Virus record (IMG/VR): IMGVR_UViG_2802429654_000001
Location: 1-43,012 of that record
Length of the DNA: 43,012 nucleotides
Source of the DNA: a virus
Strand: one strand, 5' to 3'
The position numbers and the translations under genes were made by a program. Of the stretch, positions 1 to 43,012 are shown piece after piece. Positions within the stretch are counted from its first letter, which is position 1; each line of letters begins with the position of its first letter. Below the pieces are notes generated by a model. The model saw nothing but the letters and a program-made list of their open reading frames with translations. It was not told the DNA's origin and did no database searches.

Positions 1-72
1 GCGACGGATCCGACCGAAGCAGTTCATACAGACGTGGCCGTCGTTCAGCACGTGCTCTTGAAACTCGGTCAT
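1..72 (-). CDS. N-terminal 24 aa of a junction-spanning haloviral hypothetical protein (continues at 43012-42539)
   Basis: Reverse complement reads MTEFQEHVLNDGHVCMNCFGRIRR, in frame with DAMRPVRY... at the window end. CxxCF here and FCECG downstream suggest one Zn-binding protein. Confidence 0.8.
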   Translation of the reverse strand, partial: MTEFQEHVLNDGHVCMNCFGRIRR

Positions 73-271
73 GGCAGAACTCTCCGCGCTGGGCGGAGTC
101 TCCCCCACGGCCCCACTCTCGGGTGGTCATGAACCGTGGTTGGAGTTGTCTGTACTCGTCGTGGCAGGTACTTAGTCGGGGGAGATAGTCGGATTATTTC
201 CCAGTAAATGAATTCACGAATTCACTCGGAGAACCACGTCGGCCATGTCACGGAGACCACAGTCCGACCGT

Positions 272-516
272 CTGCCTAACACCTGTTGTGAGGCAGATCA
301 ACCGTGAGAACGTTCGAGTTGCTCCCGCTCGCTCCCGCTTTCGCAGACACACCCGCAGCTAGCTAACACCTTTACACAACTGCGGTTGGTGTAGTGTGAA
401 ACTGTGGTTTGGGTTCGGGCGGGGGTTTCGTGGTGAGGAACGGCGTCACCGCGGTCTCTGCCACCTTCGGCTCACACCCCTCGCTGTTTTCCTGCCTCAC
501 AACAGGTGTTAGGTAG
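272..516. repeat. 25-bp inverted repeat pair in a non-coding region (272-296 / 492-516)
   Basis: ctgcctaacacctgttgtgaggcag against ctgcctcacaacaggtgttaggtag: 24/25 reverse-complement match. A further CTAACACCT lies at 363-371. Confidence 0.85.
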
Positions 517-529
517 GGTTCATGACAGG

Positions 530-1348
530 TCATCGGCGGGGATCCTCCGTCTCAAGGTAGATGACGAGCTTGTTCGTCGATCCGCCGAACTTCGCGTCCA
601 CCTGGCGTGGAGAGTCATCGCCCCACTGCTCGATCTTCTCGAAGACGCGCTTGATCTGGCTCGACTTCAGCTTCTCGTCGTTCCGCGTCCGGAAGAACTG
701 CTTCGCCGACGGCGTGTCGACCGTGAACCGCGGACCCATCTTGTCCGTCGTCCGGGACCCGACGTCGTTGATGTTCCGGAGCAGCTCGACTGCGCGCCGG
801 TGACTGGAGTAGACCGAGTTCTCGACGGCGTCAGCGCCGTCACGGATGGCACGCCGTATCTTGTCGTCGCCCATCAGGTCGGCGTTGTCGACCTCGACGT
901 CGGCCTCGTCGGCGACCGCGCCGATGCGCCGGCGGACCATCGCGATCTCCTGACCACGCTTGTCACGCTCCTCAGCAATCTCGTCGTGGATGTTGCCTAA
1001 CACCCCGGTGTTAGGCTCGATGAACTGGTCGAGTACGCCGCCGTTGTCCTCGACGAACTCCTCGTATTCGTCAACGCCGAGTACGCCGTCCGAAGCGAGC
1101 AACTCGCGAACAGTGGATAGCTGTCCCGACATGCCCTCCAGCCGTGGCGTGATGTGGTTCTCAAGGTCGCGCTCCAACTCCTCGATGCGGTCGGCCTGCT
1201 CGTCGATGGTCTCCTCCTGGTCGGCGACCGTCGCCTCCAAGTCGTCGATGCGATCGAGCGCGCCCTCAAGCCGCTGCTCCAGCTGGGCGACGCGATCGTG
1301 GTCAGTGCTCGGTCCGTCTGCCGTCGGTTCGTCTGTGTTAGCGGACAT
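530..1348 (-). CDS. Coiled-coil protein with a possible C-terminal winged-helix domain
   Basis: 272 aa acidic ORF. Heptad-rich N-terminus (VAQLEQRLEGALDRIDDLEATV...) and a basic helical C-terminus. Confidence 0.75.
   Translation of the reverse strand: MSANTDEPTADGPSTDHDRVAQLEQRLEGALDRIDDLEATVADQEETIDEQADRIEELERDLENHITPRLEGMSGQLSTVRELLASDGVLGVDEYEEFVEDNGGVLDQFIEPNTGVLGNIHDEIAEERDKRGQEIAMVRRRIGAVADEADVEVDNADLMGDDKIRRAIRDGADAVENSVYSSHRRAVELLRNINDVGSRTTDKMGPRFTVDTPSAKQFFRTRNDEKLKSSQIKRVFEKIEQWGDDSPRQVDAKFGGSTNKLVIYLETEDPRR
995..1016. repeat. Perfect palindrome GCCTAACACC-cc-GGTGTTAGGC
   Basis: 10-bp arms with the same core as the 272-516 repeats. It lies inside the 530-1348 CDS and uses the codons CCT and TTA, which are rare in this GC-rich genome. 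Confidence 0.8.
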
Positions 1349-1351
1349 GGT

Positions 1352-1624
1352 TTAGCAGCTCCTCGGTGTCGATGAGCACCGACCTCGACAGGGGTCGCAC
1401 GCGGACTGGGTAGACGCACCGCTCTCTGTGGCGGTAGGCTTATAGTCCGGCCGTGCGCAGAAGGAAGTACGATCACCCACGCGGCCCGACCCTGGCAGGA
1501 ACCAGGTCGCGTGGGCGCCTTCTGCGGTGTGGATTGCGTCGTCTAGTCTGTACTGTAACGTCTTGCGGGCGGTCCTCTTAAAACCCCGACTGCGGCGAGT
1601 CGCGACGAGTCTGACGGACGTCAT
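1352..1624 (-). CDS. Hypothetical protein (90 aa)
   Basis: ATG overlaps the upstream stop (ATGA). Composition is not typically acidic. Confidence 0.35.
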   Translation of the reverse strand: MTSVRLVATRRSRGFKRTARKTLQYRLDDAIHTAEGAHATWFLPGSGRVGDRTSFCARPDYKPTATESGASTQSACDPCRGRCSSTPRSC

Positions 1625-1770
1625 GCGGCCACCCCAGCGAGGAAGTACCCTGCTGCCAGGCCCCAGGCGAACACGACCATCACGACAATCTCGACGCGGA
1701 CGTGGGCGCCCTCGATATCGCTCCACGGGCGCTCGTGGAGCTCGTCAAGTGTCGACGGCTGGTCAGTCAT
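1621..1770 (-). CDS. Small membrane protein (49 aa)
   Basis: Not in the ORF track. Reads MTDQPSTLDELHERPWSDIEGAHVRVEIVVMVVFAWGLAAGYFLAGVAA, with one hydrophobic segment and overlapping neighbours. Confidence 0.7.
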   Translation of the reverse strand: MTDQPSTLDELHERPWSDIEGAHVRVEIVVMVVFAWGLAAGYFLAGVAA

Positions 1771-1948
1771 CGGTCACCCCGTAGCGAGGCGCGTGCGTCC
1801 CCGGCCCGTTTCGACACCCGACACACTCGCCGTCCTGGAGGTAGCCCCGCTCGACGAGCTCGCCACAGGTGTCGCAGGCGAGCCGGTCCTTCTCCTCGGC
1901 GACGTCGACGAACTCCTCGAGGGAGTCGGGGAGGCCAGCCTCAGACAT
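1763..1948 (-). CDS. Zinc-finger micro-protein (61 aa)
   Basis: MSEAGLPD... with CDTCG and CVGC motifs. This is the C-terminal part of track ORF 1763..2563. Confidence 0.7.
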   Translation of the reverse strand: MSEAGLPDSLEEFVDVAEEKDRLACDTCGELVERGYLQDGECVGCRNGPGTHAPRYGVTDD

Positions 1949-2636
1949 CGTCTTCACCTCCATCGGGTAGGTCGAGTGCCCACACTGTCGCGTTACACTG
2001 GCACGTGTCGTCGTCGCTCGGCCAGACTCCACAGTCCGGACACGAGTCTCGCCCCGTATCGGCGTACATCTCGGTGATCGTCTGTACCGGCACCCAGCCG
2101 CGACTCTCGAAGAGCGGCCGACTCGTCGCCCCCGACTCGCGTTCCCATCCGCAGGCGATCGCGATCTCGGCGTCAGTCCTCCGGGCCCACTGTAGGCGCC
2201 GGTCGAACAGCAACGAGCCGATACCCCGCCCTCGCCACGCGCCGTCGACGACGGCGAGACAAAACCACGCCGTCGGGTCGCCGGCAAGCGCCGTAGCGTC
2301 GAACCGGCCATCCGGGAGCTCTTCAGTCGTCGTCTCCTGATCGAGGAGCAGCACGAGCCCACCGCCGACGCGGACCGGCTCCGCACCAGCTGGTGAGTGT
2401 TCGGCGATGACGCCGAACGAGTCAAGTGACGCGTTCTCGGCGTCGTCGGGAAGTGACCACCCTGCGATCCCAAACAGGTCGTACTGTAAGGCGAGCTGCG
2501 AGTCGTACTCGGCGCCGAACCAGTGGTGCCACTGCCGCTGTAGGTACCACGCGTCAGGCTCACCGTCGGCCTCGCGGATGGTCACGGGCATCGACTCGGG
2601 AGGTGCCCCCGCACCGCCGCTTGTTGAGGCCATCAT
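1941..2636 (-). CDS. GNAT-family N-acetyltransferase with a C-terminal Cys cluster
   Basis: Motif A LAVVDGAWRGRGIGSLL, then LFESRGW, then CPDC...CQC. Confidence 0.8.
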   Translation of the reverse strand: MMASTSGGAGAPPESMPVTIREADGEPDAWYLQRQWHHWFGAEYDSQLALQYDLFGIAGWSLPDDAENASLDSFGVIAEHSPAGAEPVRVGGGLVLLLDQETTTEELPDGRFDATALAGDPTAWFCLAVVDGAWRGRGIGSLLFDRRLQWARRTDAEIAIACGWERESGATSRPLFESRGWVPVQTITEMYADTGRDSCPDCGVWPSDDDTCQCNATVWALDLPDGGEDDV

Positions 2637-2663
2637 CGTTGGGGGTCACCCCCAATGCCGTCC

Positions 2664-3380
2664 TCAGACATCGGCCTCACCCCGCTGGTACTTCTTGTAG
2701 GAGTCGTCGCCGTCGGGCACATCTACCGACTCCGATTCGCCGGCCTTCCGGGCCAGCAAGACACCCTGATTGTGGTGAACGCCCAACTCAAACAGGCGGT
2801 CACTCACCTCAGAGCGGCTGACACGATCGTCTTCCTCAAGGCAGATGTTCGCCCGACGATGCGTCTGGTCCATGTTGTTGTCTTCGTAGACGTACAACAG
2901 CCAGAGCAGCATGTCGACGTCATCCGGCCGCGGCCGGTCGGTCTCTAACTCACTGCGGCAGGCCCACGAGCAAGCTTCTCGGTCCTTGCTCTCCAGCGTC
3001 TCGAAGGTGATCCCACACGGGCAGGTCTTCGTGATCCGCTTTGTCTGTGACTGATACCCACACTTCTGCGAGCAGTACTTCCGCCCTTTCGCCTCAGACG
3101 CCACGGCGCTGAACATCTCGCCACAGTGCTGACACTCCTTTTCAACACGCTTCCGGGCGCTCTTGCTCTGACACTCTCGCGAGCAGAACTTCCCTTCGTC
3201 AGAGTCGTGGCGAGGCCGGAACTCCTCACCGCAGCGCTGACACTCGCGCATCTCGATGAGGCTCTCGCCGTGGACCCGCGAGTGGTGGATCTTCATCGCC
3301 CGCTCGCTCCCGAACGGCTCCGACTCGCAGTCTGGGTGCGGACACTCCACTTCTTCGCCGTCTCCGTCACTCTCGCTCAT
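2664..3380 (-). CDS. Multi-zinc-finger protein
   Basis: N-terminal C2H2 (CPHPDC...HHSRVH) plus three CxxC/CxC...CSxxC repeats. No HNH motif. Confidence 0.75.
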   Translation of the reverse strand: MSESDGDGEEVECPHPDCESEPFGSERAMKIHHSRVHGESLIEMRECQRCGEEFRPRHDSDEGKFCSRECQSKSARKRVEKECQHCGEMFSAVASEAKGRKYCSQKCGYQSQTKRITKTCPCGITFETLESKDREACSWACRSELETDRPRPDDVDMLLWLLYVYEDNNMDQTHRRANICLEEDDRVSRSEVSDRLFELGVHHNQGVLLARKAGESESVDVPDGDDSYKKYQRGEADV

Positions 3381-3517
3381 AGGGCGATCCCCTCCCAGTT
3401 GTCGGCGGTCTCCTCGAGGTCCGCCGCGATGTCGCGAAGGTCCTCCGCGTCGAGGTCGGCCTCGTGCCGGCGGAGCACAGCACGGAACTCCTCCCGGGCC
3501 GAGGTATCACTCGACAT
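3377..3517 (-). CDS. Small acidic hypothetical protein (46 aa)
   Basis: Not in the track. Reads MSSDTSAREEFRAVLRRHEADLDAEDLRDIAADLEETADNWEGIAL and overlaps both neighbours. Confidence 0.65.
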   Translation of the reverse strand: MSSDTSAREEFRAVLRRHEADLDAEDLRDIAADLEETADNWEGIAL

Positions 3518-3782
3518 TGTCACCTCCATCAGCGAGACGGTGGACACGTTCGCGAGCGTCTTCCGACCCCCAGCGCGTCTCGACGAGCCCCTCTGACCGG
3601 AGCCGCTCGACGGCGTGACGGACTGTTGTGGTCTTCAGTATCGTCTTCTCGACGAGCTCCGACGTCGTCATCTCTCCTTCGTCATGCTCCGAGAGTTCTC
3701 GGTACACTGAGGTCGGAGCGGGCGGCAGTGCTTCCAGGTCGTCGCGGTCGATCGGTCCTGACATGGCTGACGTGATACTCAT
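3507..3782 (-). CDS. Winged helix-turn-helix protein (MarR/TrmB-like)
   Basis: MTTSELVEKTILKTTTVRHAVERLRSEGLVETR wHTH pattern. Confidence 0.75.
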   Translation of the reverse strand: MSITSAMSGPIDRDDLEALPPAPTSVYRELSEHDEGEMTTSELVEKTILKTTTVRHAVERLRSEGLVETRWGSEDARERVHRLADGGDNVE

Positions 3783-3905
3783 CTAGCGGCCCTCCTGCGC
3801 CCGTCCTGGCGCGGCATCGCTGTCTCCGTGAAACGGCTTTCCGCAGTGGTCGCACTTCCAGACGCAGTCAGAGACCTCGCCACAGACGCCGCACTCACGC
3901 GCCAT
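3783..3905 (-). CDS. Zinc-finger micro-protein (40 aa)
   Basis: Not in the track. Reads MARECGVCGEVSDCVWKCDHCGKPFHGD..., with two CxxC motifs. Confidence 0.65.
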   Translation of the reverse strand: MARECGVCGEVSDCVWKCDHCGKPFHGDSDAAPGRAQEGR

Positions 3906-3941
3906 CTGGGTTCACCTCCTGAGCGACCTCTCCTCCAGCGA

Positions 3942-4211
3942 TCATCGTCGACCTCCGGGGTCAGTAATCGCAACGCGCTGGCCGTCTGAATCTGGCTCGA
4001 ACTTGTAGACTTCCCCGTGTCGGTTAAGCCGTTCAAGCCGGTCATGAACATCCCGCGCAGTCTGTGGGATGTCCTTGCGCGCGAGGTCGATGACGTCGGC
4101 GACAGGTGCGTTACCATCCTCGTTGGCTACCGTCTCGATCGCGTCGTAGACCGCCTCAGTCAGTGAGACGCGGTCGTCCGCGGGGAGTTCGGAGATGTCG
4201 ACACTCGACAT
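3942..4211 (-). CDS. Stand-alone winged-helix protein resembling the archaeal MCM C-terminal domain
   Basis: GNAPVADVIDLA...RLERLNRHGEVYKFEP resembles, from recall, the GAPV...KLKQKGEVYEP tail of haloarchaeal MCM. Confidence 0.6.
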   Translation of the reverse strand: MSSVDISELPADDRVSLTEAVYDAIETVANEDGNAPVADVIDLARKDIPQTARDVHDRLERLNRHGEVYKFEPDSDGQRVAITDPGGRR

Positions 4212-4213
4212 CG

Positions 4214-4600
4214 TCACCACACCTCCTCGAACTCGTTACCACAATCCCGACATGTCTCGACTGAGTACCCCGACCAAGACCCACAGGCACACTGCCGAAG
4301 TGGGCCATCTCCCAACTCCTGAACTACTGATTCTGGTAGATTGGAGCTGAGATCGGTTCCATGTCGCTCGTCGTAGTACCGGAGCGCATGGTAGAGATCG
4401 CTGCTCGCCTCGTAGCTGCCGACAGACAGACTGATCTCTGCGCTGTCCAACATGTGGCTTCGCGAGGTTTCAGCCTGGTCTGCGTACATCCCATCTGCGT
4501 CGAGGCGCTGAATGAACTCTTCAAGCGCCTGTTTGACCTCGCCAAACTGATCTGTATCGAACGTTACCGTGTCGAACTGCTTGCTCTCTCCGGACGCCAT
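4214..4600 (-). CDS. Hypothetical protein with a C-terminal zinc ribbon
   Basis: Ends in CACG...CRDCG. Acidic and coupled to PCNA. Confidence 0.7.
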   Translation of the reverse strand: MASGESKQFDTVTFDTDQFGEVKQALEEFIQRLDADGMYADQAETSRSHMLDSAEISLSVGSYEASSDLYHALRYYDERHGTDLSSNLPESVVQELGDGPLRQCACGSWSGYSVETCRDCGNEFEEVW

Positions 4601-5370
4601 CAGGCACCACCTCCGTCAGTCGCGATGCGCGGGCTGACGACTGTCTCGACAGCACCGAGACCGTCGGCGAACTCGTACTCCAGGCGGACGGGGAACTCGT
4701 TGCCCCAGTAGAGGTGAACTTCTGCGCCCGATGGGATCGCCTTCGCGACATCCTTCAGGTAGTCCGCCGACAACAGGCTCGACGCGTCCGGGATGCGGTC
4801 AGACGTGACGCGGTCGTCGGCGTCGAACTCACAGCTGTACGTGTCGGTGTCGCCCTCGGCGACGATCCGGAACAGTTGCTCGTCCTCGTCACCAGCGACG
4901 CGAATGTGGTCAGCGTACTTGTCGGCGATCTTCACGGACTTCTTGAGGTCGGCCGCATCGAGGGCCACGTATCCGGGCAACTGCATGTCCGGGATGTCCG
5001 GGTCCTGCCGGATCGACGACGGGTCGATGAGCGCGAGCTCCACCTCGTGCGTGTCGATCTCGACCGAGAGCTTCCGCGTCTGCTCGTCTAACTCGAACCA
5101 GATGAGGTCGCCGTCGGTGGCGATCCCGACGACGTCTCCGAGGGCGCCGGTCTTCGACAGCGGGATGCCCAGCATCCCGTCGGTCGCTTCGAACGACTCG
5201 AAGGCTCCAGCCTCGAGCGTGACGTCGGCCATCGCGACGTTCGCAGGATCCACCGCAACGACGCGGATCTGCTCTTCGGAGAGGTGTAGCCGAAACTCGT
5301 CGACGAGCGCGCCGACCGAATCGACGAGTTGGTCGACGGGGTCGCTGCTGACAATCGCGTCGAAGGACAT
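4600..5370 (-). CDS. pcn: DNA polymerase sliding clamp (PCNA homolog)
   Basis: 256 aa with hallmark motifs AVDPANVAM, LALIDP, SLLSADYL, GNEFPVRL and VSPRI. Confidence 0.93.
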   Translation of the reverse strand: MSFDAIVSSDPVDQLVDSVGALVDEFRLHLSEEQIRVVAVDPANVAMADVTLEAGAFESFEATDGMLGIPLSKTGALGDVVGIATDGDLIWFELDEQTRKLSVEIDTHEVELALIDPSSIRQDPDIPDMQLPGYVALDAADLKKSVKIADKYADHIRVAGDEDEQLFRIVAEGDTDTYSCEFDADDRVTSDRIPDASSLLSADYLKDVAKAIPSGAEVHLYWGNEFPVRLEYEFADGLGAVETVVSPRIATDGGGA

Positions 5371-5675
5371 CAGCTCTCACCCCCATCGTGCTCCAGCTGC
5401 TCCTGCGCCTCCTCGGTGAGGTGCTCCCGGCGGAGCAACACAGTCCCGTAGAACCGCCGGTCAACTTTCTGACCGAGCTCGAACACACCGTTGCCGTCGA
5501 AGATCTCGTTGGCGAACCCGACAGAGCCGTGCTGGGTGTAGCCGTCCTTCTCGCTGACGTCGAGCGTCCCGTTCACCTCGCCGACGACGATCGCCGGCTT
5601 TTCTCCCTCCCACTCGTCGGCGAGCTCTTGCATCCGGTCGGCGTACTCCTGGAGCGTTTCGACCTGCGTCGGCAT
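5370..5675 (-). CDS. Hypothetical protein
   Basis: 101 aa acidic ORF, translationally coupled. Confidence 0.7.
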   Translation of the reverse strand: MPTQVETLQEYADRMQELADEWEGEKPAIVVGEVNGTLDVSEKDGYTQHGSVGFANEIFDGNGVFELGQKVDRRFYGTVLLRREHLTEEAQEQLEHDGGES

Positions 5676-5968
5676 CAGATGACACCTCCGTCATCTTCGG
5701 GCACGACCGGGGCCAGCACGCACGCGACGTCGGTGTCAACTGCCCGGGCGACGAGCGCCTTCTCCGTGTCTCCCGACTCAGTCTTTTCGAGGTTCTGGAT
5801 CGACACTTCGACCCGGCCCTCGACGTCTTGGAGCTCATCCGCCCAGTCTTGGATGGCCCTCGCTGTGTTGAGACTGCTCGGAACGTCCTCGTTGTACTCG
5901 TCGATGATGGCCAGTCCGGCGACGGCCATGATGCCGCTGTTCCCGGTCAGCTGCTTGTCGAGTTGCAT
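5675..5968 (-). CDS. Hypothetical protein (likely start MQLDKQ)
   Basis: Acidic 97 aa ORF within the operon. Confidence 0.7.
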   Translation of the reverse strand: MQLDKQLTGNSGIMAVAGLAIIDEYNEDVPSSLNTARAIQDWADELQDVEGRVEVSIQNLEKTESGDTEKALVARAVDTDVACVLAPVVPEDDGGVI

Positions 5969-6201
5969 CACCGAACCTCCTGGACGTCGACCGGATGCTT
6001 TGCCGACGCCCACTGCTCGCCGCCGGCATCGATCAGAAAGCGGGTGAACGTCTGGAACGCCCGTGGCGGGTCGCCGCCAACGTGTGGCGCCGGCGCCGGG
6101 ACGTGGTCGTCGTCGCTTGTTAGGGTCGGCTTACCGCTTGTAGCCGCCTTTTTACTATACTGGTCCGAACCGTCGTGTTGCGGTGTCCTGGTGTCTTCCA
6201 T
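5968..6201 (-). CDS. Hypothetical protein
   Basis: 77 aa ORF abutting the downstream start. Confidence 0.45.
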   Translation of the reverse strand: MEDTRTPQHDGSDQYSKKAATSGKPTLTSDDDHVPAPAPHVGGDPPRAFQTFTRFLIDAGGEQWASAKHPVDVQEVR

Positions 6202-6278
6202 GTTTGTGGGGCGTCAGGAGATCGCCGCCTGCGTGACCGGGCTCGATTGGAACCCGTAGCCGGTCGCGCAGAGAGCGA

Positions 6279-6437
6279 TTAGTTGGCGCGCGCTGTCTCT
6301 CGGTTCTCGCCCGAGTGGTTGTCTAGATACTCCCGCAAAGCATCCTGAACGATGCCGCTGTAGGAGTCATCAGTGCTCCCGAAGTCGGTGACCTCTTGGT
6401 CGAGTTCGTCGGGGATGTGTACAGTCCTCTTAGCCAT
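6279..6437 (-). CDS. Ribbon-helix-helix (CopG-like) regulator, 52 aa
   Basis: Not in the track. MAKRTVHIPDELDQEV...SYSGIVQDALREYL fits the RHH beta-alpha-alpha pattern. Confidence 0.8.
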   Translation of the reverse strand: MAKRTVHIPDELDQEVTDFGSTDDSYSGIVQDALREYLDNHSGENRETARAN

Positions 6438-6535
6438 CTGTCTCGTAATTGCGATGGTATTACTATAATACTTCCGGCTGTCATACGATACTACTTCGCC
6501 TTGGAGTAGGTATTAAGTTCACACCATAATTTTGT
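6438..6535. promoter_or_regulatory. Divergent promoter/operator region between two RHH genes
   Basis: AT-rich 98 bp. Palindrome GTATTA-cta-TAATAC at 6457-6471 and TATA-like TATTAAG near 6511. Confidence 0.7.
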
Positions 6536-6709
6536 ATGACTATGAAAGAGAAAATCAGCATCTCTGTCGACGAGGATCTCTTGGAAGAGCTCCACGACGA
6601 GCTCACTTACGGAGATAACCGCAGCGAGTGGGTCGAAGATGCGATCCGGATGAAGCTTGAGGCCGAGGCCAGTGAGGGAAATCCGAAGCAGGCGGCGGCG
6701 AGTAGCTGA
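6536..6709 (+). CDS. Ribbon-helix-helix (CopG-like) regulator, 57 aa
   Basis: Not in the track. MTMKEKISISVDEDLLEEL...NRSEWVEDAIRMKL. Confidence 0.82.
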   Translation: MTMKEKISISVDEDLLEELHDELTYGDNRSEWVEDAIRMKLEAEASEGNPKQAAASS

Positions 6710-6843
6710 CATCCCGTCTCGCAGTCGTCGCTGATCCGTGTTTAAACGGGGGTGAATTTCGGAGGGGGTCGGCGCCGAGCTCGTCGAGGCCACACCGCGA
6801 CGTCGACGCGCTACCGACTTCAACCGGGGCCTCACTTCCGGGG

Positions 6844-7116
6844 TCACTTCAGCTCCAGTTGCTCCCACGGGATCATCACCTCGCGTTTCTTATCCAGAAT
6901 CTGGTAGTGCTCGGGGTCAACGTCGAGCCCAGACTCGTTCATCTGCCGACACGTTGGACACCACGCGTGACAGTTCGTGCGATCCCAATCAGTATGCCCG
7001 TATGGACAGGTGTAGCGCCACCGGTCGGGCGTCTGGGAGCGGTCGATCGACACGATCTCGTCGGCGTCGATCGTCGTGGAGGGTGGGTCCGGCGGCGCGT
7101 GACGATGCGTCGACAT
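6844..7116 (-). CDS. Cys/His-rich hypothetical protein
   Basis: RWRYTCPYGH...WCPTC. A TATA-like TTATATA (7142-7148, minus strand) sits about 26-32 nt upstream, consistent with a leaderless transcript. Confidence 0.75.
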   Translation of the reverse strand: MSTHRHAPPDPPSTTIDADEIVSIDRSQTPDRWRYTCPYGHTDWDRTNCHAWCPTCRQMNESGLDVDPEHYQILDKKREVMIPWEQLELK

Positions 7117-7303
7117 GCGATTGCCACCGAGACGCGCGATGTATATAATGCGAGTTCTTGTCCGGAGTGGAACTAAAAGTGGTCGTCAGGGGCGTCTCGC
7201 TCTTATGTAGAAACGCGGAAAGCCCGTATAATTACACTCAGACAGTTCTAATCTGGCAATATGCCTTCTGCTCAGCCAGCGTTCGGCGGGATGTTTCGGC
7301 AGC

Positions 7304-7344
7304 TTAACCAACATCGACAGCCGAAGCTCGGCAGTGTTGGTTAA
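7304..7344. repeat. Bipartite inverted-repeat element, copy 1 (TTAACCAAC-N23-GTTGGTTAA)
   Basis: Arms at 7304-7312 and 7336-7344. Related copies at 14477 and 19484. Confidence 0.85.
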
Positions 7345-7366
7345 CGAAAAGAAAAACTGCGTCGTC

Positions 7367-7606
7367 CTACCGCACGAACCGGTCTTCGTAGTACCGACTC
7401 GCCACTCCGCGCTGCGGGCAATCGCGGTCGTGCGGCAAGTTGTCGATCGTCGTCTGGTGCTCTTCGGGCCCGTCGATAAGCACCTGCGCGCTACACTCGT
7501 CACACTCGAGGAGCTTGGGCTCGCCTTTCGCGTAGCCGTCGACGGTGATCGGCGAGTCCGAGGGAACGATGCGGAAGTGCGTCTGAGGCGAGCTGAACGA
7601 CCGCAT
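7367..7606 (-). CDS. Hypothetical Zn-binding protein
   Basis: CDEC...HDRDC. 79 aa. Confidence 0.65.
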   Translation of the reverse strand: MRSFSSPQTHFRIVPSDSPITVDGYAKGEPKLLECDECSAQVLIDGPEEHQTTIDNLPHDRDCPQRGVASRYYEDRFVR

Positions 7607-7831
7607 CTACGGCCCCTCCAGCGTCTCGACGAGCGAGACCGCAGCCCGCGCCTCGCCGTCGATCCGAAGCTCGGACAGCTGCTCGGTCCCGACGTGGCGC
7701 ATCTCGCCGTCGGTCTCCTCGCTCTCGACGAGGAGCGCCTGCCACGGCGCGTGGGGTGCTCGCTCGAAGTCGAGCTCACGACGAACGCCGTCTTCACCGA
7801 CGTACTCGATCGTTGGGAGGGGTTCAGGCAT
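7607..7831 (-). CDS. Hypothetical protein
   Basis: 74 aa acidic ORF coupled to the recombinase gene. Confidence 0.65.
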   Translation of the reverse strand: MPEPLPTIEYVGEDGVRRELDFERAPHAPWQALLVESEETDGEMRHVGTEQLSELRIDGEARAAVSLVETLEGP

Positions 7832-8664
7832 CAGCTGTACACCTCCCGGAGCGCCTTCTTCGTCATCGCACCATCGATCGCGAGGTACTGCTTCGGCGTG
7901 TCGTTCTCACGCCAGCCCATCATCGTCTTCAACGCCTGCCAGTCGACGCCGTTCCCAGCGTGGTACGTGGCGGCCGTCCCTCGCAGCCCGTGGAGCGTGA
8001 CGTTCGTCGTGAGGCCGGGTGCGTGTTCAGCCGCCTCTTCGACGCGCCGTTTCAACGTTGACGACGAGTAGTTCCACCCGCCGTCTTCGTCGATCAGCCA
8101 CTCGACAGCGAAGGTCACGCGCGAAGAGATCGACGCGTACGGGATCGACCGAACCGACGCCTCGGTCTTCGGCCGCCAGTACTGCGACGCGAGTTCGTCG
8201 CGGTCCGGATCGTCTCTGTTGTCTTCCATCTGGTTCACTGCCTGCCGACAGTACCCGCACAGCCCGCCGTTCCGGCCGCTGTCGCACGGATCGTGGGCGG
8301 GGATGTGAAGCATCTGCGTGTCGGTGTTGACCCAGGACGCATCGAGATGCGCGAGTTCGCCACGACGCAGTCCGAGCCGGCCAGCGATGAGAATTCCCGC
8401 TCTCGCCTCGAGGTCGGCGTTCGGCGAGCCCTGCGTTGTTGGGGTGCGAGACGCACCGATGAGCAGGCGCTCGAACTCGCTCGTACTGAGGACGCGCTCC
8501 CGGGTCGCTCCTGGGACCGTCCCGGGCGTTGTCGCCCCAGGCTCTGATTCGGCGTCCATCGCGTCCGTGAGGTCAGCACCGCCACGCGGCGCCCCGTTGC
8601 GCCGGAGGTGTGCGATCTTCTCTCTGTCCGCTTCCGCACCGCCGCGAGACTCGTCACTCGACAT
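7831..8664 (-). CDS. Tyrosine recombinase, SNJ2-integrase-like (catalytic domain only)
   Basis: GRLGLRRGE (R), PKT (K), HGLR (HxxR), MGW and QYL (Y). Cys-rich insert HDPC...CGYCR. No N-terminal binding domain. Confidence 0.85.
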   Translation of the reverse strand: MSSDESRGGAEADREKIAHLRRNGAPRGGADLTDAMDAESEPGATTPGTVPGATRERVLSTSEFERLLIGASRTPTTQGSPNADLEARAGILIAGRLGLRRGELAHLDASWVNTDTQMLHIPAHDPCDSGRNGGLCGYCRQAVNQMEDNRDDPDRDELASQYWRPKTEASVRSIPYASISSRVTFAVEWLIDEDGGWNYSSSTLKRRVEEAAEHAPGLTTNVTLHGLRGTAATYHAGNGVDWQALKTMMGWRENDTPKQYLAIDGAMTKKALREVYS

Positions 8665-9040
8665 CCTCGTCCTCCTGGACGTCGTCGACGGCGCCGTAGA
8701 ACGCGGCGTCACAGCACGCGATCTCGTCGCCGCGCTCGACCTGCTCGCCGGCGTCGTAGTCGGTCAGGTCCGGGGCCCACCCAGTCTCCTGGCACCACTG
8801 CGCGATCGCCCAGCGCGTGACCTCAGTCTCGTCGCCGTCCCAGTTGCCGTCGTAGCGCTTGCCCTCAAGCAGCAGCATCACGAGGTAGTCGATCGGATTG
8901 TTCGGGTCGAGCGCCTCACCGTCGACGACCAGCCGAATCGAACTCCGGTCGGCGCTCGACTCTGGGATCGTGTCGTTCTCTTCGGCCTGCCGCAGCTGCT
9001 CGTTGACCGCTGACGTGTGGCCCATCTCGTCATCCGTCAC
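8654..9040 (-). CDS. Hypothetical protein
   Basis: 128 aa acidic ORF within the operon. Confidence 0.7.
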   Translation of the reverse strand: MTDDEMGHTSAVNEQLRQAEENDTIPESSADRSSIRLVVDGEALDPNNPIDYLVMLLLEGKRYDGNWDGDETEVTRWAIAQWCQETGWAPDLTDYDAGEQVERGDEIACCDAAFYGAVDDVQEDEDVE

Positions 9041-9405
9041 TGTTCGAACACCTCCGTACTGCCGTCGGCGGTCGCGATGAGCGGACTCGCCGCCAGGTGC
9101 TGGCCTAGCTGCTCGTCGATCGCCGAGCGGTCGACCCAGCCGGGGATCGGTCGCTCGCCGCGGGCTAGCGCCACGCGGAGCCGGTGCTTACAGCCCTTGT
9201 CGGGCGCCCGATGGAGCGCGTCCGGACAGTCGCAGGAGTCGGCGATCGCGTCGACGCGGTAGGTGCCGGTCGCTGTCACGACCAGGAACTCTTCGTCGCG
9301 GAGGTCGTGGTCGAGCGAGTCGTCGAGGACGGTCATCGACTCGGTGAGCGCCTTGGCCGCACGCTTCCCGAAGTTGCCGGCCGGCGCCCGGGCTGCCTCA
9401 GACAT
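9037..9405 (-). CDS. SWIM-type zinc-finger protein
   Basis: TYRVD...SCDCPD...GCKH (CxC...CxH). Confidence 0.75.
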   Translation of the reverse strand: MSEAARAPAGNFGKRAAKALTESMTVLDDSLDHDLRDEEFLVVTATGTYRVDAIADSCDCPDALHRAPDKGCKHRLRVALARGERPIPGWVDRSAIDEQLGQHLAASPLIATADGSTEVFEQ

Positions 9406-9799
9406 CGCCGATACCTCCCTCAGTCCATGCCTGCTCAACCGGGACTGTCGCGAGCCGGCCACGCGGGAAGTCGTACGACGTCAAGTCGCCGAGGTCGTCG
9501 AGGCCGTCCATCGAGAGGTCGCTCAGGTAGTAGCACTCGAAGACGGTGTCGCTCGCGTGGACGGGCAGCCACGGATGCGGCCCGTACGTCGCGAGGTCGA
9601 AGTCTTCCTCGGCGTGGTACTCGCCAAGCGTGTCGGCGACGTCGCGACGGACGAACAGCAGCTGGCGTGAGACGATGTCAATCGCGAGGCTGCCCGGGAC
9701 GGGCTCGGTCCGGACGTTCGCGAGCGCGTTCGCGACGCGCTCCTCGTACGGGAGCTCCGCGTCGTCGAAGTCCGCGTCGATGGCGCCCTGTTCAGACAT
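9398..9799 (-). CDS. Hypothetical protein (start MSEQGA)
   Basis: 133 aa acidic ORF overlapping its neighbours. Confidence 0.7.
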   Translation of the reverse strand: MSEQGAIDADFDDAELPYEERVANALANVRTEPVPGSLAIDIVSRQLLFVRRDVADTLGEYHAEEDFDLATYGPHPWLPVHASDTVFECYYLSDLSMDGLDDLGDLTSYDFPRGRLATVPVEQAWTEGGIGDV

Positions 9800-10268
9800 C
9801 GGCAGCCACCTCCTCACCTGCGAACAGGTCGTCGACATCAGGTAGTGTGCTGCCGTAGTCGACACCGGCGCGTTCGGCTGGGTTCGTATTCCGTGCGAGC
9901 CACTGCCGGGCCTCCCACACGGCCGAGCGGAGGTCGTCCTCGTCGTGGACGTCGGTCCACTCGCCGGCGTCCGTCGCGACGAGCTCGCAGATCTCGGCGA
10001 GGCGTTCGTACTTGCGCTGCTCGATGGCGTACTTGATGTGACCCGTCGCCTCGTCGAGGTTGCTCGCGGCGTCATCGTAGTCGTACTCGTCTTCCCGCTG
10101 CGTACACGCCGTGTGGGTGGCGCCGTACGCCGCGGCCAGCTGCCGAAGCTGCTCGTCTTCCTGAAACCGGTCGTGAATGACGTCGGCGAGCAGCGTGTCG
10201 AACGCCTCGACGAACGTCTCCTCGTGATGCGAGAGCTCTTTCTTCGCGGTGCGGTTGAGGTCGCGCAT
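9792..10268 (-). CDS. Hypothetical helical protein (start MRDLNR)
   Basis: 158 aa acidic ORF. Confidence 0.7.
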   Translation of the reverse strand: MRDLNRTAKKELSHHEETFVEAFDTLLADVIHDRFQEDEQLRQLAAAYGATHTACTQREDEYDYDDAASNLDEATGHIKYAIEQRKYERLAEICELVATDAGEWTDVHDEDDLRSAVWEARQWLARNTNPAERAGVDYGSTLPDVDDLFAGEEVAADV

Positions 10269-10663
10269 CACGCGCTCACCCCGCGGTGCCGCTGGAGGAC
10301 GTCGCCGAAGCGCGAGACCATCGCGACGGTCGGCTCGGGATGGGCGTCGACGGCGGCCGTGTCGACCGCGTCGATGTCGTCCCATTCGCCCTCGTCGACG
10401 TAGTACCGGCGCTCGAACGCGACCTGCGCGTCCGCACCCATGTAGAGGATGGTTGCGCCGGTGGCGAAGCCAAGGTCGTCGTCGTTGTAGTTGATGACGC
10501 CGTTGACGCGAGCGACGGCGTAGCAGCGGACCTCGTCGTCGTCCGGGTCGACGTCGGGCTGGTTCATCTGGCTGATCGCTGCCTCCGAGATCGCCCGCGG
10601 GCCTTCCAGGTCGTGGAAGTCCGGAGCGCTACCGTTTTGCGGCTGGGTTGTGTCGGTTGACAT
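10268..10663 (-). CDS. Hypothetical protein
   Basis: 131 aa acidic ORF, first gene of the leftward operon. Confidence 0.7.
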   Translation of the reverse strand: MSTDTTQPQNGSAPDFHDLEGPRAISEAAISQMNQPDVDPDDDEVRCYAVARVNGVINYNDDDLGFATGATILYMGADAQVAFERRYYVDEGEWDDIDAVDTAAVDAHPEPTVAMVSRFGDVLQRHRGVSA

Positions 10664-10845
10664 TGCTGGTTTCCAGCACGGTCAGGGGCGCTTGGACGCC
10701 CCGGGCCACTTCTGCGGCCACGTCCCGTGCTTACCCTACAGTACAAGCCTTGGGTACTTCAATCTTACTACTTGTAAGGTGTTATAGTCCAAAATAGTAG
10801 TAAAGACTAACTGTATTGGACAGGTACTAAGACCCGTGGAAACGC
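10664..10845. promoter_or_regulatory. Divergent promoter region
   Basis: AT-rich tract at about 10730-10830 between divergent operons, with recurring TACT/AGTA motifs. Confidence 0.6.
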
Positions 10846-11199
10846 ATGAACCAGCAAGAGATGGCCGTCAAGGTCACAGAGTCAACTGAGAGCGTGCTTG
10901 GCGTTTTACACGCGGGGCGAGCAACGCCCGGGCACATAGTCGAAGAAACGAATCTCGCTCGGCAGACAGTACATAGCCAGCTGAATCAGCTTCTCGCAGG
11001 GGGTCACATCCGGTACGTCCACGAAGCGACCGGCCTCTACGAGCTCATCGACGATCCTCGCGATGACGTCGACCAGGAGGATGACGTCGAGCAGCTGAAG
11101 CGGCACGTCCGCGCTGCCGGCGAGGCGATCGAAGAGCAGGACGTCGACGCCCTCCGTCGGCATGTCCGCGCGGCGTGTGAGGTGATCAACGATGGCTAA
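10846..11199 (+). CDS. Winged-helix transcriptional regulator
   Basis: GRATPGHIVEETNLARQTVHSQLNQLLAGGHI...TGLYEL. Confidence 0.8.
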   Translation: MNQQEMAVKVTESTESVLGVLHAGRATPGHIVEETNLARQTVHSQLNQLLAGGHIRYVHEATGLYELIDDPRDDVDQEDDVEQLKRHVRAAGEAIEEQDVDALRRHVRAACEVINDG

Positions 11200-11383
11200 C
11201 CCGATCGTGATCGACGAGGACGGCTTCGAGGAAGTCTACCGCGACCTCGCCGATGCGACGCAGGCCGCAGCGAGAGGCGAGCACAACAAGTGCGCGTCGA
11301 AGGCGGCCGACGCGAAGGACCGCGTGCTCGAACTCCACGACAATGCGACAACGCTGGAGGAGATCGATGCCATCGACGACTGA
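11192..11383 (+). CDS. Hypothetical protein
   Basis: 63 aa, coupled to neighbours. Confidence 0.65.
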   Translation: MANPIVIDEDGFEEVYRDLADATQAAARGEHNKCASKAADAKDRVLELHDNATTLEEIDAIDD

Positions 11384-11654
11384 GGACGGCGACCAGTTCG
11401 CGGAGCAGCTGAACAAGATCTCAGATGAAGGGTACGCCCGCGTCGACGACGACGGCGATGACAAGTGGCTGAGTGTCGTCTGGGAGGGCAGCATCGGTCA
11501 CATCCTCTGTACGACGCTCCACTCGAACGGCGTCGCCGACGGCGAGGAGATCCCGACGCCGCTCGCCCGCGAGTTCATCGAGGATGACGGTGTCGTGTTC
11601 GAGGAGCCGCCGGAGGAGGTCAAACGGGAGGTGAAACGGCTTGAGCAGATCTGA
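11367..11654 (+). CDS. Hypothetical protein (start MPSTTED)
   Basis: 95 aa acidic ORF. Confidence 0.6.
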   Translation: MPSTTEDGDQFAEQLNKISDEGYARVDDDGDDKWLSVVWEGSIGHILCTTLHSNGVADGEEIPTPLAREFIEDDGVVFEEPPEEVKREVKRLEQI

Positions 11655-12045
11655 TCAGGGAGGCGAAGAAGTCTCGCAGTCCAAGGACGAGTTCGTGTTC
11701 TACGTCTACGACGACGATCCCGAGGATCCACGGTTTAGCTTCTGGCTTCAGACCGGAGACGGTGGGATGTCGCTCTACGAGCGCCCTCCGGACGGGCAGG
11801 GAATGTGGCTCGACCCGGAACCGGGCAGCGACTACGGCGCTATCGAACCGACCGACGAGCTGCGGGCGATAGTCCACGGCATGATCCGCGAGGGCGTAGA
11901 AACAGAGCGTGTCGCCGAACTGCCGCCCCACGAACGCCACTTCGTTCAGGTCCTCTCCGGGACAGTCAACGAGGGCGAGGACCGCGTCCCGTCGCCGGTG
12001 TGGCACTGGATTCACTCCTGTGAACCGCGAGGTGAGTCCGCGTGA
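11641..12045 (+). CDS. Hypothetical protein
   Basis: 134 aa acidic ORF. Start codon uncertain. Confidence 0.6.
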   Translation: MSRSDQGGEEVSQSKDEFVFYVYDDDPEDPRFSFWLQTGDGGMSLYERPPDGQGMWLDPEPGSDYGAIEPTDELRAIVHGMIREGVETERVAELPPHERHFVQVLSGTVNEGEDRVPSPVWHWIHSCEPRGESA

Positions 12046-12629
12046 AAGACGCCGATGAGATCGACGGGGAACTTGAGCGGTTCGCGTTCGATAGAGCCCT
12101 CTACGCCGCGAGGTGGACTGAGTTTCGGATGCCATACGACGGCGACTTCGGTTTTGTCGAGTACTTCGAGGCTGCCGTTGCGCGGAACCTCTCGCTACTT
12201 CGTGGCCTTGAGCAACTCGGCGAGTCCGCAGAACGCCGCGGCGTGTTGCCGCAGTCAGGAGGGGCGCAAACGAAGCTAATCACGGACGGTGGTCGTGATC
12301 AATCCGGAGTAACTGACCGATGCGGCGTGTGCGGGGAGCGGGTCGCTGGCGTGGTCGACGCGCTCGAGCACTACCTCGCCCAGCATCCGCGTTCCGACCT
12401 GCTTCACGACACGCTCTCGGAGGTGTCTGTCCGCTCGGAGTGTACCGAGTGTGGCGAGACGTTCACGACCGTCGTCTCAGTCGGGATCGACGCCAAGCCC
12501 GACAGGGCGACACTCACTGTCCCGTCGTACTGTGACGAATGTGTCGACAGCGATCCGATCTCGGGGCTGATTGTCAGAGAGATGGCTCCCGACAAGGTTC
12601 TGAGCCGAGAGATGCCCAGCGATGCCTGA
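12042..12629 (+). CDS. Zinc-finger protein
   Basis: CGVCG...HYLAQH (C2H2), CTECG and YCDEC. Confidence 0.65.
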   Translation: MKDADEIDGELERFAFDRALYAARWTEFRMPYDGDFGFVEYFEAAVARNLSLLRGLEQLGESAERRGVLPQSGGAQTKLITDGGRDQSGVTDRCGVCGERVAGVVDALEHYLAQHPRSDLLHDTLSEVSVRSECTECGETFTTVVSVGIDAKPDRATLTVPSYCDECVDSDPISGLIVREMAPDKVLSREMPSDA

Positions 12630-12852
12630 GTGCGCCGACTGCGGTGTCGCCTCAAACGGTGCCGTCCTCGTCGATGTCGACGGTGAGACGTTGTGTACGA
12701 GCTGCGCCGACGGCCACTGCGAGCGCTGCGGGACGGCGACCGATCACACGACGATCGCCGGCGACTTCCTCTGCCCGGAGTGCCAGGAGGTCCGACGCGG
12801 CCAGGACACGACGCGGCAGGACGGACAGGGCGCCCTCGGCGACTTCGCGTAA
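12622..12852 (+). CDS. Zinc-finger micro-protein
   Basis: Four CxxC motifs in 76 aa. Confidence 0.7.
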   Translation: MPECADCGVASNGAVLVDVDGETLCTSCADGHCERCGTATDHTTIAGDFLCPECQEVRRGQDTTRQDGQGALGDFA

Positions 12853-12926
12853 CCCCCTCTTCTTCGACTGGAGTGTGAGCGTCTGACGTGCTTTTATCTT
12901 TGCGTGCTTTGAACGCAAATCGTTCC

Positions 12927-13703
12927 ATGAAGTCATTCGCTGTCGCGAATCAGAAGGGGGGTGTTGCTAAGACCACGAACACGATCAACCTCGCCGGCGC
13001 GCTCGCCGACCGGGGGCACGATGTGCTCGCCGTCGACGCCGATCCGCAGGGGTATCTGACGAACACACTCGGCTTCCGCGACGCGTACGCTGCGGACCCG
13101 CCGTCGCTGTACTCGCTGTTCAACAGCCCACACGAGCACGACGCCGGCGACGTCATCCTCGAACACGCGGAGTTCGACGTCCTCCCGTCGAACGTGGACA
13201 TGTTCAAGCTGGAGCAGAACCTCATCGCGAGCGGCCGCCGGCCGCGCCAGCGCCTCGAGGACGTCTTCGACGATCTCGGTGGCTACGACTACGTGTTCGT
13301 CGACGCCCCGCCGTCGCTTGGGCCGATCAACGACAACGTCCTCCTCGCGTGCCGGAACCTCCTCATCCCGGTCGAGGCCGCGGAGTCGTCGATGCTTGCG
13401 CTCGAACACCTGCTTAACCAGATCGAGTCACTCGAACGCGACTACGACGTCCAGCTGCGAGAGCAGGCGGTGCTCATCTCGAACGTGAACTATCCGCTCG
13501 ATAACGAGCAACGCGAGGCGATCGACTGGTTCGGCGAGACGTTCGAGGGGCGGTGTCCCGTGTTCGAGATCCGGAAGCGCGCCGCGATCAAGCGCACCCT
13601 GAACAACGGCGGGTCGCTGTTCAGCGCCGACGCCGAGGAGTGCGACATGCGGGCGGTGTACGAGGACGTCGCTGCGACGCTCGTGGAGGTCGCCGATGAC
13701 TGA
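12927..13703 (+). CDS. parA: ParA/Soj-family partition ATPase
   Basis: Deviant Walker A NQKGGVAKTT, DADPQG and Walker B VFVDAPPSLG. TATA-like TTTTATC about 30 nt upstream of the ATG at 12927. Confidence 0.92.
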   Translation: MKSFAVANQKGGVAKTTNTINLAGALADRGHDVLAVDADPQGYLTNTLGFRDAYAADPPSLYSLFNSPHEHDAGDVILEHAEFDVLPSNVDMFKLEQNLIASGRRPRQRLEDVFDDLGGYDYVFVDAPPSLGPINDNVLLACRNLLIPVEAAESSMLALEHLLNQIESLERDYDVQLREQAVLISNVNYPLDNEQREAIDWFGETFEGRCPVFEIRKRAAIKRTLNNGGSLFSADAEECDMRAVYEDVAATLVEVADD

Positions 13704-14145
13704 CGACGACCAGAAGGAGAAAATGCGCGAGCGAATGCGTAGCCGATTTGATGACCCAGCTGTCGACCAGGAAGAAGAGAACACCGACGGGACGGGTGAG
13801 CGAGACGCGACTGATTCCACGCAGTCAGAGAAGTCAAAGCGTTCCACTCCCGAAAAGACTTCAAAGAACGCAAAGAACGAGAGGAACTCCATGCGCGCAA
13901 AGAACGTCAAGGAATCATGGAGCGCAACGAGCGTCTATCTCCCGGAGTTCCTCGACCGACAGCTCACAACCACGTACAAGCACGCCGATCTGGAGTTCGA
14001 GGAGGAATTCGGTCGGTCGCTACAGAAGACACGGTACTACTACCCGCTGCTCGTCGCGCTGGGCATGGAACGCATTGAAGAGATGGGGGCCCAAGAACTC
14101 CAAGAACGCATTGAAGACTTAGAAGCCGATGCGGGTGAGGAGTAG
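13696..14145 (+). CDS. ParA partner, putative centromere-binding adaptor (disordered N-terminus, RHH-like C-terminus)
   Basis: Overlaps parA. Charged low-complexity N-terminus, then ATSVYLPEFLDRQL. Confidence 0.65.
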   Translation: MTDDDQKEKMRERMRSRFDDPAVDQEEENTDGTGERDATDSTQSEKSKRSTPEKTSKNAKNERNSMRAKNVKESWSATSVYLPEFLDRQLTTTYKHADLEFEEEFGRSLQKTRYYYPLLVALGMERIEEMGAQELQERIEDLEADAGEE

Positions 14146-14476
14146 CGTCCTTTCCTCGCCCTGTTGAGATGCGCTTAGCCGACGTCTAACTCTCACGAGA
14201 GACGCTTTCCACCGTTCACCTGGTGAGAAGAGCGACCAGCAATTTCGTATCGTGACATACACTATACGAACAGACGAAACGTGCTGTGTGCCCGAAACAC
14301 CCCGTTATCGATGTGTATCTTACCGGGTCTGACCCCCTGATTCGAGGCGGGAAGACGGCGTCGTCACGGGTGTGAAAGCGGCGGACACCGCGTTTCCGGT
14401 GGGTAGTGGTGTCAGAATCCGAGATTAAAACCACTATGCTGAGTACTGGGCCTACTCCGCCGACGTCGAGGCGGTC

Positions 14477-14517
14477 TTAACCAACAGCGACCCCGAGACC
14501 GACCCAGCGTTGGTTAA
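14477..14517. repeat. Bipartite inverted-repeat element, copy 2
   Basis: TTAACCAAC 14477-14485, 23-nt spacer, GTTGGTTAA 14509-14517. It contains the integrase stop codon. Confidence 0.85.
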
Positions 14518-16250
14518 GGTTCGACCTCGTCGAGCGTGGGGAGCGCCTGGGTGACCATCGCGAACCCCAGCCCGAGCCCGAGCACGAGCCCCAGCTGCGA
14601 CGTCGCCTCCCCAGCGAGCAGCGGCTCGATCATCCCCATGTGGCTCATGTACGCTGACACGGCCAGCAGGTAGATCCCGAGTCCGGCGCCGATCGCTGTC
14701 GCCCGCTGCGGACTCGGCGGGTAGTGCTCCATCTGCGGGTCGAGTGCGAGCGCCTTGTGCTTCGCCGTCGCCCACGCGGCCGCGGTTCGCTGGCTCGCCT
14801 CGAGGCCGACGCCGGCGAGCATCCCGAAGAACCCCGCGAGTCCTGTCGCGTTGCTCTGGTTCCGATCCTGGACCGCCTTCGCGTGTCGCTTTAACTCGGT
14901 CAGCTGGTCGAAGAACTTCTCGCCCATCGACCGGATGTCCGAGCTCACCTTCTCGACGGACTCCAGGTCGCCGGCGGTGACGTGACCTTTGATCACCTTC
15001 TCGTGGAGGCCCATGTCGTCGGCGTACGGGTTCTCGATCGGCCTGTTGACGCGGTCGAGGGTCTCCTGCTCGGTGTCGACGTTGTAGCCGCAGTTGACGC
15101 ACTGGTCGATGCCCCGCATCGTCCACTCGTGACAGCGCTCGCACGGGAACGGGGAGACGTCGGGCTCGTCTTCGACGTGCTCAATCTCGTGGCCGCGAGC
15201 GAGGCCGACGTTTACGAGCGTGCCGTTCCCGTGGGACGTGATGTAGTGCTCGGGGCTTGTCGAGAAGAGACTCCAGTCGTAGAAGTAACGGAGGTCGCGC
15301 TCCCCGATCTCCGACTGCCGCGCCATGATCGACGCGGACGACCGACGGAAGTGCTGGCCGCTCGCCTCTTTCCCTATCCCAGCGCGCTCGCCTGCCACCG
15401 AGAACCGCTCGCTGAAGCCGCCGTACGACAGCAATTTGTTCTTGTTCTGTTTCGTCCAGATGTACGTCTCCGGCGGGATGTCGTCGATAGTGTCCGTTTC
15501 GCGGTCGAGCGGAACCTCTGGGTCGTCCCACGCTGGGTGGTTCCGCAGCCACTCCTTCAGGTACGGCATCCCCACGGTTACAAGCAGTTCCCGGCGCTCG
15601 GTCTTCCCGTTCGAACGCGGGAGCGTGATGATGACGCAGTCGTTGCGGATGGTCAGCTGCTTCCTCTGGAGCGGCCACATCTCTTCCATCGGCCGGGGGC
15701 CGGTGTCCCACTGCGTCGAGAGCAGCGCCTTGTCCCGGACGAGGTCGACGGTGCGCACCATCTCCAAGAGCTCGTCGTACTCGATGACGTGCTCAGGGAG
15801 CGGGGCGGGGTCCTCGACAACGTGCTTCCCCGGCTCGATCTTGGCGAAGCGCTTCGGGAGCTCGTCGACGTCAAGGACGGTCTTCGCGAACACGCGGATC
15901 GCGGAGAGCTTCGCCTGAACGGTGTAGCCGTTGTCGTACTCCTCATGGATCCACGAGGTCAGCTTCTTTTTCCCGCGGCGACCGTCGCGACCGTCCTCGA
16001 GGGACTCGGCGAGACCGTTGGTGTGGACGGCGAAGTCGCGGAGGTGCGTGAGGACGTTGGCGTGGTGCTTCCAGCCGCAGCGGTTGGCGTCGAGGCGATC
16101 GTCGACGAGGTTGTTGTCGAACTCGATGAGGACCTCACGGTCGTCGGGGCTGATCCCATCGACACGCTCGTTTGGTGGACCCGCGATTTGCTTCCGGAGT
16201 GATTCGACCCGCTTTTTCGCGTCTGATTCGCCGGGTGTGGGCATGCTCAA
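14514..16250 (-). CDS. Large tyrosine recombinase/integrase with a Zn ribbon and a hydrophobic C-terminal tail
   Basis: DTGPR (R), GKT (K), HFRR (HxxR), YDW and HYI (Y). CERC...CVNC zinc ribbon. Hydrophobic segments AIGAGLGIYLLAVSAYM and LGLVLGLGLGFAMV. Confidence 0.88.
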   Translation of the reverse strand: MSMPTPGESDAKKRVESLRKQIAGPPNERVDGISPDDREVLIEFDNNLVDDRLDANRCGWKHHANVLTHLRDFAVHTNGLAESLEDGRDGRRGKKKLTSWIHEEYDNGYTVQAKLSAIRVFAKTVLDVDELPKRFAKIEPGKHVVEDPAPLPEHVIEYDELLEMVRTVDLVRDKALLSTQWDTGPRPMEEMWPLQRKQLTIRNDCVIITLPRSNGKTERRELLVTVGMPYLKEWLRNHPAWDDPEVPLDRETDTIDDIPPETYIWTKQNKNKLLSYGGFSERFSVAGERAGIGKEASGQHFRRSSASIMARQSEIGERDLRYFYDWSLFSTSPEHYITSHGNGTLVNVGLARGHEIEHVEDEPDVSPFPCERCHEWTMRGIDQCVNCGYNVDTEQETLDRVNRPIENPYADDMGLHEKVIKGHVTAGDLESVEKVSSDIRSMGEKFFDQLTELKRHAKAVQDRNQSNATGLAGFFGMLAGVGLEASQRTAAAWATAKHKALALDPQMEHYPPSPQRATAIGAGLGIYLLAVSAYMSHMGMIEPLLAGEATSQLGLVLGLGLGFAMVTQALPTLDEVEP

Positions 16251-16452
16251 GGCTTCTCGTCAAATCACTATAAGCTTTAGGGGAGAATTTAGCATTTGTA
16301 AAGTTCAAACAGCATTAGACATGAGGTTTGAATACAGACTATATAAAGAGGTGCTATGAATCCCAAGCCTTTATGTACAAACGTACAGAAGGAACTGGTA
16401 GGCGCAGGGGTGCCCTGAGAAACGGGCCCGGTGCTGAAGACACCGCACCCTG
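16251..16452. promoter_or_regulatory. Divergent promoter region between the integrase and the HTH gene
   Basis: AT-rich, with TATATAAA and TTTATGTA boxes and a TTCAAAC/GTTTGAA inverted repeat. Confidence 0.6.
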
Positions 16453-17109
16453 TTGCCGTCCCGAATGACAGCGCCTGAAGATACGCGCCCCAGCACTGAT
16501 AATAGTGGTGGGGTCCCGACCGAAGTAGCATTGATTGATTACCTCCAGGACGTCGACCGGCCGGTCTCGCTCGACCGGTTGGCGAAGGCGACCGGAGCGA
16601 CCCGCGACGCGTTGAAGGCTCGCCTCGAGCAGCTCGAAGCGCGCGGCCTGATCATCGTCTCGATGGGCCTCTACCACGTGACGATCTCCCTCGTCGACGG
16701 CGCCCAGCCGATCGCCGACGGCGGTCGCGCCCACCCTGTCGCCGACGTCGACCTCGTGCCCGAGCAGATCTACACCATCCTGTCGAACGAGCGGCGCCGG
16801 GAGACGCTCCGCGTACTCGCCCGGCAGGCCGAGCGGGACGACGACGAGACAACGTACGCGCCCGTGAGCCCGCTGGCGGCCGTCGTGTGCGCGTCCGACG
16901 CGGACTTCTCCCCAGCGGGCGGGCCGGGCGAAGACGACCAGCACGCGACGTACGTGGCGCTCACGCAGACGCACCTGCCGCTGCTCCACGACCTCGGCGC
17001 CGTGGAGTACTACAGCAGGGTCCAGAAGGTGGCGCCGACCGATGTCGGCCTCGCGCTCGCGCAGCTGATGGACGTCGTCGACGGCGCCGCAGCGGAGGCG
17101 GACGAGTAA
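16453..17109 (+). CDS. wHTH plus haloarchaeal 'LSNERRR' (DUF7344-like) domain protein
   Basis: SLDRLAKATGATRDALKARLEQLEARGLI. ILSNERRRETL...YVALTQTHLPLL. Confidence 0.75.
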   Translation: MPSRMTAPEDTRPSTDNSGGVPTEVALIDYLQDVDRPVSLDRLAKATGATRDALKARLEQLEARGLIIVSMGLYHVTISLVDGAQPIADGGRAHPVADVDLVPEQIYTILSNERRRETLRVLARQAERDDDETTYAPVSPLAAVVCASDADFSPAGGPGEDDQHATYVALTQTHLPLLHDLGAVEYYSRVQKVAPTDVGLALAQLMDVVDGAAAEADE

Positions 17110-18029
17110 TGGTCACGTACTCGAAAGAACTGAAGCTCGATCCGCGCGAGTTCGAGTACCTCATGAAGGGGGTCCACCGCATCGAGTGCGACCTCCGCCG
17201 CCCCGAGACGGAGTTCATCGTGCTCCTCGGCGGGCGACTCGGCCTGCGCCCGGGAGAGATCTGCCACTTCCGCGAGGACTGGGTGAACTGGCGGAAGCGC
17301 TGTATCGAGATCCCGATGCACGACGCATGCGACCAGGGCAAAGACGGTGGGCTGTGTGGCTCGTGCCGGCAGTCCGTCCGTCAGCGCGTGGAGTACCACG
17401 ACATGACGCTTGGTGAGGCGCGGATGGAGGTCCTCCGGAAGGAGCTGATCGACCAGATCGCGCTTCCCGGCCACGTCCGCAACCAGCTGACCGCCGCCCA
17501 CCTCGGGCACATCCACGGCGACTTAGACGACGACGTCCTCTCCGACCAGCTGGATCACATGCTGGCGAGTGCCGAAGAGATCGACAACGGCGAGCAGGTC
17601 CTCGACGCCCTGGACGCGCTCGCCGAGGAGTACCGCGACGAGAATGAGCTCGAACCGGCGGACGCAGAACAGTTGATGTGGTCGCCGAAGACAGAGAACG
17701 CCTCCCGAGACGTCTACTTCGACTGGTGCCCGCGTGCCGAGCTCATCCTCGAGACGTACACCGACCGGTTCGACCGGTGGATGAACAGCCAGACGTGTAT
17801 CAACCGCCGCCTCGATACGGCGCTCGAACTCGCACCGGAGCTCGACACCGATACGACGACGCCCCACGGGCTGCGGGCGACGGCCGCGTCGTACCTCTCT
17901 GGCCGCGGGCTCTCGACGAAGGCGCTCCAGGCGCACTTCGGTTGGAGTCAGGCCAGCACCGCGGAACGGTACGTCGAGAACTCCCCGGAGGCGACGCACT
18001 CCCAGCTGCTCCAGACGAGGGTACGATGA
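17109..18029 (+). CDS. Tyrosine recombinase, SNJ2-integrase-like, with a helical insertion
   Basis: GRLGLRPGE, HDAC...CGSCR, SPKT, HGLRATA, FGW and RYV. Start is the ATG at 17109, not the track start at 16887. Confidence 0.85.
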   Translation: MVTYSKELKLDPREFEYLMKGVHRIECDLRRPETEFIVLLGGRLGLRPGEICHFREDWVNWRKRCIEIPMHDACDQGKDGGLCGSCRQSVRQRVEYHDMTLGEARMEVLRKELIDQIALPGHVRNQLTAAHLGHIHGDLDDDVLSDQLDHMLASAEEIDNGEQVLDALDALAEEYRDENELEPADAEQLMWSPKTENASRDVYFDWCPRAELILETYTDRFDRWMNSQTCINRRLDTALELAPELDTDTTTPHGLRATAASYLSGRGLSTKALQAHFGWSQASTAERYVENSPEATHSQLLQTRVR

Positions 18030-18439
18030 CGGAGGAGCCCCCGGCGATCGGCCTCGCCCCGGACGACGCGTGGTCGCTGCTCTCGAACGTCCGCCGCCGG
18101 CGCACGCTCGTGATCGTCGACGAGGCGGACGCGGTGGTCCACGTGACGGACCTCGCGGAGCGGGTCGCTGCCTTCGAGCTCGGGATCGACGTCGACGACG
18201 TCGGCCGCCAGCAGTGGCGGCGCGTCTACTCGGCGCTCGTGACGTGTCACCTGCTCCCGCTCTCGCAGGCGGACGCCATCGACTACGACGTCGACGAGAA
18301 GACGATCGATGAAGTTCCGGCGACTGCTGACCTCGCAGCGTGGGTCCACGTGATGGACTCGGCGTGCGAGGGTGCCGATGACTTCCCGCCGGCCCGGTGT
18401 GACGCCCGTGAGGGTGGGCCGATCGTGACCGGCGACTAG
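18026..18439 (+). CDS. DUF7344-like domain protein
   Basis: LLSNVRRRRTL...VYSALVTCHLLPLSQADAIDYD. GTG/ATG overlap with the integrase stop. Confidence 0.7.
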   Translation: MTEEPPAIGLAPDDAWSLLSNVRRRRTLVIVDEADAVVHVTDLAERVAAFELGIDVDDVGRQQWRRVYSALVTCHLLPLSQADAIDYDVDEKTIDEVPATADLAAWVHVMDSACEGADDFPPARCDAREGGPIVTGD

Positions 18440-18603
18440 TCTTCTACCCGCTCAGAGAAGCACTCTGGGCAGGGGTCATACCCCTCTTCTTCAAGCTTTT
18501 TCGGAGATCCTTGCCGTCGTTCTGCCTTAGGGCCGATCATAGTCATCAGGTCGGAGTCGCATCCCTTTCGATGATAGTAGTCCCGAGTGGTTACCAGGCG
18601 CAT
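18436..18603 (-). CDS. Small Zn-binding protein (Ada-metal-binding-like)
   Basis: YYHRKGC...EEEGYDPCPEC. TATA-like TTTTTAC about 25 nt upstream. Confidence 0.55.
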   Translation of the reverse strand: MRLVTTRDYYHRKGCDSDLMTMIGPKAERRQGSPKKLEEEGYDPCPECFSERVED

Positions 18604-18730
18604 CGCGACGAGTTGGGTCGTGTTCCGGTAAAAACCACCCGGCGCTAGCGTAGCCACTACACGTCTCTCGAACTCGATGAGACTCTCCTGCCAGAATCGC
18701 CGGCAGGCGAGTACAACCGCGAGAAGGAGT

Positions 18731-19462
18731 CTACTCGGAGACCGCGTCGCCGGCGAGCGCGATAGCCCTATTCGACGGCGCGAAGTCGACGTCGGTCTCG
18801 TCGACGAGTAGCTGCGCCAGCTGATCGACGCCCGCGTCGACGTCGTACCCCACACCGCGGAGGTGTCGGTACGCGTAGACCGGGTTGTACGGAGACTTCT
18901 CCGAGTGACCAGTCACGAGTACGGGCGTTAGGTCGCCGGCGTCGACAGCCTCTTGGAGGTCGGGATCCCAGCGGTTTGAGTTCAGGTCCTTGGGCCGGCC
19001 CTCGAACAACGTCGCGTGAAGCTGGCGCGGGTACGCCATCAGCACGAGCGCCGACGTCGGCCAGGGGAACGCGTCGATGTCGATGCCGCCGTACCGCCCC
19101 CACGATCCGACCTCGCGACGCCCGTCGGGCGTCTCCTTATGCGCTGCCAGCGGGCTCAGTCTGAAGTTCAGTCCGCGGAGTGCGTCCTCAAGCTCTTCCA
19201 GGTCCTCGACGAACGCCACGCCGACGTATTCGCTCTCGTCGATAGCGTAGCTCGTATAGAAGCCGCGGTCGCGGGCCTCGTCGTCGACGCCGGGCAGCAG
19301 CCCGCGGACGGTCCGCCAGAAGGGAGCGTCGTCGCCGACGTGCGAGACGACGGTCGGATGCGTCAGGGTCAACGCCGCGACCGCCGCGACGACCGGGGCG
19401 ACTAGGGTGATCGGTTCGGACGGGTCTATCCAGTCGAGTCGATTGAACAGTTGCGTGAACAT
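18731..19462 (-). CDS. Membrane-anchored hypothetical protein
   Basis: 243 aa with an N-terminal hydrophobic stretch TLVAPVVAAVAALTL. Confidence 0.75.
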   Translation of the reverse strand: MFTQLFNRLDWIDPSEPITLVAPVVAAVAALTLTHPTVVSHVGDDAPFWRTVRGLLPGVDDEARDRGFYTSYAIDESEYVGVAFVEDLEELEDALRGLNFRLSPLAAHKETPDGRREVGSWGRYGGIDIDAFPWPTSALVLMAYPRQLHATLFEGRPKDLNSNRWDPDLQEAVDAGDLTPVLVTGHSEKSPYNPVYAYRHLRGVGYDVDAGVDQLAQLLVDETDVDFAPSNRAIALAGDAVSE

Positions 19463-19483
19463 CGGTTGTGCGGGCCCGACGGC

Positions 19484-19525
19484 TTAACCAACAGCGCGGG
19501 CCCTGTCGCTGCTGGTGTAGGTTAA
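19484..19525. repeat. Bipartite inverted-repeat element, copy 3
   Basis: TTAACCAAC 19484-19492, 24-nt spacer, GTAGGTTAA 19517-19525. CTTAACCAACAGCG is identical to copy 2. Confidence 0.8.
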
Positions 19526-19635
19526 GATTCTGTCACGCCGGCGTCGACGCCGGCGCTTGAGACCTCGAACGTGGTTGTGTATGAATCAGCTTACAGTTCC
19601 AGAAGAGCCGGCTGAACGCGCTGAACCCCGATCAC

Positions 19636-20133
19636 TCAGATCAGGATGCTGAGCGGGAATCGATTGTACCAGTCAAATCTATCTTTAGATCTGATTGCTC
19701 CGATAGCATCCCGCCGGGCATCAAACAAATTTGATATGCTTGTATCGAGCTCCGCCTGATACACATCTATATTAGGCATACCACGTTGGAAATTGGAATT
19801 GATAGCAAAGGATCTCATCTGTTCGATGTCTTCAGAGTAAGTGTAATATTTCACTAATTTTTCAACCTCTTGGTCAGATAGCTGGCCAATGTTACTTGCG
19901 TTTGACTTATATACTGTATTATATGAAAGAGGATTTGCTGGTATACCTCCATCATCCTGCCTTGCTATTTCATCAACCCAAGGAGCGTCCAACTCAGTAA
20001 GAAACGCTGTCCGAAGCGACTTCCTCGTTTTTGCTTCACGTATCTTTTCTTTTATATAGAACCCAATCAGACTGCCTCCGATACCCAGAATAATACCAAA
20101 GGCAGTCTGGGCTAACCACGCTGGTACAAGCAT
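19636..20133 (-). CDS. AT-rich accessory membrane-anchored protein (moron)
   Basis: N-terminal TM segment AFGIILGIGGSLIGFYI. Visibly lower GC than its surroundings, with its own TATA-like upstream tract. Confidence 0.75.
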   Translation of the reverse strand: MLVPAWLAQTAFGIILGIGGSLIGFYIKEKIREAKTRKSLRTAFLTELDAPWVDEIARQDDGGIPANPLSYNTVYKSNASNIGQLSDQEVEKLVKYYTYSEDIEQMRSFAINSNFQRGMPNIDVYQAELDTSISNLFDARRDAIGAIRSKDRFDWYNRFPLSILI

Positions 20134-20221
20134 AACACGAACAGATTCACCGGAGGGATATGGTATATCTTATGGAAATTATATTGATTCTAAATTATTG
20201 AGCGAGAATCCGGAACTGCGA

Positions 20222-20383
20222 TCACTCAGACTCACCACGTTCATCAACAACATCAAACGACTTTGTGCCGAATGTTTCTTCCCGCCATTCCCTTCCACGC
20301 CGGAGAGGGTACTGACCTTTATCTATGATTTCGCCACCGTCTTCTGCGATCCACTCGTCGTTTAGTAGTCGGAGGACAGTCAT
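20222..20383 (-). CDS. Small hypothetical protein (53 aa)
   Basis: Not in the track. Reads MTVLRLLNDEWIAEDGGEII..., with an ATGA overlap with the upstream stop. Confidence 0.6.
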   Translation of the reverse strand: MTVLRLLNDEWIAEDGGEIIDKGQYPLRRGREWREETFGTKSFDVVDERGESE

Positions 20384-21114
20384 GACAGATCAACCCCGTA
20401 GACAGTAGCTCGACCGACGACAGGATGATCGCCGCTCACGACACTATCGTCAGAAAAAAGCCTCATCGAGTTGAACGGGGGCACTGTCCCGACAAAGTGG
20501 CCTGCGATCATGTTTGCTCTGGCGAAATTGCCCGGTGAAACGTCACACTCAAACACTGGCGATCCGCTAAAACCGTCCGCAACGGGAATGTCGGAAGGGG
20601 TAAGATTAGCTATCCCAACACTCACGAACGACTGCCTACTCCACAATTCCATGAGCCGATAAGATGTGTCACCATTCGTCTGGACGATGCTATCATTAGC
20701 ATCTATCTCTCGATAATCGTAATCGTTCCCCGTTACCCCAGAATATTGTAATCGCAGATCGCCACTCTTCTGACCTGTTTGAGGATTAATCGCCGCTTCT
20801 ATATACCATATATCGTGTTCGTCCGCGGCCAATGTGAGGTCCAACGTGGTCGTCTCGTCGTCATCCACAAAGTCGTAGACCTCTACCGAGCGGCGGCCGT
20901 TTGTATGGTTGAGGCCTAAACTGCCTGCAGTGAGCGATTCGAAGTGACTCGTTCCAGCGACTGGATCTGACTCACTTCCCAACGGACCGACAATGTCAAT
21001 AAAATTAGCGAGTTTGATTTCAGTTCCTGTATCGGTGTTTCGGAGGACCGATTCTCCAGCGTCGTTTTCAATCAATTCCGTGAAGTCTCCAAGGGCTGCT
21101 GTTGTCTCTACCAT
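20380..21114 (-). CDS. Putative tail fibre / receptor-binding protein
   Basis: Last large gene of the tail module. Beta-rich, lower GC. Confidence 0.5.
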   Translation of the reverse strand: MVETTAALGDFTELIENDAGESVLRNTDTGTEIKLANFIDIVGPLGSESDPVAGTSHFESLTAGSLGLNHTNGRRSVEVYDFVDDDETTTLDLTLAADEHDIWYIEAAINPQTGQKSGDLRLQYSGVTGNDYDYREIDANDSIVQTNGDTSYRLMELWSRQSFVSVGIANLTPSDIPVADGFSGSPVFECDVSPGNFARANMIAGHFVGTVPPFNSMRLFSDDSVVSGDHPVVGRATVYGVDLS

Positions 21115-21116
21115 GA

Positions 21117-21515
21117 TTAGTTACCAAGGGTGTACAGCACCGTGTCTGCCGGGATCGTCACTTGCTCCCCGGTCGTTTCAGGATCGTTAATCTCGTCGGC
21201 TCGAATGAACTGGTCCGTGCCTGGATCGTGAATCACGACATCCGTGATTGTCCCGACGTCGAGCGCTCCCCAGTCGAGGACGTTGTCGTTCTGGAGCTCC
21301 AGGATCCCAGTCCCTGCGACCGTCGAGAAGTCGGCCTCGCTGACCGAGATCGACGAGTAGTTACCTGACGTGTCGACCTCTTTGCTGTCGAGGTTGGTCG
21401 CGGTATCCCCGTAGTCGACTGCCTGGCCCATCAGGCGGATGTCTGCGCCGCCCGAGATGATCAGGTCGATCGCTGCCTGTGCTGCCGTCTGGTTGAGTCC
21501 GCTTTCAGTACTCAT
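21117..21515 (-). CDS. Tail-tip/fibre-associated protein
   Basis: EVDTSGNYSSI...NDNVLDW...GTITDVVIHD pattern recalled from small phage tail-fibre base proteins, plus gene position. Confidence 0.55.
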   Translation of the reverse strand: MSTESGLNQTAAQAAIDLIISGGADIRLMGQAVDYGDTATNLDSKEVDTSGNYSSISVSEADFSTVAGTGILELQNDNVLDWGALDVGTITDVVIHDPGTDQFIRADEINDPETTGEQVTIPADTVLYTLGN

Positions 21516-21529
21516 GGATTGGAAGTGTG

Positions 21530-22864
21530 TTAGTTCGCGTCGACTGTCGCACCGGGCTCGAGAACGAGTGTCCCGCCCGGCCGCACGTCGATCCCGCTGA
21601 CACGACGCGTCTCGCTGCTGCCGACCGTCCGCGTCTCGTCACCGAACACGCGAAGCAGTCGGCTCAAATCGAGATTGGACCCGGGCTCCAGATTCACCGT
21701 CCCGCCGGCGTCGACGTCGGCGGCCGTGTAGTGTTCGCTCGTCCCGCTCGCCACTGTCTTGGTCTCAGTGCTGCCGACGCGCAACACGTTGACGTCGTAC
21801 CGGATGAGCTCAAGCGTCGCACTATCCGGGTCCTCGCTGCCCACCGAGAGCTCGCGCTCCCGGGACAGCGCCACCGGCGCGGCGTCCGGGTCCGCACTGT
21901 AGACGGTGAGCTCCCGATCTCGTGAGAGTTCCAGTGTCGCGGCGTCCGGATCCGCGGCGTCGACGACGAGGTCTCGGGCGCGGGACAGTGCGAGCGTCGC
22001 ATCGTCCGGGTCTTTTGCGGTCGCGACCTCAAGCTCCCGGTCGCGAGAGAGCAGGTCCGACGCGCTGTCTCGGTCCGTGGCGAGCGGTTGGAGGATGATG
22101 TCCTGGAGCCACAGCCCAAGGCTAAGCCCCCACCGACGATCCGGGTTCTGCGTCCGAAAGGTGAGCTCCCAACGCCGCACGATATACCGTCCGGCCACGA
22201 GACTCGCGCCGGCGGGCGGGTTGATCATCGCTGTGTGGCGGCCGTCCGAGTCATCGACGAGGTAGTTGTCCCCGTCGGGGACCGAGCGCTCGGTGACAGC
22301 ACCTGGCAGCCCGGCTGTGTCCGCGATCGCGGCCGCCTGGTCATCATCCAGTCGCACCGGGAGCGTTACCTCACTCCCAATAGGCGACCCTGACGCTGTC
22401 GACGGTGCGACTTGGGCCTCACTCAGCTGGAGCGTCGACTCCTCCAAGTCGAGAATCCAGCCGTCGTGTTCGACGCTTGTCGGGAGTTGTCCCGACTCGA
22501 GCTCGTCGAGGACATCGAAGACGTCGAGTCGGGGATCCTTTCGGTGGAGTCCCAGCGTCACCCGATGCCGGCTCGGCGAGAGCTGCTCTTCGTCGTAACT
22601 CTCGACCAGGAACTCTTCCGACGGTGGGATCGGTGGCGAGTGCGACGCGTCGGGGTCGACGACCAGCGACTCGGTCTCCCCGCTCCGGTCGATCACGGTG
22701 AAGTCGCCACCATACCCCTGCTCGACCGTGTAGTCGCCGGCGTGGTCATACTGCCGCCAGTACGACAGGTCACCACGCGAGATCTCGAACGCGACCGTGA
22801 GCAGCGTCGGCGTGGCGGTGACCTCGACCGGCTCGATGTCACGATCGCCGATGGTCCAGCTCAT
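21530..22864 (-). CDS. Minor tail protein with internal repeats
   Basis: 444 aa. Four ~20-aa LSRxRxL.V...DPD..TL repeats and two C-terminal ~40-aa repeats. Confidence 0.7.
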   Translation of the reverse strand: MSWTIGDRDIEPVEVTATPTLLTVAFEISRGDLSYWRQYDHAGDYTVEQGYGGDFTVIDRSGETESLVVDPDASHSPPIPPSEEFLVESYDEEQLSPSRHRVTLGLHRKDPRLDVFDVLDELESGQLPTSVEHDGWILDLEESTLQLSEAQVAPSTASGSPIGSEVTLPVRLDDDQAAAIADTAGLPGAVTERSVPDGDNYLVDDSDGRHTAMINPPAGASLVAGRYIVRRWELTFRTQNPDRRWGLSLGLWLQDIILQPLATDRDSASDLLSRDRELEVATAKDPDDATLALSRARDLVVDAADPDAATLELSRDRELTVYSADPDAAPVALSRERELSVGSEDPDSATLELIRYDVNVLRVGSTETKTVASGTSEHYTAADVDAGGTVNLEPGSNLDLSRLLRVFGDETRTVGSSETRRVSGIDVRPGGTLVLEPGATVDAN

Positions 22865-24747
22865 GACTCAGCCCCACGCCGGAAGAGCTCCGTCTGGACG
22901 TACGCGGAGATAAGCCCGAGCGAGTCACTAGCGAGTTCGATGTTGTTCACGCCTGGCGTCAACTGTTCACCGATATCGATCGTCTCAGTGAATACACCGC
23001 TGCCGACGTTCGAAGCGACGGTGTCTCCCTCAATTATTACGTCGACGTTGGATGCTGTCTCGTCGTCGAACTCGACCACACCCGGATCGGGTGGGTGCGT
23101 GTGCCGTGGGTTAAACAGTGCGACCTCGATGGTGATCACTTCTTCGTCGATGTTCGTTCCAGTTGAGCCATCGTCGACGAAGTCATGCCCAGTCTGATTC
23201 GTGACATGGACGGTGATGTCAGAATCGTTGTAGACGTACGGAAGTGTATCATATTCTTGGACGAAATACCCAAGCGAAAAATTGCCCTGATCATCTCGTC
23301 CAACAGTTGAGTAGTTCTTCTCAACAGCCTCTCCTGCTTCAGTTAACCCTGATGTGACGAATTGAACCTGCCAGTTCGAATCCGGGCCGTGTGGGTCCGA
23401 TGCTGTGTTGAACGCCTCGCCAATCTGAATATAGAATATGTTTGGATGGTTCGACCACTCAGAGCCTATCTGGAGATCAACTGATTTTGTCTCACCATCC
23501 TGCCATTCCACTTGTTCCCAGATATGCGTGTCCGACGTCTCGGTGTCCGTACTATCCTGAAGCGCCCCAGACGAGTAGGCTCGGTACGGGATCGATCGGA
23601 CTGTGAGTTCAGCAACGTCCTCACGGACGACATCATCAGGATAGTCATACTCACCAGTCGCGTTCGCATCCCCCGTGACTGGCTGGCGCTCGACAGCCCG
23701 GAAGTTATCCCGGTCGACGAAGCCACCGAACCCACGGTTCAGCCGCTGGAGGTCATCGTTCCGCTTAGAATCGCGATTCTCCCGCGTTAGCAGCCGGTTC
23801 GACAGCGTGACCAACAGTTCGCGACCACGCTCAGTGAAGCTCTTGCGAAGACTCACGATCCGGAGCTGCCGCGAGATGTTCTCTTCGGGGTACTCGACTG
23901 CGACCCGGTCCCCGAGCTCAAGGTCCTCATCGTAGACTGTTGCCTCGACGGTAAGCGACCGCGGCTCACCGTCGTACTCCGCGACCTGCTGGTCGATAAT
24001 GTTCTGGAGTCGTGTCTCATCGATGATCTCCTTGTTCTTGTAGCGACGCCAGACCTCACGACCGCCGCTGTACGAGTCCGCGACAGCCGTCGCCGTGAGT
24101 TGATACGGGCCGGACTCGCCACCCAGCCCGAGGACGTGCGTGACGTCTTCGCGCTCGTCGATCGTTTTCCGAAAGTCGTCGCCAATGTTCCCCTCGGCCG
24201 GCCCGAGCGTCACCGACCGATTTGCGCCGAGCCGGTCGACGACGTCCACTGAGAAGTCGGCGTTGTAGCGGAACTCGGCGCCGACCTGATCACGCAGGTC
24301 GTACAGTATCTTCGACTGCGAGCCGAACGAGACCGCGTAACTGACCGTCGTATTCGGCAGCGAGACCGCCCCCTGAGACAGCGTCGGAACGGACCCGACC
24401 GCGTCCGTGGCGACCAGCTCCGGATCCACGTTCTGGTAGGTGAGGTTCTCCGACGTCGGTTCGGCATCTGCCGCGTCGATCTCCGGGCTGTTGAGGCGGA
24501 TCGATACCGTCCCACCGTTTGCCTGCGAATCATCGAACCGCCCGCCGAACTCGTCCGTCCCGTTGACGACGAAGAACAGCCGGTCGTTACGCTCGTCGAG
24601 AGCGTCCTCGACCTGGAGCCAGACATCGCGACGCAACCGGAGCTCGGCGCGAGCCTGCTCGTCGAACGCTCGCGTGTACTGCCCGGTGATCACCGAGAGC
24701 TCGTCGACGACAGTCCCGTCCGACCGCTCGATACGGAGTTGAAGCAC
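22861..24747 (-). CDS. Baseplate hub / Tal-like minor tail protein
   Basis: 628 aa directly after the TMP. Hub-like patterns (VTHVLGLG...; LELGDRVAVEYPEENISRQLRIVSL). Confidence 0.7.
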   Translation of the reverse strand: MLQLRIERSDGTVVDELSVITGQYTRAFDEQARAELRLRRDVWLQVEDALDERNDRLFFVVNGTDEFGGRFDDSQANGGTVSIRLNSPEIDAADAEPTSENLTYQNVDPELVATDAVGSVPTLSQGAVSLPNTTVSYAVSFGSQSKILYDLRDQVGAEFRYNADFSVDVVDRLGANRSVTLGPAEGNIGDDFRKTIDEREDVTHVLGLGGESGPYQLTATAVADSYSGGREVWRRYKNKEIIDETRLQNIIDQQVAEYDGEPRSLTVEATVYDEDLELGDRVAVEYPEENISRQLRIVSLRKSFTERGRELLVTLSNRLLTRENRDSKRNDDLQRLNRGFGGFVDRDNFRAVERQPVTGDANATGEYDYPDDVVREDVAELTVRSIPYRAYSSGALQDSTDTETSDTHIWEQVEWQDGETKSVDLQIGSEWSNHPNIFYIQIGEAFNTASDPHGPDSNWQVQFVTSGLTEAGEAVEKNYSTVGRDDQGNFSLGYFVQEYDTLPYVYNDSDITVHVTNQTGHDFVDDGSTGTNIDEEVITIEVALFNPRHTHPPDPGVVEFDDETASNVDVIIEGDTVASNVGSGVFTETIDIGEQLTPGVNNIELASDSLGLISAYVQTELFRRGAES

Positions 24748-27700
24748 TACCGACGCACCTCCCGGTAGCGATCCTCATCACGGAACTCGATCGTGACATC
24801 AAGCTCTTCTCCGAGCGCGGCGACCGCATCGTAGAGACGATCGAGGTCGGCTCGCATCCCGCGAGCGACCTGTGACTCGTCGAAGCCCTCCGCAACGCTC
24901 GAGGCGTCGAACGACGCCTCGCCACGATCGCTCACCTGTGACTCGGGGAGCACGAGCTCGTTATCATGGAGCGTTGCGCGTCCGCCAGATTCGATGAATC
25001 CACCAGTCGCGAGACCAGTGCCATAGTCAGGGTTACCGATGCCGCCTCTCGAGTCGTCGCCCGGATCGTAGCCGTTGTCGTTACCGTCGTCGACCTGTCC
25101 GGGCGGAGTAGCGCTCGGCGCATCAGCCGGATCGTCGGCGTCGCGGCCGTCGCCTCCACCTCCGCCGGAACTGCCGCCGCCACCTCCCGGGGAGCCGCCC
25201 CCAGATCCACCCCCAGATGAACCGCCATCATCATCGGAGGAGTCACCTGAAGAGCCGCCGGGTGCCTGATCCTCAACCCAGTCGATTGCGTCTTCGATGC
25301 CGCCGCTCACGTTGTCAAGAGCGTCAGCAAGCCAGTCTGGTAGCGTCGGCCAGTTGATCGATATTCCGGAGAGTGAGTTGGCAATCCCCTCAGCAACGTC
25401 ACCGAACGCGCCGCCGACGAGGTCAGCAAAGGAATTTCGGACCCACGAAGTCCAGTCGAGTAGTTCCGATTTGATGTCGCTCATCATATCCGGGATGAGC
25501 GAGTTGCCGATCAGCCCCTCGTAGAGACCCTCGAACACGGCCATGATGCCGTCGATGAGCGTCTTGAAGGCGGATTTGATATCCGAAAACGCCTGACCAC
25601 TCGAAATATAGCTAGCGATGTCTTCGATCAGGTCTTTGACGACTCCAATGACCGTTCCACCTGCTCCCAACGCTACCTTTACCGCGCCGACAATACCATC
25701 CATCAACAGGCTGAACGCCCGCTTCAGATCCGCGAGTGCCTGCCCACTGCCGATGTACGTTGCGACGTTGCTGATGAAGTCTTTGAGAATTCCGAAGAGA
25801 GTGCCGGCAGCGCCAAACAGTCCGATGATTACTGTCCGAATTGCCCTACCTACGCGCTTGAACGCGCGTTTGATGTCTCTCCGTCCGATTCCCGTCACGA
25901 ACTGAACAACGCGGTTGAGTCCGGACTCGACGACATCAGCCACGAACTCCATCGCCTCCTCGACGCGGTTACTGATCAGCTCCCACGCCTCATCGAAGTC
26001 CCCGCGGAGGACTGCGAGAAGCGCACGGACGACCGTGACCAGGTTTTCGAGAGCAACGCCGACTACCGTCGCGACAACGTTGAACGCGCGCTCGACGATG
26101 CTCATGATACGCTCGCCGTGACGATCCCAGAACTGCTGGACTCTATCGAGCCCGCGCTGGACAACCCTCTGGATGACGTCGACGATCTTCTGGATTTCAC
26201 CTTGGATGACATCCCACGTCTCCTCGGTCTCGCTCACGAGGGCGTCACCGTGCTCCCCCCAGACGTCGGAGATCGTTTCGACGAACGGCGCGAATATCTC
26301 TTCCTGGACGTACTCGATCGCCGATTCGATCCGGTCGCGAATGTCACCGTACGACTCCGCGACCGACTCCGCGATCCCCTCGCCGTTGGCTTCCCAGTAG
26401 GCTCTGAGTCGTTGGAGGACCACACGGGCGCGCTGTAAGAGCGACTCGACGACATTGACCGCGCTCGCAACCACACCCTCGACGCGGTCGCGGAAGTCGG
26501 CTGCGTCTTGAGCGATCGGAGAGAAAGCCCTTTTAGAATCTTCAGCGATCTCGCTGATCAACCCAAATGTTTCATCGACGAAGGCAGCGAAGTCATCGAT
26601 AATGTCGCGGGCGTTTCCGAAGTCGGTTGCCAACGCGGCTACAAGCGCACCCAGCGCGGTGATAACAGCCGTAATCGGTAACGTGAGTGTAGCCAATACA
26701 CTACCGACAGTTCCAACGATGGCGCTCAAGCCACCGAAATATGAGACTACATAGGCGATTATACCACCAAGACCGGCTAGCGTTGTTCCCACAAGAGCCA
26801 TCGTTCCGATCATCCCATCGCTTTCTTCATTGATCGACGAGAACGAAGCGATCGCGTTACTAATTCTAGACAGTAGGTCTGAGAGAACCGGAAGAACGTT
26901 CTCGCCAATTTGAATGCCGATGTTTCGAAGCTGGTTTCCGACGACCTGTAACTCAGATTTGAACGTGTCAGCAGCAGCAGCGTACTCTTCTTGGAGGCTT
27001 GTCCCGTTCTCCATCTGTTCGTTGGCCGCCTCCTGAGCATCAGCGAGCCCCTCCATGTTCTGTGCCATCGCAGTCAGGGCCTGCTGTGATGTCGTCGACA
27101 GCGTTGAACGGAGTGCGTCGGCTGCTTCCCCGCCCTCGCCCATCGTCGACGCCATCGTCCGAAAGAGGTCGACAGGGCTCTCCTCACGCATCGTCGAGAA
27201 CTCCTCGGTCGACATCCCCAGCGCAGCCGAGAGATCCTCGACCTTCTTCGGGTCCTGAATCTCTTGGGACATCCGCCGCAGCCGCGTCCCGGCGCGCTCG
27301 GCCGACTCGCTGGCCGCGTTCATCGCGGCGTTCAGCGCGAAGATATCTTCTGAGGAGGCGCCGAGCTGCGAGAGTGTGCCGGAGCTTCGGAGCGCGGAGT
27401 CGACGATCTCGGAACTCGACGTCGCCATCGTGTTCGAGAGCTCGTTGACGACGTTGCCCATGTCACCGACACGGGAGATCGGCGTGTCCATCAGCGTCGA
27501 CAGCCGGGCCATCGATTCACCTGCCTGCGTCGTCGACAAGTCCGTCGCGATCGCCATCTTCGAGACGGTCTCAGTGAACCGCTCGATGTCCTCCGTTCCC
27601 TGAATGCCGAAGCGCCCAGCTTGTGCCGTGATGTCCGCGAGTTCTTTCTGGGCAACGGGCATCTTTGACGCCATCTCCTGAATAGCGTCACCCATTCGCT

Positions 27701-27947
27701 CGGCCGTCTCGGGGTTCGTCACCTTCTCGACCCCAACCATCTGCTCCTCGAAGTTAGCGGCAGCTGTGGCTGCCGCCCCGAGACCAGTAGCCCCCAGCCC
27801 AGCGAGTGCGGCGCTCGCGAGGCCAGCAGCCTTTCGAAGAGATCCGAGACTGTCGAGAGCCGAATTAGTGGCTTCGTTCAGTCCTTCGGCGTCACCACTG
27901 ATGGCGACCTGTACTTCTTCTGCTGCGCCGCCTCCTGTTATTGCCAT
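24747..27947 (-). CDS. Tail tape measure protein (TP901-like)
   Basis: 1066 aa helical protein. FEEQMVGVEKVT...ELADITAQAGRFG core, W/F-spaced repeats and a Gly-rich C-terminal linker. Confidence 0.92.
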   Translation of the reverse strand: MAITGGGAAEEVQVAISGDAEGLNEATNSALDSLGSLRKAAGLASAALAGLGATGLGAAATAAANFEEQMVGVEKVTNPETAERMGDAIQEMASKMPVAQKELADITAQAGRFGIQGTEDIERFTETVSKMAIATDLSTTQAGESMARLSTLMDTPISRVGDMGNVVNELSNTMATSSSEIVDSALRSSGTLSQLGASSEDIFALNAAMNAASESAERAGTRLRRMSQEIQDPKKVEDLSAALGMSTEEFSTMREESPVDLFRTMASTMGEGGEAADALRSTLSTTSQQALTAMAQNMEGLADAQEAANEQMENGTSLQEEYAAAADTFKSELQVVGNQLRNIGIQIGENVLPVLSDLLSRISNAIASFSSINEESDGMIGTMALVGTTLAGLGGIIAYVVSYFGGLSAIVGTVGSVLATLTLPITAVITALGALVAALATDFGNARDIIDDFAAFVDETFGLISEIAEDSKRAFSPIAQDAADFRDRVEGVVASAVNVVESLLQRARVVLQRLRAYWEANGEGIAESVAESYGDIRDRIESAIEYVQEEIFAPFVETISDVWGEHGDALVSETEETWDVIQGEIQKIVDVIQRVVQRGLDRVQQFWDRHGERIMSIVERAFNVVATVVGVALENLVTVVRALLAVLRGDFDEAWELISNRVEEAMEFVADVVESGLNRVVQFVTGIGRRDIKRAFKRVGRAIRTVIIGLFGAAGTLFGILKDFISNVATYIGSGQALADLKRAFSLLMDGIVGAVKVALGAGGTVIGVVKDLIEDIASYISSGQAFSDIKSAFKTLIDGIMAVFEGLYEGLIGNSLIPDMMSDIKSELLDWTSWVRNSFADLVGGAFGDVAEGIANSLSGISINWPTLPDWLADALDNVSGGIEDAIDWVEDQAPGGSSGDSSDDDGGSSGGGSGGGSPGGGGGSSGGGGGDGRDADDPADAPSATPPGQVDDGNDNGYDPGDDSRGGIGNPDYGTGLATGGFIESGGRATLHDNELVLPESQVSDRGEASFDASSVAEGFDESQVARGMRADLDRLYDAVAALGEELDVTIEFRDEDRYREVRR

Positions 27948-27989
27948 TTGGGGAAATTACTAAGTCTTGTCAGCGGTTCGGTGGCTACT

Positions 27990-28184
27990 ATGCCCTCTGA
28001 AGACCACTACGTAGACCGCTACCACGCCCATAAGAAATGGATGAATAGGCACTTGCTAATGGCATCTTTATCGACGTTGACATTTGTCGGGGTTCTGTGG
28101 GCGTGGATTCCTGCGATCCGATGTATCCAGCACTGGAGAAAGGCCAAAAAGGCGAAATCGCACGTCGACGGCGAGATTGTCTAG
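27990..28184 (+). CDS. Counter-oriented small membrane protein (64 aa)
   Basis: MPSEDHYVDRY...LLMASLSTLTFVGVLWAWIPAI...; AT-rich TATA-like tract about 27 nt upstream. It fills the gap between the chaperone and TMP genes. Confidence 0.55.
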   Translation: MPSEDHYVDRYHAHKKWMNRHLLMASLSTLTFVGVLWAWIPAIRCIQHWRKAKKAKSHVDGEIV

Positions 28185-28468
28185 TTTCCACCGACCTCAT
28201 CGAGGAGATCGGCGCGTGCGTCTCGGCGGTTGGCCTCCAGTTTTCGCTTCCGCTTGCTGACCGACGACGTCGACGAGCCCGAGTCGCGACGATTCTCTCG
28301 GGCGTGTTGCTTGTCGAGTGCTCGCTGCCGACGTCCTTCGAGATATCGACGTACCTCCGACGCGTGGAGCCGTGGCAGCGACTCGTAGTCGTAGCCAGCC
28401 TCCTCGTGGAGAATCGCCTCTATCCGCGCCTGTCGTGCGTAGTAGCCTACGTCTCTGACGTCGGGATC
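28181..28468 (-). CDS. Tail assembly chaperone, frameshifted C-terminal part (gpGT-like)
   Basis: The -1 frame is open across the gpG stop: DPDVRDVGYYARQARIEAILHEEAGYDY...DEVGGN*. It has no start codon of its own. Confidence 0.65.
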   Translation of the reverse strand, partial: DPDVRDVGYYARQARIEAILHEEAGYDYESLPRLHASEVRRYLEGRRQRALDKQHARENRRDSGSSTSSVSKRKRKLEANRRDARADLLDEVGGN

Positions 28469-28941
28469 GCTGTCTGCTCGCCCTCCTCGTCGTTGCTCTG
28501 GTCCATCGCCTCGGTGAGCATGTTCTCGATCGCCCCCTCGCCGATTCCGTCCAGAGCTTGCATCGCTTCGAGGTTCTCCTTCGTCTGCTGTTCCTGAATG
28601 GCCCGAAAAACTTCGTGGCCACTCCCGTTCTTGACCGCCTGGATGAGTCCGGGGACGACGAACTCGGGGACCTGGTCGTAGCCGCCCGAGCCGACACCCT
28701 CGATGATGAACTCGCGGAAGAACGCGTCGACGCGCTCGTCGTCCGCTTCATCCTCCTCGAGGACGTCCTTCCACTCCTCGTAGGCGCCCGAAACCATCGG
28801 CTTCACGAGGACTGCCTTGTCGGTCCCAGGGATGCGCTGCTTGACGCCCTGGAGCTCACCCTGTTCGTTCCGCGTGACGCCGAAGTCCTCGGCGTGTGCG
28901 ATCTCGAGATCGTTACCGTCGTTGAGTCGTGTGTCAGCCAT
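28447..28941 (-). CDS. Tail assembly chaperone (gpG-like)
   Basis: 164 aa acidic ORF between the tail tube and TMP genes. Confidence 0.75.
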   Translation of the reverse strand: MADTRLNDGNDLEIAHAEDFGVTRNEQGELQGVKQRIPGTDKAVLVKPMVSGAYEEWKDVLEEDEADDERVDAFFREFIIEGVGSGGYDQVPEFVVPGLIQAVKNGSGHEVFRAIQEQQTKENLEAMQALDGIGEGAIENMLTEAMDQSNDEEGEQTAIPTSET

Positions 28942-30179
28942 CAGTTAGCCTCCAGTTCGATCGCCGGGTCACCGCTCGCTGCGAACGTTTCCGAGATGGA
29001 CGCGGTCGCCTGTTCGCTTGCCTCGCGGGTCCGTTCGCCGGCGCTCTCGACGACCGTGTTCTTGAACCGGACGATGCCGCCGCTGACCTCGTGTTCGTAG
29101 TCGTTCTGGGTCTTCTGTAGCGACTCCACCATCGAGTCGTGGCTTACCTTCGGCCCGGCGACATCGGCGTCGATCGTCACCGTCCGGTCGGACTCGTCGA
29201 CGGTTGGGAGCCGCGAGGAGTGAACGCTGTCGGTCGTGAGATCGTTCTCGACCGTCCACCCCGCGGAGATGACCCGCGGTCGGACGGGCGAGCCGACGGG
29301 ACGTTCCACGCGGTCGCCGACGAAGTGTTCGTAGTTCGTCCCGATCGGGTCGGCGTGCGAGCCAGCACCGAGCGCCGGAACGCCTCGGTCGCCGTCGACA
29401 GGCTGGTCGTCGTCGCTGTAGGTCAGCCCACCCGCGAGCTCTACCAGCGTAGTGCCGTTGCCATCTGTGACGGTGACGTCACCTTCGGGCTCCTCGGACA
29501 GCCAGACAGCGTCGATGTCGCTGAACGATTCCGTAGTCGTGACGGCGGTCGTACCGTCCAGAGCGATTGTCTCTGTCGTTGTCGCACCCTCGCTCTCGAT
29601 AGTGATGTCCATCGTGTCGGCGTCAGCCGTCGACGTCACCTCCAGCGTCGTCCCCGCGGACGGCTGGTGAATTGCGTAGGAGCGGACCTTCGTCGGCTGT
29701 AGGTCGAGCTCCATGAGGATCGGGTTCTCGCTCGACGGGTCGTTGGTGGGGTTGACCGTTCCGACCTTCGCTCCGCGCACCACCGTGAAGATCCGCATCC
29801 CGGCGCCGTCGTTGCCACCGGGTGCCTCGGTGCGCTCGATAGCGAGTAGCGTCCCGAGCAGCTGGTTGTACTCGTCACGGAGGATGCCGTACGCGGCTGC
29901 CGACTGGGGATTCCCGTCGGCGTCGACGGGGAACTTCTGCCAGTCGTAGCCAATGCTGGCCGACGGATCCTCCGTCCCACGGTTGTGATCGACCGCGTCC
30001 GCGGTGCCAATGCTGTCCTGACGTGCGTAGCTCGCACCAGGACTAGCGTTGAACGACCGCATGTTGTCTGAAAATCGCTTCATGTCGGGGTCGGTCGGAA
30101 CCTCCATCGGCGCCGGCTCAACCGCGTACTCGTACCGGCCCGGGAGCGTTCCGCTCTCGGTCGTGTCGTACTGGTTCAT
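28941..30179 (-). CDS. Major tail tube protein
   Basis: 412 aa, positioned after the terminator and before the chaperone/TMP genes. No sheath gene is present. Confidence 0.75.
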   Translation of the reverse strand: MNQYDTTESGTLPGRYEYAVEPAPMEVPTDPDMKRFSDNMRSFNASPGASYARQDSIGTADAVDHNRGTEDPSASIGYDWQKFPVDADGNPQSAAAYGILRDEYNQLLGTLLAIERTEAPGGNDGAGMRIFTVVRGAKVGTVNPTNDPSSENPILMELDLQPTKVRSYAIHQPSAGTTLEVTSTADADTMDITIESEGATTTETIALDGTTAVTTTESFSDIDAVWLSEEPEGDVTVTDGNGTTLVELAGGLTYSDDDQPVDGDRGVPALGAGSHADPIGTNYEHFVGDRVERPVGSPVRPRVISAGWTVENDLTTDSVHSSRLPTVDESDRTVTIDADVAGPKVSHDSMVESLQKTQNDYEHEVSGGIVRFKNTVVESAGERTREASEQATASISETFAASGDPAIELEAN

Positions 30180-30367
30180 GTGTCAGTGTCTTTGGGTTCG
30201 ATCGCGTCGTAGCGCTCCACGAGCGCCTCGCCGACTTGCTGGGTGACCTGTGCGGTCCCGTTGTCCGCGAACTCGACCGGCTCGTCGAGCAGCGGCTCGT
30301 TTTCGTCGTCGACGAGCTCCTCAGTGTAGAGTGACTTCGTCGCCTGGTTTGTGTTCTTGATGTACAT
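30176..30367 (-). CDS. Small virion-associated hypothetical protein
   Basis: MYIKNTNQATKSL...VEFADNGTAQVTQQVGEALVERY. 63 aa. Confidence 0.7.
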   Translation of the reverse strand: MYIKNTNQATKSLYTEELVDDENEPLLDEPVEFADNGTAQVTQQVGEALVERYDAIEPKDTDT

Positions 30368-30372
30368 CGGTC

Positions 30373-30903
30373 TCAGGGTCGCTCCGTGTGCTTCAGCAGG
30401 CCGACGACGTACCGCCGGTAGTGCGTCGGTGTCCGTTCCGTGTCGTTGCTCTCGACCGGCGGCTCCGCATTGATCCATTCGTAGCCCTCGGGAACTGGCG
30501 GGCCTTGGTCGCCTTCGTCGCTCCCGAAGAGGACAGCGTGTGTCTCCCACGCGAGCGCGTTCGCAACGACGTCCGGGTGGCTACCGTGGTCGTTGTAGAC
30601 GGTCGCGTCCTGCGGCCCGCCCCAGCAGTCGATCTGGACGCTCGTGACTGTGTCTTGGATACCCCCGGCGCCACCAGCGTCCATGCCGGTGTACTGGGTC
30701 TGCCCGCCGCCCGGAACGACCGAGTCTTCCGAGACGATCGCCACCTGTGGGTAGTCGTTCTCCCCGTCGTAGTCCGCGAAACGGACGTCTCCCGGTGAGA
30801 CCGGATCCGTCGGGTCACCGACATCGAACGGGACCGGTATCTCGGTGGCGTCGAAGTACTCGCGGAGATGTGCGACGAGGTCAGATTTGACGTCACGAGC
30901 CAT
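30373..30903 (-). CDS. Tail terminator/completion protein
   Basis: YPQVAI...SVQIDCW pattern and gene position. Confidence 0.65.
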   Translation of the reverse strand: MARDVKSDLVAHLREYFDATEIPVPFDVGDPTDPVSPGDVRFADYDGENDYPQVAIVSEDSVVPGGGQTQYTGMDAGGAGGIQDTVTSVQIDCWGGPQDATVYNDHGSHPDVVANALAWETHAVLFGSDEGDQGPPVPEGYEWINAEPPVESNDTERTPTHYRRYVVGLLKHTERP

Positions 30904-31262
30904 CACTCGGTCACCACCGTCAGGGCAGTGACGCCGGAGTCCTCCGGGTACGTGTCGAGGAGGCGGTACGTCTGCCCGCTCGGGTGGTCGAGCAACGTCG
31001 GGTAGCCGTCTGCCGAGCCCGCTGAGATGAGGTCGACGCCGTCATCCGGGACTGTGCGGATCTCGAGGTCGGTCTCGACCTCGGTCCCGTCGGAGTCGGT
31101 GGCAGTCCGTGCGCCGGCCGACGTCCTCCGCTCGAGGACGCCGACGATCGTGTCGTCAGGAGCGTAGTCCGGCGTCGACCGGCCGCCGCCGGAACCCGTG
31201 GCGTTGCGCACGGTATACTCGACGCCCTGTGACTGGATCATCCGCGCGATCGGGCCGAGCAT
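30903..31262 (-). CDS. Head closure / head-tail joining protein
   Basis: 119 aa, positioned in the neck module. Confidence 0.65.
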   Translation of the reverse strand: MLGPIARMIQSQGVEYTVRNATGSGGGRSTPDYAPDDTIVGVLERRTSAGARTATDSDGTEVETDLEIRTVPDDGVDLISAGSADGYPTLLDHPSGQTYRLLDTYPEDSGVTALTVVTE

Positions 31263-31517
31263 CAGCTCACCTCCGCGATGCGGATCGAGTTGATCAGCTG
31301 GCCAGTGTCGCGGATGCCCTTTCGGTCGGCGATCTCCTTCATCCGGTCCTGGACGGCGAGCGCGGCACAGCGCACGATAGCAGCCTCTGAGATGAGCGGG
31401 ATGCCCTGCGAGGCTGATATCCGTCGCACCTCGTTCGCCATGTCAGCACGAACACGCTCGGCAGCCGGTCGGACGAACGGCCGGGCCTCCATCTTCGACG
31501 TCCCTTTCTCTTGGTAC
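31262..31517 (-). CDS. HK97-gp10-like neck protein, exon 2
   Basis: (V)YQEKGTSKMEARPFVRPAA...RDTGQLINSI. Joined to exon 1 it gives a 125-aa protein. Confidence 0.88.
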
Positions 31518-32585
31518 CAGTTGGTGTTATCCAGCCGGCTTTTTATCCGGCTGTTCTCCGGGTTTCCCCGAAGCTCGGCGTAACTTTTCACCCGCTGCTG
31601 GGTGCGAGACACTCGTGGGCGCTTGTCGCTTCCATATCGCTCGCGCCTACGCTCTACGGTACGGGCGGTCTGCCCGTTACCTCGGGGTTGGCTTACTACC
31701 GTTGATGTGAGAGGTGATTTTCTCCCACCGGATCGGGTCGTAGATCTCGGACCCGATGTACCAGTCCGTCGCCGGCGAGTCGTGTTTCGACTTGTTACAC
31801 GACTCGCAGGTCGGGATGATGTTCTCCACGACCGTCTCGCCTCCGTTGGCGAGTGGCTGGACATGGTCTCGGACTGGCGAATCTGTCCCGTCTCCGCAGT
31901 AGGCACAGTGGACGACAGCGTCAACGCGCCAGTGGTCTTTGATTGACTCCCAGTCACTGCCTGAGAGGCCAGTGTCTGCGCGCCGCATCTGGTTGCGGCG
32001 AAGTCCCGAACAGGGCTTACAGTACACTTCAAAGCCGCCATCCTGCTCGTAGAAGTGGCGGCCGTTGAGTGGGATGATCTGCTCACAGGATGGGCAGAAC
32101 CACTCCCCTTCAGGGATTTCTCGCCCATCGGGAGTGACCCCTGTCTTGTTTGGCCGGTGGATCTCGTATTCCGCTCGACCATCTGATGGGTGGCACTTCT
32201 TACAGGTCGTGGCGAATCCGTCACTGGTTTTCTGTTGCCTGTAGAAGTGTTCAGGGTCGGCGGGAAGCACCTGCTGGCAGCTGGTGCAGATTTTCTTTCC
32301 ATCCGGGGTGTCCATGACCTGATTCGGTTTGTGGACGCCGAACTCGGAGCCTCTACATTCCTTACATCGCGGTTTGAACGCGTCGCGATGTCGGTGGAAG
32401 TATTTGACCGTCCCTGGGAGCGAGCGGTTACAACCCGTACAGACGATATTTCCGTCTGCGCCCGGTCGTGCCATACTCTTAGTAAGTAGGGACAATACAT
32501 CATTCTTTGGGTGGTAGCGTAGCCTTCCCCCGATACTGTCTCGTTCTGTATCCGATCGGTTTCCGATCGGTGCGGCATACGATTT
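31518..32585 (-). ncRNA. Group I self-splicing intron (IA-like, with P7.1), 1068 nt
   Basis: 5' exon ends in U paired to G in P1 (GCGGU/GCCGC) and the intron ends in G. P3 CGAGACA/UGUCUCG, P4 UCGGGG/CCCCGA, P6, P7 G-A-GCGUA/UACGC-C, P8 CACCC/GGGUG, P9 with a GAAA tetraloop, P10 GUAU/GUAC. Removal restores DYAVYQEKG. Confidence 0.92.
31677..32474 (-). CDS. Intron-encoded HNH homing endonuclease
   Basis: Three CxxC...CKxC repeats, then CAYCG...DHVQP..GG...NIIPTCESCNKSK. It lies in the P5 loop and its stop falls within P6. Confidence 0.9.
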   Translation of the reverse strand: MARPGADGNIVCTGCNRSLPGTVKYFHRHRDAFKPRCKECRGSEFGVHKPNQVMDTPDGKKICTSCQQVLPADPEHFYRQQKTSDGFATTCKKCHPSDGRAEYEIHRPNKTGVTPDGREIPEGEWFCPSCEQIIPLNGRHFYEQDGGFEVYCKPCSGLRRNQMRRADTGLSGSDWESIKDHWRVDAVVHCAYCGDGTDSPVRDHVQPLANGGETVVENIIPTCESCNKSKHDSPATDWYIGSEIYDPIRWEKITSHINGSKPTPR

Positions 32586-32707
32586 ACCGCGTAGTCGACC
32601 GTCGGCCCAGCGAGGTACGTCGTCGAGCCGTCAAAGCGGACGCTAAGCGACTCGATCGTATCTGTGACTGCGTCGAATCCCCGCAGCGACACCCCCCAGC
32701 CGCTCAC
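32586..32707 (-). CDS. HK97-gp10-like neck protein, exon 1
   Basis: MSGWGVSLRGFDAV...LAGPTVDYA(V), ending in GCG GT. Confidence 0.88.
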
Positions 32708-33078
32708 GAGTCATCACCGGTCGCGACGTTGCGACCCGTGTCGCGGATGATGTTGTTAGAGTAGCCGAACTGGTCTCCCGGATCGACGCGACGGACGCGC
32801 TGCCGAAGGTTGTTGATTTCGCTGGTCTCGTACGTCACCTGCGAGCGCCCCGTCGCGACAGACTCGCTGCGCCGGTCGCGACCGCTGGCGATCCGGAGCG
32901 CCGTCAGCACGGCCTCGAAGTCCGAGCGGTGCTGGGCGTCCTCAAACGTCACGTCTGGGTCGTCTCCGTACTCGCGGTCGATTCCGCGAGCGACGCGCTC
33001 GATCAGGCTGGTGATCTCGGGATCGTCCAGCTGGGTGTCGAGCTCGAGGCGGACGTCACTGGGCTCGGCTTCGGGCAT
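32704..33078 (-). CDS. Head-tail adaptor protein
   Basis: 124 aa in the position after the MCP; EPSDVRLELDTQLDDPEITSLIE. Confidence 0.7.
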   Translation of the reverse strand: MPEAEPSDVRLELDTQLDDPEITSLIERVARGIDREYGDDPDVTFEDAQHRSDFEAVLTALRIASGRDRRSESVATGRSQVTYETSEINNLRQRVRRVDPGDQFGYSNNIIRDTGRNVATGDDS

Positions 33079-33084
33079 GGTGGC

Positions 33085-33489
33085 TTACTCCTCCTCTTCG
33101 AGCTCGGCGAGGCGGTCGTCGAAGACGTCCTCTGCGCCACTTCGGTCCTGCTGCTCAGCTTCGAGGTTTTTGAGCGCGCGGACCGCTGTGACATCGTCGA
33201 TGTCCGCGATCTCGGTTTCGATCCCAGCGATGGTCTTCGCATCCGGGTTGAACGGGAGGGTCCCGCTCTCTCCGTCGAGGTCGTCAACGTCGTCCTCTTC
33301 GTCATCGCCGGCGCCGGGCGGGCCGTGACCGCCGCGCTCGATGTGGCGATGCATGGTGAGGAGCATGCTCCCCCGCTGATCGTCGACCTCGGCGTAGCCG
33401 TCCTCGTCGAACTCCAGGGGCGAGTTGTCACCCAGCACCTGGCTGTTCCGGAGCTCGGTCGCCTCGCCCGACTCGTGTTTGAGCCACAT
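33085..33489 (-). CDS. Hypothetical virion-module protein
   Basis: 134 aa acidic ORF immediately after the MCP. Confidence 0.7.
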   Translation of the reverse strand: MWLKHESGEATELRNSQVLGDNSPLEFDEDGYAEVDDQRGSMLLTMHRHIERGGHGPPGAGDDEEDDVDDLDGESGTLPFNPDAKTIAGIETEIADIDDVTAVRALKNLEAEQQDRSGAEDVFDDRLAELEEEE

Positions 33490-33495
33490 GGCGAG

Positions 33496-34362
33496 TTAGG
33501 TCTGGATGGGGATGTTGGCCGACGGCTGCGTGGCGGCGAAGCCGACACGCTCGTCGATCTGCCACACCGTCGACTCGATGGACTCGTCGTAGTAGCTGGA
33601 GACGTCCAGCGCGCGGCGAGTAGACTCCCAACCGAAGTTCGTCGGATCGACGAGGTACGCTTCGCCCTCGGCGTAGTTCCCCGTGTTGTCGAGGAACACC
33701 GGCACGTCGCCGGCGACACCGAGGAAGGCCTGCTGCCCGGTGAGGTTCCCCTGCGGGAGGATACCCGCCTCGACGACGGAGTCGCCGAGCTGAGAGGCCT
33801 GCGTGAACTTGTCCATGTTCAGCAGGGCGTTCATGTTCTGGCCGCCAGTGAGCAGCCGCAGCTCGCTGAGTTCGAGCTCGTCCTGGAAGGCCTGCTGCCG
33901 GGCGAGCGTGATGTCTTCGTACTCGAAGACGCCGCCAGTCTCGTTCCCGGCGTCGATCGGGCCGGCCGCGTTCGTGTTGTTCGAGAGCAGCTGGTAGGCG
34001 ATCCCGTCGACACGCTTCTCCTCGGCCCGGACCAGATCCTCCTCCTGATCCATTGTGATGTCGATGACGTTGTCTTCGACGTCCTCGTCGGGGATGACGA
34101 TCTCAAGGCCGTACTTGGTGTGTGCGACCTGGACCGTGTCGTAGTCCTTCGCCGCCCGGGGGAACTCGGAGCCGGGCGGGACTTCGGCGACGTCACCGTC
34201 GAAGTCGCCGTCGGAGACAGGGAACTCCACCGAGTTGGAGTCGTTGTTCGTGGCGTCGTAGTCACGGAACGCCGTCCGCGACTGGTAGTAGCGGTTCCGG
34301 ATCTTTTCGACGATCGCGCGAACGTCGTCGTCGCTGATGATGTCAGATGCTTTCTGAGCCAT
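33496..34362 (-). CDS. Major capsid protein (HK97 fold)
   Basis: 288 aa. EVPPGSEFP...KYGLEIVIPDE E-loop/backbone pattern, plus gene position. Confidence 0.88.
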   Translation of the reverse strand: MAQKASDIISDDDVRAIVEKIRNRYYQSRTAFRDYDATNNDSNSVEFPVSDGDFDGDVAEVPPGSEFPRAAKDYDTVQVAHTKYGLEIVIPDEDVEDNVIDITMDQEEDLVRAEEKRVDGIAYQLLSNNTNAAGPIDAGNETGGVFEYEDITLARQQAFQDELELSELRLLTGGQNMNALLNMDKFTQASQLGDSVVEAGILPQGNLTGQQAFLGVAGDVPVFLDNTGNYAEGEAYLVDPTNFGWESTRRALDVSSYYDESIESTVWQIDERVGFAATQPSANIPIQT

Positions 34363-34395
34363 GTGTTGTTAGTGAAAGAGTGTTGTCAGTCGTTG

Positions 34396-34782
34396 TTACA
34401 GCAGGACCCACGCGTAGCCGGCCGGTGCGGCCAGTCCGCGCCACGAGCCGCCGGCGTCCGACAGTGCGAACGCCGGGCCGCCAGCACTGGTCTCGAGTTC
34501 GCCGTCGGCGCCGGTCGTCCCGAAGTCGAGTCGTTCACCGCCGGTGACCGACGCCTCCACGGCTGCGATGGTCGGCCCGCTCACGATGATCGGGGCGATG
34601 CCGCTGTTCTCCGTCGGTCGGCCCCGAGCACGGACGCCGAAGAGTTCCTCGGTGTCAGTGCCGGGTTCGACCTCATCGTTGACGACGCCGACCGCATCGC
34701 CGGCAGACGTCGTGTCGCTCGCATCGGAGTAGCCGATGGTTTCTGTGCTGTCGCCGCCGTTCTGTCCGGGTTCTCCGGTCAT
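34396..34782 (-). CDS. Capsid cement/decoration protein (DUF2190-like)
   Basis: AGDAVGV...LFGV...IIVSG. Small Gly-rich beta protein just before the MCP. Confidence 0.7.
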   Translation of the reverse strand: MTGEPGQNGGDSTETIGYSDASDTTSAGDAVGVVNDEVEPGTDTEELFGVRARGRPTENSGIAPIIVSGPTIAAVEASVTGGERLDFGTTGADGELETSAGGPAFALSDAGGSWRGLAAPAGYAWVLL

Positions 34783-34785
34783 CAG

Positions 34786-36063
34786 TTAGAGCACCTCCAG
34801 AGCGCCGTCGTAGTCGTCCGTGCCGGCCAGCTCCGCCGCCTCGTTCTGAAGCGCCTCGACCCGAGAGTCAGGGAGCGTGCTCCCGACCGTCGAGAGCTTC
34901 TGTTCGATCTGTTCGATGCGTTCGATGTCCTCGTCGGACGGCCCGCTTCCGCCGTTCCCGCCAGACGGACCGCTTCCGGTCTCCGGAGTCTGGGTGAGTG
35001 CCTCGACGTCGAGCTCGCCCTCGTCGGTCTCGAACTGCGCGGCCATCGCGTCGAAGCTCATCGCCTCGACGGTGGCCTCTCGCAGTCCGGTCTCCTCGGT
35101 GAGCGCCTCGGCCATCATGTCCTCGACGATGTCGACGCGCTCGCGCATCGCCTCCGCCGTCTCGGCGTCCATGACCTCCGGGTCATCGACCTCAGTGGCC
35201 GCTGTGATGACCTCCTCGTGTTCTTCGATCTCTGCTTCCAGTTCGTCGAGCCGGTCGGGGACGTCGCTCTCAACGACCGTCGGGTCGTCCTTCTGGCGCG
35301 CCGCCGCGATCAGCTCCTGCTCTTTGTCAGTCAGATCCATGGTGAATGCGTTCGTGTTCGTGTCTCCGCTGCCGTCGCTCGGGGTGCTCTGGCCCTGCCC
35401 GCCGTGTTGGCCGTCATCACCACCCGAAGCATTCGCAAGTACTTCGACGTCGACGCCGTAGTGCGACGATAACGCCTCGGCAGTGGCGGGCTCGATCGCC
35501 GACGAGGCGCCGACGTTGATCTCGTTCGAAGGAACGGCGCCGTCGGCGACCAGGGCGACGTCGCGGGCCACCGGCGCGTCGGTCACTTCGTAGAGTGCGT
35601 CCGGGTCGCCCTCCTCGCCCTCGACGAGCTCAACATCACGGATGACGACCGGAGAGATCTGGGCGAGGCCCGTCTCGACGGCGTCCTCCGCCTCCCAGTC
35701 TGCGAGGAACCCCTCGTAGAGGAGGCCGACATCTGGGTCGAACGTCGTCGCCGTAATCTCGCCGACCTTCTCCTCCATCGAGACCGACCCCGTCAGTACC
35801 GGGCCGTCGTCGGTCATCTCGACACCGACGTGCTGCTCGGGGTCGAGCGAGTCGGCCAGCGTAATCGGCTTGCCCTGGAAAACTCCGTCCTCGGCCATCG
35901 TCTCGAGGACGTCCGCCGGCCACCGCGTCCGTTTGCCGGTGAGGCCGCTCGTAACGTCGCCCACACCGAACAGCACGCCGTGGACTGGCAGCTGGTTGTC
36001 CGCCGGTTCATCAGCGACGGCGGCCATCGCAGCACCGTCGCTCAGAAGGTCGTAGGTACTCAT
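34786..36063 (-). CDS. Prohead protease / scaffold fusion (DUF2213-like)
   Basis: N-terminal globular domain (GKPIT...HVG...DVALVADGA) followed by an acidic coiled-coil scaffold. Likely start MSTYDLL. Confidence 0.75.
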   Translation of the reverse strand: MSTYDLLSDGAAMAAVADEPADNQLPVHGVLFGVGDVTSGLTGKRTRWPADVLETMAEDGVFQGKPITLADSLDPEQHVGVEMTDDGPVLTGSVSMEEKVGEITATTFDPDVGLLYEGFLADWEAEDAVETGLAQISPVVIRDVELVEGEEGDPDALYEVTDAPVARDVALVADGAVPSNEINVGASSAIEPATAEALSSHYGVDVEVLANASGGDDGQHGGQGQSTPSDGSGDTNTNAFTMDLTDKEQELIAAARQKDDPTVVESDVPDRLDELEAEIEEHEEVITAATEVDDPEVMDAETAEAMRERVDIVEDMMAEALTEETGLREATVEAMSFDAMAAQFETDEGELDVEALTQTPETGSGPSGGNGGSGPSDEDIERIEQIEQKLSTVGSTLPDSRVEALQNEAAELAGTDDYDGALEVL

Positions 36064-36123
36064 GAGCTCATGTTGTGGTCGACCGGGAGGGCCTCGCCCC
36101 GGCGGGGTCATCGGTGGTCGCCG

Positions 36124-37005
36124 TCAGTTCCGCGTCCAGATGGTATGGCTACACCGGCAGTTCGGATGCCGAGGCAGGTTTCCGTACGCCTCTGACGCCT
36201 TGTACGGCGCACCGGCCTTGTACGCCTGACACTGTGGGCAGGCGTCGGTAGCGATGAGGACGTCGACTTTCGTGACGCCGGCGCGCTCCCACTCCTGGAG
36301 TCGCCCCCAGTTGTGGGAGTTCATCAGCTCCGTCCGGGCGATCATCGTCGCCCGATTCATCGCCGCCCGGGGGGTGCCGTCGTCGACGCGCCCGATGATG
36401 TCCGACAAGTCGCTGGCGACGTCCCGCGGCCCGTCACCGCTGGCGAGCCCTTCGGTCAGCTCGCGGCGGACGTCCGTCGTGATGTCGTCGGTGAGGCTCT
36501 GGAGTTCGTTCAGGTTCCGCGAGTAGAGCGTCTCCAACTGCTCGGCGTGGACCGGGAGCCGGACCGCCGCAGCCGCACCGCCCTCACCGCCGATCCCGAG
36601 CGCCGACAGCTCGGTCTGCGCGTCTTCCAGGCCTTTCAGGTACGCCTGCTCGATGTACTGGTTCTCGCCACCGAAGGGCTGGAGGATGTCGTTCTCCACC
36701 TGCTTCTCGAGCCACCGGCGGGCGGCGTCTACCTTCTCGGAGTCCGTTCCGAACGAAAACGCACGGTTCCCCGGCGCGTTCGCGAGCGCTTCGGGACCGG
36801 AGCGTAGCCCGAACGCGTCGTTCTCGACGATTCCCTCACGGAGCGCCGCCCGGATATCGGCGAGCCGCCCGCGGAGTGTCTGGGCGTAGCGCTGCCGGAG
36901 CGTCTTCGTCCGGCTCGGCTCGTCGCGAGCTCGTGCCCGCTCCACCAGCTTCTCGTGCTGGGTGGTCTCGGCCGGTGGTTGGCTCGAAGCAGCGCTCGCG
37001 CTCAT
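36124..37005 (-). CDS. Head morphogenesis protein (SPP1 gp7 / Mu gpF-like)
   Basis: RATMIARTE...CPQC...PRHPNCRC. Confidence 0.88.
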   Translation of the reverse strand: MSASAASSQPPAETTQHEKLVERARARDEPSRTKTLRQRYAQTLRGRLADIRAALREGIVENDAFGLRSGPEALANAPGNRAFSFGTDSEKVDAARRWLEKQVENDILQPFGGENQYIEQAYLKGLEDAQTELSALGIGGEGGAAAAVRLPVHAEQLETLYSRNLNELQSLTDDITTDVRRELTEGLASGDGPRDVASDLSDIIGRVDDGTPRAAMNRATMIARTELMNSHNWGRLQEWERAGVTKVDVLIATDACPQCQAYKAGAPYKASEAYGNLPRHPNCRCSHTIWTRN

Positions 37006-38537
37006 CAGTCGTCAGCCTCCGCGGTGGACGTCGCCTCCTGGACGGCGCCGGCGAGGTCCGGGTCGCTCTCGTCGACGTCTACCTCGCCGTCGACGAACAC
37101 CTCTTCGGGCAGGTCCATCGTTGTCATGAGGAACTGCTTGACGTCGAGGACGGCGTCAACCGGGACGTCACCGAGGCCGTTGTTCAGGCCCTTCATGAAC
37201 TGCTCCATCCGCTCGATCTCCCCGTCGTCGAGCGTGGCGATCGGGTTGTCGCTCTCCTTCGGCGAGAGCTTCAGTTCGAGACCAGAGGCGTCGAGCTCGG
37301 GATGGCGCTCGGCGACATCGCGGAACGCCTGCGTCCAGTCGCGCTCGACGTCGCGACGCTCCTCGATGATCGTGTCCTGGTATGAGTTCTCCTGTCGGTC
37401 GGAGACGTGGTTCGCGATGGACTCGCCGAACGCCGTCGTGTACTTCGGCGCCGGCAGCGCAGCGAGGATGTCCGCCACGTAGTGTTCGAGCGGGCCGTCG
37501 AGCTCGGGGACGTCCGGCGACCACTGGTCCAACTCGATCGAGCCGTCGTGGCCAACGATGCCGCCGGCTTCGAGACCATCGACATCATCGACCCAGTCGT
37601 TCTGCTCGTCTTCCGACCACTCCTGGAGGATGACCTCCTCCCCGGCTTCAGTGACTTCTGTGTTGAACTGCGCCACCCAGATAGCGTACGCAGTCTTCCG
37701 CACCGAGACGGCACGGTCCCGCTTCATCTCGCGGTACTCCTCAGCGTCCTGCGCGCACGCTTCGAGGGCGGAGACGCCCCAGACGCCGCCTTCGTCGTCT
37801 TCGTCCCCGCCGATGTCAGGGTCGTGGGTCCGCTTGAGCACGTCGTTCTGGCTCAGGTAGATCTCGTCTTCGTCCATCCCGCCGTTCCGGCTGCCGACGA
37901 TCGACTGGTCGTCGTACTGGACGTACGCGGCGGCCTCGTCGCGCTTCGTCACCTCGTCTTCTTCGATGTCGACGTCCGGGTCCTCGTTGGCCTCGGGATC
38001 GACGAGGATGTTCGTGTTCGCGTAGGTGCGCGCCGACACCGTCTCCGGGCGGATGTGCTTGAACCCGGTGAGTTTTCCGTCGTCCTGATCGGCCGTCTCC
38101 TCGTCTTTGAGGAGCTCGTTGAGCGTCGTCCCTTTCGTGTACTTCTGGACGATGTCGACCTTGAGGTACGGAAAGAACGGCTGGTGCTTCTCCCCGGCGA
38201 CGACGGCGCAGTTCTCGAGGAACCCGCCCTCGGGAGCGAAGTCGGGGGCGTCCTCGCCACCCATAAAGTACGCCTGCGTAGTCTCATCCTCGGCTTCGAT
38301 CCGGACGCCGGGCTTCATCACGTCGCGGGTGAATTGGTTGAGGTTTGCTCGGATTATCCCGAGCTCGCGATAGAGCTCGTGGTACTCGTCGATGTCCTCG
38401 GGCGGGTTGATGTCGTCGACGTCGCCACCCTCGATCATGATGCGAGACTGCCGGGTGACAGTCTCGACCTTCTGCGAGAGCCGGGACGCGAGCGCTTCGA
38501 CCTTGCCGCGGAAACGGCCAGTTTTGTTTGTTGACAT
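37005..38537 (-). CDS. Portal protein
   Basis: 510 aa between TerL and the gp7-like gene. GVSALEAC and ILAALPAPKY patterns. Confidence 0.82.
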   Translation of the reverse strand: MSTNKTGRFRGKVEALASRLSQKVETVTRQSRIMIEGGDVDDINPPEDIDEYHELYRELGIIRANLNQFTRDVMKPGVRIEAEDETTQAYFMGGEDAPDFAPEGGFLENCAVVAGEKHQPFFPYLKVDIVQKYTKGTTLNELLKDEETADQDDGKLTGFKHIRPETVSARTYANTNILVDPEANEDPDVDIEEDEVTKRDEAAAYVQYDDQSIVGSRNGGMDEDEIYLSQNDVLKRTHDPDIGGDEDDEGGVWGVSALEACAQDAEEYREMKRDRAVSVRKTAYAIWVAQFNTEVTEAGEEVILQEWSEDEQNDWVDDVDGLEAGGIVGHDGSIELDQWSPDVPELDGPLEHYVADILAALPAPKYTTAFGESIANHVSDRQENSYQDTIIEERRDVERDWTQAFRDVAERHPELDASGLELKLSPKESDNPIATLDDGEIERMEQFMKGLNNGLGDVPVDAVLDVKQFLMTTMDLPEEVFVDGEVDVDESDPDLAGAVQEATSTAEADD

Positions 38538-38539
38538 GG

Positions 38540-39898
38540 TTATCTGTGGGTACTCTGAGCAGGCGAGGAACCAGACTTCCGACGGACGGTCTTGGTGTCC
38601 GTGTATCGATCGCCCATGATGGCGTACCGAAGCGAGTCAGCCGCGTGGTCCGTCGCCCGCTTCGTCCCGACCTCCTCCTCTTTGTACGACTGAAGCTCCT
38701 TGATCAGCTCCGTACAATCCTCGACGATGAGAAGGCCTGGACCGACCTTGGGGTCGACCTCGAGGACGCTCCGAACCTCATTGATACCCTCGTCGATGTC
38801 CTTGGTCGCCTTTTGTGCGGAGAAGCCAGCGTCGCGGAACTTCTGAATGTGTTCGGGGTCGTGGTCACAGTACACCGCCCCGGTCGGCTTGTCGTTTCGG
38901 ATGACCCAGCCTTTCCCATCGTCCGGGTCGACGAGGTGTTCGACTGGCTTCTGTGCCTTGTAGTACGAGTCGAGGACGACGTATTGGTCCGCCGGCGTCT
39001 TCCCGATCTCCAGCAGCACGCGCGGGTCTTTGAACCCGTAGTCATACCCGTAGATGCGCCAGTCGTCGACGACGTCGAGCTCTTCTCGAGGAAAGACGTG
39101 AGTGTTCCGTGAGAACGAGGAGTAGACTAGCCCCTCCGCAGCAGCGAAGCCACCGGCGAGACCCTGGTTCTCTTTCGCCGTTCCCTTGAACTGCCGAACC
39201 AGCTTCTCCTTCTCAGGGAGAAACGGGTTGTTCCGCGAGTCGGCGACGATGTTGATGACCCGCGTCGGGAGCTCGTCACCGTCAGGCGTCTCCTGTATCT
39301 CGACGAACTTGTGGTACTGGTTGTACCCGTTCCCCGTCGACGTCCACAGCGTGACGTTCGGCCCGTCCTTCGTCCGCTGCCGAGACAACAGCATCCGGTT
39401 CAGATCGAAGATGTCCGTGTGCTCGTAGTGAGCGACCTCGTCGCACCAGATGGCGTTGAACTCCCCGCCGGCGTACCGGTTCCAGACGTCGGCGCTCCCG
39501 AGGCGGACCACGGCACCGTTGAACCACGTGAGTCGCCGTTCGTTGCGGTTGTAGTCCGAGACGAACGGAGAGTTCTCGGGATCGCCGCCCTCGTCGGGGA
39601 CGGTGTCGTCGCCCGGGAGCTCCTCGAAGAAGACCTTGTACGTCGTCGGGCCACCCTTCTGGGAGTCGGGCGCGATGATCAGGTTGTCGGAGCCGGGGAC
39701 CTCCGTCGCCTTCTCCATGATCCACCGCGATCCGAGGATCGTCTTCCCTGAACCGTACCCGCCACGGAAGTTGACGACGTCGTACTCGCCCGACTCCAGG
39801 GCCGCGATTGCGTCGAGCTGGGCGTCCCAGAAACCCCAGTCGAGATCGAGCGTGTCACCAGAGGCATCGATCGCGACCCCCTCAGTCGTTATCGACAT
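38540..39898 (-). CDS. terL: Terminase large subunit
   Basis: Walker A GGYGSGKT, Walker B IWCDE, nuclease motifs GYDYG...DHAADSLRY. No intein. Confidence 0.93.
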   Translation of the reverse strand: MSITTEGVAIDASGDTLDLDWGFWDAQLDAIAALESGEYDVVNFRGGYGSGKTILGSRWIMEKATEVPGSDNLIIAPDSQKGGPTTYKVFFEELPGDDTVPDEGGDPENSPFVSDYNRNERRLTWFNGAVVRLGSADVWNRYAGGEFNAIWCDEVAHYEHTDIFDLNRMLLSRQRTKDGPNVTLWTSTGNGYNQYHKFVEIQETPDGDELPTRVINIVADSRNNPFLPEKEKLVRQFKGTAKENQGLAGGFAAAEGLVYSSFSRNTHVFPREELDVVDDWRIYGYDYGFKDPRVLLEIGKTPADQYVVLDSYYKAQKPVEHLVDPDDGKGWVIRNDKPTGAVYCDHDPEHIQKFRDAGFSAQKATKDIDEGINEVRSVLEVDPKVGPGLLIVEDCTELIKELQSYKEEEVGTKRATDHAADSLRYAIMGDRYTDTKTVRRKSGSSPAQSTHR

Positions 39899-40463
39899 CG
39901 TCCTCCGTCACCCGGTGATGGCTGATGTTGACCGAGACGTCACCCGAGAGCTCACCCGAGTGTTCGTGCTCGTGTTTCTCTGCTGCCGTCTCGACGATCC
40001 CGAACTCCGAGAGGAGTTGTCGCCCCTCGCGGAGCATCGCAGCGTCTTTTGAGTGCTCGCCGAGCATCATCAGTCGCGTCGCGAAGTGAGACAGCACCAC
40101 CTTCGCATCGGCGTCGTCGTCAAACGAGTCGGCGACCTCGTCGTACACCTCGCGCTGGCGGTCCGACAGCTTCGATTTGAAGTACTCGGACGTCTCGCCG
40201 GCGGCGAAGTTCGGGTTCGACGAGCCCCACTGCTCGCCTTCAACAGGGTGATTCTTACACGGACCAACGTCGCGGTCTTCCCCCCAGCCTGCCGCCTGGA
40301 GACAGTACGAGACGTCGTCCCTAGACCGACCGTGCGGCGCCGGAGTAGCCCTGTCCGACTTCGTGGCCCCGCAAATGCGGTGTCCCCGTTCGGGATGGAT
40401 AGGGTGGCCCCCATCGTCGCGTGGAGGCTCGTCGGAGATCTCGTACTCTGGTTGATCCGTCAT
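39882..40463 (-). CDS. Putative terminase small subunit
   Basis: Directly upstream of TerL. Cys/His N-terminal motif (ICGA...CKNH) and helical C-terminus. Confidence 0.65.
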   Translation of the reverse strand: MTDQPEYEISDEPPRDDGGHPIHPERGHRICGATKSDRATPAPHGRSRDDVSYCLQAAGWGEDRDVGPCKNHPVEGEQWGSSNPNFAAGETSEYFKSKLSDRQREVYDEVADSFDDDADAKVVLSHFATRLMMLGEHSKDAAMLREGRQLLSEFGIVETAAEKHEHEHSGELSGDVSVNISHHRVTEDDVDND

Positions 40464-40499
40464 GAGTGGTTTCCCAAATCGGCGACCGTCATGAGTGGC

Positions 40500-40772
40500 T
40501 TAGCGCGGCGGCCCGGACCGCGACGGCCCGCTCGGCCCGCGTCGACGGAGCCCAGCCGGCGTCTTCGGCGAGTCGACGTCGCGACCGTGCTCACCGCCGA
40601 GGTGACAGGACTTACACCGCTTTCGAAGGTTGTCGGGTGAGCCGTTCCCGTCATCGCCGTCGCGATGGTGGACGTCCGCGCGGTCGGAGTCGTCGTAGGG
40701 GCGACCACACCGCGGGCAACGTGTTCCGGCACGGTCGTCCCACGTCCGTTCGCGATCGGATTCACGTCCCAT
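40500..40772 (-). CDS. Small HNH endonuclease (packaging-associated, HK97 gp74-like)
   Basis: CPRCG...VHHRDG...DNL...CKSCH, upstream of TerS. Confidence 0.75.
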   Translation of the reverse strand: MGRESDRERTWDDRAGTRCPRCGRPYDDSDRADVHHRDGDDGNGSPDNLRKRCKSCHLGGEHGRDVDSPKTPAGLRRRGPSGPSRSGPPR

Positions 40773-40971
40773 CGCCCTCGTGAATCAGCAGTCGTTCGGT
40801 ACAGTCGGGGCACAGCGTGACCAGATCGCCAGCCTCGAAGCCGGCTTGTCGAAGTCGGTCGCCCGCAGCACCGTCATCGAACCAATCCTCGTTAAACTCC
40901 GCCGTGAGCGCTGGACGGTCCTCGATCTCGACGCGGTCACAGAACCCGTCGCAGTTGTAGATGTACCCCAT
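40762..40971 (-). CDS. Zinc-finger micro-protein (69 aa)
   Basis: MGYIYNCDGFC...LCPDC. Its start codon lies in the 18-bp repeat. Confidence 0.7.
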   Translation of the reverse strand: MGYIYNCDGFCDRVEIEDRPALTAEFNEDWFDDGAAGDRLRQAGFEAGDLVTLCPDCTERLLIHEGDGT

Positions 40972-41257
40972 AATTACGTAATTACTATCGCACCGACTGG
41001 AGATCTGAGACCACCTTCGACGACGTGAGCGTCGGGACCTCGTCGATCCGGTTCTCCAGCTCGTCGAGGCGGTCCAAGACTTCGCCGTCGCCGTCCGCTT
41101 CCCGGACGATCTCGACGTTGTCGCCCTGGAGCGCTGGGAGGACGACCTCCTGGAACTGCTCGGCGCGGGTCCGGTCGTCGTCCGGGAGCAACGCGTCAAG
41201 CTCGCGGACGACGTCGTCCGGGAGTGAGATGGTCGTGGTCATAATTACGTAATTACT
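40969..41257. repeat. Perfect 18-bp direct repeats CATAATTACGTAATTACT (40969-40986 and 41240-41257)
   Basis: Each contains the perfect 14-bp palindrome TAATTACGTAATTA and a start codon. Confidence 0.9.
40985..41242 (-). CDS. RHH-like DNA-binding protein with a coiled coil
   Basis: MTTTISLPDDVVRELD...; VLDRLDELENRIDE. Confidence 0.7.
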   Translation of the reverse strand: MTTTISLPDDVVRELDALLPDDDRTRAEQFQEVVLPALQGDNVEIVREADGDGEVLDRLDELENRIDEVPTLTSSKVVSDLQSVR

Positions 41258-41369
41258 CCTCGCGGCACTTCGCGCAGGTGGGGCCGTCCTCGTCGTCAGC
41301 GTCGGGCTGCCACTTCGACGGGGCGTCGAAAAGGTAGCGCGTCCCGCAGTCGGCGCACGTCCACGCCAT
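41253..41369 (-). CDS. Zinc-finger micro-protein (38 aa)
   Basis: MAWTCADCG...PTCAKCREE. Confidence 0.65.
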   Translation of the reverse strand: MAWTCADCGTRYLFDAPSKWQPDADDEDGPTCAKCREE

Positions 41370-41674
41370 CAGGTACGAACGCTCCCGTCGACGTCGTCGA
41401 CGAGGTCGTCGGTCTCCGCGTGCCGTTCGATATACACCCACACCGCGCAGCCGAGCACGGTAAAGAGGATGTTCGCCGCCACGGCGAACGACTCCGCGAG
41501 CGAGGGCGTCAGTACTGCCGATGACGATGTCAGGATCAGCGCCGACCCGATCAGAAACGTCCCGACGACGTACTTCGGATGGACGCGTTCCGGGTGGATC
41601 AGCTGAAACCAGATGGCGGCGCAGACCCACACCGAGCCCGCGACCATCCCGAGCGTGTTCACGAGGCTACTCAT
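41369..41674 (-). CDS. Multi-pass membrane protein (possibly lysis-related)
   Basis: Three hydrophobic segments in 101 aa. Confidence 0.7.
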   Translation of the reverse strand: MSSLVNTLGMVAGSVWVCAAIWFQLIHPERVHPKYVVGTFLIGSALILTSSSAVLTPSLAESFAVAANILFTVLGCAVWVYIERHAETDDLVDDVDGSVRT

Positions 41675-41897
41675 CCTCCTGGCCTCCGTCGCTGTTGTCG
41701 ACCCCGATCGTGATGCCGGGGACCTGCTCGAGAAGCTTGTCCAGCCCGAGAAGCGTCCCGACGAGCGTCAGTAGGATCGCCTTGTCTTCGACCGTAAGCG
41801 TCACTCCTGCGTCGATCGTGTCGACGACGACGAGACCAAGCAACACCAAGAGTGTCACCAGCCCGCCGATCGCCTTGGCCTTTCTGCGCAGTCTCAT
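41667..41897 (-). CDS. Holin-like two-TM protein
   Basis: Basic N-terminus, two hydrophobic helices, acidic tail. TATA-like TTTTAC about 25 nt upstream. Confidence 0.6.
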   Translation of the reverse strand: MRLRRKAKAIGGLVTLLVLLGLVVVDTIDAGVTLTVEDKAILLTLVGTLLGLDKLLEQVPGITIGVDNSDGGQEDE

Positions 41898-41933
41898 TCA
41901 TGGCTCTCTCTGAATTACTGGTAAAATGATAAA

Positions 41934-42035
41934 TGGCGACGCCGGGGATCGAACCCGGCACGGGATAGGACCGTCTCAGGCTTTGGTTTCGCCCGAGCCC
42001 ATAGGCCCGTCCGTGACCACGCCAGTGGCGTCGCA
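41934..42035 (-). tRNA. Atypical tRNA-like element (102 nt; possibly an intron-containing pseudo-tRNA)
   Basis: Canonical T arm CCGGG-TTCGATC-CCCGG and acceptor pairing GCGACG/CGTCGC, followed by a T-rich tract. D and anticodon arms are non-canonical. Confidence 0.5.
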
Positions 42036-42216
42036 AGGCGGCCGGTCTGAATTAGGTTTGGAACTTCGTGATAGCTCGCGTGTCGCCGGTCCGAGGAGGA
42101 CGTCCAGAAGTGCTCACACACGTAGATGAATACGTGACAAACGACTCCCGCTTGTGGCCGGCCGCTCGTGGAGCGGTACGCAGCCTCCTGCCAACATCGG
42201 CAGTACAAACGGCCAG

Positions 42217-42289
42217 TGGACCAGCGCGGATTCGAACCGCGGCCTCGCGACGGCTTCAGCGTCGTGCTCTCCCACTGAGCTACTGGTCC
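42217..42289 (-). tRNA. tRNA-Phe (GAA)
   Basis: Full cloverleaf: GGACCAG/CTGGTCC, GCTC/GAGC, CGACG-CTGAAGC-CGTCG, CGCGG-TTCGAAT-CCGCG. CCA is not encoded. Confidence 0.9.
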
Positions 42290-42310
42290 GAACTCGGAGA
42301 CGGTAGTGGA

Positions 42311-42372
42311 TTACGGGGGTGTAACGCGAGCCGATCGAGCGTGATCGACCACCGCGTTACAGGGGTGTAACG
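42311..42372. repeat. Two 16-bp near-identical palindromic repeats TTAC(G/A)GGGGTGTAACG
   Basis: Copies at 42311-42326 and 42357-42372, 15/16 identical, upstream of tRNA-Phe. Confidence 0.7.
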
Positions 42373-42542
42373 TCCTCGGAGGGGACACGCCACGTGTGGC
42401 CGACAGCCTCGACCGTGACGATCGTCTCCGCCGCGATCGACGCCGAAAACTCGGAGTCAACGACTCGCGCGAGCGTCACCTCGCCACGTGGTGTCTCCGT
42501 TCGGACGATCGCGCCCGTCGACGGCGCCGCACTCGCGCTCAT
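42357..42542 (-). CDS. Hypothetical protein (61 aa)
   Basis: Coupled to the upstream gene through an ATGA overlap. Confidence 0.6.
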   Translation of the reverse strand: MSASAAPSTGAIVRTETPRGEVTLARVVDSEFSASIAAETIVTVEAVGHTWRVPSEDVTPL

Positions 42543-43012
42543 GCCGGCACCTCACGCTTCGAATCGGGCTTCTCGACAACGCCCGCCTCAACGGCGCCCG
42601 AGAGCACCTCGTTGATCGTCGTCGGGGCGCCCTCGCGATGCGGGCCGATCCCGCGGCCAGGAAGCGCCGCCGGCGGGAGCTCGTAGTAGAGTTCGTTCGC
42701 ACGCCGGGCCAGCTGCCGAACGTTGACGGTGTACCCCTTCGCCTTGAGTGTCGCTTGGAGGTTCTCCAGGAGATCTCGAAGGTGGGCGGGGTCGACCTCA
42801 TCGTCGTCCCACGTTCGGACGTACGCGCCGTCGACGCCACACTCGCAGAACGTCGTCCCCGCCTCCATCACCGGTTCGTCCGGGACGTCTTCGCGGGTGG
42901 TGCGCCACGGCAGGCGTTCAGAGTAGCGGGCGACGTAGACGCCGTCGTCCTCGACGCGGTTCTGGTCGGCGTCGACGTCGGCGTTGCGGTACCTCACGGG
43001 GCGCATCGCGTC
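42539..43012 (-). CDS. C-terminal part of the junction-spanning haloviral protein (181 aa in total with 72-1)
   Basis: DAMRPVRY...GTTFCECGVDGAYVRTW...; open to the window end and in frame with positions 72-1. Confidence 0.8.
   Translation of the reverse strand, partial: DAMRPVRYRNADVDADQNRVEDDGVYVARYSERLPWRTTREDVPDEPVMEAGTTFCECGVDGAYVRTWDDDEVDPAHLRDLLENLQATLKAKGYTVNVRQLARRANELYYELPPAALPGRGIGPHREGAPTTINEVLSGAVEAGVVEKPDSKREVPA

Follow-up and report, generated by a model that had tools for sequence, protein, structure and literature searches.

A probable IA-type group I intron with a predicted HNH endonuclease gene in a putative neck gene of a haloarchaeal tailed virus

Introduction

What kind of element splits a structural gene of an uncultured virus into two pieces? 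The window analyzed here, the whole 43,012 nucleotides of IMG/VR record IMGVR_UViG_2802429654_000001 (estimated to be 96% complete), contains a putative HK97-gp10-like neck gene (125 residues), which on the minus strand is interrupted by a 1068-nucleotide insert at positions 31518-32585. Bacteriophages often carry group I introns. In the Archaea such introns were unreported before 2018, and since then the only hits have been of types IB4 and IA3, in rRNA genes (Nawrocki, Jones and Eddy 2018, PMC6125680); three IA2 hits were set aside in that study as possible phage or contaminant DNA. An original prediction, made from the letters of the window, had read the insert as a group I intron containing an HNH endonuclease gene in a gene of an archaeal virus. 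Its author was not aware of a group I intron in an archaeal virus mRNA, and our literature search turned up no publication that describes one in any virus of archaea.

Results

The interrupted neck gene

The coding sequences that flank the insert are as follows.

32586..32707, minus strand: exon 1 of the HK97-gp10-like neck/tail-completion gene, 40 codons plus 2 nucleotides; homologous exon 1 in contigs L051 and L055 (tblastn)
31262..31517, minus strand: exon 2 of the neck gene, 1 nucleotide plus 84 codons and the stop codon; homologues found

Exon 1 begins with a GTG start codon that overlaps the stop codon of the upstream gene and ends with GAC UAC GCG GU, and exon 2 starts with G UAC CAA GAG AAA GGG ACG. 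The 5' splice site (GCGGU/AAAUC) falls at 32586/32585 and the 3' splice site (AACUG/GUAC) at 31518/31517. Joining of the exon 1 end GACTACGCGGT to GTACCAAGAG would give the predicted ligated junction GACUACGCGGU-GUACCAAGAG and a product of 125 residues containing DYAVYQEKGTSKM. Inspection of this product bore out the expectation that splicing would restore YA.Y.E.GT, part of the YA.Y.E.GT...P..RPA motif of HK97-gp10-like proteins. Exon 2 matched the PHROG family phrog_5 ('tail completion or Neck1') at 2e-8, and Pfam gave no match for the single exons or for the unspliced frame. The domain order of the neck gene appears permuted.

Intron-less alleles, which the original prediction had proposed to seek in related proviruses, were found. 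The gp10-like gene of the Halorussus halobius provirus (L048) is uninterrupted and matches Pfam PF04883 (HK97-gp10_like) at 8e-12. Homologues lacking the intron are contiguous at the junction, reading DYAE/HVEKGTSKM in the Halorussus provirus and YARM/QEKGTSKM in phages. L048 and L049, the proviruses closest to the window, have no intron, and their DNA similarity stops just past the capsid gene.

The insert length is divisible by three, and exon 1 continues in an open frame across the entire intron, to give a 481-codon ORF; hence ribosomes could enter the ribozyme. In phage T4, ribosomes that run into a ribozyme disturb its folding. Functional read-through of the 481-codon frame was considered and rejected: stop codons numbered 0, 1, 1 and 13 in relatives, and the frame is offset such that its first codon positions coincide with the GC-rich third positions of the HNH codons.

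The virus and its host

The major capsid protein encoded in the window is 93% identical to that of a locus within a 1.34-Mb Halorussus halobius scaffold (the provirus) and 71% identical to that of a Haloferax namakaokahaiae locus. The structural proteins are strongly acidic, with aspartate plus glutamate at 17-30% versus lysine plus arginine at 5-7%, and the GC content is 0.63. By the capsid protein match to the Halorussus halobius provirus the host of the virus is haloarchaeal, in agreement with the original prediction.

Anatomy of the intron

The elements assigned within the insert are listed below.

31518..32585, minus strand: probable group I intron, IA-type (IA2-like), 1068 nucleotides; family homology, covariation and a family-specific covariance model
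32572..32580, minus strand: internal guide sequence; GUAU (32580-32577) is the P10 partner and GCCGC (32576-32572) the P1 partner
32552..32570, minus strand: P2 hairpin, 8 bp with an AAA loop
32528..32543, minus strand: P3 5' strand (CGAGACA), J3/4 (GUA) and P4 5' strand (UCGGGG); covariation
31677..32474, minus strand: predicted HNH homing endonuclease ORF, 265 residues; Pfam HNH 8e-10, HNH_5 1e-7
31682..31699, minus strand: P5/P5a 3' strand, J5/4 (AA) and P4 3' strand (CCCCGA), overlapping the last codons of the HNH ORF
31658..31681, minus strand: P6 (GGU/ACC) and P6a (CGGGC/GCCCG); RNAalifold and covariation
31648..31654, minus strand: P7 5' strand, G, bulged A and GCGUA; guanosine-binding-site geometry, covariation
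31618..31647, minus strand: P7.1 (GGCGC/GCGCC) and the loop or hairpin it encloses, an IA-type extra element between P7 and the P3 3' strand
31605..31611, minus strand: P3 3' strand (UGUCUCG); covariation
31589..31604, minus strand: P8 (CACCC/GGGUG), 31604-31600 with 31593-31589; RNAalifold and covariation
31577..31582, minus strand: P7 3' strand (UACGCC), preceded by the A-rich J8/7; RNAalifold and covariation
31518..31573, minus strand: P9, P9.1 and the conserved GAUAAC...UG tail; family conservation and RNAalifold

The junctions, helices and guide sequences were all present where the original prediction had placed them. In P1 the exon sequence GCGGU pairs with the guide GCCGC, with a U.G pair at the cleavage site (from sequence and the single-sequence fold), and in P10 the guide GUAU pairs with GUAC of the 3' exon; the AUAC exon of L057 retains four pairs. 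P3 is formed by 32543-32537 with 31611-31605 and P4 by 32533-32528 with 31687-31682. The order P3-P4-P5-P5'-P4'-P6-P7-P7.1-P3'-P8-P7'-P9 generates the P3/P7 pseudoknot. The predicted guanosine site consists of the G31654:C pair, bulged A31653 and the G31652:C31578 pair, the G-C pair at the binding position being invariant in 22 of 22 sequences. P7.1 pairs 31647-31643 with 31622-31618. P9 (31573-31556) has 7 bp and a GAAA loop, P9.1 (31553-31532) has 7 bp and the family-invariant loop AUAAAAAG, and the terminal intron nucleotide is the G at 31518, as a G ends all members of the family, more than 30. J3/4 is GUA in the window versus AAA in the family, and the intron is 58% GC.

The HNH ORF sits in the P5 loop, between P5 and P5', and its UAA stop codon (31679-31677) lies within P6. 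The claim that P5 encloses the ORF therefore held for the position of the ORF; the P5 pairing itself (GGC/GCC plus CUACC/GGUAG) is plausible, and covariation support for it was not found. P7.1 is present and covaries, and an inner P7.2 hairpin is present in part of the family only. The putative IA2 label was taken from relatives described as IA2 (PMC2504315).

Folding and covariation

Folding of the single sequence returned P1, P2, P6, P7.1, P9 and P9.1, with a z-score of -3.4 for the 3' half. RNAalifold, given 22 homologues, independently yielded P6, P7, P7.1, P8, P9 and P9.1. Across the 22 sequences 97.8% of cells were paired versus 35-42% when the partners were slid, and compensatory changes were found in 19 of the 34 pairs, two of them in P7; none of 500 shuffles attained the observed values of pairing and covariation. 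The P7 with a bulge proposed originally was recovered by RNAalifold, and pairs flanking its invariant G-C pair covary (pairs 59/158 and 63/155 change from G-C to A-U in 6-7 of the 22 sequences). P7.1, P8, P9 and P9.1 were upheld by the same two lines of evidence.

When the five haloviral introns were taken alone, 96.8% of cells were paired and compensatory changes were seen in 13 of 38 pairs. Their P3 helices have five different sequences, each perfectly complementary to its own 3' strand, and P4 and P1 are also compensatory. P3 and P4 span the ORF, and covariation supports the pairing of both across it. Such compensatory changes within the haloviral clade require selection on the RNA fold. 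In L056 a double change in P1 preserves pairing (exon GCGAU with guide GUCGC), and the P2 hairpin is kept despite differing sequences in L051, L055, L056, L057 and L030. L057 has C in place of U at the 5' splice site, and hence not every copy need be active.

Covariance model searches

A search with Rfam RF00028, proposed with the original prediction, did not bear it out: neither the whole insert nor its 3' half gave a match, whether at the gathering score or with the threshold relaxed to E<=10. The model also missed ORF-less relatives as well as proven members of the family, among them the published intron of phage JCL1032, and thus the RF00028 test is insensitive for this intron family. In control searches RF00028 did work, scoring above the cut-off in 2 of 14 control genomes. 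Failure of RF00028 to find archaeal rRNA introns has also been reported (PMC6125680). A search of all Rfam families, extended to the relatives, gave nothing relevant; the matches to SAM-VI, hya, CRISPR-DR29, ilvB-OMG and Pseudomon-1 were discarded because their scores were far below the cut-offs and they fell within the ORF or on the opposite strand.

We built a covariance model, R1, from 13 introns of bacterial phages only, JCL1032 included. R1 aligned from end to end with positions 31517-31699 (127 bits, E 2.6e-38), its sole match in the window, and scored L030, a contig considered below, at 141 bits. Together with the anatomy and the homology to IA-type introns of Bacillota phages, this match supports the original reading of the insert as a group I intron with an HNH endonuclease gene. 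Among Halobacteria genomes R1 found no intron in 151 sampled, and a core-pattern search allowing up to 2 mismatches found no genuine intron in 401 sampled. The one core-pattern match in those 401 genomes, L050, was rejected as spurious from its matched letters, and a reversed control pattern also gave 1 match.

Relatives of the intron

The 3' non-coding part of the intron is 70-76% identical to intervening sequences in split genes of two bacterial phages, the DNA polymerase gene of Alicyclobacillus phage MMB025 and the tape-measure gene of Caldibacillus phage CBP1. A core motif search retrieved 33 IMG/VR contigs, nearly all of which have a complementary P3-J3/4-P4 element either 30-60 nucleotides upstream (no ORF) or 770-1040 nucleotides upstream (ORF in the P5 loop). 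The family extends to 94 deposited phages, among them JCL1032, a phage of Lactobacillus delbrueckii. The JCL1032 terminase intron belongs to the same RNA family, having P3-AAA-P4 (UCGGUG) and a CCGAG.UAAC junction of P4' and P6, and shares with the window intron the bulged nucleotide of P7, P7.1, the GGAUAAAAAGCC loop of P9.1 and the GAUAAC...UG 3' end. It differs in being an AT-rich intron without a P5 ORF in the terminase gene of a bacterial phage, whereas the window intron has 58% GC, the GUA J3/4 and the HNH ORF. The terminase large-subunit coding sequence of JCL1032 is annotated as joined, and a passage of PMC6669764 that cites Riipinen and Alatossava 2004 gives the JCL1032 introns as self-splicing.

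Prophages of the Bacillus cereus group have IA1 and IA2 introns in their structural genes for the tape measure, terminase and tail tube, and related Staphylococcus phages such as ROSA also carry IA-type introns (Tourasse and Kolsto 2008, PMC2504315). These resemble the window intron as phage IA-type introns placed in the most conserved codons of late structural genes, with or without homing endonuclease genes, and ROSA and tape-measure introns were among the relatives found here; unlike the window intron, all are bacterial. The archaeal rRNA introns are likewise group I ribozymes of the archaeal domain, whereas the window intron is IA2-like, interrupts a protein-coding gene of a virus and has its relatives among phage introns.

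Five GC-rich metagenomic contigs have the intron at the same codon (L051 and L055-L058; source samples ENA ERZ28435434, JGI 3300046157, SRR34348050, SRR26668037 and SRR28149508). The HNH proteins of the window and L051 are 68% identical, whereas their capsid proteins are only 34% and their exons 2 only 49% identical. The greater likeness of the HNH proteins suggests horizontal spread. L030 (IMG/VR contig 3300020212_000017) has a homologous ribozyme at the identical codon, SYAV/YVEFGT versus DYAV/YQEKGT in the window, with an 8-bp P2 and the guide-sequence layout of the window intron, a layout also seen in CBP1-type introns. It differs in being a Bacillota-type phage with a GC content of 0.44 and a capsid module like those of Staphylococcus, Enterococcus and Listeria phages, and its intron ORF (233-237 residues) is unrelated to the window HNH. 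In an unrooted tree L030 is the branch nearest the haloviral clade, with moderate support (85/90).

The HNH gene and its relatives

The predicted HNH protein has three CxxC...CxxC zinc-ribbon repeats followed by the HNH domain. It matched PHROG HNH and endonuclease VII families, and 42 relatives were found. Wherever the context of a relative was read, that relative lay within a gp10-like gene or immediately next to one, and in L052 and L054 free-standing relatives adjoin intact gp10-like genes; with such free-standing relatives the HNH gene looks like a cassette able to act alone. The window HNH is only 24-31% identical to HNH proteins of tape-measure introns of thermophilic Bacillaceae. In the record of the cultured halovirus HJTV-4 there is no intron, and an HNH protein there is alike over the first 46 residues only.

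HNH endonucleases are encoded in other phage introns, I-HmuI and I-HmuII in Bacillus phages SPO1 and SP82 and I-TwoI in Staphylococcus phage Twort, and in these systems, as in the window, the enzyme lies inside an IA-type phage intron. The window HNH differs from the I-HmuI and I-TwoI type in its three zinc-ribbon repeats. Free-standing endonucleases that target intron insertion sites are known from cyanophage psbA and from T-even phages (mobE); there, as here, intron-borne and free-standing relatives stand beside the same target gene.

Discussion

With a probability of roughly 0.85 we take the insert to be a mobile group I intron of IA type (IA2-like), typical of Bacillota phages, that here interrupts the HK97-gp10-like neck gene of a haloarchaeal tailed virus with a host of the Halorussus/Haloferax type. 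From its anatomy and homology we infer the following course of splicing. After transcription the guide would pair with the last exon bases to form P1, with the U.G wobble at the cleavage site. An exogenous guanosine would dock at the P7 G-C pair beside the bulged A and attack the 5' splice site, the terminal G (31518) would then take the place of the guanosine while P10 positions the 3' exon, and ligation of the exons would restore the 125-residue protein. The HNH endonuclease, translated from the P5-loop ORF, would presumably nick or cut the conserved sequence encoding YA(V)Y.E.GT wherever a co-infecting virus has a gp10-like allele that lacks the intron, and repair of the cut allele would copy the intron in (homing).

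The insert might instead be an intron by descent that no longer splices, a decaying selfish element that leaves the neck gene inactivated, in two pieces, or read through as a 481-residue protein. The host frame open through the intron, the J3/4 that is off the family and the C at the 5' splice site of L057 fit that state. However, the core helices are all intact, compensatory changes are found in the haloviral pairs, P1, P3 and P4 included, and the guide follows the exon change in L056; moreover, the neck gene is a conserved virion component in a nearly complete record, and the read-through translation of the intron lacks a Pfam match and is broken by stops in relatives. We regard loss of splicing as quite improbable. 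Splicing could also proceed in vivo only with help, whether from an RNA chaperone of the host or the virus, from the HNH protein in the role of a maturase or from molar KCl, in which case the intron alone would fail to splice autonomously in a standard in vitro reaction. Many group I introns require protein cofactors or high ionic strength, the window intron would reside in a molar-K+ cytoplasm, and the overlap of the ORF with P5, P4 and P6 means that translation and folding would be coupled. A dependence on help is nevertheless unlikely given the complete core, the stabilizing periphery (P2, P7.1, P9 with its GAAA loop, and P9.1) and the self-splicing described in the passage cited above for close structural relatives in phages of the JCL1032 family.

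That the window derives from a phage of a halophilic bacterium, and the insert is hence an ordinary phage intron, is suggested by the uncultured status of the IMG/VR contig and by an intron family that is otherwise bacterial. The capsid matches to Halorussus halobius and Haloferax namakaokahaiae, the acidic proteins and the GC content speak against it and render it very improbable. We give hardly any credence to removal by another route, as a bulge-helix-bulge (BHB) intron excised by the tRNA splicing endonuclease or as an intein. BHB introns are the usual archaeal kind, and the insert has a length divisible by three and an open frame. However, by eye no register gives a 4-bp helix with 3-nucleotide bulges over both junctions. 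Translated in frame, the insert yields the HNH gene read out of its own frame, a product rich in arginine, serine and threonine with no match to an intein or any other Pfam family, and the HNH ORF itself lies in a different frame.

Returning to the group I intron, its history is less firmly drawn. We lean slightly toward one lineage of phage introns having crossed between bacterial and archaeal viruses by homing into the same ultra-conserved codons of a neck gene common to both, and now circulating among divergent haloarchaeal tailed viruses as a molar-KCl ribozyme, with its HNH genes both free-standing beside the target gene and intron-captured. On that view no group I intron would have been reported before from an archaeal virus, or from any protein-coding gene of the archaeal mobilome.

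If our main reading is right, a canonical phage-type ribozyme and a predicted homing endonuclease gene are placed in a structural gene of an archaeal virus. That a Bacillota phage and haloarchaeal viruses have homologous ribozymes at one and the same codon is concrete evidence that selfish elements travel between the tailed viruses of the two domains by way of shared conserved genes. Because RF00028 misses the whole family, split structural genes of archaeal viruses end up annotated as separate small ORFs. The intron would also be a natural high-salt ribozyme, presumably active at multi-molar K+ and useful for studies of RNA folding, and the HNH relatives, some standing alone and others inside introns, make up a natural series illustrating how introns are invaded by endonuclease genes.

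An HNH-containing insert in a haloviral neck gene

A 1068-nt insert (31518-32585, minus strand) interrupts a 125-aa gene of the window two nucleotides past codon 40. The original prediction read it as a group I intron carrying an HNH gene within an HK97-gp10-like neck gene of an archaeal virus, and this reading is borne out by a match to a covariance model of phage introns, by covariation, by homology to phage introns and by a Pfam HNH match. The insert is a true group I intron and adds a member to a known phage family; the kind of host is new as well, and splicing and homing are predicted.

Features of the interrupted gene and its surroundings
32707-32586, minus strand: exon 1; its GTG start overlaps the stop codon of the upstream gene
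32474-31677, minus strand: HNH open reading frame of 265 aa within the insert, in a frame that differs from that of the exons
31517-31262, minus strand: exon 2; match to PHROG family phrog_5 'tail completion or Neck1 protein' (2e-8)
33499-34362: major capsid gene (Phage_capsid_4); the interrupted gene lies two genes downstream

The 265-aa protein has three CxxC...CxxC zinc-ribbon repeats followed by a C-terminal HNH domain, and matches Pfam HNH (8e-10) as well as PHROG HNH and endonuclease VII families. Compared with ordinary HK97-gp10-like proteins, the host protein seems to be circularly permuted (window 31262-31320 versus L048:7056-7442, a Halorussus halobius provirus locus). The D-T-G-x-L-x-x-S-I motif usually lies N-terminal to the YA.Y.E.GT strand (L048 and loci L037-L047); in the window it forms the extreme C-terminus (...RDTGQLINSIRIAEVS), and exon 1 encodes merely 40 aa, a shortness common to the window and its haloviral relatives L051 and L055.

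Homology to phage introns

Comparison of the region with deposited phages by blastn gave two matches of 70-76% identity, both on the 160 nt past the HNH stop codon (31537-31696). In Alicyclobacillus phage MMB025 the matching stretch separates the two parts of a split DNA polymerase gene and follows closely on an endonuclease open reading frame; in Caldibacillus phage CBP1 it lies within a split tape-measure gene. Three-way alignment with the window gave compensatory changes in three hairpins, and searching with a motif made of its invariant columns brought up 33 IMG/VR contigs. When the expected 5' partners were derived for each contig from its own 3' strands, a P3-AAA-UCGG(U/G)(G/A) element was found in nearly all of the 33, located 30-60 nt upstream in introns lacking an open reading frame (about 250-300 nt) and 770-1040 nt upstream where one occupies the P5 loop (854 nt in the window). 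The P3/P4 joining segment J3/4 of the window is GUA, versus AAA elsewhere in the family. Every member ends in G(A/G)UAAC, a few bases, then (U/C)G. The encoded proteins vary by member (LAGLIDADG, GIY-YIG or HNH), as is usual for group I introns.

A search with a low-GC member reached 94 deposited phages (of Staphylococcus, Bacillus, Clostridium and others), including Lactobacillus phage JCL1032, the terminase CDS of which is annotated as a join. A passage in PMC6669764 cites the JCL1032 introns as proven self-splicing group I introns (Riipinen and Alatossava 2004), and related Bacillus cereus-group prophage introns were described as IA1/IA2 by Tourasse and Kolsto (PMC2504315). How the haloviral insert would splice and home follows from the established chemistry of this family, carried over to the anatomy found here.

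The Bacillaceae-type viral contig L027 (IMGVR_UViG_2836801230_000001) has two family introns in different genes (cores 1468-1510 and 11079-11121) with different open reading frames, one for an HNH protein (260 aa) and the other for a 176-aa protein. In a phage member of the family (L023:2465-2720) the open reading frame is apparently in the P8 loop rather than the P5 loop: past P3', AT-rich sequence containing a ribosome-binding site and an ATG breaks up the 3' core.

Structure and covariance models

RNAalifold run on 22 distinct 3' halves (alignment A2) independently predicted P6/P6a, P7, P7.1, P8, P9 and P9.1, the same helices as originally drawn from the window. On this structure 97.8% of cells were paired versus 35-42% with partners slid, 19 of 34 pairs had compensatory changes, and none of 500 shuffles matched the observed values. 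P7 has the classical geometry of a base pair, a bulged nucleotide and then an invariant G-C pair, and two flanking pairs jointly switch from G-C to A-U. P5 pairing in the window intron is only plausible.

A covariance model (R1) built from 13 bacterial-phage sequences only (alignment A3, JCL1032 among them) gave a single match in the window, at 31517-31699 (minus strand), over the full model length (127.1 bits, E 2.6e-38). The Rfam model RF00028 gave no match on the window at gathering score, and relaxing the threshold to E<=10 left both the insert and its isolated 3' half without a hit; in a genome search the window was without a match and the same model scored above cut-off in two of 14 control genomes. 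The original prediction counted the lack of a covariance-model hit against itself; that outcome was seen with RF00028 alone and is discounted because this model also misses related phage introns. At E<=10 RF00028 finds neither the CBP1 intron, which has no open reading frame, nor the JCL1032 intron, so that a negative result from it says nothing about members of this family. Archaeal group I introns were likewise not found with RF00028 by Nawrocki et al. 2018 (PMC6125680).

Related introns in haloviral contigs and at the same site in a bacterial phage

Five GC-rich metagenomic contigs (L051 and L055 to L058; GC 0.60-0.68) have a gp10-like gene interrupted at this codon by the same intron, again with a relative of the HNH gene inside, and the predicted spliced products of the haloviral copies are conserved (...VEYAVYVDQGTSKM..., ...VEYAIYLELGTSKM..., ...TEYSVFLEFGTSKM...). 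Among five full copies, the window included, P3 has a different sequence in every one of the five and always pairs perfectly with its partner strand, and P4 and P1 have compensatory changes. In the haloviral 3' half 96.8% of cells are paired and 13 of 38 pairs are compensatory. Such compensation means that the RNA fold of the haloviral introns is under selection, and with it the predicted splicing. Identity between the window and L051 is 68% for HNH, 34% for the capsid protein and 49% for exon 2; the intron is conserved better than its hosts, as a homing element should be. In L057 (1391-2438) C replaces U at the 5' splice site to give C-G rather than U.G in P1, and the intron length is not divisible by three; this copy may be weakened or in decay.

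The low-GC contig L030 (GC 0.44), the capsid module of which has 67% nucleotide identity to Staphylococcus, Enterococcus and Listeria phages, contains a homologous ribozyme (141 bits) at the identical insertion position (slash): ...TAC GCG GT / G TAC GTA GAA... The guide layout and 8-bp P2 are like those of the window, whereas the L030 open reading frame is unrelated. An unrooted maximum-likelihood tree built from 27 3' halves places the haloviral introns in a single group (support 97/95), to which L030, among Bacillota-phage introns, is the nearest branch (85/90). As the tree is unrooted, we claim no direction of transfer.

The host frame runs without a stop across the entire window intron, whose length is divisible by three, giving a 481-codon open reading frame (31262-32707, minus strand). 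Such a frame would allow ribosomes to enter the ribozyme. The same divisibility holds in four of five relatives, as expected since indels fall in the open reading frame. Since the relatives have 0, 1, 1 and 13 stops in the exon frame, the open frame is probably a by-product of the frame offset and GC-rich third positions.

The HNH gene inside and outside the intron

The window HNH protein has 42 relatives (29-76% identity), metagenomic without exception, and genomic context was read for seven. At L052/L053 and L054 a free-standing relative directly adjoins an intact gp10-like gene, lying after it or before it (L052:2061-3283, 47% identity; L054:2501-3678, 41%), and R1 has no match at these loci. 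L052 retains the short leader upstream of ATGGCACG as in the intron copies. This suggests that the HNH gene is a cassette existing both inside and outside the intron. Directly after the L054 capsid gene is a second, different HNH-domain open reading frame of 256 aa with HTH-like matches (L054:961-1731), and the structural module there thus carries two endonuclease genes. In the cultured Natrinema virus HJTV-4, the genome of which lacks the intron, the HNH endonuclease ORF38 (L060:2995-3927) lies directly upstream of the tape-measure gene and has 72% identity to the window protein over the first 46 residues only.

Host and rarity

Neither a survey of sampled Halobacteria genomes (401 by pattern, 151 by model) nor a blastn search of deposited phages and haloviruses turned up the intron. 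The original prediction left novelty to a literature check; in full-text searches no description of a group I intron from an archaeal virus came up. The closest published statement is that of Nawrocki et al. 2018 (PMC6125680), who set aside three IA2 hits from archaeal sequences because the DNA might be that of phages or contaminants.

The window is a 43-kb IMG/VR contig estimated to be 96% complete, with strongly acidic structural proteins. Its capsid protein has 93% identity to a locus in a 1.34-Mb Halorussus halobius scaffold and 71% to one in Haloferax namakaokahaiae. The gp10-like gene of the Halorussus provirus (Pfam HK97-gp10_like, 8e-12) is uninterrupted and reads ...DYAEHVEKGTSKM... 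across the site, supplying the intron-less allele that the original prediction proposed to seek. Close to the end of the record is a tRNA-Phe (GAA) gene (42216-42289, minus strand; 62.6 bits), which may be virus-borne or an integration-site remnant.
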